IMG/VR virus record: IMGVR_UViG_2778261571_000006
Source: a virus
Lineage: Duplodnaviria; Heunggongvirae; Uroviricota; Caudoviricetes
DNA: 6,249 nucleotides
Reading direction: 5' to 3' (one strand)
Part shown: in pieces, positions 1 to 6,249 of the stretch
Numbering within the stretch: position 1 is the stretch's first letter
Layout of the letters: each line of letters begins with the position of its first letter
Position numbers and translations under genes: made by a program
Notes under the pieces: generated by a model
Seen by the model: the letters and a program-made list of their open reading frames with translations, nothing else
What the model was told of the DNA's origin: nothing
Database searches by the model: none

Positions 1-38
1 ATTTGAAAACAAGAACCTCGCTTAGGCCTGTGTCCATA

Positions 39-308
39 TTACGTGGGTAGGATCACATCACGCAGAACATCATTTTCAGCTTTCGCATCAGCTAACTCCT
101 TCGTGTATTTTGCATCGAGCGCAGCAACATCACGCTGACGCATCTGCATGTCAGTAATTGCCGCGTTCGCCAGCTTCAGTTCTCTGGCATTTTTGTCGCG
201 CTGTTCTTTGTAGGCGATGGCGTTATCACGGTAATGATTAACACCCCATGACAGGCAGACGACGATGCAGATAACCAGAGCGGAGATAATCGCGGTTACT
301 CTGTTCAT
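39..308 (-). pseudogene. Rz-like i-spanin, C-terminally truncated (about 89 aa instead of about 150)
   Basis: ORF 39..320(-). The likely true start is the ATG at 306-308, which overlaps the endolysin TGA stop (ATGA). The N-terminal hydrophobic segment ([19 protein letters not shown]) and [30 protein letters not shown] core match lambdoid Rz as I recall it. The reading frame ends abruptly (…[12 protein letters not shown]), where canonical Rz continues about 60 more residues. Confidence 0.6.
53..88 (-). pseudogene. Rz1 o-spanin remnant (first 11 codons only, embedded in Rz in the +1 frame)
   Basis: Hand translation of the minus strand from the ATG at 86-88 gives [11 protein letters not shown] followed by TGA. 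This matches the start of the lambdoid Rz1 signal peptide but stops before the lipobox. The break coincides with the Rz truncation point. Confidence 0.45.
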
Positions 309-667
309 TGCTGACCCCACAAACAGATTTCACGCTCAATCTCACGACGAGTCATGAGACCTTTCCATTGCTTACCGCCAGCATATGTCCAGCGACGTAG
401 CTGATCACATGCGCCTTTGATATCGCCCTGGTTTATTTTGCGAAGAAGCGTCGATGTTCTGAAATTGCCAGCACCCACGTTGTAAACGAATGAGTAAAGA
501 GCGCCGCGCGTTGTTTCCGGTATATCGACTTTGATGTACGGGTTAATTTGTCTGGCGACCGTGGCAAGGTCTTTATTCAGGAGGGCTTTGCATTCTGCTT
601 TGGTATACGTTTTACCGAGCATGATGTCTTTTCCTGTATGCCCGTGACATACAGTCCATACACCAAC
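305..667 (-). pseudogene. SAR endolysin (phage 21 R-type lysozyme), 3' portion downstream of the IS2 insertion
   Basis: ORF 305..802(-); the residues encoded from 667 down to 305 ([28 protein letters not shown]…EICLWGQQ) read as a lambdoid lysozyme. The ORF's first about 45 residues are encoded by the IS2 left end and are not part of the original gene. Confidence 0.9.
663..667. repeat. Target-site duplication, left copy (CCAAC)
   Basis: The 5 bp immediately outside the IS2 left end are identical to the 5 bp at 1999-2003 outside the right end. Confidence 0.8.
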
Positions 668-758
668 TAGACTGGCCCCCTGAATCTCCAGACAACCAGT
701 ATCACTTAAATAAGTGATAGTCTTAATACTAGTTTTTAGACTAGTCATTGGAGAACAG

Positions 759-1124
759 ATGATTGATGTCTTAGGGCCGGAGAAACGCAGACGGCGTACC
801 ACACAGGAAAAGATCGCAATTGTTCAGCAGAGCTTTGAACCGGGGATGACGGTCTCCCTCGTTGCCCGGCAACATGGTGTAGCAGCCAGCCAGTTATTTC
901 TCTGGCGTAAGCAATACCAGGAAGGAAGTCTTACTGCTGTCGCCGCCGGAGAACAGGTTGTTCCTGCCTCTGAACTTGCTGCCGCCATGAAGCAGATTAA
1001 AGAACTCCAGCGCCTGCTCGGCAAGAAAACGATGGAAAATGAACTCCTCAAAGAAGCCGTTGAATATGGACGGGCAAAAAAGTGGATAGCGCACGCGCCC
1101 TTATTGCCCGGGGATGGGGAGTAA
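759..1124 (+). CDS. insC: IS2 OrfA (InsC), transposase N-terminal DNA-binding component
   Basis: ORF 714..1124(+); the likely true start is the ATG at 759 ([40 protein letters not shown]…), which is preceded by GGAGAACAG. Helix-turn-helix-like N-terminus. 121 aa. Confidence 0.9.
1076..1082 (+). other. Programmed -1 ribosomal frameshift site (A AAA AAG) joining OrfA and OrfB
   Basis: The heptamer A_AAA_AAG sits in the OrfA zero frame (GCA AAA AAG). A -1 slip continues into the OrfB frame (…K K V D S A R A L…). This is the standard IS3-family arrangement. Confidence 0.7.
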
Positions 1125-1987
1125 GCTTAGTCAGCCGTTGTCTCCGGGTGTCGCGTGCGCAGTTGCACTTCATTCTCAGACGAACCGATGACTGGATGGA
1201 TGGCCGCCGCAGTCGTCACACTGATGATACGGATGTGCTTCTCCGTATACACCATGTTATCGGAGAGCTGCCCACGTATGGTTATCGTCGGGTATGGGCG
1301 CAGCTTCGCAGACAGGCAGAACTTGATGGTATGCCTGCGATCAATGCCAAACGTGTTTACCGGATCATGCGCCAGAATGCGCTGTTGCTTGAGCGAAAAC
1401 CTGCTGTACCGCCATCGAAACGGGCACATACAGGCAGAGTGGCCGTGAAAGAAAGCAATCAGCGATGGTGCTCTGACGGGTTCGAGTTCTGCTGTGATAA
1501 CGGAGAGAGACTGCGTGTCACGTTCGCGCTGGACTGCTGTGATCGTGAGGCACTGCACTGGGCGGTGACTACCGGCGGCTTCAACAGTGAAACAGTACAG
1601 GACGTCATGCTGGGAGCGGTGGAACGCCGCTTCGGCAACGATCTTCCGTCGTCTCCAGTGGAGTGGCTGACGGATAATGGTTCATGCTACCGGGCTAATG
1701 AAACACGCCAGTTCGCCCGGATGTTGGGACTTGAACCGAAGAACACGGCGGTGCGGAGTCCGGAGAGTAACGGAATAGCAGAGAGCTTCGTGAAAACGAT
1801 AAAGCGTGACTACATCAGTATCATGCCCAAACCAGACGGGTTAACGGCAGCAAAGAACCTTGCAGAGGCGTTCGAGCATTATAACGAATGGCATCCGCAT
1901 AGTGCGCTGGGTTATCGCTCGCCACGGGAATATCTGCGGCAGCGGGCTTGTAATGGGTTAAGTGATAACAGATGTCTGGAAATATAG
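1082..1987 (+). CDS. insD: IS2 OrfB (InsD), DDE transposase catalytic component, expressed mainly as an OrfAB fusion
   Basis: ORF 1082..1987(+), 301 aa, GTG-initiated in the track ([13 protein letters not shown]…). Contains integrase-core-like motifs (…WCSDGFEF…, …[11 protein letters not shown]…, …ESNGIAESF…). Overlaps OrfA in the -1 frame. Confidence 0.9.
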
Positions 1988-1998
1988 GGGCAAATCCA

Positions 1999-2003
1999 CC
2001 AAC
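1999..2003. repeat. Target-site duplication, right copy (CCAAC)
   Basis: Identical to 663-667. IS2 is known to make 5-bp duplications. Confidence 0.8.
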
Positions 2004-2138
2004 AATATCTTTGTATGGTATGTAGCTGACACCTTCCAGACCATCGTTACCACTTGGGCCAGTGATTAACACTGATGCTATAGCAATTGCTCCGCCACCA
2101 ATAGCAGCAGCAACGGCTTTTCGTAATGATGGAGGCAT
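1999..2138 (-). pseudogene. SAR endolysin (phage 21 R-type), 5' portion upstream of the IS2 insertion
   Basis: ORF 1821..2138(-). The N-terminus [47 protein letters not shown] is a Gly/Ala-rich signal-arrest-release segment. The start ATG at 2136-2138 overlaps the holin stop (TAATG). Removing IS2 and one TSD copy rejoins this to 305..667 in frame: 140 + 363 - 5 = 498 nt, i.e. 165 codons plus stop. Confidence 0.9.
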
Positions 2139-2353
2139 TATTCACCTCTCGCAGCCTTGCGCTTATCTTCTTTAATCTTGAAATAAAGGTTTGTCAGGTA
2201 CGTCAGCAGGCCAAATACCAGACTACCCAGCACACCGATTGCAGCCCACTGTGACGGAGTTACTCTATCGAGCAACTGTAAAAACCAGTAGCCAGCACTG
2301 CCTGCGGAGGTGCCGTAGGCAATGCCTGTTGAAATTTTGTCCATGGATTTCAT
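2138..2353 (-). CDS. Pinholin (phage 21 S-type class II holin) with dual start Met1/Met4
   Basis: ORF 2138..2410(-). The likely true start is the ATG at 2351-2353, preceded by GGAGGTGAGGCT, giving [26 protein letters not shown]…[12 protein letters not shown] (71 aa). Two transmembrane segments and a charged C-terminus. Met1-Lys-Ser-Met4 matches the antiholin/holin dual-start motif. Confidence 0.85.
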
Positions 2354-2453
2354 AGCCTCACCTCCGCACGGAACGGATGGCATAGTTATTATGTGTAGGC
2401 TTTCAGACACATCAATCAGAGCCTTAATTGATATATATGCTGGAGACGATGCA

Positions 2454-2479
2454 ATATAAAAAGCTCGCCGTAGCGAGCT
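2454..2479 (-). terminator. Candidate intrinsic terminator (minus strand) between the lipoprotein genes and the holin
   Basis: 7-bp GC-containing stem AGCTCGC / GCGAGCT (2462-2468 and 2473-2479) with loop CGTA, followed on the minus strand by TTTTATATT. The T-run is short and interrupted. Confidence 0.4.
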
Positions 2480-2604
2480 AATAAAATGTATTTCTCTGAT
2501 ATTATGTTTATTTGTATTAGCTCAGACTTGACATCACAGGTTTCGTATATAGAACATCATCAAATCTGTCAGTTTGCTATGAATGAGATATAGTAATTGA
2601 AGAG

Positions 2605-3000
2605 CTAACCTCGCATGTCAAAGCCAGATTTCTGAAAATCTCTGTAGACTTCCGGATTGTTGAAGGCCGGAAATTTGGCTTTATGAGCTGCGGACTTTAT
2701 CGCTTCGCAATAGGCTTTATCACCGTTACTGGTAGATATTTTTAACGCCGTGCCATCCTGAGAGAATTCCATATGCAACCTGCATTTTTTCCCTTTCCAG
2801 TTATGCGGCTCATCAAGTTTGGCATTAATTGCAGCTCTGATTCCCCGCGCTTGCGCCCCCCATTCATCCTGATCATCCCAGCGTCCTGAACTGCAACTAC
2901 CTGTAGCAGTAGTTTTGTGGCAATCTGAAGGGTGTAAAGGTGTGCATCCCGCAACAAAACCGACCCAAAAAGTCAACATAACGATTTTCTTTAATCCCAC
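2605..3000 (-). CDS. Outer-membrane lipoprotein with a divergent TolA domain III-like C-terminal domain
   Basis: ORF 2605..3000(-), 131 aa, GTG start preceded by GAGGAG at 6-nt spacing. Signal peptide MGLKKIVMLTFWVGFVAGC with lipobox VAG-C and Thr at +2. The C-terminal region (…KGKKCRLHMEFSQDGTALKISTSNGDKAYCEAIKSAAHKAKFPAFNNPEVYRDFQ…) has the same Cys, Gly-Asp and PEVY..F spacing as the neighbouring paralog and TolA. Confidence 0.7.
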   Translation of the reverse strand: MGLKKIVMLTFWVGFVAGCTPLHPSDCHKTTATGSCSSGRWDDQDEWGAQARGIRAAINAKLDEPHNWKGKKCRLHMEFSQDGTALKISTSNGDKAYCEAIKSAAHKAKFPAFNNPEVYRDFQKSGFDMRG

Positions 3001-3150
3001 TTCTTGCTCCTCAATCCATTAAAATCTCAGCAATAGTAGTTGTTACGTCCGCCACTGGCTCAGAGCTGACTATCCGCTAAATTTAGCTCAGTGCCGTAGC
3101 TGTGTCAGAACAAACCTAAGCCGAAACCGTTTATTACAAAACAATAAATA

Positions 3151-3579
3151 TCAGGGTTTAAAATCCAGCACCCCATTTTGAAATACTTTATATACTTCCG
3201 GCGAAGGGGGGGCAGGTATATCAGCATTCTTTATCGCATTCATCGCTTCACGACATAAATCGAGGTCTCCACTTTCTCTTTTAACCTCCAGTAGAAGGCC
3301 ATTCGGGGCCATATGCATTCTCAGTGTACACTCTTTTCCTGAATACTTACTCGCATCCCCGAACTGTTTTTCGATGGCGCTCTTGATTTGATGGGCATAC
3401 AGACGGATATCCTCACTAACATCAGAAGTACGTTCAGATGAACTCACATACTGTGTCTCTATTGCTTTATCGGAGTAATATGATGTACGGTCATGATAAT
3501 TTGTCGATACAGCATCAGTGCACCCGATAATAATCCCACTAATAATCAACGTAAGAATTGATGCGCTACGAAAACCCAT
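3151..3579 (-). CDS. Outer-membrane lipoprotein with a TolA domain III-like C-terminal domain
   Basis: ORF 3151..3579(-), 142 aa, ATG preceded by GAGGAAAA. Signal peptide MGFRSASILTLIISGIIIGC with lipobox IIG-C and Thr at +2, then a Ser/Thr-rich linker. The C-terminal about 85 residues (IRLYAHQIKSAIEKQFGDASKYSGKECTLRMHMAPNGLLLEVKRESGDLDLCREAMNAIKNADIPAPPSPEVYKVFQNGVLDFKP) align closely with the E. coli TolA C-terminus as I recall it (…QIKSAIESKFYDASSYAGKTCTLRIKLAPDGMLLDIKPEGGDPALCQAALAAAKLAKIPKPPSQAVYEVFKNAPLDFKP). Confidence 0.8.
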   Translation of the reverse strand: MGFRSASILTLIISGIIIGCTDAVSTNYHDRTSYYSDKAIETQYVSSSERTSDVSEDIRLYAHQIKSAIEKQFGDASKYSGKECTLRMHMAPNGLLLEVKRESGDLDLCREAMNAIKNADIPAPPSPEVYKVFQNGVLDFKP

Positions 3580-3608
3580 TTTTCCTCACATATGTCATAT
3601 AGTAAAGG

Positions 3609-3638
3609 ATTATATATACCGTTGTTTTGGACGCTCAA
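3609..3638 (-). promoter_or_regulatory. Candidate sigma70 promoter for the lipoprotein pair
   Basis: On the minus strand, TTGAGC (-35-like, 3633-3638) and TATAAT (3609-3614) are separated by 18 nt, about 30 nt upstream of the 3579 start codon. Found by eye only. Confidence 0.3.
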
Positions 3639-3696
3639 ACAGCGAATCAGATCAAATAAAACGCACATTTGTTAACATTTACACAAAGTCTGCGTG

Positions 3697-3717
3697 GGAT
3701 ATTCTGAAAGAATATCC
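3697..3717. promoter_or_regulatory. Perfect 21-bp palindrome GGATATTCT-GAA-AGAATATCC (candidate operator)
   Basis: 9-bp arms with a 3-bp spacer, about 60-100 bp upstream of the candidate lipoprotein promoter. No adjacent T-run on either strand, so it is not terminator-like. Confidence 0.35.
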
Positions 3718-4170
3718 ATAATGTGGAGAGAATCTATTGAAGTGCATGGTGCCGGGTGCCTCCCGGTGAACAAAATGTTCGTGATACCTGTCGGCGACAG
3801 AAAAGGTTAATGGTATCACCCCACCGCACAGGGGGATTCACCATGCAGGAGTTTTCTTAGCAAACTCACTGCGCGCCCGGCAACTCCCAACCACATAAAA
3901 TGCGGAGTTTGTGGTATTTATGCATATAACTCGCAGGAATTATCTTAAAAAACTGATGTCGATCCGGATTAAAAAGAAGCAGGTCATCATCAGATGACTG
4001 GAAAAAAGGAAAACAAAAAATACTCATCATACAGTTTTGATTGCAGGGATGAGCCTGCTATGCACAATATGCAGAATATAAGCAAGATAAAAATATGCAG
4101 GCATATTATTTCGGATTTTGTTATTAACACAACCTTTTTAATAATCATTTGGCATACAATAAACCAGCCC

Positions 4171-4196
4171 AAAAAGAACCGCCTAAACAGGCGGTT
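4171..4196 (-). terminator. Intrinsic terminator (minus strand) in the late-leader region
   Basis: 8-bp stem AACCGCCT / AGGCGGTT (4177-4184 and 4189-4196) with loop AAAC, followed on the minus strand by CTTTTTGGG. Confidence 0.5.
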
Positions 4197-4440
4197 GGTC
4201 AATACAAAGGATGCTTCGTCTTTATTATAGTAATCTGAGGCGTCGGGTGTCTTGTATCAGACAACATATTGTCCCGCTAAACAGCGAATTACAAACCACC
4301 CTGCAATGATCTCTCATCTCATTTTATATGAGTTGACGACATCAGGATAACGCATCATCAGCCCCTGCCAAGAAATATCAAAACTCCCGCCAGCAATGTG
4401 TTATCACAATATTGTAAAAAAAACACAGCACCGAAACTAT

Positions 4441-4479
4441 AACTGGTCTCTGTTATAATTTGGAGCAGAAAGACCAGTT
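4441..4479. repeat. 9-bp inverted repeat (AACTGGTCT … AGACCAGTT) enclosing a TATAAT hexamer
   Basis: Arms at 4441-4449 and 4471-4479; the 21-nt spacer contains TATAAT at 4454-4459. Confidence 0.3.
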
Positions 4480-4516
4480 GCCCAACTAGCAGCATTCTCC
4501 CCTGCTTTCCTGACGT

Positions 4517-4543
4517 AAAAAAACCGCATTAAGCGGTTTTTTT
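4517..4543. terminator. Bidirectional intrinsic terminator just downstream of the Q-like gene (tR'-like position)
   Basis: AAAAAAACCGC-ATTAA-GCGGTTTTTTT: a GC stem flanked by a 7-A run and a 7-T run, so it is U-tailed on both strands. It lies about 80-105 nt downstream of the stop at 4624 on the minus strand. Confidence 0.6.
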
Positions 4544-4623
4544 ACGATGTCCATGTCTGCAATCCGCCTCGCGATACAGCTTTGCGAAGCATAGCAAAAT
4601 TGAAGCAGTTTATACGTAAGAAA

Positions 4624-5166
4624 TCAAGCCATTTTCTCAGCAAATGATTCACGCATGGGAATATATAGGGCATACTCAGCAACAGCTAACCAATTAGCAA
4701 TCCGTTTTTCGCATGTGCTAAAACACCACTCTGGGTGTGCATCATTTAGCAATTCAGCCATTTTGCGCTTAGTCATCCCCCGCCCTTCATAGCGTTGCCG
4801 GAGAATGCAAATCAATCCTGGATGCTCTGCCAGCACCTCACTTATGACTCGATCAATACATAACGCCTCTGCATCAGTACAATGCGCCAGCCAGCTCTTT
4901 TGCTTGCCGTTGATCATCTCTCGCAAAAACGCTTCCAGCTCAGCTTTCTCTATTCCCGCTTTTTTCATTCTGCGCAGGGCTTCATTAATGGCTGTTTTCG
5001 TCAGTTTTTTGGATGCCAACAACTGATTGAACATATTCCCTGACCTGCCACCGCCAATATACGACCAGCGCCCCCACATACGTAGTTTTCCCTGAATCCA
5101 GACACTTTCCAGCGTGGTGAGGCGAAGGTGTTCTCCGCTTTTTCCTGTATTCGTTGGGTAAATCAT
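4624..5166 (-). CDS. Candidate late-gene antiterminator (Q-like, phage 82/21-type); family assignment uncertain
   Basis: ORF 4624..5166(-), 180 aa, ATGA-overlapped with the upstream gene. It is the last gene before the terminator and leader region that precedes the lysis genes, which is where Q sits in lambdoid phages. It has an RMWGRW motif reminiscent of the ERWGAW motif I recall in Q82-family antiterminators, and several Cys residues. Confidence 0.5.
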   Translation of the reverse strand: MIYPTNTGKSGEHLRLTTLESVWIQGKLRMWGRWSYIGGGRSGNMFNQLLASKKLTKTAINEALRRMKKAGIEKAELEAFLREMINGKQKSWLAHCTDAEALCIDRVISEVLAEHPGLICILRQRYEGRGMTKRKMAELLNDAHPEWCFSTCEKRIANWLAVAEYALYIPMRESFAEKMA

Positions 5167-5453
5167 AAATGACCTTTCTTTCTCCAGATTTCTTGTGTGC
5201 GAAAAACCCCTTCAGCATGCATCAGGCGCAATTCTTCTTTGGTGTAATCGCTGGTTTTTACCCGCCCGTCGATTAGATCGTGGCATGAGCTACAGGCTAT
5301 CGCCGCCTGCATATCGTGTGGTTTTGTCGCTGTTCCGCACGTCCCCGCCAGCCTGTAATGCGCCAGCACAGAGGTTTCGGGATTGTGATTGCAGTAGCCA
5401 GGGATTCTGATCTGGCACATCTGGCCTTTAGCCGCTTTACGTAAATTCACCAT
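5163..5453 (-). CDS. YbcO-like DUF1364 protein (Cys/His-rich, putative metal-binding nuclease of the nin region)
   Basis: ORF 5163..5453(-), 96 aa: MVNLRKAAKGQMCQIRIPGYCNHNPETSVLAHYRLAGTCGTATKPHD…ACSSCHDLID. This resembles the cryptic-prophage YbcO protein as I recall it (same length, conserved CQ.RIPG.CN.NPETSVLAH motif). Confidence 0.7.
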   Translation of the reverse strand: MVNLRKAAKGQMCQIRIPGYCNHNPETSVLAHYRLAGTCGTATKPHDMQAAIACSSCHDLIDGRVKTSDYTKEELRLMHAEGVFRTQEIWRKKGHL

Positions 5454-6052
5454 TACGCAAACTCCAGTAGTTGTGCGGCCACATTTTCAACTTCCTCCTG
5501 AGAGGAGAATTTACGGAACAGAATCCAGTTCCACAGCACATTCAGTACAGATTTATAAACCTGCTGAAACTCGACTTCGTCCATATTCGCAAAAGCGATG
5601 GATTTTGCCCGACGCCCACGGCTACCGTCCGGATAAATATGCTCGGTGTAAAATCCGGCCTGAATGGTTACCCACTCGCGGAAAGCCTCAAACGACTTTA
5701 GCAACGCCGTATCCCGGGTTCTACGAGTCGCAACGGTGTTAAGGTATTGCTCTGCGGCATCACTCAGGGCTGGCGTGTGTTCCCGACCAACTGATTCGCA
5801 CAGGTAATCAACGAAACCAGACAGCAGTTCTCGTTCGCGAGGCGTGATCGCCCCACCGACCGGAGTCCAGTAATCGAATCCCAGTTGCAGGAGTTTGAAA
5901 AAACGCTTGTGGAATGCGTAGTTACGCACACGCTTAAAGTCTGCGTGTATCCACTCACCTATTTTGATTTGATGCAGAAAATCGCAACTCTCCGGCGTCG
6001 CCGGGAGAAGTAAACCAGAAGAAGTTTGTTTGACCAGTTGTATATGCGCCAT
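5453..6052 (-). CDS. Phage nin-region protein of unknown function (possibly DUF1367 family)
   Basis: ORF 5453..6052(-), 199 aa. Its stop overlaps the start of the downstream DUF1364 gene, consistent with translational coupling. Long uninterrupted frame with codon usage matching its neighbours. The family name is from memory and is not verified. Confidence 0.6.
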   Translation of the reverse strand: MAHIQLVKQTSSGLLLPATPESCDFLHQIKIGEWIHADFKRVRNYAFHKRFFKLLQLGFDYWTPVGGAITPRERELLSGFVDYLCESVGREHTPALSDAAEQYLNTVATRRTRDTALLKSFEAFREWVTIQAGFYTEHIYPDGSRGRRAKSIAFANMDEVEFQQVYKSVLNVLWNWILFRKFSSQEEVENVAAQLLEFA

Positions 6053-6194
6053 TTCTCAATCTCTCGATGGCGCAGTGCAGCAGATGCCAGTTGTTCAGGC
6101 TGACGTATAAAGTATAAATAAACTGGTTCCAGTGTAAAGCCCCCACCTTAATGGAATAAAAACCAAACAACAGATTGCTGGGATACAAACAACG

Positions 6195-6249
6195 GGTAAT
6201 GACTCCAACTTATTGATAGTGTTTTATGTTCAGATAATGCCCGATGACT
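6195..6249 (-). mobile_element. IS1 end (terminal inverted repeat), element continues beyond the window
   Basis: GGTAATGACTCCAACTTATTGATAGTGTTTTATGTTCAGATAATGCCCGATGAC matches the IS1 terminus including the InsB 3' end. Only this end is visible. Confidence 0.85.
6210..6249 (-). CDS. insB: IS1 transposase InsB, C-terminal codons only (partial at window edge)
   Basis: The minus strand reads …VIGHYLNIKHYQ* with the TAA stop at 6210-6212, which is the InsB C-terminus as I recall it. Confidence 0.7.
   Translation of the reverse strand, partial: VIGHYLNIKHYQ

Follow-up and report, generated by a model that had tools for sequence, protein, structure and literature searches.

An IS3 insertion joint in the overlapping Rz and Rz1 spanin genes of a cryptic Rac/Qin-type prophage of Escherichia coli

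The window, which is the whole stretch of DNA analysed here, is the reverse complement of the entire 6,249-bp contig NLNA01000072.1 of the draft assembly GCA_002229155.1. All of its phage genes lie on the minus strand, and in the order of transcription they are a DUF1367 gene, a YbcO-family gene, a Q-like DUF1133 gene, two TolA-domain genes, the holin gene, the endolysin gene split by an IS2 element, and Rz. The features are as follows.

1..55, plus strand: right end of IS3, with the end of orfB, its TAG at 23-25 and the right terminal inverted repeat to 55
56..58, no strand: one copy of the IS3 target-site duplication, CAT on the plus strand; read along Rz it is ATG, codon 11 of Rz1
56..308, minus strand: 5' fragment of Rz (i-spanin), codons 1-84 and the first base of codon 85 (ORF list and translation)
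53..88, minus strand: remnant of Rz1 (embedded o-spanin), ATG at 88-86, 11 native codons to 56, TGA at 55-53
305..667, minus strand: distal part of the endolysin gene R (rrrD), starting within codon 47
668..1998, plus strand: IS2 in the endolysin gene, 1,331 bp, delimited against the uninterrupted R of CP53 and annotated as IS2 in F467
1999..2138, minus strand: proximal part of R, 140 nt, being 46 codons and two bases of codon 47
2138..2353, minus strand: intact phage-21-type holin gene S (essD, 71 aa; PF04971, 120.9 bits)
3000-2605, minus strand: lipoprotein-like gene with a TolA C-terminal domain (PF06519, 54.6 bits)
3579-3151, minus strand: lipoprotein-like gene with a TolA C-terminal domain (PF06519, 82.6 bits)
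5166-4624, minus strand: Q-like DUF1133 gene (ORF list and Pfam)
5453-5163, minus strand: YbcO-family gene (ORF list and Pfam)
6052-5453, minus strand: DUF1367 gene (ORF list and Pfam)

The holin matched positions 1-63 of the 64 in the PF04971 profile, and its translation was identical to EssD of the uninterrupted CP53 locus, with an N-terminus of MKSMDK in which methionines at residues 1 and 4 are visible. The IS2 in the endolysin gene has the defining features of that element and is bordered by a 5-bp target duplication, CCAAC, at 663-667 and 1999-2003. Removal of IS2 and one copy of the duplication in silico restored a 165-aa lysozyme that differed from RrrD of CP53 by one residue. Upstream of the holin gene, the tandem TolA-domain lipoprotein-like genes occupy the stretch after the Q-like gene, a typical position for morons, and it is conceivable that the pair serves as a decoy for TolA-dependent colicins or filamentous phages. 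In CP53, an IS3-family element was found between essD and the TolA-domain gene (L002 4014-5242). A full-length match to the STnc100 sRNA family (RF02076) lies at 3690-3876 on the minus strand, where genes are sparse between the Q-like gene and the first of the TolA-domain genes; it scored 86.6 bits against a gathering score of 47. This was the only hit of the Rfam scan of the window and lies far from the joint between Rz and IS3, and the search of the window for tRNA genes found none. In the scan of positions 1-700, promoter and terminator counts were not above those of shuffled sequence, with nothing at the joint.

The Rz frame runs on the minus strand from 308 to 39 and has 89 codons (MNRV…AENDVLRD / VILPT and a stop, the slash marking the joint). 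Native Rz continues through window position 56 (Rz nt 253), and the DNA is foreign from 55. Past the joint, the frame takes in five IS3-encoded codons and then meets TAA at 41-39. Rz1 lies inside Rz in the +1 frame, so that a single insertion cuts both genes at one nucleotide. The TGA ending Rz1 is supplied by the terminus of IS3, and the five extra Rz codons, the Rz stop and the Rz1 TGA are all IS3 sequence. The intact allele of CP53 (L002 2789-3253), which was 100% identical from position 56 onward, encodes an Rz of 154 aa (…LRDDVAAGRRRLHIK…) and an Rz1 of 61 aa that begins at Rz nt 221. Because this allele, identical up to the joint, reads full-length Rz and Rz1, both frames of the window depart at the same nucleotide. 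Across 56-667 the window was 100% identical to uninterrupted loci.

The intact allele has the architecture of the lambda-type Rz/Rz1 pair (PF03245, PF06085), with an N-terminal membrane anchor in Rz and an Rz1 embedded wholly in the +1 frame with the lipobox …VVGC, and the Rz DNA of the locus was 98-99.8% identical to Rz of deposited lambdoid Escherichia phages. In contrast, the window holds only codons 1-84 of Rz and codons 1-11 of Rz1, a pseudogene remnant. What remains in the Rz fragment is the transmembrane segment at the N-terminus and the larger part of coiled coil 1. The truncation after residue 84 of 154 takes away the remainder of coiled coil 1 together with the linker, coiled coil 2 and the C-terminal residues, and the complete periplasmic domain with its C-terminal residues contacting Rz1 is thus not present in the window. 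In the PF03245 profile (Phage_lysis, 126 positions), Rz of the window matched positions 1-56 and that of the intact allele 1-125. Rz1 is truncated after residue 11 of 61, inside the signal peptide and before the lipobox cysteine, Cys20, which is absent; PF06085 (Rz1) starts at this residue, and the remnant stops nine codons short of it. The signal peptide, lipobox cysteine and proline-rich domain that mark the Rz1 family were found together in the intact allele and not in the window.

The foreign side of the joint is the right end of IS3. Window 1-56, which comprises 55 IS3 bases and one flanking base, was 100% identical to annotated IS3 (E = 3e-20), so that the joint is not a matter of chance, and annotated IS3 copies identical to 1-56 were present in 3,582 of 5,426 complete E. 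coli genomes. Positions 1-25 are the last 25 nt of the IS3 transposase gene (22 nt of orfB and the TAG stop), and 2-25 on the plus strand encode …FENKNLA and a stop, as at the end of the transposase gene annotated in F467. The right terminus lies at 55 and reads …GGATCA (…GGGTAGGATCA), with the canonical final CA. In F467, a 1,258-bp IS3 (L001 5798-7055) ends in the same 55 nt that the window shows, and its imperfect terminal repeats are TGATCTTACCCAGC… and TGATCCTACCCACG…. The left end of IS3 reads TGATCTTACCCAGCAATAGTGG…. The transposase is convergent with Rz. In everything visible, the window does not differ from IS3; the end of the contig limits what it holds to the final 55 nt. IS3-family elements make target duplications of 3-5 bp (PMC10379815). 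The triplet CAT is single in the intact allele, which reads AACATCATCACGCAG around the joint (plus strand …GCAACATCATCACGCAG…), and one copy of it is visible in the window at 56-58. IS3-bearing genomes read …AACATCAT / IS3 / CATCACGCAG, and in F467 and 2017.01.04CC a direct reading of both sides (…GCAACATCAT / IS3 / CATCACGCAG…) showed CAT duplicated, with a full element and a 3-bp duplication at the same junction as in the window.

The sequence-only reading had given the end of Rz as …LRDVILPT and had stopped the Rz1 frame after 11 codons, before its lipobox, and the translation confirms both. The shared breakpoint, which it had put at about 55-60, is narrowed by comparison with the intact allele to the joint between 55 and 56 in both frames; the alignment to intact Rz/Rz1 loci that it had proposed for this purpose yielded the CP53 allele, identical from 56 onward. 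Positions 1-56, which it had regarded as of unknown origin, are now accounted for, since 1-55 are the IS3 right end at 100% identity. Its preference for a deletion or rearrangement joint over point mutations was right in that there is a single structural joint, but this is the joint of an IS3 insertion and not primarily that of a deletion.

The exact Rz/IS3 junction was found in four complete records representing three strains, namely F467 (NZ_OY754409.1), 2017.01.04CC (NZ_AP021891.1; deposited twice) and ET5 (NZ_CP101014.1). Public assemblies contained 44 contigs encoding the 89-aa truncated Rz product and 29 more encoding an 84-aa version that ends with the contig. The occurrence of the junction in complete records and in many public assemblies shows that it is real and not an assembly chimera. 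RefSeq labels the same allele 'lysis system i-spanin subunit Rz, incomplete' beside an 'IS3-like element IS3 family transposase'. Both F467 and 2017.01.04CC have their genes in the order trkG, the distal Rz/rzoD fragment, IS3, the proximal Rz fragment and rrrD, and the distal half of Rz/Rz1 is intact beyond the 1,258-bp IS3 and is followed by trkG. The three strains differ from the window elsewhere in the cassette. F467 has an extra IS3 between rrrD' and essD (L001 9171-10333), whereas 2017.01.04CC and ET5 show no IS2 at the site of the window, their match to 1-700 stopping at 667, and rrrD of 2017.01.04CC is annotated as uninterrupted. None of the complete RefSeq E. coli genomes reproduced the whole window, and the closest among them was F467, with its extra IS3. 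The closest colinear relative was the complete assembly GCA_974490395.1 (L007), which had a single mismatch over 6,249 bp and shares the IS1 flank, the IS2 and the IS3 of the window. In a full IS3, a programmed -1 frameshift joins orfA and orfB, and a 1,258-bp IS3 annotated with a programmed frameshift lies at the same junction in F467, 2017.01.04CC and GCA_974490395.1.

In GCA_974490395.1, the left end of IS3 abuts Rz nt 420 and the duplicated triplet is absent (L007 9500-9740). The missing DNA is a 169-bp deletion adjacent to IS3, which comprises the duplicated triplet and Rz nt 254-419, and with them Rz codons 85-140 and the rest of Rz1. F467 has the same IS2 and IS3 insertions but not this deletion, which must therefore be later than both. 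Beyond IS3, draft contigs of other assemblies (L019, L020) pick up Rz again at nt 251 and are likewise undeleted. The sequences expected on the far side in the two states are as follows, the last two being given on the Rz strand.

Junction, undeleted: …TGGGTAAGATCA / ATGATGTTGCCGCTGG
Junction, deleted: …TGGGTAAGATCA / ACTTGAAGGTGCTCAG
Read for a simple insertion with distal Rz/Rz1 kept: …TGGGTAAGATCA / ATGATGTTGCCGCTGGTCGTC
Read for a 169-bp deletion as in GCA_974490395.1: …TGGGTAAGATCA / ACTTGAAGGTGCTCAGC

On the far side in F467 (L006 9512-9667), the duplicated ATG makes the distal piece of Rz1 begin ATG ATG TTG…. In genomes with a simple insertion, this piece is an open frame of 51 codons that keeps the lipobox and is without the charged N-terminus of the signal peptide, and some GenBank records carry it as a hypothetical protein. 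The 51-aa ORF was found on 43 contigs, a count unusable for how often the distal half is kept because the ORF also arises from other alleles, and GCA_002229155.1 was not among the contigs listed in this look-up.

The contig NLNA01000072.1 breaks 55 nt into IS3 at one end and 55 nt into IS1 at the other, where window 6195-6249 is exactly 55 nt of the IS1 terminus. Such equal overhangs suggest a de Bruijn assembler, with k presumably 55, which leaves them at repeats. The contig ends inside IS3, so the far side of the element lies outside the window, and since one IS3 end and one triplet are visible, a simple insertion in the genome of the window is not directly demonstrated. In that genome the distal half of Rz/Rz1 would be either retained 1,258 bp away or partly removed by an IS3-adjacent deletion that followed the insertion. 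The deleted state is a serious possibility, to which we give somewhat less than even odds. Among complete assemblies, GCA_974490395.1 alone shares the overall arrangement of the window (an IS1 flank, IS2 in R, IS3 in Rz and no extra IS3), and in it the 169 bp are deleted. However, F467 and 2017.01.04CC share the proximal junction and yet keep the distal half and the duplication, F467 with the same IS2 as well; ET5 shares the Rz/IS3 junction as read on its proximal side, and the undeleted distal junction recurs in the draft contigs L019 and L020. If the adjacent deletion did take place, the earlier suggestion of a deletion would be partly right.

Other explanations dispense with the IS3 insertion altogether. 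The break of both frames at one nucleotide might also come from a plain deletion or rearrangement that fused Rz to unrelated, non-mobile DNA, but the foreign DNA matches the IS3 terminus exactly, up to its canonical final CA, and the relatives carry the 3-bp duplication. The identity with IS3, and the full IS3 with its duplication in the relatives, refute this explanation, whose probability we regard as negligible. A naturally short i-spanin accompanied by a separate, non-embedded o-spanin elsewhere was the case that the sequence-only reading had named as speaking against a truncation. An open frame of 89 codons does exist, and nothing more favours this case, while alleles with 100% identity as far as the joint go on to encode full-length Rz and Rz1, Pfam coverage ends at profile position 56 of 126, and IS3 supplies the last five codons as well as both stops. 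The intact alleles, the Pfam coverage and the IS3-derived ends refute it, and it is as good as impossible that the gene is short by nature. The contig is a short-read one whose ends are each exactly 55 nt of an IS, as is typical of breaks in a de Bruijn graph, and its end might therefore be a chimera joining Rz to an IS3 k-mer. It is very improbable that the joint arose in this way, as four complete chromosomes and dozens of independent assemblies have exactly this junction.

The reading that we prefer is that an IS3 insertion explains both the truncation of Rz/Rz1 and positions 1-55, with a probability of about 0.95. In this mechanism, IS3 would have transposed into the overlapping Rz/Rz1 genes of a cryptic lambdoid prophage of the Rac/Qin type, entering at Rz nt 251-253 and duplicating the triplet ATG (CAT on the plus strand of the window). 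The short-read contig would then have broken inside the IS3 repeat, leaving the last 55 nt of the element visible.

In addition to the joint of the window, other lesions were found nearby in Rz. A stretch of about 42 bp of the gene contains at least three independent IS3 insertions, found in a search that was biased toward the site:

Rz nt 251-253: IS3 in the window and its relatives, duplication CAT/ATG
Rz nt 280-282, same orientation: IS3 in EH10-18-47 (NZ_CP063499.1, L005 2798-4055), duplication GTG/CAC
Rz nt 241-244, opposite orientation: IS3 in CP073974.1 (L014 1233-2490) and in L018, 4-bp duplication GTTC

The IS3 of EH10-18-47 is 29 bp deeper in Rz, at the codon of the Rz1 lipobox cysteine, and that of CP073974.1 is 7-10 bp from the site of the window. 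Further IS elements occur in the cassettes of relatives, namely IS2 in R, an additional IS3 between R and S, or an IS3-family element upstream of S, and the holin is intact. Lesions in a stretch of about 40 bp suggest a local hot spot, but the sampling was strongly biased toward interruptions near this site and the hot spot is for that reason only a lead. It is unlikely, in our estimate, that the Rz/Rz1 overlap is a preferred IS3 target or that IS knock-outs of endolysin and spanin that spare the holin have been selected. Several assemblies (L015, L016, L017, L021-L023) carried another lesion, a 72-nt in-frame deletion in Rz between CGTGATG…TGTTGC repeats, which removes the start codon of Rz1 and leaves an ORF of 51 codons, MMLPLVVVGC….

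The flanks of the cassette were seen in related complete genomes, where trkG and ynaK come directly after it and hokD and relBE before it. These flanks identify the cassette as the late region of a defective lambdoid prophage of the Rac/Qin type in E. coli. In the relatives (L001, L004), one side has Rac-type genes (trkG, ynaK, pinR and then uspF) and the other has Qin-type genes (hokD, relBE, ydfV, flxA). Relative to K-12, the flanks suggest a Rac/Qin hybrid. We take the Rac prophage of K-12 to carry a remnant of rzpR/rzoR next to trkG and to have lost the upstream lysis genes by deletion. The relatives show the same neighbourhood, with the spanin genes directly upstream of trkG and ynaK, whereas in cassettes of the window type S, R and Rz/Rz1 are all present and are interrupted by IS2 and IS3.

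The consequences for lysis can be judged from phage lambda. There, nonsense mutations at sites all along the periplasmic domain of Rz make lysis defective, only the final residue being dispensable, and those of Rz1 up to W46 do so too (PMC5295617). Since such truncations of lambda Rz and Rz1 abolish lysis (PMC5295617), we infer a loss of spanin function here, and both alleles are expected to be null. The earlier claim that two of the three lysis functions are broken and the holin kept agrees with our results, in which IS2 interrupts the endolysin gene, IS3 interrupts the spanin genes and the holin is EssD. At the level of sequence, the endolysin and the spanin pair are broken and the holin is intact. 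Neutral decay is the most economical reading of these lesions, because the prophage is defective anyway and has trkG next to it at the place expected for packaging genes.

The IS3-interrupted Rz allele is already known, as RefSeq annotates an incomplete Rz next to IS3, and it represents ordinary IS-mediated decay of a cryptic prophage. The value of the result lies mainly in a correct annotation: the locus is a pseudogene pair interrupted by IS3, in a defective prophage and at the point where a draft contig ends. A short unexplained sequence at a contig end beside an abruptly ending gene should be tested against IS termini first. For prophage biology, the locus is one more case of a cryptic-prophage lysis cassette decaying by IS insertion.

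Follow-up and report, generated by a model that had tools for sequence, protein, structure and literature searches.

An endolysin gene R (rrrD) of the phage 21 type was interrupted, in our preferred reading, by a single IS2 insertion into a Rac-type prophage remnant, an event that would have occurred once, in the ancestor of a small Escherichia coli clone, and been inherited since as a null allele. We give this reading a probability of about 0.9. The insertion lies in a stretch of viral DNA of 6249 nucleotides, hereafter the window, whose features are collected in Table 1. IS2 would have entered by copy-out/paste-in transposition into a CCAAC pentamer at codons 46/47 of R, duplicating 5 bp and placing 1331 bp between the residues D44 and T50. 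Only a 105-aa product would then be possible, leaving the muramidase null. Later in the history of the clone, an IS1 would have been inserted upstream of the DUF1367 gene, an extra IS3 would have been gained in the genome F467, and the DNA between IS3 and IS2 would have been lost in S171-1 and EC20-72C-1. In practice, the clone would have lost one copy of a cell-wall hydrolase that might harm the cell itself, and not a phage life cycle.

Table 1. Features of the 6249-nt window, in order of position
Feature	Position	Strand	Remarks
IS3, terminal 55 bp	1-55		inserted in Rz/Rz1; same sequence as the annotated IS3 end of F467 and S171-1
i-spanin Rz, 5' fragment	56-308	-	codons 1-84 of 154, after which IS3 interrupts the gene
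SAR endolysin, 3' fragment	305-667	-	third base of codon 47 to stop; T50 and rest of GH24 fold
Target duplication, left copy	663-667		CCAAC
Complete IS2 (IS3 family)	668-1998	+	1331 bp; transposase genes antisense to the lysis operon
IS2 orfA (InsA/InsC)	759-1124	+	121 aa; identical to K-12 InsC1; Pfam HTH_Tnp_1, E 1.8e-19
Slippery heptamer A AAA AAG	1076-1082	+	in zero frame of orfA; -1 frameshift gives the OrfAB transposase
IS2 orfB (InsB/InsD)	1082-1987	+	301 aa; DDE integrase core; Pfam rve, rve_3, HTH_21
Target duplication, right copy	1999-2003		CCAAC
SAR endolysin, 5' fragment	1999-2138	-	codons 1-46 plus 2 nt; SAR domain, E35, D44
Pinholin, phage-21 type	2138-2353	-	intact, 71 codons, dual start MKSM; Pfam Phage_holin_2_1, E 2.1e-35
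DUF1133 gene	4624-5166	-	weak similarity to antiterminator Q
YbcO-type nuclease gene	5163-5453	-	
DUF1367 gene	5453-6052	-	
IS1, terminal 55 bp	6195-6249		border of the remnant, upstream of the DUF1367 gene; matches the IS1A ends of L001 and L004 at 100%

The IS2 element

The first-pass annotation, made from the letters of the window, had described a complete IS2 of 1331 bp between identical CCAAC copies, with both transposase reading frames and the frameshift heptamer intact, and had taken it for the product of a simple transposition with an intact 5-bp duplication. All of this was borne out, down to the coordinates. The element starts with TAGACTGGCCCCC, finishes with GGGGCAAATCCA and fills exactly the space between the two pentamers. 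Its terminal inverted repeats are imperfect, its target duplication is direct, and it combines a length of about 1.33 kb with overlapping orfA and orfB joined by a -1 frameshift, a helix-turn-helix in OrfA and a DDE (rve) core in OrfB; the A6G frameshift site and the 5-bp repeat are those described for IS2 (PMC3299598). The copy to compare it with is IS2A of K-12 MG1655, which lies in yaiX and shares its length, its orfA, the A6G site, the DDE orfB and a 5-bp duplication within a gene. The two differ in their target gene and at five bases (1326/1331 identical, 99.6%), one of the substitutions falling in the left inverted repeat and two residues of OrfB being changed (V30F and L74Q relative to K-12 InsD1, in the frame that opens at 1082 in the -1 register).

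Copies identical to the window IS2 are present in F467 and DXMF6-3R, and in two RefSeq genomes PGAP labels the element as an intact IS2 transposase with programmed frameshift. Because the identical 1331-bp copy of DXMF6-3R sits at a different locus, the window IS2, which is intact, is probably still mobile. The substitution in the left inverted repeat is an A-to-G change at window position 699 (IS2 position 32); for the same reason it does not seem to block transposition. Perfect 5-bp repeats also flank 11 other complete IS2 copies that we examined, the S171-1 copy being truncated and the repeats of the MB06173 copy having been confirmed separately. A 5-bp match has a chance of 1 in 1024, but the existence of a natural empty site (see below) makes chance irrelevant as an explanation of the CCAAC match.

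The interrupted endolysin and its lysis cassette

Deleting positions 668-2003 in silico yields a minus-strand open frame of 498 nt, 165 codons and a stop, just as had been proposed for excision of the element with one copy of the repeat. The same uninterrupted arrangement exists in nature: DXMF6-3R (L003) carries a single CCAAC at this place, between a left flank of 100% and a right flank of 99.93% identity, and of 5426 complete E. coli genomes 3881 have the site uninterrupted. Along its entire length the rejoined gene shares 99.8% identity with endolysin genes from isolated lambdoid phages. Its product matches Pfam Phage_lysozyme (PF00959, E 1.3e-45) and aligns from end to end with intact SAR endolysins, the comparison by which the first-pass annotation had proposed to be judged: 164 of 165 residues, over residues 1-165, are identical to the phage 21 enzyme R21 (PDB 3HDE) and to RrrD of DLP12 (4ZPU). 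Residues 1-103 equal those of the phage 21 enzyme in 3HDE, and a single residue differs in the entire protein. With R21 (3HDE/3HDF) and RrrD it shares the SAR segment, a weakly hydrophobic, Gly/Ala-rich stretch at N-terminal residues 8-26, and the residues E35, D44 and T50, which form an E-X8-D-X5-T motif at residues 35-50, the catalytic triad of lysozymes as defined in PMC9239132.

What sets the window gene apart from R21 and RrrD is that IS2 splits it after codon 46, turning it into a pseudogene from which no enzyme is possible. This position had been given correctly to within two bases, as the duplication, GTTGG on the coding strand, comprises codon 46 (GTT) and the first two bases of codon 47. 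The reading frame that remains encodes 47 native residues followed by 58 from IS2 and ends at 1821; a search for exact matches to this 105-aa fusion yielded one metagenome contig, of 515 bp. Since the insertion separates D44 from T50 and thereby splits the catalytic motif, the endolysin is expected to be inactive, in agreement with the loss of function first proposed, and R::IS2 can safely be regarded as a null allele of the muramidase. IS2 should also be polar on the downstream Rz/Rz1 genes, judging from the layout of the operon.

Immediately upstream of R lies its expected partner, a pinholin gene of the S21 type (Pfam PF04971) whose stop overlaps the start of the endolysin (TAATG) and which is annotated as essD in the relatives. 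Downstream, IS3 cuts Rz, so that the lysis cassette bears a second, independent lesion; beyond the IS3, F467 has the C-terminal portion of Rz together with a fragment of Rz1 (rzoD) that is truncated. The consequence drawn in the first-pass annotation, loss of host lysis, was overstated with respect to R itself, because the pinholin is intact and losing R would stop lysis and not killing. The pinholin of phage 21 is lethal on its own once triggered (PMC9239132), and the intact one of the window could, given transcription of the late operon, still kill the cell by depolarising it, leaving the wall intact without R. Prophage essD, rrrD and rzoD are reported to be SOS-induced and to damage the peptidoglycan of E. 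coli (PMC12287860), and the loss of R may, as a hypothesis, be mildly beneficial.

Prophage context and order of events

The window ends inside IS3 and IS1, and its wider prophage context is therefore read from relatives that are 99.9-100% identical to it. In relatives with 99-100% identity the cassette occupies the Rac site, between ttcA and uspF/ompN, directly upstream of trkG. The closest of them, S171-1 and EC20-72C-1, differ from the window by one mismatch in 5204 nt and carry a remnant of about 13 kb with the order pinR-tfa'-ynaK'-trkG-Rz'-IS3...IS1-hokD, in which we found no integrase, repressor, replication or virion genes. Judging from this company, the surrounding prophage is a Rac-type cryptic remnant that would be non-inducible: with no virion, repressor or integrase genes nearby in the close relatives, there is nothing to induce. 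Rac of K-12 occupies the same ttcA to uspF/ompN site and has the same neighbours, trkG, ynaK, tfaR and pinR. It lacks the entire stretch seen here through a deletion from ydaW to rzpR that took Q, S and R with it and left the order ydaW, rzpR remnant, trkG, whereas the version in the window has kept this stretch, broken by IS3, IS2 and IS1. On the far side of IS1, S171-1 and EC20-72C-1 have hokD and not the Rac early region. In K-12, hokD belongs to the Qin prophage, and this junction suggests a deletion or a rearrangement between Rac and Qin.

Whether the insertion was strain-specific had been raised at the outset, and it is not: the same IS2 event is present in three complete genomes, F467 (France), S171-1 (pangolin, China) and EC20-72C-1 (fish, Viet Nam). 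F467 (OY754409) has both junctions and an identical IS2, and its flanks, compared over 67-102 bp on either side, are identical too. S171-1 and EC20-72C-1 retain the right junction only, with IS3 abutting IS2 position 379. In these two genomes (L004 7087-8070 and L020, respectively) the IS3-IS2 join corresponds to a deletion of window positions 56-1045, which removes the 5' fragment of Rz, the 3' fragment of R and the left third of IS2. The IS3 in Rz is common to the window and all three genomes; the IS1 upstream of the DUF1367 gene occurs in the window and in S171-1 and EC20-72C-1 and is absent from F467, which has an extra IS3. The exact combination of IS3, IS2 and IS1 seen in the window occurs in no complete genome of our collection.

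From this distribution, the IS2 insertion predates at least three later IS-mediated events, namely the IS1 insertion, the extra IS3 of F467 and the IS3-IS2 deletion, and the window shows a small E. coli clone, with samples from France, China and Viet Nam, in its undeleted form. IS2 had been called a relatively recent arrival. On an evolutionary scale this stands, because the repeats are perfect and the IS2 is identical to a copy elsewhere. IS2 may have entered a cassette that was no longer functional.

Recurrent IS2 targets in endolysin genes

We searched for junctions in both orientations, inspected the sequence of 14 loci and arrived at about 22 separate insertions of IS2 type that lie within or beside S-R-Rz cassettes of the phage 21 type, in several different prophages. 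This number is partly counted from offsets, eight further insertion offsets entering it by offset alone, and the independence of the lineages is not taken from a phylogeny. Two IS2 subtypes are involved, the classical one and a variant that shares about 95.5% identity with it. The CCAAC pentamer at codons 46/47 was hit in four independent events. One is that of the window clone, in Rac and in + orientation. Another, also in + orientation, is found in MS1657 and VTB96929v, within a P22-like prophage with head genes, its IS2 differing at 7 positions and its flanks being 86-94% identical. The remaining two are in - orientation: in MB06173 and SW071618 a 95% IS2 variant with a nested IS3 lies in Rac, and in S1-CAM-02-A a 97.9% variant lies in a prophage with iss and nohD that resembles DLP12. 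The pentamer GTTAC (2046-2050, codons 30/31) was the target of three events (162.2, c1-17 and OY757949 in + orientation; E9 and CM2, each in -), and TTAAC (2066-2070, codons 23-25) of two (2018-01-1CC in +; strain 165 and three other genomes in -). Single IS2 hits correspond to window positions 228, 463, 551, 638 and 2488. For 22 events spread over about 925 positions, 10 coincident pairs are seen versus 0.25 expected (Poisson P about 2e-13).

Target choice by IS2 is known to be non-random and has been linked to DNA curvature, without a sequence consensus (PMC3299598). In our literature search we found no description of the CCAAC, GTTAC or TTAAC sites, and nothing specific on IS2 in endolysin or rrrD genes. 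We give even chances to the proposition that these three pentamers, within 70 bp of each other, form a cluster of IS2 hot spots in the first third of the R gene, used in both orientations and in at least three prophage backgrounds, through which E. coli would repeatedly and convergently disarm R, the structure of the target DNA setting where the element lands and selection against a leaky, holin-independent muramidase perhaps aiding the persistence of the alleles. The site in the window was probably chosen because this stretch of R is a preferred IS2 target. The clustering on pentamers does not by itself separate target preference from selection. Such recurrence means that sharing a site is, alone, no evidence of common descent and no clonal marker.

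Two other patterns were considered; the first was dropped and the second retained as no more than an idea. Nearly all copies retrieved in the first searches had the orientation of the window, and this apparent bias arose because the search joined pieces on the same strand only; a query in the opposite orientation returned as many events. An octamer, GGGCCAGT at 2056-2063, is the reverse complement of the left terminus of IS2 and lies between the GTTAC and TTAAC hot spots, but such mimicry of the inverted repeat occurs at the rate of chance, with 4 matches of 8 nucleotides to the IS2 ends across the window versus 3.5 expected.

Alternative explanations

A rival that follows on from the conclusion of the first-pass annotation is that IS2 entered an otherwise functional lambdoid prophage recently and in one strain only, so that an inducible phage would have been made unable to lyse its host. 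The perfect repeats, the intact IS2, flanks that match the empty-site genome and the intact holin and Q-like genes would all fit it. It is nevertheless improbable and largely refuted: Rz is cut by IS3 and an IS1 end closes the other side of the window, the nearest relatives have only the 13-kb remnant devoid of integrase, repressor, replication and virion genes, and three complete genomes, each from another country and host, have the insertion in common. The claim that it prevents host lysis on induction presupposes an inducible prophage and is overstated in this context. That the assembler misplaced IS2 is next to impossible. IS elements are a common cause of misassembly, but F467, an independently assembled complete genome, has both junctions and two more genomes have the right one, and an exact 5-bp duplication is the signature of a real transposition. 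Lambdoid prophages recombine often, and R::IS2 could have been acquired ready-made by homologous recombination from another prophage, such as the P22-like one of MS1657, where site and orientation are the same. We consider this very improbable and reject it on the sequence differences, as the MS1657 copy departs from that of the window at 7 IS2 positions and its flanks at 21/363 and 20/140 bases, the nearest difference on the left lying at window position 641, 26 nt from the junction. The window flanks, moreover, match the Rac-type empty site of DXMF6-3R, and exchange of this kind cannot produce the copies found in opposite orientation at the same pentamer.

A further proposal concerns the persistence of the insertion and is compatible with a single inherited event in the Rac-type remnant. 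SAR endolysins are exported by Sec and can be released without a holin, and leaky or SOS-driven expression of R in a cryptic prophage could be costly enough for knock-outs to be selected. The recurrence of IS2-type insertions around S-R-Rz cassettes in several prophages, the deletion of the same genes from K-12 Rac and the SOS-induced peptidoglycan damage by essD, rrrD and rzoD (PMC12287860) speak for such an advantage. We still find it doubtful, since any cost must be small if the uninterrupted site is kept in most of the complete genomes surveyed, and the clustering on three pentamers is better explained by target preference, given that a knock-out anywhere in R would serve. A single insertion, inherited within the clone, remains our explanation for the window.

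Significance

R::IS2 is an ordinary event of an already annotated kind, and its components (IS2, R21/RrrD, the S21 pinholin and Rac) are all known; the RefSeq/PGAP annotation of the same structure places IS2 between two rrrD pseudogene fragments. IS5 in lomR of K-12 Rac and IS2 in yaiX belong to the same class, an IS in a non-essential gene annotated as a split pseudogene, and present no difference that matters. What the window adds is a view of how IS elements eroded a lysis cassette step by step in a single clone, in which IS2 in R and IS3 in Rz, in either order, would have been followed by IS1 and then by the IS3-IS2 deletion, in contrast to K-12, where the same genes went in a single deletion. 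The three recurrent pentamers offer a compact natural substrate for the study of IS2 target choice, so far loosely ascribed to DNA curvature, and this hot-spot pattern is the only part of the work that might repay further effort.

Other contents of the window

A scan for tRNAs found none in the window, and a scan for promoters and terminators gave no enrichment over shuffles. A match to the Rfam small RNA STnc100 at 3690-3876 on the minus strand scores 86.6 bits against a gathering score of 47, and lies in a gene-free stretch of about 1 kb that runs from the Q-like gene to two genes for TolA-like lipoproteins. These are paralogous small ORFs, at 2605-3000 and 3151-3579, both on the minus strand, with TolA C-terminal domains and, by inspection, the N-terminal lipoprotein signal motifs VAGC and IIGC. 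They sit between the antiterminator-like and holin genes, the usual place of accessory ('moron') genes in prophages, and our guess is that they might block the entry of Tol-dependent colicins or phages. Annotations of the second one disagree: in strain 162.2 it counts as a full gene, elsewhere as a pseudogene truncated at its N-terminus.

Follow-up and report, generated by a model that had tools for sequence, protein, structure and literature searches.

Gene content of the window and identity of the holin

The stretch of DNA analysed here, referred to below as the window, is 6,249 bp long and represents the late region of a lambdoid prophage in which every gene outside the insertion sequences (ISs) lies on the minus strand. 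In complete E. coli genomes, the matching region sits at the Rac prophage site, between ttcA and trkG/ompN. The window contains the following features.

1-55: end of an IS3 element, cutting the spanin genes Rz and Rz1
56-308, minus strand: 5' fragment of the i-spanin gene Rz, ~84 codons (PF03245, profile positions 1-56 of 126)
305-667, minus strand: 3' fragment of the SAR endolysin gene, codons 48-165 (PF00959, E=1.6e-41)
668-1998, plus strand: intact IS2 of 1,331 bp with insC and insD ORFs, identified by its ends and the transposase HTH domain
1999-2138, minus strand: 5' fragment of the SAR endolysin gene, codons 1-47, holding the SAR domain, Glu35 and Asp44
2353-2138, minus strand: class II holin of the phage 21 S type (pinholin), 71 codons, uninterrupted
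2356-2365, minus strand: tandem Shine-Dalgarno sequence, GGAGG at 2365-2361 (for Met1) and GAGG at 2359-2356 (for Met4)
2388-2415, minus strand: weak candidate sigma-70-like match, TTGATG/16 nt/CATAAT, 9 of 12 positions
2462-2479, minus strand: intrinsic-terminator-like hairpin with a T run, between a TolA-like lipoprotein gene and the holin
3000-2605 and 3579-3151, minus strand: two lipoprotein genes in tandem, each encoding a TolA C-terminal domain (PF06519, E=1e-14 and 2e-23, respectively)
3600-4620: AT-rich non-coding stretch of ~1 kb with no supported ORFs, between the Q-like and TolA-like genes
4196-4177, minus strand: second terminator-like hairpin, between the Q-like and TolA-like genes
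4513-4545: hairpin AAAAAAACCGC-ttaat-GCGGTTTTTTT, a symmetric A-run/GC stem/T-run, 79 nt downstream of the Q-like gene
5166-4624, minus strand: intact Q-like late antiterminator gene of the DUF1133 family, 180 aa (PF06576, E=2.5e-107; PF06530, weak)
5453-5163, minus strand: YbcO/DUF1364 gene, second in the order of non-IS genes
6052-5453, minus strand: NinB-like DUF1367 gene, first in the order of non-IS genes
6195-6249: end of an IS1 element, which stands in place of the prophage early region ahead of the nin-type genes

The Q-like protein is identical to WP_000640161.1 and matches the PHROG family of Q-like anti-termination proteins (E=2e-79). Downstream of its gene, the hairpin at 4513-4545, which was read directly from the sequence and was not listed by the terminator scan, is one that we read as a tR'-like terminator of the late promoter region. 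A tRNA scan of positions 3600-4600 found no tRNA; at the place equivalent to 3600-4620, two related prophages (L018 and L019) contain tRNA-Arg, tRNA-Ile and a DUF3927 gene. The pair of TolA-like lipoprotein genes is placed moron-like between the Q/terminator region and the holin. Both proteins belong to PHROG 5772, a family of unknown function, and could act as periplasmic TolA decoys against TolA-using colicins or phages. The first of the two genes in the direction of transcription (3579-3151) is a complete 142-codon ORF here, while in RefSeq it is often labelled as a truncated tolA pseudogene. Beyond the IS1 element, a truncated recT follows in two of the compared loci (L001 and L004).

The holin gene starts with an ATG at 2353-2351, has a second in-frame ATG (Met4) at 2344-2342, and ends with a TAA stop at 2140-2138. 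It matches the Pfam family of bacteriophage P21 holin S (PF04971) with E=2.1e-35 and 120.9 bits (cutoff 26) over profile positions 1-63 of 64, as well as PHROG holin families with E=1e-37 and 5e-34, values well outside the range of chance. Its nucleotide sequence is 100% identical to the annotated essD (WP_000839565.1) in 11 Rac-site loci, including L001-L005, and the identical protein is named "phage lysis protein EssD" in RefSeq. The gene is a textbook pinholin allele that RefSeq already names.

The protein begins with MKSMDK, i.e., it has the dual-start motif Met1-Lys2-x-Met4 in the form Met1-Lys-Ser-Met4, and GGAGG is spaced 7 nt from the first ATG. An earlier note on this DNA had described a good Shine-Dalgarno sequence, this dual start and an uninterrupted frame, all of which are borne out by the ORF, the sequence itself and the PF04971 match. 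By analogy with S21-71 and S21-68, the 71-aa form starting at 2353 would be the antiholin, and the 68-aa form starting from Met4 (2344) the holin. A small hairpin predicted over the Shine-Dalgarno sequence would partially sequester it; with z=-0.5 and no compensatory changes, a conserved RNA structure governing the two starts is unproven and was set aside.

The first transmembrane domain (TMD1, residues 8-28) is weakly hydrophobic, with a mean Kyte-Doolittle value of 0.56 and 57% G/A/S/T, while TMD2 (residues 36-58) has a mean hydropathy of 1.50. A face of small residues in TMD2, G40-x3-S44-x3-G48, is a defining property of S21-type holins, and all three residues are present here. The loop between the two segments reads DRVTPSQ, the C-terminal tail is basic, and the SAR endolysin gene lies directly downstream with a stop/start overlap, TAATG. 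Thus, the protein has all tested sequence-level features of the phage 21 S family, and by homology it would be expected to form pinholes. In a different holin allele (WP_000839557.1; positions 1105-1320 of L027, the same in L028 and in phage mEp460_ev081), the SAR endolysin gene is replaced by a gene for a "phage tail fiber protein" that has a stop/start overlap with the holin and is ~2.2 kb long in the record; the locus holds its first 1.1 kb (1-1105).

Lesions in the partner genes and their age

The statements of the earlier note that the endolysin and spanins are dead agree with the lesions observed. IS2 splits the endolysin gene after codon 47, just ahead of Thr50 of the Glu35/Asp44/Thr50 triad, and both of its flanks (663-667 and 1999-2003) carry the perfect 5-bp target duplication CCAAC. 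The endolysin gene has no other lesion: in-silico removal of IS2 together with one duplicate yields a perfect 165-aa ORF of a phage-21-type SAR lysozyme with E35, D44 and T50, whose N-terminal SAR segment consists of 61% G/A/S/T. L002 and L003 contain IS2 copies with 100% identity to the inserted element. The reading frame of the endolysin 5' fragment stays open past the junction with IS2, giving a fusion ORF of 105 codons (2138-1821, minus strand), which, if translated with the holin, would produce a membrane-tethered SAR peptide devoid of the catalytic domain.

The i-spanin gene Rz (start at 308) is interrupted at base 56 by the IS3 end, and 11 codons are left of the embedded o-spanin gene Rz1, whose start was placed at 88 from the register of rzoD in L005. 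The annotation of L002 and L004 gives an IS3-like element IS3 family transposase at the IS3 junction, and the remaining part of Rz/Rz1 lies beyond IS3. Genomes without the IS3 junction match the window from base 56 onward only, and among species-representative genomes no exact match to the IS3::Rz junction was found.

After exclusion of the three IS elements, the window comprises 4,803 bp and differs at two positions from L003 (strain DXMF6-3R) and L005 (strain ET665), namely, at 2116 (Ala/Val, endolysin codon 8) and 5584 (in the DUF1367 gene); the Q-like gene shows no differences from either locus. In both L003 and L005, essD, rrrD and Rz/Rz1 are intact, and the terminase genes are adjacent. 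For the 216 bp of the holin gene, this level of divergence gives an expectation of 0.09 substitutions and a probability of 0.91 for no substitution; as a clock, the divergence is crude, and the cassette may have been made uniform by recombination. Hence, the intact holin is what neutrality predicts.

The IS2 junction of the window occurs in only three of 5,426 genomes (S171-1, EC20-72C-1 and F467). Together with the two differences from intact cassettes in 4,803 bp, the perfect CCAAC duplication and the restorable endolysin, this supports the suggestion of the earlier note that the decay is recent. The breakage is in fact so recent that survival of the holin is uninformative about a new function. 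In S171-1, the DNA between IS3 and IS2 has been deleted, and F467 carries an additional IS3 precisely at the holin/endolysin junction. Thus, four IS events (IS3, IS2, IS1 and the second IS3 in F467) and the IS3-IS2 deletion in S171-1 are observed within ~6 kb in one young lineage, forming a stepwise series of decay of a prophage late region. The corresponding loci are positions 1-55, 668-1998 and 6195-6249 of the window, 8171-9333 of L002 and 3104-5238 of L004.

IS2-family insertions across the lysis cassette

Independent insertions of IS2-family elements were counted with a chimeric query, in which an IS2 end was joined in either orientation to the 251 bp preceding the holin; the insertion position was taken as the gap between the two matched pieces, and the respective loci were then fetched to confirm insertions in the holin. 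Four independent insertions were found inside the holin, 18 in the 498 bp downstream of it, at least 15 of these in rrrD-type endolysins, and 11 at 35-182 bp upstream of the holin ATG. The holin thus received 4 of the 22 insertions in the holin and downstream, compared with 6.7 expected from its length (p=0.16, not significant). For strictly Rac-type contexts, the share is 2 of 17 versus 5.1 expected (one-sided p=0.07), strain Z1323CEC0004 being among the two.

The four holin insertions differ in position. An IS2-family element is inserted at holin codon 45 in STLEFF_47 (target duplication CAGGC) and at codon 14 in DSM 101139 (GTGCC); in 2017.02.04CC, the insertion at codon 32 is accompanied by an adjacent deletion; and in Z1323CEC0004, the insertion follows Phe58, with both TMDs kept and rrrD and the spanins intact. 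In strain CP53, an IS2-family element is situated ~40 bp upstream of an otherwise intact cassette. The population contains cassettes with the holin intact and the endolysin and spanins broken, with the holin broken and the endolysin intact, with all genes intact but uncoupled from upstream, and with all genes deleted. Hence, the gene is not kept independently of its phage partners: its four independent disruptions include some beside an intact endolysin.

The region that starts upstream of the holin and extends through the endolysin (window positions 305-667 and 1999-2604; loci L001 and L006-L028) received 33 independent IS2-family insertions in ~965 bp, compared with five in the adjacent ~1 kb (p=1.3e-6), the latter counted with the anchor of the assay moved one kilobase upstream onto the TolA-like genes. 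Clean 5-bp duplications accompany nearly all insertions, and several targets were used repeatedly. Thus, AATTG (463-467) was reused by IS2 in both orientations; TCTGG (551-555) was reused by IS2, again in both orientations, and by ISEc36, which is 81% identical to IS2, and it was also hit in a 93%-identical cassette of another prophage; and CGATG (2447-2451) was used by IS2 and a 95%-identical relative in opposite orientations. An orientation-aware alignment of 22 IS2-family target sites revealed no consensus at any position, and the possibility that the targets mimic the IS2 inverted repeats was therefore dropped. A literature search returned no relevant report of an IS2 hot spot in lysis genes. 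Regional IS2 hot spots have been described in phage P1 in older reports.

The reuse of identical sites and the scarcity of insertions in the TolA-like region favour a target preference of IS2-family transposases over selection, and it is within this hot region that the endolysin was struck. The alternative is that host-level selection to disarm the lysis cassette lies behind the many insertions, any insertion that abolishes lysis being favoured and the endolysin being hit as the largest target. Such selection would be in line with the occurrence of insertions both ahead of the holin and within the holin, endolysin and Rz genes, and with the general finding of an early loss of lysis genes from cryptic prophages (PMC7744054); the loss of the DLP12 lysis module in Shigella has been described as pathoadaptive (PMC7918800). 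However, insertions between the late promoter and the holin, i.e., in the TolA-like region, should be just as polar, but their frequency is 6-7 times lower. Moreover, the use of the same 5-bp targets in both orientations, by different members of the IS2 family and in a 93%-identical cassette, points to target-site preference, and selection as the main cause seems unlikely to us. A bolder and distinctly doubtful extension of the same idea is that the S21-type cassette, from ~180 bp upstream of the holin to the endolysin end, provides a host-favoured, quasi-programmed route for disarming lysis, with the holin-only state perhaps tolerated or mildly favoured. The events to which it would apply are at least 33 independent insertions in ~1 kb among ~500 E. 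coli genomes with the cassette; the holin share within the hot region is about half the expectation, a shortage that, as given above, is not significant.

The cassette is a recurrent target of the IS2 family, with insertions often at identical nucleotides, and provides a natural system in which target preference and selection to disarm lysis can be told apart. This recurrence is of interest for prophage domestication and for the target choice of ISs, and it is the sole feature of the locus that is possibly worth a separate follow-up.

Retention of the holin and relation to known lysis systems

The reading that we prefer, with a probability of roughly 85%, is that the window holds an ordinary, still-intact essD allele in a freshly decaying Rac-site cassette, and that the allele is intact through its small target size (216 bp) and the almost complete lack of time since the insertions, not through a new role. 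In a working phage, transcription from the late promoter antiterminated by Q would lead to production of the 71-aa antiholin and the 68-aa holin from the two starts. As in phage 21, the extra Lys of the long form would hold TMD1 in the membrane; upon accumulation of the short form, the weakly hydrophobic TMD1 would leave the membrane, and TMD2 would form heptameric pinholes of ~2 nm. The pinholes would collapse the proton-motive force, and the membrane-tethered SAR endolysin would be released and activated (phage 21 mechanism reviewed in PMC9636201; see also the preprint bioRxiv 10.1101/2021.04.20.440580). In the present strain, by the proposed course of events, IS2 entered the endolysin, IS3 entered Rz/Rz1, and IS1 removed the early region expected to drive Q. 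Expression of the holin in a cell lacking the endolysin would cause death by depolarisation and no lysis, and what the earlier note said of this capacity is sound.

The holin is probably silent in this context, as three terminator-like hairpins separate Q from the holin and IS1 has taken the place of the early region expected to drive Q. The hairpin at 2462-2479, in particular, would shield the holin from transcription entering from upstream, except where RNA polymerase has been modified by Q. On the other hand, transcription of the homologous DLP12 cassette and its regulation by RpoE and Hha have been reported (PMC7918800, PMC2408971), and the sigma-70-like candidate, a consensus match only, is located 35-62 nt upstream of the holin ATG; given this match and the DLP12 analogue, the window holin may not be silent. 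The reported RpoE/Hha control itself is not transferable, since the upstream region is unrelated to that of the DLP12 essD. No neighbouring small ORF has support as a candidate antitoxin or immunity gene, and the holin context is that of an unchanged late operon.

Within the Rac-site loci, the holin is identical at the nucleotide level in 11 of 12. The sole change, S19R, puts a charge into TMD1 in strain 400660 (L006, 4589-4804), where the endolysin also carries an IS2. This substitution, a single case, could be a first sign of relaxed constraint. The dN/dS comparison proposed in the earlier note therefore has no power within this lineage. Across diverged alleles (DLP12-type, Qin-type and phage 434), it could be carried out and gave 0.06-0.18, values that say nothing about selection after loss of the endolysin, as the alleles come from viable or recently viable phages; they were accordingly rejected as evidence on this locus.

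The earlier note had also raised the possibility that the gene is retained for a toxin-like or abortive role. In such a scenario, a matching Q of a superinfecting lambdoid phage would trans-activate the late promoter and increase the amount of holin, causing premature depolarisation and a smaller burst with no lysis. The Q-like gene and the holin, together with the late promoter region, are indeed intact and colinear, S21-type pinholins alone collapse the proton-motive force (PMC9636201), and IS insertions in the holin show a mild, non-significant shortage. Nevertheless, recency fully accounts for the intactness of the gene. Inactivating changes in closely related copies, which the earlier note had named as evidence against such a role, were found: in near-identical sister copies, IS2-family elements interrupt the holin or separate it from the sequence upstream, with the endolysin left intact, and the Rac prophage of K-12 lacks the gene altogether. 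The S19R substitution is non-conservative, falls in TMD1 and occurs in a strain with rrrD::IS2. A PADLOC search found no match for the holin, the TolA-like proteins, Q or the NinB-like protein, with marginal HNH matches for YbcO only. Selection for a toxin-like or abortive effector is thus very unlikely.

Domestication of the holin for envelope physiology, along the lines proposed for the DLP12 lysis module and with effects on outer-membrane vesicles or on peptidoglycan turnover, is also very unlikely. A K-12 DLP12 double mutant that lacks the endolysin and spanins and keeps essD forms 2.4-fold more vesicles, with no such rise in mutants without essD (PMC7918800), but this effect is a by-product in an engineered strain with no demonstrated benefit, the region upstream of the holin is unrelated to that of the DLP12 essD past ~20 nt, and the disrupted sister copies and the absence of the gene from K-12 Rac count against this role as well.

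We conclude that the intact holin beside IS-broken partners probably represents the outcome of neutral decay lasting between a few hundred and a few thousand years. The lesson is a negative one: that a 216-bp gene is intact beside fresh IS insertions is no ground for calling it retained.

Among the known systems, the holin most directly compares with S of phage 21. Shared properties are the length of 71 aa, the Met-Lys-x-Met dual start, the Gly/Ala/Ser/Thr-rich TMD1 with the YWFLQ aromatic patch, G40/S44/G48 in TMD2, the basic C-terminal tail, the stop codon overlapping the start of a SAR endolysin, and the Glu35/Asp44/Thr50 triad of the latter (phage 21 family features from PMC9636201 and bioRxiv 10.1101/2021.04.20.440580). 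In the segments given in the preprint, the two proteins differ by YWFLQL in the window versus YWFLQW in phage 21 and by LDRVTPSQ versus LDQVSPSQ. In contrast to phage 21, the partner endolysin and spanins of the window are broken, and pinhole formation is ascribed here by homology.

The lambda holin gene S, with its S105 and S107 products, shares the logic of a dual-start holin/antiholin and the place at the head of the late lysis cassette. However, it is not homologous: it is a class I holin with three TMDs that forms micron-scale holes and works with a cytoplasmic endolysin, and S21-68 fails to complement lambda S (PMC9636201).

Closer relatives are found in phage 434 and in the DLP12 prophage of K-12. 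The phage 434 record (OL657227.1), annotated by a phage-lysis laboratory, has an S71 antiholin and an S68 holin starting nine bases in, two ribosome-binding sites at matching positions, a SAR endolysin, an i-spanin and an o-spanin. EssD of DLP12 and S of phage 434 belong to the same family as the window holin, with the same cassette order, S-R-Rz/Rz1; both show ~90% nucleotide identity, 4-5 amino-acid differences and dN/dS of 0.06-0.08 relative to the window gene. The DLP12 locus differs in three respects. Its endolysin and spanins are intact in K-12; the window is located at the Rac site next to trkG, and not at the DLP12 site; and upstream of the holin, the window contains two TolA-C-domain lipoprotein genes and a Q of the DUF1133 type, whereas DLP12 has nmpC and quuD.

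Finally, the Rac prophage of K-12 MG1655 occupies the same chromosomal site and keeps a trkG-proximal Rz/Rz1 remnant (rzpR', rzoR) along with trkG itself. Q, the holin and the endolysin are already gone from K-12 Rac, whereas the window captures a much earlier stage in the decay of a fuller prophage.

Follow-up and report, generated by a model that had tools for sequence, protein, structure and literature searches.

The locus analysed here raises the question of whether two small genes lying between the late antiterminator gene and the holin gene of a lambdoid prophage form an independently expressed cargo unit, and what such a cargo might do for the cell. The first-pass annotation had attributed moron architecture to the pair, with its own promoter, its own terminator and an AT-rich composition; a moron, in the sense of Juhala and Hendrix, is an extra transcription unit in a phage operon. 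The window, that is, the whole stretch of 6,249 nucleotides that was analysed, is part of a decayed lambdoid E. coli prophage remnant of the Rac-site type. The late-operon context of the genes of interest is fixed by a Q-type late antiterminator gene on the minus strand at 4624..5166 (Pfam DUF1133, 356 bits; Phage_antitermQ, 26 bits), and the lysis cassette starts with a phage 21-type class II holin gene at 2138..2353 on the same strand (Pfam Phage_holin_2_1, 120.9 bits). The endolysin gene is interrupted by IS2, and IS1 stands in place of all sequence upstream of the DUF1367 gene. The host remnant is unable to complete a lytic cycle and is probably non-inducible. No tRNA genes were found in the window by a tRNA scan; related loci do have them.

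Both genes are encoded on the minus strand, and each is predicted to code for an entire TolA domain III that follows a lipoprotein signal and a linker of about 30 residues. Lipoprotein 1 (3151..3579, 142 aa) has a signal peptide with a lipobox (Cys20), a ~30-aa linker and TolA domain III at residues 55-142. Lipoprotein 2 (2605..3000, 131 aa) starts with GTG, a position at which ATG is found in its plasmid homologues, and has a signal peptide with a lipobox (Cys19), a conserved Cys/Trp/acidic segment and TolA domain III at residues 44-131. Lipoboxes were assigned by a regular expression of the PROSITE PS51257 type (a basic n-region, a hydrophobic core and [LVI..][ASG..][GAS]-Cys within the first 35 residues), according to which both proteins are predicted lipoproteins (...IIIG-C20 and ...FVAG-C19, respectively). 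The lipobox cysteine is invariant in 16 family members, and the threonine at position +2 predicts outer-membrane sorting. The Pfam TolA C-terminal domain (PF06519) was matched with 82.6 bits by lipoprotein 1, which is 59% identical to residues 334-421 of E. coli TolA, and with 54.6 bits by lipoprotein 2, for which TolA was also matched in the PDB (E 5e-9). AF2 models of the two proteins superimpose on TolA domain III structures with an rmsd of 0.7 A (lipoprotein 1, 2x9a_B) and 1.1 A (lipoprotein 2, 3qdp), with Foldseek TM scores of 0.96 and 0.92 to the TolAIII chains; the N-terminal residues 1-49 and 1-39, respectively, are disordered in the models.

The complete domain III fold and its disulfide pair are thus common to TolA and both lipoproteins, whereas the membrane anchor (domain I) and the long helix (domain II) of TolA are missing from both and a lipoprotein signal stands in their place, so that coupling to the TolQR motor is not possible. 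The full-length TolA models of NCBIfam were matched over their last ~95 positions only, three of the four matches being under the model cut-offs. Neither gene belongs to a tol-pal operon; they are found instead in prophage late regions, on plasmids or as singletons. The annotations in use, 'TolA' and 'tolA pseudogene' ('missing N-terminus'), are both wrong for these genes. At one locus (L001), gene 1 is called a pseudogene by PGAP, although the ORF there is identical to the intact 142-aa ORF of the window and includes a signal peptide with a lipobox. Both proteins fall into PHROG 5772 ('unknown function'), and neither matched the defence-protein profiles of PADLOC-DB v2. A full-text literature search yielded no study of TolA-domain lipoproteins encoded by phages or plasmids, and nothing linking this family to exclusion.

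Both ORFs are intact although the remnants have been broken by IS2 and IS1, and dN/dS values of 0.26-0.42 for lipoprotein 1 and 0.11 for lipoprotein 2 indicate purifying selection on both. These observations bear on the possibility that nothing in the region is functional, the promoter, hairpin and palindrome being chance occurrences in an AT-rich spacer and the ORFs decaying fragments of a captured tolA. The PGAP pseudogene call would fit such decay, as would the totals of promoter-like and terminator-like matches in the region, which are not above shuffled expectation. However, the supposed pseudogene is an intact ORF with signal peptide and lipobox, the dN/dS range is 0.11-0.42, the lipobox cysteine and the disulfide pair are kept across all variants of both gene families, and the palindrome belongs to a match to a curated RNA family (E 7e-19, see below). 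We therefore consider chance and decay a very improbable explanation.

Alignment and the limits of matches to other genomes place the pair within an accessory cassette of ~1.4 kb (about 2392..3770) in the variable slot from Q to the holin gene. The cassette contains the 3' part of an STnc100 element, a spacer with a candidate promoter, the two lipoprotein genes and a terminator. Its downstream edge lies 30-40 nt ahead of the holin start; in holin loci that lack the lipoprotein pair, the match to the window ends at 2380-2391. The segment ~2392-3770 was found, 99-100% identical, downstream of two Q genes that are unrelated to each other, at the Rac and Qin prophage sites. Phage mEp460_ev081 has window positions 2137-3770 at 99% identity, and the mEp460 record lacks the cassette, so that the insert is present or absent between related phages and lies between variably filled neighbours, as in a moron. 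Altogether the cassette occurs in ~14% (about one in seven) of complete E. coli genomes, and a 1,355-bp phage-linked variable region containing 'TolA protein, hypothetical protein' has been listed before (PMC6854850).

Each gene is also found alone. Solitary gene 1 occupies a slot of the order Q, tRNA, gene 1, STnc100/terminator, nanS-p and holin, which is where Stx phages carry stx; gene 1 variants fill exactly this position, between the tRNA genes that follow Q and STnc100, with the nanS-p esterase gene and the holin gene behind. Solitary gene 2 closes the nikA-nikB operon on IncI-type plasmids, is carried by pO157, and stands on its own in the chromosomes of Enterobacter, Serratia and Citrobacter. 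Genes closely related to gene 2 thus lie outside any phage late operon, including on hundreds of IncI-type plasmids as well as on pO157. These comparisons support the lipoprotein pair being a mobile accessory insertion.

The upstream cassette junction falls within a copy of the prophage RNA element STnc100 (RF02076) on the minus strand at 3690..3876, which was matched by cmscan over the full model (1-206) with 86.6 bits (gathering score 47, E 7e-19). A full-length match (3876-3690) in the usual location from Q to the lysis genes is a feature shared with the STnc100 / PasD prophage small RNAs (bioRxiv 10.64898/2026.05.13.724894), and in Stx2 phages stx2 is followed by an STnc100 copy at a distance of 75 nt (PMC12370729). 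According to the alignment and match limits, the junction coincides with the invariant STnc100 core at ~3745-3772, which is probably a homology patch for cargo exchange by recombination. The 21-bp palindrome previously described upstream of the pair is present and exact at 3697..3717 (minus strand; GGATATTCT-TTC-AGAATATCC, 9+3+9), but it is part of a larger element and aligns to the 3' terminal stem-loop of the STnc100 model; an operator was ruled out for this reason. Its folding energy is -9.5 kcal/mol (z -3.9), compared with -19.6 kcal/mol for the canonical terminal hairpin. Canonical copies end in GCCCCTCTCCGGAGGGGCTTTTTT, with a GC-rich hairpin, GCCCCUCUCCGGAGGGGC, followed by UUUUUU, whereas the window copy has an AU-rich hairpin, GGAUAUUCU-UUC-AGAAUAUCC, followed by CACGCAG, and so has neither the GC-rich terminal hairpin nor the U tract of an STnc100 terminator. 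No STnc100 remnant was found 3' of either lipoprotein gene in the window.

The lack of a U tract allows a reading in which quiescent transcription starts at the STnc100 promoter and, since the terminal hairpin would not stop it, runs on into both lipoprotein genes, with STnc100 serving as their long, structured 5' leader. Transcription of STnc100 copies was seen in EHEC cultures without induction, and for one copy it was confirmed by Northern blot (PMC5331693); RpoD and RpoN ChIP-exo patterns occur at STnc100 promoter regions in Salmonella LT2 (PMC10794520), and a strong terminator ends the canonical copies but not the copy ahead of gene 1. Nevertheless, the conserved upstream motif TGTTAAATT, which is extended -10-like and which we infer to be the STnc100 promoter, has decayed to GCATAAATA in the window copy, and the 5' half of this copy scores poorly, so that transcription of the pair from this source appears quite unlikely. 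Differing from canonical STnc100 in its AU-rich terminal hairpin, missing U tract and degraded upstream motif, the window copy may act as a leader, or be a scar of recombination, rather than an independent sRNA gene.

At the other end of the cassette, the hairpin with a short T-run that had been noted between the second lipoprotein gene and the holin gene was confirmed as an intrinsic-terminator-like structure with a U run at 2457..2479 (minus strand). It comprises a GC-rich 7-bp stem with a UACG loop (AGCTCGC-TACG-GCGAGCT at 2479-2462), followed by TTTTTATATT with five U, and folds with -13 kcal/mol (z -3.4), a stability that was reached by none of 200 shuffles. The hairpin is located 125 nt past the gene 2 stop and 109 nt ahead of the holin ATG; it is always linked to gene 2 and is absent from holin loci without this gene. 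It is a credible candidate for an intrinsic terminator that belongs to the cassette, which gives the pair, at the level of sequence only, the downstream terminator of its own that a moron should have.

Two further terminator-like hairpins on the minus strand precede the cassette. The hairpin at 4514..4546, just 3' of Q, is a 14-nt perfect inverted repeat with A and T runs on either side, hence bidirectional, and folds with -19.7 kcal/mol (z -5.2); it probably represents a tR'-like site. A weaker case is the hairpin at 4177..4196 in the untranslated late leader (AACCGCCTGTTTAGGCGGTT followed by CTTTTT; -13 kcal/mol, z -2.0). Q and the cassette are thus separated by at least one strong terminator and probably by a second, so that transcripts lacking antitermination should stop short of the cassette. 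In the same interval, matches to isrK, Thr-leader and AgrB at 4513-4619 were rejected, all being far under the family thresholds, including the weak isrK-like match at 4590-4517; they were taken only as a hint that a short transcript from the late promoter may end at the 4514-4546 hairpin. The best guess for the late promoter itself, TTGATT-17-TTCAAT at 4627-4599, was picked by eye and fails the scan rules.

The GC content of the region 2454-3720 is 0.411, compared with 0.47-0.50 for the holin, Rz, Q, YbcO and DUF1367 genes. Spacers with a GC content of 0.32-0.41 account for most of this drop, the lipoprotein genes themselves having 0.424 and 0.460. The block is therefore more AT-rich than the flanking genes, as had been proposed, but the difference is small and is not confined to the pair, because the entire Q-holin interval (2354-4623) is equally low (0.415). 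The candidate sigma-70 promoter was also located, at 3609..3638 on the minus strand (TTGAGC-18-TATAAT, 10/12 consensus match). The end of its -10 element is 30 nt away from the ATG at 3579, with a Shine-Dalgarno sequence (GAGG) in between. Its 18-nt spacer is suboptimal, and the match is only borderline, because an equally good one occurs in 4.9% of 2000 dinucleotide-preserving shuffles of the gene strand (3580-3700). Of the 788 carrier genomes, 778 share the promoter-bearing spacer with at least 99% identity, a near-invariance that leaves a conservation test without power. In the one diverged variant (locus L004) the -10 element is TGTAAT, which about 8 records have. No promoter-like site was found within 130 nt of the start in distant gene-1 loci, where the gene may be carried on tRNA or late transcripts. 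For gene 2, a separate promoter was considered and rejected, as the motif common to the chromosomal singletons (TTGAAA-17/18-AAGAAT, ~45 nt upstream) is not kept in the window, where only a 9/12 match (3108-3080) lies upstream of the gene. The moron reading is thus supported in part: the terminator and, from the two Q backgrounds at 99-100% identity, the mobility stand, while the promoter is still a candidate and the AT-richness is shared with the surroundings.

A borderline promoter that is altered in locus L004, together with the lack of any nearby promoter-like site at distant gene-1 loci, is what would be seen if the pair were cargo of the late operon only, with no working promoter of its own. 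The proteins would then be made solely by Q-modified read-through; they would jam Tol-Pal and loosen the outer membrane, and in this way aid lysis or release, the hairpin at 2462-2479 being a leftover or a 3' stabiliser of processed mRNA. The genes do lie on the same strand as the holin gene, directly upstream of it and within the late transcription unit, and cells in which the TolA-TolB contact is blocked show the full tol phenotype, leaky outer membrane included (PMC4339652). On the other hand, close relatives of gene 2 are under strong purifying selection on plasmids and as chromosomal singletons, where there is no lysis; the cassette is intact in remnants with an IS2-split endolysin gene and no early region; and a terminator just ahead of the holin gene answers the need of an independently transcribed insert. 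Purely late expression is thus possible but doubtful. Regardless of the promoter, a site directly 5' of the holin gene suits a late, lysis-linked role and an independent unit equally well.

The reading that we prefer is that of an independent cargo cassette encoding TolA-tip decoys, an account that, taken as a whole, has about an even chance of being correct. Without Q, upstream transcripts would halt before the cassette, so that expression in a quiescent remnant would need an internal promoter, for which 3638-3609 is the only good candidate. Transcripts from this promoter would be halted by the cassette terminator ahead of the holin gene, whereas Q-modified polymerase would read through all hairpins. 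Gene 2, having no convincing promoter of its own here, would be co-transcribed with gene 1. As to function, the leading possibility is that the lipoproteins act as TolA-tip decoys uncoupled from the TolQR motor, which would capture the ligands of TolA domain III, namely the TolB N-terminus, colicin translocation domains and the g3p of filamentous phages. Ligand capture would lower Tol-dependent import, and the cassette may thereby protect its host against colicins or filamentous phages.

The binding surfaces of lipoprotein 1 are consistent with such capture. The site of TolA III for g3p, ColN and TolB is formed by the helix QIKSAIE and the edge strand LDFKP (PMC4339652), and both are retained in lipoprotein 1. 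Most of the residues of the colicin A site, as defined for TolA (PMC3365938), are kept as well, including K379 and K396, with LLDIKP changed to LLEVKR. Periplasmic expression of pIII-N1, a TolA III ligand, brought about colicin A resistance and a 4-log fall in phage uptake (PMC10424213). The same contact between TolA III and its ligand would be disturbed in both cases, although g3p-N1 is a laboratory construct that overproduces the ligand, whereas here a natural gene copies the receptor domain. A decoy that binds TolB could also harm the cell's own Tol-Pal function. Export of TolA domain III to the periplasm, in the work of Levengood-Freyermuth et al. in 1993, reportedly rendered cells colicin-tolerant and leaky.

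The cassette resembles known lambdoid morons, such as stxAB in the Q-to-S slot of Stx phages and the bor and lom genes of lambda, in being an insert in the late unit that is present or absent among relatives and has a terminator behind it. It differs from them in its cargo, which is a pair of TolA-domain lipoproteins and not a toxin or serum-resistance protein, in its own promoter being only a candidate, and in its host element, which is probably a non-inducible remnant. Another likeness is to Llp of T5 and Cor of phi80, N15 and HK022, entry-blocking phage lipoproteins that act on the outer-membrane protein FhuA. These are likewise small phage-encoded envelope lipoproteins; instead of targeting FhuA, the present proteins would imitate a hub domain of the periplasm, and host protection through interference with import is, in their case, only proposed. 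More broadly, and as a tentative suggestion that we hold with less than even confidence, TolA-tip lipoproteins may constitute an unrecognised and widely mobile class of envelope decoys, spread over prophages, IncI-type resistance plasmids, pO157 and Enterobacterales chromosomes. Such decoys would block the Tol-dependent entry of group A colicins and pilus-specific filamentous phages at the outer membrane, through captured TolA-binding or TolB-dependent steps, and would provide plasmid self-protection where pili are the phage receptors.

The placement of cargo between Q and the lysis genes is familiar from Shiga toxin, with STnc100 copies appearing as markers of the junctions at which cargo is exchanged, and the point of interest is the cargo itself. 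The habit of labelling these genes 'TolA' or 'tolA pseudogene' is corrected by the present analysis. Two uncharacterised proteins that copy the domain on which colicins and filamentous phages dock are encoded in roughly every seventh complete E. coli genome. If these proteins act as decoys, they would represent a common and transferable determinant of colicin tolerance and phage exclusion, with a bearing on the competition between gut strains and on phage strategies that target plasmids.

Except for the inserted IS2, the window carries the late region of a lambdoid prophage, with every gene on the minus strand. A DUF1367 gene (6052-5453), a YbcO gene (5453-5163) and a Q-type antiterminator gene (5166-4624) are followed by about 1 kb with no convincing open reading frame, then by two small reading frames, gene 1 (3579-3151) and gene 2 (3000-2605), a phage 21-type holin gene (2353-2138), a SAR-type endolysin gene and an Rz gene (320-39). 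The endolysin gene is split by IS2 (668-1993), and an IS1 end, which fills the final 55 bases of the window (6195-6249), replaces everything upstream of the DUF1367 gene; thus, the early region of this prophage copy is missing from the window, and normal lysis is not possible. An uninterrupted copy adjoins trkG, ynaK and ompN, that is, the Rac site, as a short remnant only, and the same late region was also found at the Qin site.

The products of genes 1 and 2 (lipoproteins 1 and 2) both pass the lipobox rule, at Cys20 and Cys19, respectively, and carry threonine at position +2. The residue after the lipobox cysteine predicts the membrane destination, and this threonine predicts sorting of both proteins to the outer membrane. 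Lipoprotein 1 matches the Pfam TolA C-terminal family with 82.6 bits, and its residues 55-142 align end to end with residues 334-421 of E. coli TolA at 59% identity; lipoprotein 2 scores 54.6 bits, its residues 44-131 aligning with the same TolA segment at 31% identity. The structure models are confident for residues 50-142 and 40-131, respectively (pLDDT ~90 in both), where the best solved TolAIII matches are 2x9a_B (rmsd 0.7 A, TM 0.96) and 3qdp (rmsd 1.1 A, TM 0.92), and disordered in the N-terminal parts. The disulfide cysteines are kept in both proteins. Unlike TolA, neither has domains I and II, and therefore they are not TolA orthologues. The PGAP label of gene 1 varies between a pseudogene ('tolA, incomplete, missing N-terminus'; 12752-13012 in L001, the E. 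coli Rac-site copy) and an intact 'cell envelope integrity protein TolA'. Both labels are misleading, the L001 'pseudogene' reading frame being identical to the intact one at 3151-3579. Both lipoproteins belong to PHROG 5772, of unknown function, and neither was matched by the PADLOC models.

TolB, colicin N and g3p share a site on TolA comprising the first helix (G334-E349) plus residues F412 and A415-K420 of the last strand, with key backbone bonds at D418 and K420 (PMC4339652), and colicin A binds L375-P380 with K368, K379 and K396 (PMC3365938). Lipoprotein 1 retains YA-QIKSAIE, LDFKP, K379 and K396, and LLDIKP is changed to LLEVKR. In lipoprotein 2, both ligand surfaces are more diverged, and a strongly conserved segment follows the lipid anchor. 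This segment (residues 20-43, window 2871-2942; CTPLHPSxCHKTTATGSCSSGRWDDQDEWG) is near-invariant across genera, although the structure model shows it as disordered, and in its pattern of G-x-W ... acidic ... W it bears a loose likeness to the colicin TolB box (GASDGSGWSSENNPW, PMC2821528). In the lipoprotein 1 linker (window 3424-3519), SSSER is kept. The post-anchor segment or this linker may act as a second binding epitope.

In one class of E. coli genomes, a match to window 2400-3770 (99.6-99.9%) gives way to a different Q gene with tRNA genes, the switch point being the invariant core, CACCGGGAGGCACCCGGCACCATGCA, of the prophage RNA element STnc100. Where the holin gene has no such pair ahead of it, in E. 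coli genomes as in phage genomes, the match to the window ends at 2380-2392. The cassette therefore spans about 2392-3770, terminator included. Among published variable regions, one of 1,355 bp is phage-linked and listed as 'TolA protein, hypothetical protein' (PMC6854850). Of 5426 complete E. coli genomes, 788 have the cassette spacer; among 50,697 phage records, only mEp460_ev081 carries the cassette (99% over window 2137-3770), and the mEp460 phage record lacks it. The first-pass annotation had called the pair a moron with its own promoter and terminator and an AT-rich composition. The block is indeed more AT-rich than the flanking genes (GC 0.411 vs 0.47-0.50; gene 1, 0.424; gene 2, 0.460), but this is not specific to it, as the whole Q-holin interval has a GC content of 0.415.

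The proposed hairpin with a short T-run between gene 2 and the holin gene was confirmed at 2479-2462 (minus strand), where a 7-bp stem (5 G-C) with a UACG loop precedes UUUUUAUAUU (-13 kcal/mol, z -3.4). A strong hairpin flanked by A and T runs lies directly after Q (4514-4546; -19.7 kcal/mol), and a weaker terminator-like one at 4177-4196. About 28 nt ahead of the latter on the minus strand is a promoter-like AAGACA-18-TATAAT (4253-4224; 10/12); together (4253-4170) they could be a small RNA unit of ~50 nt or just a second late-leader terminator. Homology of the window with L004, a diverged prophage locus, stops at 4252.

The 21-bp palindrome reported upstream of the pair is an exact repeat (3697-3717), though not a free-standing element: it is the terminal stem-loop of an Rfam STnc100 match (RF02076) at 3876-3690 on the minus strand (86.6 bits; gathering score 47). 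The stem persists although its sequence varies, as expected of an RNA hairpin rather than of a protein operator, and the operator reading was rejected. The STnc100 match and the selection data (dN/dS 0.26-0.42 for gene 1 and 0.11 for gene 2) contradict a reading of the region as nothing but chance motifs and dead genes. STnc100 is related to PasD sRNAs; in uninduced EDL933 cultures, transcripts come from eleven copies, one of them Northern-confirmed (PMC5331693), and stx2 is followed 75 nt downstream by a copy (PMC12370729). Related loci hold 1 to 5 copies between Q and holin. Tandem arrays of up to four copies occur, as do singles beside cargo genes (L004 4370-4832 and 5554-5727; 1943-2922 and 4681-4893 in another compared locus, L007), and the invariant 26-nt core coincides with a cargo junction; STnc100 may be a portable homology patch for cargo exchange between prophages. 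The canonical 3' end is GCCCCTCTCCGGAGGGGC followed by T6 (-19.6 kcal/mol). In the copy before gene 1, CACGCAG comes after an AU-rich stem of 9 bp (-9.5 kcal/mol), so that there is no U tract, which makes STnc100-driven read-through into both genes possible. However, the presumed STnc100 promoter motif, an extended -10-like TGTTAAATT common upstream of canonical copies, is degraded to GCATAAATA in the window.

The candidate sigma70 promoter is present as TTGAGC-18-TATAAT at 3638-3609 (minus strand), its -10 ending 30 nt from the gene 1 ATG with a GAGG ribosome site between, but its match is suggestive, not significant: 4.9% of 2000 dinucleotide-preserving shuffles gave an equal or better one on the same strand of 3580-3700. 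Gene 2 has no terminator ahead and no good promoter of its own, and is probably co-transcribed with gene 1. Polymerase without Q modification would halt ahead of the cassette, so that expression from a quiescent remnant would require an internal start, with 3638-3609 the sole good candidate; the cassette terminator would shield the cell from read-through into holin, and Q-modified polymerase would pass all these terminators. Late-only expression of the pair, as a lysis helper, is also plausible: evidence for the promoter is thin, and a place beside holin suits such a role. A promoter-like TTGATG-16-CATAAT (9/12) at 2415-2388 (minus strand) follows the cassette terminator and precedes the holin start, at the downstream cassette junction; an active promoter here would allow the lysis genes to be expressed without Q.

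Genes 1 and 2 also travel apart from each other. Variants of gene 1 (65-91% identity) occur alone in the stx slot, in the order Q, (other cargo), tRNA genes, gene, STnc100-type terminator, nanS-p esterase, holin; this is a narrow family of 46 clusters, the named ones all E. coli or Shigella. Gene 2 belongs to a broad family, whose 370 clusters (78-89% identity) come from Citrobacter, Enterobacter, Serratia, Raoultella and Klebsiella, and a copy of ~88% identity is found on ~600 plasmids (PLSDB). On IncI-type plasmids, the homologue closes the nikA-nikB relaxase operon as its final gene, facing trbC (L003 6003-6434; L009, L010 and L011 6004-6435), and on pO157 it lies beside a nikB remnant of that operon region. 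A more distant TolA-domain gene is carried by ~310 further plasmids, mostly Klebsiella. Plasmid-prophage homology is limited to window 2602-3030. Within the inter-gene spacer, which holds a perfect 12-bp palindrome, GCTAAATTTAGC, at 3076-3087, the stretch 3080-3108 (CTGACACAGCTACGGCACTGAGCT) is similar to the sequence (CTGACAGAGCTATGGTACTGAGATC) that precedes the plasmid copies; by this likeness, the homology may reach beyond the BLAST extent, broken by a ~60-nt insertion. Gene 2 family members also stand alone in chromosomes, with no phage neighbours, in Enterobacter kobei (L012), Serratia marcescens (L015) and Citrobacter amalonaticus (L018). The Serratia homologue directly precedes GmrSD and HEPN genes (L015 6001-8736), a defence-islet-like neighbourhood. 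The two singletons compared, from E. kobei and Serratia, share TTGAAA-17/18-AAGAAT ~45 nt upstream of the start.

The moron reading is only partly proven, and its framing is ordinary, as the pair is a moron-type cassette occupying the cargo slot best known from lambdoid phages. The literature search returned no paper on TolA-domain lipoproteins of phages or plasmids; the cassette architecture is known, while the cargo itself is uncharacterised. We propose that the lipoproteins would act as TolA-tip decoys, uncoupled from the TolQR motor, a hypothesis more novel than the moron reading. Periplasmic TolA domain III reportedly causes colicin tolerance and leakiness (Levengood-Freyermuth and colleagues, in 1993). 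The reciprocal design, with g3p-N1 in the periplasm, blocks the uptake of phage as well as colicin A (PMC10424213). That conjugative plasmids and chromosomes have kept gene 2 speaks for a role in living cells, beyond lysis alone.

What the first reader, a model, noticed from the sequence alone, without database searches (positions are those of the whole stretch)
2605..3579. Two tandem outer-membrane lipoproteins carrying a TolA domain III-like domain, between the antiterminator and the lysis genes
Both ORFs have a signal peptide ending in a lipobox Cys with Thr at +2 (no Asp Lol-avoidance signal, so outer-membrane sorting is predicted) and a C-terminal domain with the TolA domain III signature. 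In host TolA this domain is anchored to the inner membrane and is the part that contacts TolB/Pal/CpoB and is bound by group A colicins and filamentous-phage g3p. Here it is tethered to the outer membrane and sits where lambdoid phages carry accessory cargo such as stx, bor or porin genes. Possible roles, all inferred: a periplasmic decoy that blocks Tol-dependent import of colicins or superinfecting phage; a modulator of Tol-Pal that loosens the outer membrane; or a functional substitute for the truncated spanins. I know of no characterised phage system of this kind.
Basis: partly seen in the sequence, partly recalled or inferred. Interest (0 to 1): 0.85.

Follow-up and report, generated by a model that had tools for sequence, protein, structure and literature searches.

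The report
Outer-membrane-tethered TolA domain lipoproteins
Two neighbouring prophage genes each encode a lipoprotein carrying the tip domain of the host envelope protein TolA; relatives are common on prophages, plasmids and chromosomes of enteric bacteria, none has been studied, and they most likely act as decoys that stop colicins and filamentous phages from using TolA to enter the cell.

Summary
ORF A (3151-3579, minus strand, 142 aa) and ORF B (2605-3000, minus strand, 131 aa) each have a signal peptide with a lipobox (IIGC, VAGC; Thr at +2) and a TolA C-terminal domain. Pfam scores are 82.6 and 54.6 bits against a cut-off of 25. The AlphaFold models superpose on E. coli TolA III (TM 0.96 and 0.92). 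A's domain is 59% identical to E. coli TolA 334-421 without gaps.

They lie between a Q-type antiterminator and a P21-type holin in a decayed Rac-site lambdoid prophage. The pair is not one system and is not phage-specific: A and B are 31% identical and each also occurs alone. B-type genes lie on about 600 E. coli/Shigella plasmids, including pO157, and alone on Enterobacter, Citrobacter, Klebsiella and Serratia chromosomes. A third lineage sits on Klebsiella cloacin plasmids beside a secreted TonB C-terminal domain. B is under strong purifying selection (dN/dS 0.03-0.13).

The best explanation (confidence about 0.45) is that these are motor-uncoupled decoys for Tol-dependent colicins and filamentous phage. 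The spanin-substitute idea is refuted: the spanin is truncated only by an IS insertion. I found no functional study of these proteins.

The parts
3151..3579 (-). Gene A: 142-aa lipoprotein made of a signal peptide, a 36-residue disordered linker and a TolA III domain (stop codon 3151-3153)
   Evidence: ORF; Pfam TolA_C 82.6 bits; 59% identical to E. coli TolA 334-421; model and Foldseek match
3520..3579 (-). Signal peptide and lipobox of A (codons 1-20, ...IIG|C20, +2 Thr, +3 Asp)
   Evidence: Read from the sequence; lipobox conserved in A-family homologues
3154..3417 (-). TolA III domain of A (residues 55-142). It keeps the disulfide pair, most of the colicin A site (LLEVKR, K396) and the beta3 edge VLDFKP
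   Evidence: PDB alignment; interface table; pLDDT above 90
2605..3000 (-). Gene B: 131-aa lipoprotein made of a signal peptide, a conserved Cys-containing 26-residue segment and a TolA III domain (stop codon 2605-2607)
   Evidence: ORF; Pfam TolA_C 54.6 bits; 370 homologue clusters; model and Foldseek match; dN/dS 0.03-0.13
2944..3000 (-). Signal peptide and lipobox of B (codons 1-19, ...VAG|C19, +2 Thr)
   Evidence: Read from the sequence; conserved across genera
2869..2943 (-). B residues 20-44 (TPLHPSDCHKTTATGSCSSGRWDDQ), nearly invariant across genera with two extra Cys; role unknown
   Evidence: Alignments; purifying selection; only low to medium model confidence; not a TolB box
2608..2868 (-). 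TolA III domain of B (residues 45-131); disulfide kept; beta3 edge is GFDMRG (Asp and a basic residue retained)
3609..3638 (-). Sigma-70 promoter-like site TTGAGC-18-TATAAT ending 30 nt upstream of A's start codon
   Evidence: 10 of 12 consensus match; identical in mEp460 but not conserved in divergent A-type loci, so suggestive only
3007..3012 (-). Shine-Dalgarno GAGGAG for the GTG start of B
   Evidence: Read from the sequence; aligned with the SD and start codons of homologues
2452..2479 (-). Intrinsic terminator (AGCTCGCTACGGCGAGCT followed by a T-run) after B and before the holin gene
   Evidence: no terminator was found between A and B
4624..5166 (-). Context: DUF1133 / Q-type antiterminator gene upstream
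   Evidence: Pfam DUF1133 356 bits and Phage_antitermQ 26.1 bits
2138..2353 (-). Context: P21-type holin (essD), first gene of the lysis cassette downstream
   Evidence: Pfam Phage_holin_2_1 119.9 bits; RefSeq annotation of the intact copy

Best explanation
A and B are accessory ('moron'-type) genes that place a free TolA domain III on the periplasmic face of the outer membrane through a lipid anchor and a 26-36 residue tether. Host TolA presents the same domain from the inner membrane and couples it to the TolQR proton-driven motor through its transmembrane helix. Group A colicins and bacteriocins, and the g3p protein of pilus-specific filamentous phages, must bind that domain (directly or via TolB) to be drawn into the cell. 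The lipoprotein copies have the binding domain but no motor-coupling helix and no periplasm-spanning domain II. They sit just under the outer membrane, where an incoming colicin translocation domain or g3p-N1 first appears. There they would capture the invader in a dead-end complex and make the carrier cell tolerant. Parasite ligands bind TolA III at about 1 uM, whereas TolB binds at about 4-200 uM, so modest expression could intercept invaders without titrating TolB enough to damage the envelope. A is a recognisable capture of an enterobacterial TolA III and keeps both known ligand surfaces. B is an older and much more constrained lineage that keeps only the beta3-type edge, so the two probably differ in specificity. 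What is shown: the domain identity, the lipobox, the absence of TolA domains I and II, the genomic contexts, the selection and the conserved residues. What is inferred: outer-membrane location, ligand binding and the protective phenotype.
For: Domain and architecture. There is no transmembrane domain I or helical domain II, only a lipobox and a short linker. A TolA that is uncoupled from its motor (H22A) cannot support colicin uptake (PMC2707214), so an anchorless TolA III is non-productive by design. The beta3 edge that TolB, colicin N and g3p bind (D418, K420; PMC4339652) is kept in all four lineages found on mobile elements: A VLDFKP, Klebsiella plasmid types PLDFRP and ALDFRL, B GFDMRG. 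Across 58 diverse lipoprotein representatives L417, D418 and F419 are 64-78% conserved. A also keeps most of the colicin A site (PMC3365938). Context: (i) a related lipoprotein-TolA III occurs at >=99% identity on 379 Klebsiella plasmids; most of those sampled are 10-12 kb, the one read in full encodes a cloacin DF13-type bacteriocin, and 20 of the 21 sampled list an adjacent TonB-domain gene, which in the plasmid read in full is a signal-peptide TonB C-terminal domain. TolA and TonB are the two import hubs for group A and group B colicins. (ii) B-type genes lie on about 600 E. coli/Shigella plasmids, in the IncF leading region or next to an IncI-complex relaxase, and such plasmids' pili are the primary receptors of TolA-dependent filamentous phages. 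(iii) Some copies sit next to GmrSD+HEPN, Abi or ATPase+UvrD genes. The genes do not depend on phage lysis. They are intact in this prophage although its lysozyme and Rz are destroyed by IS elements, and they are present where there are no lysis genes. They are functional genes: dN/dS is 0.03-0.13 for B and 0.24 for A's domain; A is in 898 and B in 1269 of 5426 complete E. coli genomes. Binding constants are from PMC4339652, PMC7391070 and PMC2707214. From memory and not readable here: Levengood-Freyermuth et al. 1993 reported that periplasmic TolA III makes cells colicin-tolerant and leaky. Periplasmic TolA III constructs are used to make E. coli leaky (Wan & Baneyx 1998, as cited and used in PMC6195910).
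Against: No experiment exists and no binding was modelled. There is no hit in PADLOC, and PHROGs lists the family as function unknown. B is only 34% identical to TolA III yet almost invariant across genera, including a non-TolA N-terminal segment; that pattern fits a conserved host partner better than mimicry of TolA for varied invaders. Conservation of interface residues in A is no higher than its overall 59% identity, and many of the conserved positions are structural. Placement just upstream of the holin, under the Q-dependent late promoter, would give a burst of expression at lysis, which suits the rival envelope-loosening role. A's own promoter is only a consensus match and is not conserved in divergent loci, so expression in the lysogen is unproven. 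The associations with defence genes are anecdotal. A stoichiometric decoy may not be enough against single-hit toxins.
Confidence: 0.45

Rival explanations
1. Envelope looseners. The tethered TolA III domains bind the N-terminus of TolB on TolB-Pal complexes at the outer membrane and block TolA-driven Pal mobilisation. This would produce a controlled tol-like state (leaky, vesiculating outer membrane) that helps phage release at lysis, bacteriocin release from cloacin plasmids, or vesicle production.
For: Periplasmic TolA III constructs are used to make E. coli leak periplasmic protein (PMC6195910). TolA beta3 mutants that lose TolB binding give a tol phenotype (PMC4339652), and all lineages keep the beta3 edge. 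In phages the genes lie directly upstream of the holin in the Q-dependent late operon, in the order Q > A > B > holin in 35 of the 80 viral or proviral loci retrieved. One lineage sits on plasmids with a colicin lysis gene. B's extreme conservation fits a conserved host partner such as TolB.
Against: The genes stay intact, in the same form seen in hundreds of genomes, in a prophage whose lysis genes are destroyed, and on chromosomes and plasmids with no lysis function. A constitutive tol phenotype is costly (sensitivity to SDS and bile, important for enteric bacteria). A terminator separates B from the holin gene. The TonB-domain partner on cloacin plasmids has no evident role in loosening the outer membrane. 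TolB binds TolA III weakly (4-200 uM), so strong expression would be needed.
Confidence: 0.22
2. Host-beneficial envelope accessory factor. B in particular would be an outer-membrane adaptor that uses a TolA-like fold to bind a conserved envelope protein (TolB, CpoB, Pal or a peptidoglycan enzyme) and tune envelope homeostasis or stress resistance, with no link to colicins or phages. On this view mobile elements merely carry it as fitness cargo, as they carry Bor/Iss.
For: Solo chromosomal B genes sit among housekeeping and stress genes in Enterobacter, Citrobacter and Klebsiella. dN/dS is very low and the non-TolA N-terminal segment is invariant. 58 of 148 representatives from the exhaustive search are short lipoprotein-TolA III proteins, and those with names all come from Enterobacterales.
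Against: The gene sits at a different locus in each genus yet is 79-89% identical in protein, which indicates horizontal spread rather than a core function. It is absent from E. coli K-12 (from memory, not tested here) and present in only 23% of complete E. coli genomes. This idea does not explain the pairing with a TonB domain on bacteriocin plasmids.
Confidence: 0.15
3. Functional replacement for the truncated spanin: the lipoproteins would act as an outer-membrane spanin-like component in lysis.
For: Both are outer-membrane lipoproteins encoded next to a lysis cassette whose Rz is truncated in this window.
Against: The truncation is caused by an IS end at 1-55. The otherwise 99.8-99.9% identical copy in strain HS30-1 has a full 154-aa Rz with an embedded Rz1 lipoprotein. 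18 of the 80 viral or proviral loci carry A together with a recognisable Rz. A and B look nothing like o-spanins, which are short and proline-rich.
Confidence: 0.02
4. Dead fragments of tolA. RefSeq marks gene A as 'tolA, incomplete, missing N-terminus' (pseudogene), so the ORFs could be decaying debris of a captured host gene.
For: PGAP pseudogene flag; A scores above the TIGR02794 TolA cut-off only through its C-terminal third.
Against: A is a complete ORF with its own SD, start codon, signal peptide and lipobox. The 142-aa form is conserved in hundreds of genomes (cluster sizes). dN/dS in the domain is 0.24 against a 66%-identical relative that has the same architecture. The same architecture recurs in four lineages.
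Confidence: 0.02

Closest known systems
E. coli TolA domain III (residues ~314-421; PDB 1TOL, 1S62, 2X9A, 3QDP/3QDR)
   Same: Same fold and family. A is 59% and B 34% identical to it. The disulfide is conserved, as is the beta3 edge with D418 and a basic residue at 420. A also keeps most of the colicin A contact strand.
   Different: TolA is anchored in the inner membrane by a helix that couples it to TolQR, and it reaches the outer membrane through a domain II of about 260 residues. A and B have a lipoprotein signal peptide and a 26-36 residue linker instead, lie outside the tol-pal operon, and so cannot transduce energy.
Laboratory periplasmic TolA III constructs (Levengood-Freyermuth et al. 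1993; Wan & Baneyx 1998) and periplasmic TonB C-terminal fragments (from memory)
   Same: A free energy-transducer C-terminal domain in the periplasm acts as a dominant-negative. TolA III overproduction makes cells leaky (PMC6195910) and, from memory, colicin-tolerant. This is the working principle proposed here.
   Different: Those are artificial, soluble and overexpressed. A and B are natural, lipid-anchored, under purifying selection and carried by mobile elements.
Outer-membrane lipoproteins of phages and plasmids that block entry or protect the host: Cor (phi80/N15), Llp (T5), TraT (F), Bor/Iss (lambda) (from memory)
   Same: Small outer-membrane lipoproteins encoded as accessory cargo of temperate phages or plasmids, and proposed to protect the carrier cell from incoming agents. 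Bor, like A and B, lies beside the lambdoid lysis cassette.
   Different: There is no sequence relationship (PHROG function unknown, no PADLOC hit). Cor and Llp inactivate an outer-membrane receptor (FhuA). A and B would instead mimic a periplasmic import hub by reusing a host domain.
Lambdoid 'morons' in the Q-to-S region (stx, nanS-p and others)
   Same: Same slot. In related prophages the slot holds A alone with AraC and NanS-p genes. It has lower G+C than its flanks, a terminator after the insert, and the STnc100 sRNA as neighbour.
   Different: An own promoter is not demonstrated, and the same genes also travel on plasmids and as solo chromosomal genes.

Membership tests
TolA C-terminal domain (Pfam PF06519; TolA III fold) | Profile match above the curated gathering score | tested here: met
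   A scores 82.6 bits and B 54.6 bits against a cut-off of 25
TolA C-terminal domain (Pfam PF06519; TolA III fold) | Alpha/beta fold of TolA III (three-stranded sheet packed on helices) that superposes on solved structures | tested here: met
   A: 2x9a_B TM 0.96, rmsd 0.6 A. B: 3qdp TM 0.92, rmsd 1.2 A. TonB C-terminal domains appear only as weak matches
TolA C-terminal domain (Pfam PF06519; TolA III fold) | Conserved disulfide pair (TolA C363/C388) | tested here: met
   Both Cys are present in A, B and both Klebsiella plasmid lineages, and in 95-97% of 58 lipoprotein representatives. Bond formation itself was not tested
TolA proper (cell envelope integrity protein TolA, NCBIfam equivalogs) | Full-length match above the equivalog cut-off | tested here: not met
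   PRK09510: 107.8 and 53.7 bits against a cut-off of 213. TIGR02794: A 75.6 bits (above 59.45, but covering only positions 265-362 of 362) and B 47.2 bits (below)
TolA proper (cell envelope integrity protein TolA, NCBIfam equivalogs) | N-terminal transmembrane domain I that couples to TolQR, and a long domain II | tested here: not met
   The N-terminus is a cleavable lipoprotein signal peptide, and only 26-36 residues separate the Cys from the domain
TolA proper (cell envelope integrity protein TolA, NCBIfam equivalogs) | Encoded in the tol-pal operon | tested here: not met
   Encoded between a phage Q gene and a holin gene; relatives lie on plasmids and at scattered chromosomal loci
Bacterial outer-membrane lipoproteins | Signal peptide ending in a lipobox [LVI][ASTVI][GAS]C | tested here: met
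   A has IIG|C20 and B has VAG|C19, each with a positive n-region and a hydrophobic core. A lipobox is present in 154 of 166 homologues. This is a pattern rule; SignalP and LipoP were not available
Bacterial outer-membrane lipoproteins | No Lol-avoidance Asp at +2 (E. coli sorting rule) | tested here: met
   +2 is Thr in both. Across homologues +2 is A, T, S, C, G or V and never D. Other lineages have K, S, H, V, M, Q or N
Bacterial outer-membrane lipoproteins | Actual lipidation and outer-membrane localisation | not testable with these tools
   Needs globomycin or palmitate labelling and membrane fractionation
Phage moron (autonomous accessory cassette) | Inserted between genes that are adjacent or differently filled in related phages | tested here: met
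   The Q-to-holin slot holds A+B, or A alone with AraC/NanS-p, behind two different Q types
Phage moron (autonomous accessory cassette) | Own promoter | tested here: inconclusive
   A 10 of 12 consensus site at 3638-3609 is not conserved in divergent A loci. B shares about 190 bp of upstream sequence with chromosomal copies. There are no transcript data
Phage moron (autonomous accessory cassette) | Own terminator | tested here: met
   Hairpin plus T-run at 2479-2462 after B. The divergent A locus also has terminators after the gene
Known superinfection-exclusion / defence families (Cor, Llp, TraT, PADLOC systems) | Sequence membership in a described family | tested here: not met
   No PADLOC hit; PHROG 5772 has unknown function
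Spanins (Rz/Rz1) | o-spanin: short proline-rich lipoprotein, usually embedded in or next to the i-spanin gene | tested here: not met
   A and B are globular TolA III proteins. The locus has its own Rz and embedded Rz1 in the intact copy
Colicin TolB box (tested for B residues 34-48) | Core DG(S/T)GWSSE with essential D, S/T, W and E | tested here: not met
   B has SSGRWDDQ at the aligned position, so only the Trp matches (motif from PMC2821528)

The most novel reading that the evidence does not exclude
Mobile elements of Enterobacterales (lambdoid prophages, IncF and IncI-complex conjugative plasmids, cloacin-type bacteriocin plasmids and small chromosomal islets) have repeatedly captured the C-terminal hub domains of the two envelope energy transducers. 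TolA III is captured as an outer-membrane lipoprotein and TonB-CTD as a secreted periplasmic protein. Both would be deployed as motor-uncoupled decoys, giving a general 'import-hub mimicry' immunity against group A and group B bacteriocins and pilus-specific filamentous phages. This would be a natural counterpart of the laboratory dominant-negative TolA III and TonB fragments, present in about a quarter of E. coli genomes, on pO157 and on epidemic Klebsiella plasmids.
Probability: 0.35. Interest if true: 0.8.

Novelty: new variant of a known kind. Interest (0 to 1): 0.68.

Why it matters
If these lipoproteins are decoys, they would be a widespread and so far unrecognised layer of resistance to colicins, klebicins and filamentous phages. 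It would be carried by prophages and plasmids in 14-23% of complete E. coli genomes, on the pO157 virulence plasmid and on hundreds of Klebsiella plasmids. That bears on three things: why natural isolates are so often colicin-tolerant, the design of bacteriocin- or phage-based antimicrobials that enter through Tol or Ton, and how mobile elements protect their hosts (and, for conjugative plasmids, protect against phages that exploit their own pili). If instead they loosen the envelope, they would be natural regulators of Tol-Pal, vesiculation and lysis, which is also unexplored. Either way the hypothesis can be tested directly with standard colicin, M13 and envelope assays. There is also an annotation point: RefSeq labels gene A as TolA or as a tolA pseudogene fragment, which hides an intact, conserved lipoprotein gene.

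Tried and rejected
(1) TolB-box mimicry by B's conserved N-terminal segment is rejected: only the Trp of the DG(S/T)GWSSE core matches.

(2) The spanin-substitute idea is rejected: the Rz truncation is an IS artefact of this copy.

(3) STnc100 as a dedicated 5' leader of gene A is rejected. It is a generic lambdoid late-region sRNA, also found downstream of stx2, and it is absent from divergent A-type loci.

(4) A recent tandem duplication is rejected: A and B are 29-31% identical and each occurs alone.

(5) A conserved private promoter for A is not supported beyond one consensus match.

(6) Small ORFs in the 1-kb gap (3600-4600) have no PHROG matches, and there are no tRNAs in the window.

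(7) Eight literature searches on TolA-domain lipoproteins found no characterised TolA-domain lipoprotein on a phage or plasmid. Only annotation-level mentions turned up (PMC10269471, PMC6807383, PMC11125564). Levengood-Freyermuth 1993 could not be opened.

(8) Enrichment of ligand-contact residues in A above its background identity is not seen: 4 of 8 colicin A-site and 5 of 7 beta3 residues are identical, against 59% overall.

(9) My filter for genuine full-length TolA comparators kept only 2 sequences, so the lipoprotein-versus-TolA conservation comparison is one-sided.
Full report
WHAT IS IN THE WINDOW. Read on the minus strand, the window is the late-gene region of a lambdoid prophage. In order it holds: DUF1367 (5453-6052); YbcO/DUF1364 (5163-5453); a DUF1133/Q-type antiterminator (4624-5166); about 1 kb of AT-rich DNA with no supported gene; ORF A (3151-3579); ORF B (2605-3000); an intrinsic terminator (2479-2462); a P21-type holin (2138-2353); a lysozyme; and Rz. 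In strain HS30-1 the same DNA lies at the Rac prophage site, next to ompN, uspF and trkG. The window differs from that copy only by three IS elements: an IS end at 1-55 that cuts Rz, IS2 at 668-1998 with a CCAAC target duplication that splits the lysozyme gene, and an IS1 end from 6195. The rest is 99.8-99.9% identical. So this copy of the prophage cannot lyse, yet A and B are intact.

A starts at an ATG behind GAGG. B starts at a GTG behind GAGGAG, and in its relatives a GTG or ATG aligns in the same column behind the same Shine-Dalgarno sequence. Both N-termini are textbook lipoprotein signal peptides (IIG|C-T-D and VAG|C-T-P). 154 of 166 retrieved homologues keep a lipobox and none has Asp at +2, so by the E. 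coli +2 rule the proteins should go to the outer membrane. Both C-terminal halves match Pfam TolA_C above threshold (82.6 and 54.6 bits against 25). A aligns without gaps to E. coli TolA 334-421 at 59% identity. AlphaFold2 models have pLDDT above 90 over the domain and a disordered N-terminal part. Foldseek places E. coli TolA III first for both, with TM 0.96 and rmsd 0.6 A for A, and TM 0.92 and rmsd 1.2 A for B. Neither protein is TolA itself. They have no transmembrane domain I, no domain II and no tol-pal context, and they fail the full-length equivalog model. A passes the TIGR02794 cut-off through its C-terminal third alone, which probably explains why RefSeq labels it 'tolA', and in some genomes a tolA pseudogene fragment.

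THE PAIR IS NOT ONE SYSTEM AND IS NOT PHAGE-SPECIFIC. A and B share only 29-31% identity. Gene A is in 898 and gene B in 1269 of 5426 complete E. coli genomes, and about 780 carry both at 99% identity or more. Of the 80 viral or proviral contigs retrieved, 35 carry the A+B pair and 29 of these extend into the lysis genes. The order there is always Q > A > B > holin > lysozyme > Rz, but behind two unrelated antiterminator types and in front of different lysozymes, so A+B moves as a mosaic module. A 65-68% identical A-type gene sits alone in the same slot, next to AraC-type and NanS-p genes. Only one of 50,697 isolated phage genomes, mEp460_ev081, carries the genes.

B-type genes (about 88% identical in protein) lie on about 600 E. 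coli and Shigella plasmids. On pO157-type IncF plasmids they are in the leading region (ssb, psiB, psiA, hok, then B, then toxB). On an IncK2/Z plasmid B sits directly after the relaxase gene. B also occurs as a solo gene, 79-89% identical in protein, at a different chromosomal locus in each of Enterobacter, Citrobacter, Klebsiella and Serratia. The Serratia copy sits next to GmrSD and HEPN genes. It also occurs at the decayed edge of prophages beside umuDC and SRAP.

Two further lineages live on Klebsiella plasmids. One (123 aa, lipobox LTAC, 49% identical to TolA III, ending NAPLDFRP) is on 379 plasmids at 99% identity or more. Most of those sampled are 10-12 kb, and the one read in full is a cloacin DF13-type bacteriocin plasmid. 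20 of the 21 sampled list a TonB-family gene next to it, and in that plasmid this gene encodes a 121-aa signal-peptide TonB C-terminal domain. The other (144 aa, lipobox ITAC) gave about 300 plasmid matches at 60-80% identity. Those sampled are mostly large plasmids, and in the two IncFII/IncR plasmids examined the gene lies next to a thioredoxin-fold gene and near Abi or ATPase+UvrD genes. An exhaustive profile search found 577 relatives. 58 of the 148 new representatives in the top list are short lipobox-TolA III proteins, and those with names all come from Enterobacterales.

THESE ARE FUNCTIONAL GENES. Between prophage, plasmid and chromosomal copies, B has dN/dS of 0.03-0.13 for most pairs (up to 0.21) while dS reaches 0.45-1.08. 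The constraint includes the 26 residues between the lipid Cys and the domain, which carry two extra Cys and are almost invariant. For A compared with its 66%-identical relative, dN/dS is 0.24 in the domain and 0.59 in the linker, as expected for a tether. B's homology with the chromosomal copies runs from about 190 bp upstream of the start codon to about 20 bp past the stop codon, so B travels as a compact cassette.

MECHANISM. The structural literature defines two ligand surfaces on TolA III. The first is strand beta3 (D418, K420), which binds the TolB N-terminus, colicin N and phage g3p-N1 by strand addition. The second is the opposite edge (L375-P380 with K368, K379 and K396), which binds colicin A (PMC4339652, PMC3365938, PMC7391070). 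All four lineages on mobile elements keep the disulfide and a beta3 edge like TolA's (A VLDFKP; Klebsiella PLDFRP and ALDFRL; B GFDMRG). Only A keeps the colicin A edge (LLEVKR and K396). A TolA that cannot couple to TolQR (H22A) does not support colicin uptake (PMC2707214). Periplasmic TolA III constructs are used to perturb the outer membrane (PMC6195910). From memory, they also confer colicin tolerance (Levengood-Freyermuth 1993, which I could not open).

Putting these together, the most economical reading is that A and B are motor-uncoupled copies of the import hub. They would be held just under the outer membrane and would capture incoming Tol-dependent invaders non-productively. Parasite ligands bind at about 1 uM and TolB at about 4-200 uM, so a decoy could favour invaders over TolB. 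The strongest circumstantial support is the bacteriocin-plasmid module that pairs a TolA domain with a TonB domain, since these are the hubs for group A and group B colicins. Placement on conjugative plasmids also fits, because their pili are the primary receptors of TolA-dependent filamentous phages. I put this explanation at about 0.45.

RIVALS. The envelope-loosening model (about 0.22) fits the position in front of the holin, the known leakiness caused by TolA III constructs, and B's extreme conservation, which suggests a conserved host partner such as TolB. It fits poorly with retention in lysis-dead prophages, with the presence of the family in loci that have no lysis genes, and with the cost of a tol phenotype in the gut. 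A host-beneficial envelope accessory role (about 0.15) remains open, especially for B. The spanin-substitute and dead-fragment readings are contradicted.

NOVELTY. The domain is annotated, and two plasmid-genomics papers list a 'tolA' on cloacin-family plasmids (PMC10269471, PMC6807383). One transcriptome paper notes that a TolA-annotated prophage gene is induced 32-fold by ciprofloxacin (PMC11125564; I did not verify that it is homologous to A or B). I found no functional study and no description of the lipoprotein architecture, its spread over mobile elements or its pairing with a TonB domain. PADLOC has no model for it and its PHROG has unknown function. I therefore rate it a new variant of a known kind: an accessory outer-membrane lipoprotein of mobile elements that uses the dominant-negative TolA III principle known from the laboratory. 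It is real, widespread, untested and easy to test.

LIMITS. Nothing here shows localisation, binding, expression in the lysogen or any phenotype. Contexts were sampled by hand. The defence-gene neighbourhoods are anecdotes. The promoter upstream of A is only a consensus match that is not conserved in the divergent A-type loci.

Noticed in passing
window 3690-3876 (-): Strong match to the Rfam sRNA family STnc100 (86.6 bits against a gathering score of 47), about 110 nt upstream of gene A. The same element precedes gene A in phage mEp460_ev081 (114 bits). The literature describes it as a generic prophage late-region sRNA, also found downstream of stx2. Divergent A-type loci have two tRNA genes there instead.
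   Followed up: partly
window 1-55, 668-1998, 6195-6249: Three IS elements in 6.2 kb. An IS end (IS3-like, from memory) cuts Rz. A complete IS2 with a 5-bp CCAAC target duplication splits the lysozyme gene. An IS1 end lies upstream of the DUF1367 gene. The lysis cassette is dead while A and B are intact.
   Followed up: yes
L021 7818-8551 (-) (Klebsiella plasmid pKP2509-5, NZ_CP065951.1): A cloacin DF13-type bacteriocin plasmid carries adjacent genes for a lipoprotein-TolA III (123 aa) and a signal-peptide TonB C-terminal domain (121 aa). The TolA-domain gene is on 379 plasmids at 99% identity or more, and 20 of the 21 sampled list the TonB-family gene next to it. Published comparisons only list the gene as 'TolA', and CloDF13 itself lacks it.
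   Followed up: partly
L020 6965-7396 (+) (pO157-type plasmid pTA112, NZ_CP028684.1): pO157-type virulence plasmids of E. coli O157:H7 carry a B-type gene (88% identical) in the leading region between hok and toxB. An IncK2/Z plasmid of Shigella sonnei carries it directly after the relaxase gene (L022).
   Followed up: partly
window 2869-2943 (-), B residues 20-44: The segment between the lipid Cys and the TolA domain of B (TPLHPSDCHKTTATGSCSSGRWDDQ) is almost invariant from E. coli to Serratia and has two extra Cys. That is far more constraint than a tether needs. It is not a TolB box, and the structure model has low confidence there.
   Followed up: partly
L001 12752-13012 (RefSeq NZ_CP029492.1) = window 3151-3411: PGAP annotates gene A as a tolA pseudogene ('incomplete; missing N-terminus') in strain HS30-1, and as 'cell envelope integrity protein TolA' in other genomes. 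The intact 142-aa lipoprotein ORF is thereby mislabelled.
   Followed up: yes
window 4510-4590 (-): A strong hairpin followed by a T-run lies directly downstream of the Q gene, like the tR' terminator of the short pR' transcript. Weak, below-threshold matches to the Salmonella prophage sRNA IsrK overlap it (21.6 bits against a gathering score of 50).
   Followed up: no
window 3580-4620: About 1 kb of AT-rich DNA (G+C 0.36-0.45) between Q and gene A has no annotated gene, two further terminator-like hairpins (4196-4177, 3998-3983) and small hydrophobic ORFs (for example 3990-4202, minus strand, 70 aa) with no PHROG match.
   Followed up: partly
L003 6957-8736; L023 832-1833; L024 1-2364: Some copies of the family sit next to candidate defence genes: GmrSD_N plus HEPN in Serratia, an Abi family protein, and an ATP-binding protein plus UvrD helicase (possibly Gabija-like; not checked) on Klebsiella plasmids.
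   Followed up: no

Follow-up and report, generated by a model that had tools for sequence, protein, structure and literature searches.

The window, by which we mean the whole stretch of 6,249 nucleotides taken from the IMG/VR record IMGVR_UViG_2778261571_000006, holds two neighbouring genes for short TolA-III lipoproteins of 131 and 142 amino acids, which occupy an accessory slot between a Q-like late regulator and a lysis cassette (Table 1). On the minus strand, the 131-aa open reading frame begins with a GTG codon 6 nt after the sequence GAGGAG and has its stop codon at 2605-2607, and the 142-aa frame begins with an ATG codon after GAGGA and has its stop codon at 3151-3153. Both frames are intact although an IS2 copy splits the endolysin gene. 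In strain HS30-1 the same region is found without IS2, amid Rac-prophage remnants and adjoining trkG, ompN and ydfK, and the source element is therefore a decayed lambdoid prophage of E. coli at the Rac site. The slot between Q and the lysis genes is where lambdoid phages carry lysogenic-conversion genes, and related prophages have a gene of the 142 type alone there; we accordingly read the two genes as independent accessory cassettes ('morons') of this slot.

The position of the genes just upstream of the holin gene implies strong Q-dependent late transcription. Consensus scans additionally predicted a promoter-like site upstream of the 142-aa gene and a weaker one between the two genes. The former is kept in the M6 prophage, with which the 142 gene has about 190 nt of upstream sequence in common, and is absent upstream of more distant 142-family genes; for the 131 gene, about 45 nt of upstream sequence are in common across contexts. 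A conserved promoter was rejected because the upstream similarity is restricted to close relatives.

Table 1. Features of the window, with positions counted from its first nucleotide.
Feature	Position	Strand	Basis or remark
Rz (spanin) gene	39-320	minus	Pfam
Lysozyme (endolysin) gene, in two pieces	305-667 and 1994-2138	minus	interrupted by IS2
IS2 copy interrupting the lysozyme gene	about 668-1993		
P21-type holin gene	2138-2410	minus	Pfam
Terminator-like GC-rich hairpin, then TTTTTATATT, between the 131-aa gene and the holin gene	2462-2479	minus	terminator scan
131-aa ORF, TolA-III lipoprotein (131 family)	2605-3000	minus	ORF, PF06519, PHROG 5772
TolA-III domain of the 131-aa protein (aa 45-131)	2608-2868	minus	AlphaFold2 pLDDT 83-97, Foldseek, site mapping
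Conserved Cys-containing segment after the anchor of the 131-aa protein (aa 20-44, TPLHPSDCHKTTATGSCSSGRWDDQ)	2869-2943	minus	alignment
Signal peptide and lipobox of the 131-aa protein (aa 1-19, VAG/C at 16-19)	2944-3000	minus	translation
Weaker promoter-like CTGACA-17-TAAATT between both genes, predicted	3080-3108	minus	consensus scan 9/12
142-aa ORF, TolA-III lipoprotein (142 family)	3151-3579	minus	ORF, PF06519
TolA-III domain of the 142-aa protein (aa 55-142)	3154-3417	minus	TolA identity, Foldseek, site mapping
Variable linker of the 142-aa protein, predicted disordered (aa 21-54)	3418-3519	minus	pLDDT <50, dN/dS
Signal peptide and lipobox of the 142-aa protein (aa 1-20, IIG/C at 17-20)	3520-3579	minus	translation
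About 1 kb without a long ORF, one STnc100 RNA element inside	3580-4623		
Promoter-like TTGAGC-18-TATAAT, 30 nt upstream of the 142-aa gene, predicted	3609-3638	minus	consensus scan 10/12
DUF1133 gene with a weak antiterminator-Q match (Q-like gene)	4624-5166	minus	Pfam
YbcO/DUF1364 gene	5163-5453	minus	Pfam
DUF1367 gene	5453-6052	minus	Pfam

Both proteins pair a lipoprotein signal with TolA domain III

An earlier note on this DNA had described the two products as strongly diverged TolA-like lipoproteins, and this description holds. The proteins align with each other by BLASTP at 29% identity over 141 columns (E 2e-18), and both exceed the 25-bit gathering score of the TolA domain profile PF06519, the 131-aa protein with 54.6 bits (E 1.3e-14, profile positions 10-92 of 96) and the 142-aa protein with 82.6 bits (E 2.4e-23, positions 4-96 of 96). 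The solved E. coli TolA domain III (TolAIII) was matched at E 5e-28 by the 142-aa protein and at E 5e-9 by the 131-aa protein, whose resemblance to TolA, the more distant of the two, is thus significant. Over an 88-column domain alignment, identity to TolA residues 334-421 amounts to 59% for the 142-aa and 31% for the 131-aa protein. The proposed nearness of the 142-aa protein to TolAIII is borne out by runs that are identical to TolA (QIKSAIE, CTLR and LDFKP), and the 131-aa protein ends in SGFDMRG as had been stated, this being the C-terminal strand of its domain. The motif PEVY, which had been listed among the likenesses to TolA, is common to the two phage proteins, but TolA itself reads QAVY there.

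AlphaFold2 produced confident models for residues 41-131 of the shorter and 52-142 of the longer protein, with a disordered tether before each domain, and the best Foldseek matches of both models are all TolAIII. The 131-aa model superimposes on 3QDP with an rmsd of 1.1 Å (TM 0.92) and the 142-aa model on chain B of 2X9A, which is TolAIII bound to the g3p of phage IF1, with an rmsd of 0.6 Å (TM 0.96). The three-helix, three-strand α/β order of the domain is kept (helix 46-61, strands 72-79 and 85-93, helices 95-107 and 116-122 and strand 124-130 in the 131-aa model). Also retained is the disulfide pair, Cys73-Cys98 in the 131-aa and Cys84-Cys109 in the 142-aa domain, which aligns with TolA C363-C388; both of these columns hold Cys in 43 of 43 short lipobox proteins.

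The N-termini, MGLKKIVMLTFWVGFVAG in the 131-aa and MGFRSASILTLIISGIIIG in the 142-aa protein, each followed by Cys, consist of a basic n-region, a hydrophobic core and a lipobox, and both agree with lipoprotein signal criteria, for which we used the pattern [LVI][ASTVI][GAS]C within the first ~35 residues. Cys19, the predicted lipidated residue of the 131-aa protein, is invariant and Gly18 nearly so in an alignment of 38 family members, and Cys20 of the 142-aa protein is invariant in the alignment of its own family. Under the Lol rule of E. coli, Thr at position +2 leads to the expectation of outer-membrane sorting. Residue +2 is Thr in both proteins, which are likely to be outer-membrane lipoproteins.

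Between anchor and domain the two proteins differ. In the 131-aa protein this region is the segment TPLHPSDCHKTTATGSCSSGRWDDQ, which contains Cys27 and Cys36, is nearly invariant across genera and serves as the mark of the 131 family; its motif is retained in representatives at 37-59% identity. The AlphaFold2 model has pLDDT below 50 over residues 1-38 and gives no confident structure for this segment. The corresponding linker of the 142-aa protein evolves faster than the domain that follows it (dN/dS 0.32-0.59 versus 0.09-0.29). We also considered a TolB-binding epitope like that of colicin E9 in the N-terminal segment SSGRWDDQDEWG of the 131-aa protein and rejected it: the segment matches the E9 sequence at only 5 of 16 positions, and the second of its Trp residues falls on TolA Tyr340, where helix 1 begins, and so is part of the domain.

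Neither protein is a full-length TolA. At 131 and 142 residues they compare with 421 for TolA, and their scores against the full-length model NF007065 (53.7 and 107.8) fall below its cut-off of 213, with model positions 293-386 alone being matched in both cases. Nor do the genes lie in the tol-pal operon (ybgC-tolQRA-tolB-pal): the true tolA of K-12 is b0739, beside tolR and tolB, whereas both genes described here sit in a prophage between Q-like and holin genes. The RefSeq label for the 142-aa gene is nonetheless 'tolA', and in the PGAP annotation of HS30-1 the gene is entered as a tolA pseudogene without an N-terminus. This label looks wrong and conceals a complete gene, and it is probably explained by the protein exceeding the TIGR02794 cut-off (75.6 versus 59.45) through its C-terminal part alone.

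Divergence from host tolA

The earlier note had suggested that the 142-aa protein might be a recent capture from the host and the 131-aa protein an older, adapted copy. We took TolA domain III from 31 loci of 80 found across the order Enterobacterales. In 30 other species of the order, TolAIII is 70-100% identical to that of E. coli, with 82-94% in other genera of the Enterobacteriaceae, 78% in Yersinia, 75-76% in Pantoea and 70-77% in Sodalis and its relatives. At 59%, the 142-aa protein falls below this whole sampled range. In codon alignments of its gene with K-12 tolA, synonymous sites are saturated (proportion of differences 0.72), and third-position identity is 38% (111 codons). At the DNA level, a blastn search with 11-base words and the 142 gene as query matched 898 of 5426 complete E. 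coli genomes; since host tolA is expected in every genome, host tolA was not detected by this search. A recent capture from E. coli tolA is contradicted by all three observations, namely an identity below that of sampled TolAs, saturated synonymous sites and no blastn match to tolA.

A neighbour-joining tree, that is, a distance method, of 89 domains (88 columns, 500 bootstraps) agrees with this. The 142 and 131 proteins form separate clades with 99% and 96% bootstrap support; neither nests among the enterobacterial TolAs and both lie outside their cluster, with deeper nodes poorly supported. The TolAs nearest to the 142-aa protein are those of the Enterobacteriaceae (55-59% identity, versus 48-52% for Yersinia, Pantoea and Sodalis), making it plausible that its ultimate source was a TolA of Enterobacteriaceae type that then underwent long or fast divergence. 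The second claim fares no better: the 131 family is the more widespread and the more strongly constrained of the two, unlike an old derivative of the 142 gene.

Distribution, pairing and selection

The two proteins are members of a large uncharacterised family of short TolA-III lipoproteins. With the 131-aa protein as query, HMMER found 130 relatives in a full scan of 1.84 billion representative proteins, most of which have 120-150 residues and a lipobox, full-length TolAs being lower-scoring; a lipobox-like motif is present in 53 of 70 short representative homologues. Both proteins match PHROG 5772 (E 7e-65 for the 131-aa and 2e-62 for the 142-aa protein), a group whose function is listed as unknown, and NCBI names the 131 family 'cell envelope integrity TolA C-terminal domain-containing protein'. 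No defence family of PADLOC-DB 2.0 was matched by either protein at E 0.1 or better, the BFVD viral fold library gave no significant match, and our search of the literature on TolA-like proteins of phages, prophages and plasmids, on decoys and on homologues turned up no work on these lipoproteins, although both their domain and their database family were already known.

The pair recurs as one unit of 975 bp (at least 80% covered) in 776 of 5426 complete E. coli genomes (14%), at an identity of at least 99%. Each gene also has a range of its own. The 131 gene matched 1269 of the 5426 genomes, with 784 records at 99% identity or more and 515 at 80-90%, and plasmids account for 536 of its 1362 matching places. 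Among the 898 genomes matched by the 142 gene, about 115 records hold diverged alleles. Such diverged 142-type genes occur singly between Q and holin in other lambdoid prophages, beside tRNA and sialate esterase genes, and the late-region slot was the location of the 142 family in 5 of 5 other places examined. The 131 type occurs alone on about 600 plasmids. In the two examined it directly follows a relaxase gene, intact in the conjugative IncK2/Z plasmid pMbl536, within its transfer region, and as a remnant of that arrangement on the virulence plasmid pO157, where the adjoining nikB is truncated. Lone 131-type genes were further found at a prophage edge in Citrobacter freundii and amid unremarkable genes on the chromosomes of Enterobacter kobei, Serratia marcescens and Klebsiella oxytoca, those of Serratia and Enterobacter being near GmrSD/HEPN or Mrr/AbiV genes of restriction or abortive-infection type. 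When both proteins were searched by tblastn against all examined loci, two TolA-III genes were present in only two, both of which carry the window's own module. Among 50,697 phage records, a single one, mEp460_ev081, has either gene.

These contexts bear on two ideas about the pair. A tandem duplication in this prophage was rejected, given that the genes belong to separate supported clades, that each occurs alone elsewhere and that other loci hold one TolA-III gene. The suggestion that the two proteins act as a pair does not survive in the sense of an obligate pair: the genes are indeed side by side in 776 of 5426 genomes, but each is alone in every other context examined.

On plasmids more broadly, 917 entries of PLSDB carry a TolA-III gene and 488 of the 917 are typed as conjugative; a third TolA-III type lies on Klebsiella IncF plasmids beside a thioredoxin-fold gene. 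Conjugative pili are receptors of filamentous phages whose coreceptor is TolAIII, which fits carriage on conjugative plasmids.

Both genes are under purifying selection, with dN/dS of 0.07-0.36. The 131 family comprises 370 clusters in Citrobacter, Enterobacter, Klebsiella, Raoultella, Serratia and Escherichia, and its mature sequence is almost invariant (dN/dS 0.07-0.12 at dS 0.5-1.1). The 142 family, with 46 clusters, of which all those with a named source are from E. coli or Shigella, evolves faster (dN/dS 0.25-0.36, highest in the tether) and includes at least one recombinant (P0143). These values contradict the reading implied by RefSeq, in which both genes are non-functional remnants of host tolA. 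The PGAP annotation in HS30-1 and the decay of the prophage speak for that reading; against it, the frames are complete and have a ribosome-binding site, a signal peptide and a lipobox, dN/dS is well under 1, the Cys residues are invariant, DNA similarity to tolA is lacking, and the pair persists at an identity of at least 99% in 776 genomes. We consider it very improbable that the genes are mere remnants.

Ligand-docking edges differ between the two proteins

Two edges of TolAIII, the tip of TolA on which filamentous phages and many colicins dock, are known to receive ligands. The β3 strand, residues 415-421 with D418 and K420 critical, is used by g3p, by colicin N and by the TolB N-terminus (PMC4339652; PMC7391070), and colicin A binds at β2 residues L375-P380 together with K368, K379 and K396 (PMC3365938). 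When these sites were mapped, the β3 edge reads APLDFKP in TolA, GVLDFKP in the 142-aa protein, which is identical to TolA in 5 of 7 residues, and SGFDMRG in the 131-aa protein. The β2 stretch reads LLDIKP in TolA, LLEVKR in the 142-aa and ALKIST in the 131-aa protein, and the three lysine positions are K, K and K in TolA, H, K and K in the 142-aa protein and E, S and H in the 131-aa protein. The β3 pattern persists across the short lipobox proteins, with D in 33 of 43, F in 37 of 43 and K or R in 34 of 43. By comparison with TolA, then, the 142-aa protein could plausibly bind both ligand classes and the 131-aa protein could bind β3-type ligands at most. Since the former keeps both docking edges and the latter a modified β3 alone, the two would engage different ligands rather than form an obligate pair; the earlier suggestion of different targets is accordingly plausible, the known ligand-binding edges being kept far better in the 142-aa than in the 131-aa protein.

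A further site sets the short proteins apart from TolA. Tyr353 of TolA (Y352 in the literature) has been implicated in TolB binding through Y352H/V407E, a double mutant in which TolB binding is only about six-fold weaker (PMC2707214). This position is Tyr in 16 of 16 TolA orthologues and in 8 of 43 short lipobox proteins, counts that are not phylogenetically independent; the window proteins have Gly or Asp there. Loss of Tyr353 together with retention of β3 would fit decoys that spare the host Tol-Pal system and do not titrate TolB, and lends weak support to that idea.

A proposed tethered decoy of TolA and its rivals

Considering the fold, the anchor, the retained docking edges, the selection, the carriage on pilus-bearing plasmids and the dominant effect of periplasmic TolAIII, we propose tentatively, in what we regard as nearly an even call, that both proteins are TolAIII decoys tethered to the outer membrane that intercept TolA-binding ligands, each with a different ligand coverage. 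As lipoproteins they would probably be anchored in the inner leaflet of the outer membrane, from which a flexible tether of about 25-35 residues would carry the folded copy of TolA domain III. The domain would thereby be placed where the translocation domains of colicins and the N1 domain of filamentous-phage g3p enter the periplasm. There it would capture such TolA-directed ligands through β-strand addition and keep them at the outer membrane, so that they would never engage the energised TolA of the host and the cell would become tolerant to group A colicins and filamentous phages, with the 142-aa and 131-aa proteins covering different ligands and so widening the spectrum. We infer the outer-membrane location, the ligand binding, the protective phenotype and the expression in the lysogen.

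Extended to the wider family, the proposal would make short TolA-III lipoproteins a widespread 'coreceptor decoy' class of immunity on prophages, conjugative plasmids and chromosomal islands of Enterobacteriaceae, which wards off Tol-dependent filamentous phages and group A colicins or related bacteriocins; loss of the TolB-linked Tyr would spare Tol-Pal, and the pair in the window would represent stacked complementary specificities. This generalisation is possible but doubtful.

The effect of a free domain in the periplasm is documented for a recombinant TolAIII, which when exported there from plasmid pTA3Y perturbs the envelope and makes cells leaky (PMC6195910). It cuts two ways, and with it comes the main rival to the decoy proposal, in which the proteins are late products of the Q-antiterminated transcript, made alongside holin, endolysin and spanin, that bind the TolB N-terminus (the natural ligand of β3 in TolAIII), uncouple TolA from TolB-Pal, weaken the outer membrane and so aid lysis or vesicle release. 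The genes do sit between the Q-like gene (DUF1133/antitermQ) and the P21-type holin gene, the 142 family occupied the late-region slot in all five of the other places, the use of periplasmic TolAIII to make cells leaky is in keeping with such sabotage, and the 5 of 7 β3 residues that the 142-aa protein has in common with TolA form the TolB site; a β3 edge so much like that of TolA may bind TolB as well, to the detriment of the host, which counts against a decoy. In prophage CP-933O, a gene that its authors describe as TolA-type, and which may be kin to the window genes, is up 32-fold on ciprofloxacin (PMC11125564), and this induction, like late Q-dependent transcription, also fits a lysis role and to that extent weighs against a decoy. 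Several facts nevertheless make sabotage of Tol-Pal unlikely in our view. The 131 family is mostly found outside prophages, on chromosomes and plasmids, under strong purifying selection, and an aid to lysis would make no sense there. Both genes are intact next to an endolysin gene split by IS2, and persist at 99% identity or more in 776 genomes; a terminator-like hairpin separates both from the holin gene; the Tyr implicated in TolB binding has been lost; and lambdoid phages already have a spanin (Rz).

By way of background to a further alternative, the Bor lipoprotein of lambda is an example of a product linked to serum or bile resistance. On this alternative the TolA-III lipoproteins modulate the envelope to the benefit of the carrier, by tuning Tol-Pal, by vesiculation, by resistance to serum or bile or, for the plasmid copies, by aiding conjugation or exclusion. 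The slot in the window is one that lambdoid phages use for lysogenic-conversion genes, the 131 type directly follows the relaxase gene in the IncK2/Z transfer region, with a remnant of this arrangement on pO157, and the third plasmid type adjoins a thioredoxin-fold gene. Specific evidence for any such role is lacking, however, the documented activities of TolAIII are the binding of TolB, colicins and phage g3p only, and the family-wide retention of the β3 edge points instead to a ligand bound by β-strand addition; envelope modulation therefore seems to us rather improbable.

Should the decoy proposal hold, it would describe an immunity that works through a tethered mimic of a coreceptor in the host periplasm, as distinct from receptor blocking or intracellular defence. 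It could explain the frequent carriage of these genes by conjugative plasmids (488 of 917), whose pili attract TolA-dependent phages, and the intact pair in a dead prophage in 14% of complete E. coli genomes, and it would be relevant to antimicrobials based on colicins and phages and to delivery tools of the M13 type in natural isolates.

Comparison with known systems

The closest relative in structure is E. coli TolA domain III itself (~334-421; 1TOL, 2X9A, 3QDP/3QDR and 1S62), which has the same fold (0.6-1.1 Å) and the same disulfide, and whose C-terminal β3 docking strand is also present in the 142-aa protein. Unlike TolA, the window proteins have neither the transmembrane domain I nor the long helical domain II, are encoded outside the tol-pal operon and have Tyr353 replaced. 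TolA reaches across from the inner membrane, whereas the window proteins appear from their lipoboxes to be anchored from the outer-membrane side and so could not be energised by TolQR.

Periplasmic TolAIII is also said, by Levengood-Freyermuth and colleagues in 1993, to give colicin tolerance. The recombinant form, a fusion to the signal of ribose-binding protein (pTA3Y; Levengood-Freyermuth 1993; Wan and Baneyx 1998), offers a functional likeness in that a free domain disturbs Tol-dependent processes. That protein is a laboratory construct with the host's own sequence, soluble and overproduced, whereas the window proteins are natural, predicted to be lipid-anchored, diverged and without the Tyr linked to TolB binding.

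The databases, for their part, already group the window proteins with others, under PHROG 5772 and, for the 131 family, under the NCBI name for TolA C-terminal domains, without a mechanism. Small lipoproteins thought to protect their carrier at the envelope include Cor of phi80, N15 and HK022, Llp of T5 and TraT of F-like plasmids. These have no kinship to the window proteins in sequence or fold, and they block an outer-membrane receptor such as FhuA, whereas what is proposed here is mimicry of a periplasmic coreceptor. In the superinfection immunity of Ff phages, g3p occupies TolA and thereby stops a second infection. This is the same interaction between g3p and TolAIII in mirror image: there a phage ligand occupies the host TolA, whereas the proposed decoy would put a TolA copy on the phage ligand.

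Integrity and annotation of the two TolA-III genes

Both genes for predicted lipoproteins with TolA domain III (TolA-III) are intact despite the IS2 copy that splits the endolysin gene of the same prophage. The N-terminal part of the endolysin is of the signal-anchor-release type in appearance, and because IS2 interrupts its gene the prophage is lysis-defective. One end of the window matches DNA that, in the E. coli HS30-1 comparison locus (L001), adjoins an IS1A transposase gene. In RefSeq/PGAP, the 142-aa open reading frame is entered as a 261-nt tolA pseudogene with a "missing N-terminus", and the start of the 131-aa gene is moved to an internal ATG, so that the 124 aa left lack the signal peptide's basic n-region. 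The two calls look like annotation artefacts.

Between its lipid anchor and the TolA-III domain, the 131-aa protein carries a segment (C-x-PLHPS-x-C-HKTTA-x-GS-C-SSGRWDDQ) that is near-invariant across genera and whose cysteine pattern is retained in relatives at 37-59% identity. Despite this near-invariance, AlphaFold2 gave the segment no placement.

Recombination and the Q-to-holin region

The 142 family, comprising relatives of the 142-aa protein, includes a mosaic (P0143) whose N-terminal half is a diverged 2013C-3181-type allele and whose C-terminal domain is identical to that of the window protein, a combination that points to intragenic recombination between alleles. Upstream of the 142-aa gene in the window lies one full-length STnc100 element. 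In related prophages this element of ~200 nt is present in 3-5 copies between the Q-like and holin genes, where the copies bracket the 142-family gene, and such repeats may be a recombination substrate for accessory-gene swapping. The GC hairpin behind the Q-like gene is probably a terminator at the late promoter, acted on by Q; its isrK-like matches in Rfam, present on both strands, are weak and fall below threshold.

Features and their coordinates
Feature	Locus	Position	Strand	Remarks
Endolysin (lysozyme) gene fragments	window	305-667, 1994-2138	-	split by IS2
IS2 copy	window	~668-1993	+	insC/insD-type ORFs
131-aa gene	window	2605-3000	-	L001 12195-12569 (PGAP)
Cys segment, aa 20-44	window	2869-2943
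142-aa gene	window	3151-3579	-	L001 12741-13001 (PGAP)
STnc100, full-length	window	3690-3876	-	sRNA element; Rfam RF02076, 86.6 bits
GC hairpin, A and T runs on flanks	window	~4517-4590		aaaaaaaccgcattaagcggttttttt; immediately downstream of Q-like gene
L001 match	window	6195-6249
STnc100 copies	L004, related prophage	2943-3922, 5682-5894
STnc100 copies	L005, related prophage	5369-5831, 6553-6726
Neighbourhood of lone 131-family gene	L009, Enterobacter kobei	2373-4200
Neighbourhood of lone 131-family gene	L011, Serratia	6957-8736
131-type gene	L098, pMbl536 (IncK2/Z)	6965-7396		directly 3' of relaxase gene
131-type gene	L003, pO157	6001-6432		survives beside truncated nikB
Third TolA-III type, 144 aa	L099, Klebsiella IncF plasmid	6812-7246		35% identity; adjoins thioredoxin-fold gene

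TolA-III genes on chromosomes and plasmids

Downstream of the lone 131-family gene on the Serratia chromosome are GmrSD-type and HEPN genes, and the one in Enterobacter kobei has Mrr-like and AbiV-HEPN genes at a distance of ~2 kb; these few loci hint at a defence-island setting. TolA-III genes are also common plasmid cargo, being carried by 917 PLSDB plasmids (488 of them conjugative).

Follow-up and report, generated by a model that had tools for sequence, protein, structure and literature searches.

Short, constitutive RNAs that start at the late promoter PR' and end at the terminator tR' in lysogens are known from lambda, in the form of the 6S RNA, and from Stx phages. The Stx-phage RNA StxS is evidence that such a short PR' RNA can act as a regulator (PMC7547250). 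In phage 21, the Q-binding element (QBE) lies between the -35 and -10 hexamers of PR' (PMC6606751); a -10-like pause element is present in the first transcribed bases, the bubble of the arrested complex spans +3 to +15, and a terminator follows. In Gifsy-1, the gene upstream of isrK encodes AntQ, an experimentally studied antiterminator, and the isrK promoter lies directly after antQ and yields a terminated RNA of about 77 nt whose terminator is partly read through (PMC4825925). Late leaders of lambdoid phages may also contain tRNA arrays (ileZ-argN-argO in Stx phages and relatives) and members of the STnc100 RNA family. The latter family is multi-copy and is transcribed in uninduced EHEC lysogens, with one copy verified by Northern blot, and shows RpoD ChIP-exo binding in LT2. 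STnc100 also overlaps EcOnc27, an Hfq-bound RNA, at a site some 75 nt downstream of stx2B, and a 2026 preprint relates STnc100 to the Hfq-dependent PasD sRNAs.

The DNA analyzed here is a 6,249-nt stretch of viral sequence (IMGVR_UViG_2778261571_000006), referred to below as the window. It contains a gap of 1,044 nt (3580-4623) that we interpret, with a probability of roughly 0.78, as the composite late-operon leader of a defective Rac-type lambdoid prophage of E. coli. Every component of this leader is of a known kind, and the locus is an ordinary but well-resolved example. As judged from sequence comparison, the layout that follows its DUF1133 gene appears to be the PR'/QBE/pause/tR' architecture of phage 21.

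Genomic setting of the gap

The late direction of the prophage is the minus strand, on which all of the features described below are located. The late region of this lambdoid prophage begins in the window with a DUF1367 gene (6052-5453), a YbcO gene (5453-5163) and a DUF1133 gene encoding a predicted Q21-family late antiterminator of 180 aa (5166-4624). The gap follows, and beyond it are two genes for lipoproteins with a TolA C-terminal domain (3579-3151 and 3000-2605), a phage-21-type holin gene (2410-2138), an endolysin gene and an Rz gene. The prophage is defective, its SAR-endolysin gene being split by an IS3-family element at approximately 700-1990.

In strain CP53 the gap is found inside a Rac-type defective prophage, near trkG, ynaK and hokD. 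Of 5426 complete E. coli genomes, 446-513 (about 8-9%) carry the gap DNA, which is 100% identical in more than 400 complete chromosomes, where RefSeq annotates nothing. Genomes tend to have the region at 100% identity or not at all, intermediate forms being few, and related copies of the locus possess additional IS elements (IS3, IS5 and IS1). The identity across more than 400 genomes may stem from shared ancestry and not from selection. A preliminary description of this DNA had called the gap AT-rich, which is correct only to a modest degree (GC content 0.404 vs 0.467 for the whole window, with a minimum of 0.347 at 3877-4167). The same description saw no convincing open reading frame in 3580-4623, and this is confirmed: the longest ORFs within or overlapping the gap are 30-78 aa, and searches of the gap ORFs against Pfam and PHROGs returned nothing significant (best E = 0.024-0.05, far below curated cut-offs). 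The spacers of the gap have no match in phage DNA, Pfam or PHROGs; their identification as remnants of protein genes was therefore rejected.

The protein encoded upstream of the gap

When compared to Pfam, the protein encoded directly upstream of the gap matches DUF1133 (E = 2.5e-107) and, at the borderline, PF06530 (26.1 bits, cut-off 26). A PDB search with this single sequence merely hinted at phage 21 Q (E = 0.27); a family profile constructed from 30 DUF1133 members of the collected loci matched phage 21 Q (PDB 6P18/6JNX) with E = 6.8e-10 and 41.9 bits. The profile match covers residues 6-46 and 57-153 of 162, which is nearly the full length, and the alignment includes the recognition helix, whose T and R are conserved. 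In Rac-type phages the homolog of the DUF1133 protein is annotated as antitermination protein Q, and a survey of Stx phages using HHpred likewise read the homolog as a Q antiterminator (PMC8136144). Furthermore, one E. coli locus (L009) and one Salmonella locus (L013) encode DUF1133 proteins 84-89% identical to that of the window directly upstream of true isrK matches (67-81 bits), which is the position of AntQ in Gifsy-1. Thus, the profile match, the Q annotations and the AntQ-like position together uphold the initial designation of the gene as Q-like, and by homology its product is a late antiterminator of the Q21 family.

The predicted promoter, candidate pause element and conserved box

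For comparison, 5 phage loci and 51 genomic loci were collected that encode DUF1133 proteins 31-99% identical to that of the window. A near-universal order of elements follows the DUF1133 stop codon in these loci: a -35 hexamer (TTGAYW or TTGCAA), a 17-nt spacer, a -10 hexamer (TTnAAT-like), 5 nt, the hexamer TAnGCT, a conserved box and a GC hairpin with a T-run. This cassette is found in Escherichia, Citrobacter, Klebsiella, Enterobacter, Serratia, Yersinia, Xenorhabdus, Providencia, Proteus and Edwardsiella, and is kept even where the Q proteins are only 31-45% identical.

The corresponding element in the window is a putative pR'-like sigma-70 promoter, TTGATT-N17-TTCAAT (4627-4599, minus strand), with its -35 hexamer TTGATT (4627-4622) overlapping the Q stop codon (TGA, 4626-4624) and its -10 hexamer TTCAAT at 4604-4599. 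This promoter is weak by consensus, matching at 8 of 12 positions, and falls under the threshold of the promoter scanner. It is nevertheless taken as real because its position is conserved in relatives, namely in loci whose Q proteins are 31-97% identical and whose -35 is of the TTGAYW type; its position also gives the predicted start site. While the sequence and the weakness of this promoter had been recognized before, it had been placed at 4584-4612, about 15 nt from its actual position.

The promoter spacer, TCTTACGTATAAACTGC (4605-4621, minus strand), is a candidate Q-binding element. Across the family this spacer is patterned and non-random (TTACGyATAAA / TTACCGAnAAAG / TTGCGCGGAAA / GTGAGCmAGAAA), and in the Klebsiella/Enterobacter subfamily it bears TGAGCA or TGAGCC, the half-site of the phage 21 QBE. 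On inspection of the window spacer, the TGAGCA repeat is absent, and a QBE of the phage 21 kind, with two direct-repeat subsites, is not evident.

A second -10-like hexamer, TATGCT (4593-4588, minus strand), begins 5 nt past the -10, at about -1 to +8, and is a candidate sigma-dependent pause element. The motif TAnGCT occurs at the equivalent place in 44 of 51 distinct DUF1133 loci, compared with 9.8% of shuffles. It is followed in the window by the conserved box TCGCAAAGCTGTATCGCGAGGCGG (4587-4564, minus strand), for which the consensus in loci of Escherichia, Serratia, Yersinia, Xenorhabdus, Providencia and Edwardsiella is TCGCRAAGYTnTAYMCGCA. As RNA, the box may form a 5' hairpin (UGCUUCGC/GCGAGGCG), which is present in the MFE fold of the leader; a search for a consensus 5' leader hairpin using MAFFT and alifold recovered the terminator alone. 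A UCGC...GCGA stem with one apparent compensatory change (L051 compared with L052) was noted by eye only. The box is among the less ordinary points of the locus, and in leaders of the DUF1133 type it could represent a new component of qut.

The resemblance of this cassette to that of phage 21 extends to a homologous Q with the promoter directly after its gene, a -10-like element at the transcript start and a terminator some tens of nucleotides further on. Two features set the window apart besides the low protein identity (approximately 20-25%): its spacer does not contain the TGAGCA direct repeat, and nothing has been described that corresponds to its extra box TCGCRAAGCTGTAYC, downstream of the pause element. 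The leader of the AntQ subfamily, unlike that of the window, possesses neither the TAnGCT element nor the box.

The first terminator and the predicted leader RNA

The cassette ends in a tR'-like intrinsic terminator (4546-4514, minus strand), a 14-bp hairpin (4546-4533 / 4527-4514) with U7 at 4523-4517. Its CCGC/GCGG core is preceded by an A7 run and followed by the U7 run, such that the structure is bidirectional in form, and its folding energy (dG = -19.7 kcal/mol, z = -5.2) was equaled by 0 of 200 shuffles. The hairpin was missed by the pattern scanner because the T-run pairs with the A-run; it corresponds to the bidirectional terminator originally reported at 4517-4543. A strict scan located a perfect-stem terminator 40-95 nt past the stop codon in 42 of 53 DUF1133 loci. 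The original reading of this region as a pR'/qut/tR' unit is strengthened from two independent sides, by the Q21 homology upstream and by the conserved module of promoter, TAnGCT and terminator after the gene.

As deduced from the positions of promoter and terminator, transcription without Q would produce a short leader RNA of approximately 75-80 nt (4595-4516, minus strand). In 19 of 20 family members, 64-80 nt separate TAnGCT from the T-run. This predicted RNA resembles lambda 6S and StxS as a short constitutive PR' RNA that would end at tR' in lysogens. It is unrelated to them in sequence; moreover, the Q of lambda is a member of another protein family, and lambda 6S RNA is longer at 194 nt. 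The Rfam model for isrK (RF01394) matches 4590-4517 below threshold (21.6 bits vs a gathering score of 50). Identification of the leader as IsrK was rejected on the basis of this score and of the different module that constitutes genuine IsrK; the weak resemblance reflects similar size and a terminator, not homology. The window is similar to Gifsy-1 antQ-isrK in the close identity of its DUF1133 protein to those adjacent to isrK, but its leader module is distinct. In Gifsy-1, a C4-like RNA and a gene for an antirepressor come after IsrK, which is another difference from the window.

The post-tRNA module and the second terminator

Further along the minus strand, a conserved 'post-tRNA spacer' module of approximately 290 nt (4460-4168) is homologous to sequences in four related loci (L059 2501-2764, L061 2501-2623, L058 2355-2796 and L008 4356-4437), with a mean column identity of 66%. 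In each of these relatives the homologous sequence is located just downstream of tRNA genes. The module is unannotated in 513 E. coli genomes, and in E. coli SE11 (NC_011415.1) at least the module of the second terminator, t2 (4160-4262), is identical to the window. The stretch between tR' and STnc100 is specific to one prophage lineage, with few diverged relatives, and a search of phage DNA with this stretch produced no match.

No tRNA genes were found in the window by ARAGORN, nor were there Rfam tRNA matches at E up to 10, and the presence of tRNA genes or their remnants in the gap was rejected on these grounds. Six related loci (L058, L059, L008, L011, L032 and L036) contain 2-4 tRNAs at the equivalent position. 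The early remark that some lambdoid phages carry tRNA genes at this place holds for the relatives. Because positions 4460-4168 align to the post-array sequence of relatives, the window represents a common arrangement of late leaders from which the tRNAs are missing. The region occupies the place of the lambdoid tRNA arrays, after tR' and ahead of the cargo or lysis genes, and retains the conserved post-array sequence, but has no tRNA genes or recognizable remnants of them.

The module ends in t2, an intrinsic terminator (AACCGCC-TGTTTA-GGCGGTT followed by CTTTTT, 4196-4167) that is oriented for the minus strand only and agrees with the second minus-strand terminator noted previously at 4171-4196. 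Its hairpin is conserved in L008 with one compensatory change, in which the top pair UA becomes AU. This terminator belongs to the post-tRNA module and not to the pR' unit. It is preceded by the conserved, single-stranded sequence CATCCTTTGTATTGACC; the resemblance of this stretch (CATCCyTTGyATTGACC) to the 3' end of an sRNA is a lead only.

Several identities considered for this region were rejected. As a structured RNA, the t2 module showed no significant predicted fold other than its terminator (z = -1.5, and only 2 of 47 pairs covarying in 3 sequences). Known Pas sRNAs are located elsewhere, with PasB in the tail-gene region and PasA/PasD2 flanking an esterase gene, and the sole match of the window to the PasA/PasD2 locus is a marginal 36 nt within the STnc100 region (E = 0.01). 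The spacers were also considered as decayed STnc100 units; the window contains a single unit, and similarity in t2 is marginal and confined to relatives (E = 0.009-0.04).

The STnc100 unit and the cargo promoter

The Rfam search of 3580-4623 that the preliminary description had proposed returned one strong structured-RNA match, to STnc100 (RF02076). The minus-strand match spans 3876-3690 and the full model (1-206), and its score of 86.6 bits (E = 3.6e-18) exceeds the gathering score of 47. The extra length of the gap therefore does contain further regulatory RNA, as had been suspected. An nhmmer profile from which the window and its close relatives had been excluded extends this STnc100/PasD-family unit to 3950-3666 (E = 1.5e-29), including a conserved upstream block, and found no second STnc100 unit in the window. 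The centroid fold yields the multi-branch core of the family, in which the 8-bp closing helix (3846-3839 / 3751-3744) encloses the CCCCC/GGGG and CCGGG/CCCGG hairpins. The boxes AATCCCCCTGTGCGGnGGGG and CACCGGGAGGCACCCGG, found on the minus strand of the window at 3838-3819 and 3768-3752, hardly vary within the family, although the sequence on all sides of them diverges. Across 15 copies, covariation was observed for 15 of 26 pairs, among them 6 of the 8 pairs of the closing helix, and all are kept in the window.

The 3' end of the unit is atypical. Canonical STnc100 ends in GCCCCTC-TCCGG-GAGGGGC-T6; the window copy is without such a GC terminator and instead has an AT-rich hairpin, GGATATTC-TTTCA-GAATATCC (3717-3697, minus strand), followed by CACGCAG and without a U-tract. 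The same AT-rich 3' hairpin is present in L058_a and phage mEp460, and the score of the window copy (86.6 bits) is near the low end of the copies examined (51 to 191). Because the usual 3' terminator is missing, transcription of this copy probably continues into the lipoprotein gene, which is 110 nt further downstream. A candidate for its own promoter, TTGCCG-18-TAAGAA (3883-3854), is located at the position of the PasD2 promoter; it is weak, lacks the -10 T6 and was not regarded as established. Compared to STnc100, PasD and EcOnc27 elsewhere, the window copy has the same multi-branch core, invariant boxes, strand and placement between Q and the lysis genes, and it differs in its 3' hairpin, in its low-end score and in its location upstream of a cargo gene instead of downstream of one.

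In related late leaders, STnc100 occurs in tandem arrays of 2-4 units spaced approximately 200-400 nt apart, always on the late strand in the interval between Q and the lysis genes, and beside Q genes of several differently annotated types. Positions 3580-3770 are 100% identical in phage mEp460, where they are found upstream of the mEp460 TolA gene, and the mosaic joint with this phage, at approximately 3770, is inside the invariant core of STnc100.

The last 60 or so nucleotides of the gap (3638-3580) belong to the cargo gene, providing it with a promoter and a ribosome-binding site of its own. The sigma-70 promoter-like sequence TTGAGC-N18-TATAAT (3638-3609, minus strand) matches the consensus at 10 of 12 positions, and a GAGG Shine-Dalgarno sequence is present about 8 nt upstream of the start of the TolA-C lipoprotein gene at 3579.

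Interpretation and alternative explanations

From the anatomy, homology and conservation of the leader, we infer a transcription start, pausing, Q binding and read-through in the following way. The first part of the gap, directly after the Q21-family gene, would be the PR'/qut/tR' cassette cognate to that gene. Its weak, constitutive sigma-70 promoter, with the -35 over the Q stop codon, would start transcription of the leader, and sigma region 2 would then re-bind TATGCT at the transcript start, causing RNA polymerase to pause. From its binding site in the promoter spacer, the DUF1133 protein would load on the paused polymerase and build a nozzle onto the RNA-exit channel, as published for phage 21 Q and extended here by homology. 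Without Q, the strong terminator would end the RNA about 75-80 nt out; with Q, the polymerase would pass the terminators at 4546-4514 and 4196-4167, as well as later ones, and continue toward the cargo and lysis genes. The second part is the conserved module of approximately 290 nt that ends in t2, from which the tRNA array of relatives is missing, the third a single prophage sRNA unit of the STnc100/PasD family, and the fourth the promoter of the TolA-like lipoprotein cargo gene.

The split endolysin gene raises the prospect that the cassette is a relic, and that the elements of the gap, while recognizable, have no current function in a dead prophage and persist by descent only. The loss of the tRNAs, the further IS3, IS5 and IS1 elements in related copies, the all-or-none distribution of the region among genomes and the replaced terminator of the STnc100 copy would all agree with such decay. 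However, the Q reading frame is intact, as are the lipoprotein cargo genes with their promoter; the promoter, TAnGCT, box and terminator of the cassette all fit the family consensus, and STnc100 copies are generally expressed in lysogens, so that we consider this explanation unlikely. Somewhat less doubtful, yet still tentative, is a role for the short pR'-tR' RNA as a trans-acting, Hfq-dependent regulator and not a mere by-product of antitermination. Its predicted 5' hairpin and single-stranded linker are followed at the end by a GC hairpin with U7, which is the usual Hfq module, and there is precedent both in StxS from the PR' of Stx phages (PMC7547250) and in IsrK, which is found downstream of a DUF1133-type Q. 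On the other hand, the leader has no sequence homology to IsrK, and a role as DNA or pause signals accounts better for its conserved parts. Such action in trans is compatible with a composite late leader, and the two are not exclusive.

STnc100 might be more than a base-pairing sRNA, namely a cis-acting module of the late transcript, serving for instance as a processing or stability element, as an element bound by protein or RNA polymerase, or as a serial terminator-insulator that silences the lysis genes until the action of Q, with its invariant core in addition a crossover point for cargo swaps; we regard this as rather improbable. Least credible of all is a small protein gene concealed on the late strand, for which a hydrophobic 45-aa ORF just after tR' (4495-4358) is an example. 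While this ORF is on the correct strand and starts 20 nt past the terminator, its Shine-Dalgarno spacing is poor, the alignment of relatives contains indels that are not multiples of three, no RefSeq genome carrying it has it annotated, and the gap ORFs have no Pfam or PHROG matches. The composite late-operon leader thus remains the preferred reading of the gap.

Implications

An unannotated gap of 1 kb, carried by some 8-9% of the complete genomes of E. coli, can be resolved into recognizable regulatory parts, among them an sRNA whose family has been implicated in the biology of EHEC and EPEC. Both the short leader RNA and the STnc100 unit deserve annotation, and the cassette could serve as a compact, Q-controlled switch. 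For the DUF1133 family, which carries the label "unknown function", the comparison provides a concrete and testable late-promoter architecture, and ties the family to the structurally solved mechanism of Q21 and to the AntQ/IsrK system of Salmonella.

STnc100 and the mosaic structure of the late leader

The comparison with phage mEp460 concerns positions 2992-3292 of its locus, L062. Positions 3580-3770 of the window are 100% identical to the phage, but upstream of this segment the identity is only about 80%. The drop at 3770 therefore places a mosaic joint between the window and mEp460 inside the invariant box of the small RNA STnc100, CACCGGGAGGCACCCGG. Because the joint falls within this box, the conserved core of STnc100 is suggested as a recombination crossover point for the swapping of cargo genes.

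STnc100 also occurs as tandem arrays on the late-transcription strand of three related loci, with four copies in L060 (2810-3925), three in L058 (2936-4293) and three in L065 (2522-3179), one of the last being weak (30 bits). The units are spaced about 200-400 nt apart, and every copy lies between Q and the lysis genes; the adjoining Q proteins are differently annotated. The arrays of L058 and L060 each end in a unit with the GC terminator, whereas several internal units are without it. In the window, a third, weak terminator-like hairpin is found on the minus strand at 3983-3998 (GTCATC-TGAT-GATGAC followed by CTGCTTCTTT; z = -3.0 for the hairpin), within the conserved block upstream of STnc100.

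Variation among DUF1133-type Q loci

The Klebsiella/Enterobacter subfamily comprises leaders that follow Q variants of 185-192 aa (L004, L014, L016, L019-L023, L025, L026, L028, L031, L032, L034 and L040). In many members the spacer of the promoter contains TGAGCA or TGAGCC, a half-site of the phage 21 type, and in others it contains TTGCGCGG. A related motif, CTGAGC, is seen again at the end of the conserved box CGGGACGTTAAAGCGAACTGAGCA, some 27 nt downstream of the second -10-like hexamer TAnGCT; this downstream copy may serve as a second contact for Q or may be a coincidence.

True matches to isrK lie within L009 3575-3776, L013 290-476 and 3588-3768, and L039 453-656. The c4-a1b1 model overlaps those in L009 and L039, and a C4 antisense RNA match lies within about 25 nt after the isrK matches. 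Because of this overlap and the C4 match close behind, the Gifsy-1 isrK-orf45-anrP locus looks like a P1 immI-type (c4/ant) module that has a DUF1133-type Q immediately before it.

Genes for DUF1133 Q proteins that share 58-100% identity with the E. coli one also turn up in records assigned to unrelated hosts, namely a Candidatus Nanosynbacter MAG (L012), Vagococcus sp. (L018) and Actinobacillus phage vB_Apl-pPE4 (H77), for which contamination or mis-binning of public records is the likeliest explanation.

Lysis genes and cargo

The endolysin gene of the window (about 305-2138, minus strand) is split by an IS3-family element at about 700-1990 on the plus strand with overlapping orfA and orfB (714-1124 and 1082-1987). 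ORF 2138-1821 holds the N-terminal signal-anchor part of the endolysin, and ORF 802-305 holds the lysozyme domain. Owing to this insertion, the lysis cassette of the prophage is inactivated. The cargo that separates the late leader from the holin includes two paralogous minus-strand lipoproteins with TolA C-terminal domains (3151-3579, E = 2.4e-23; 2605-3000, E = 1.3e-14), the first of which is preceded by a promoter-like site of its own. Speculatively, TolA-III-like domains carried by a phage could hinder the entry of colicins or phages that depend on Tol.
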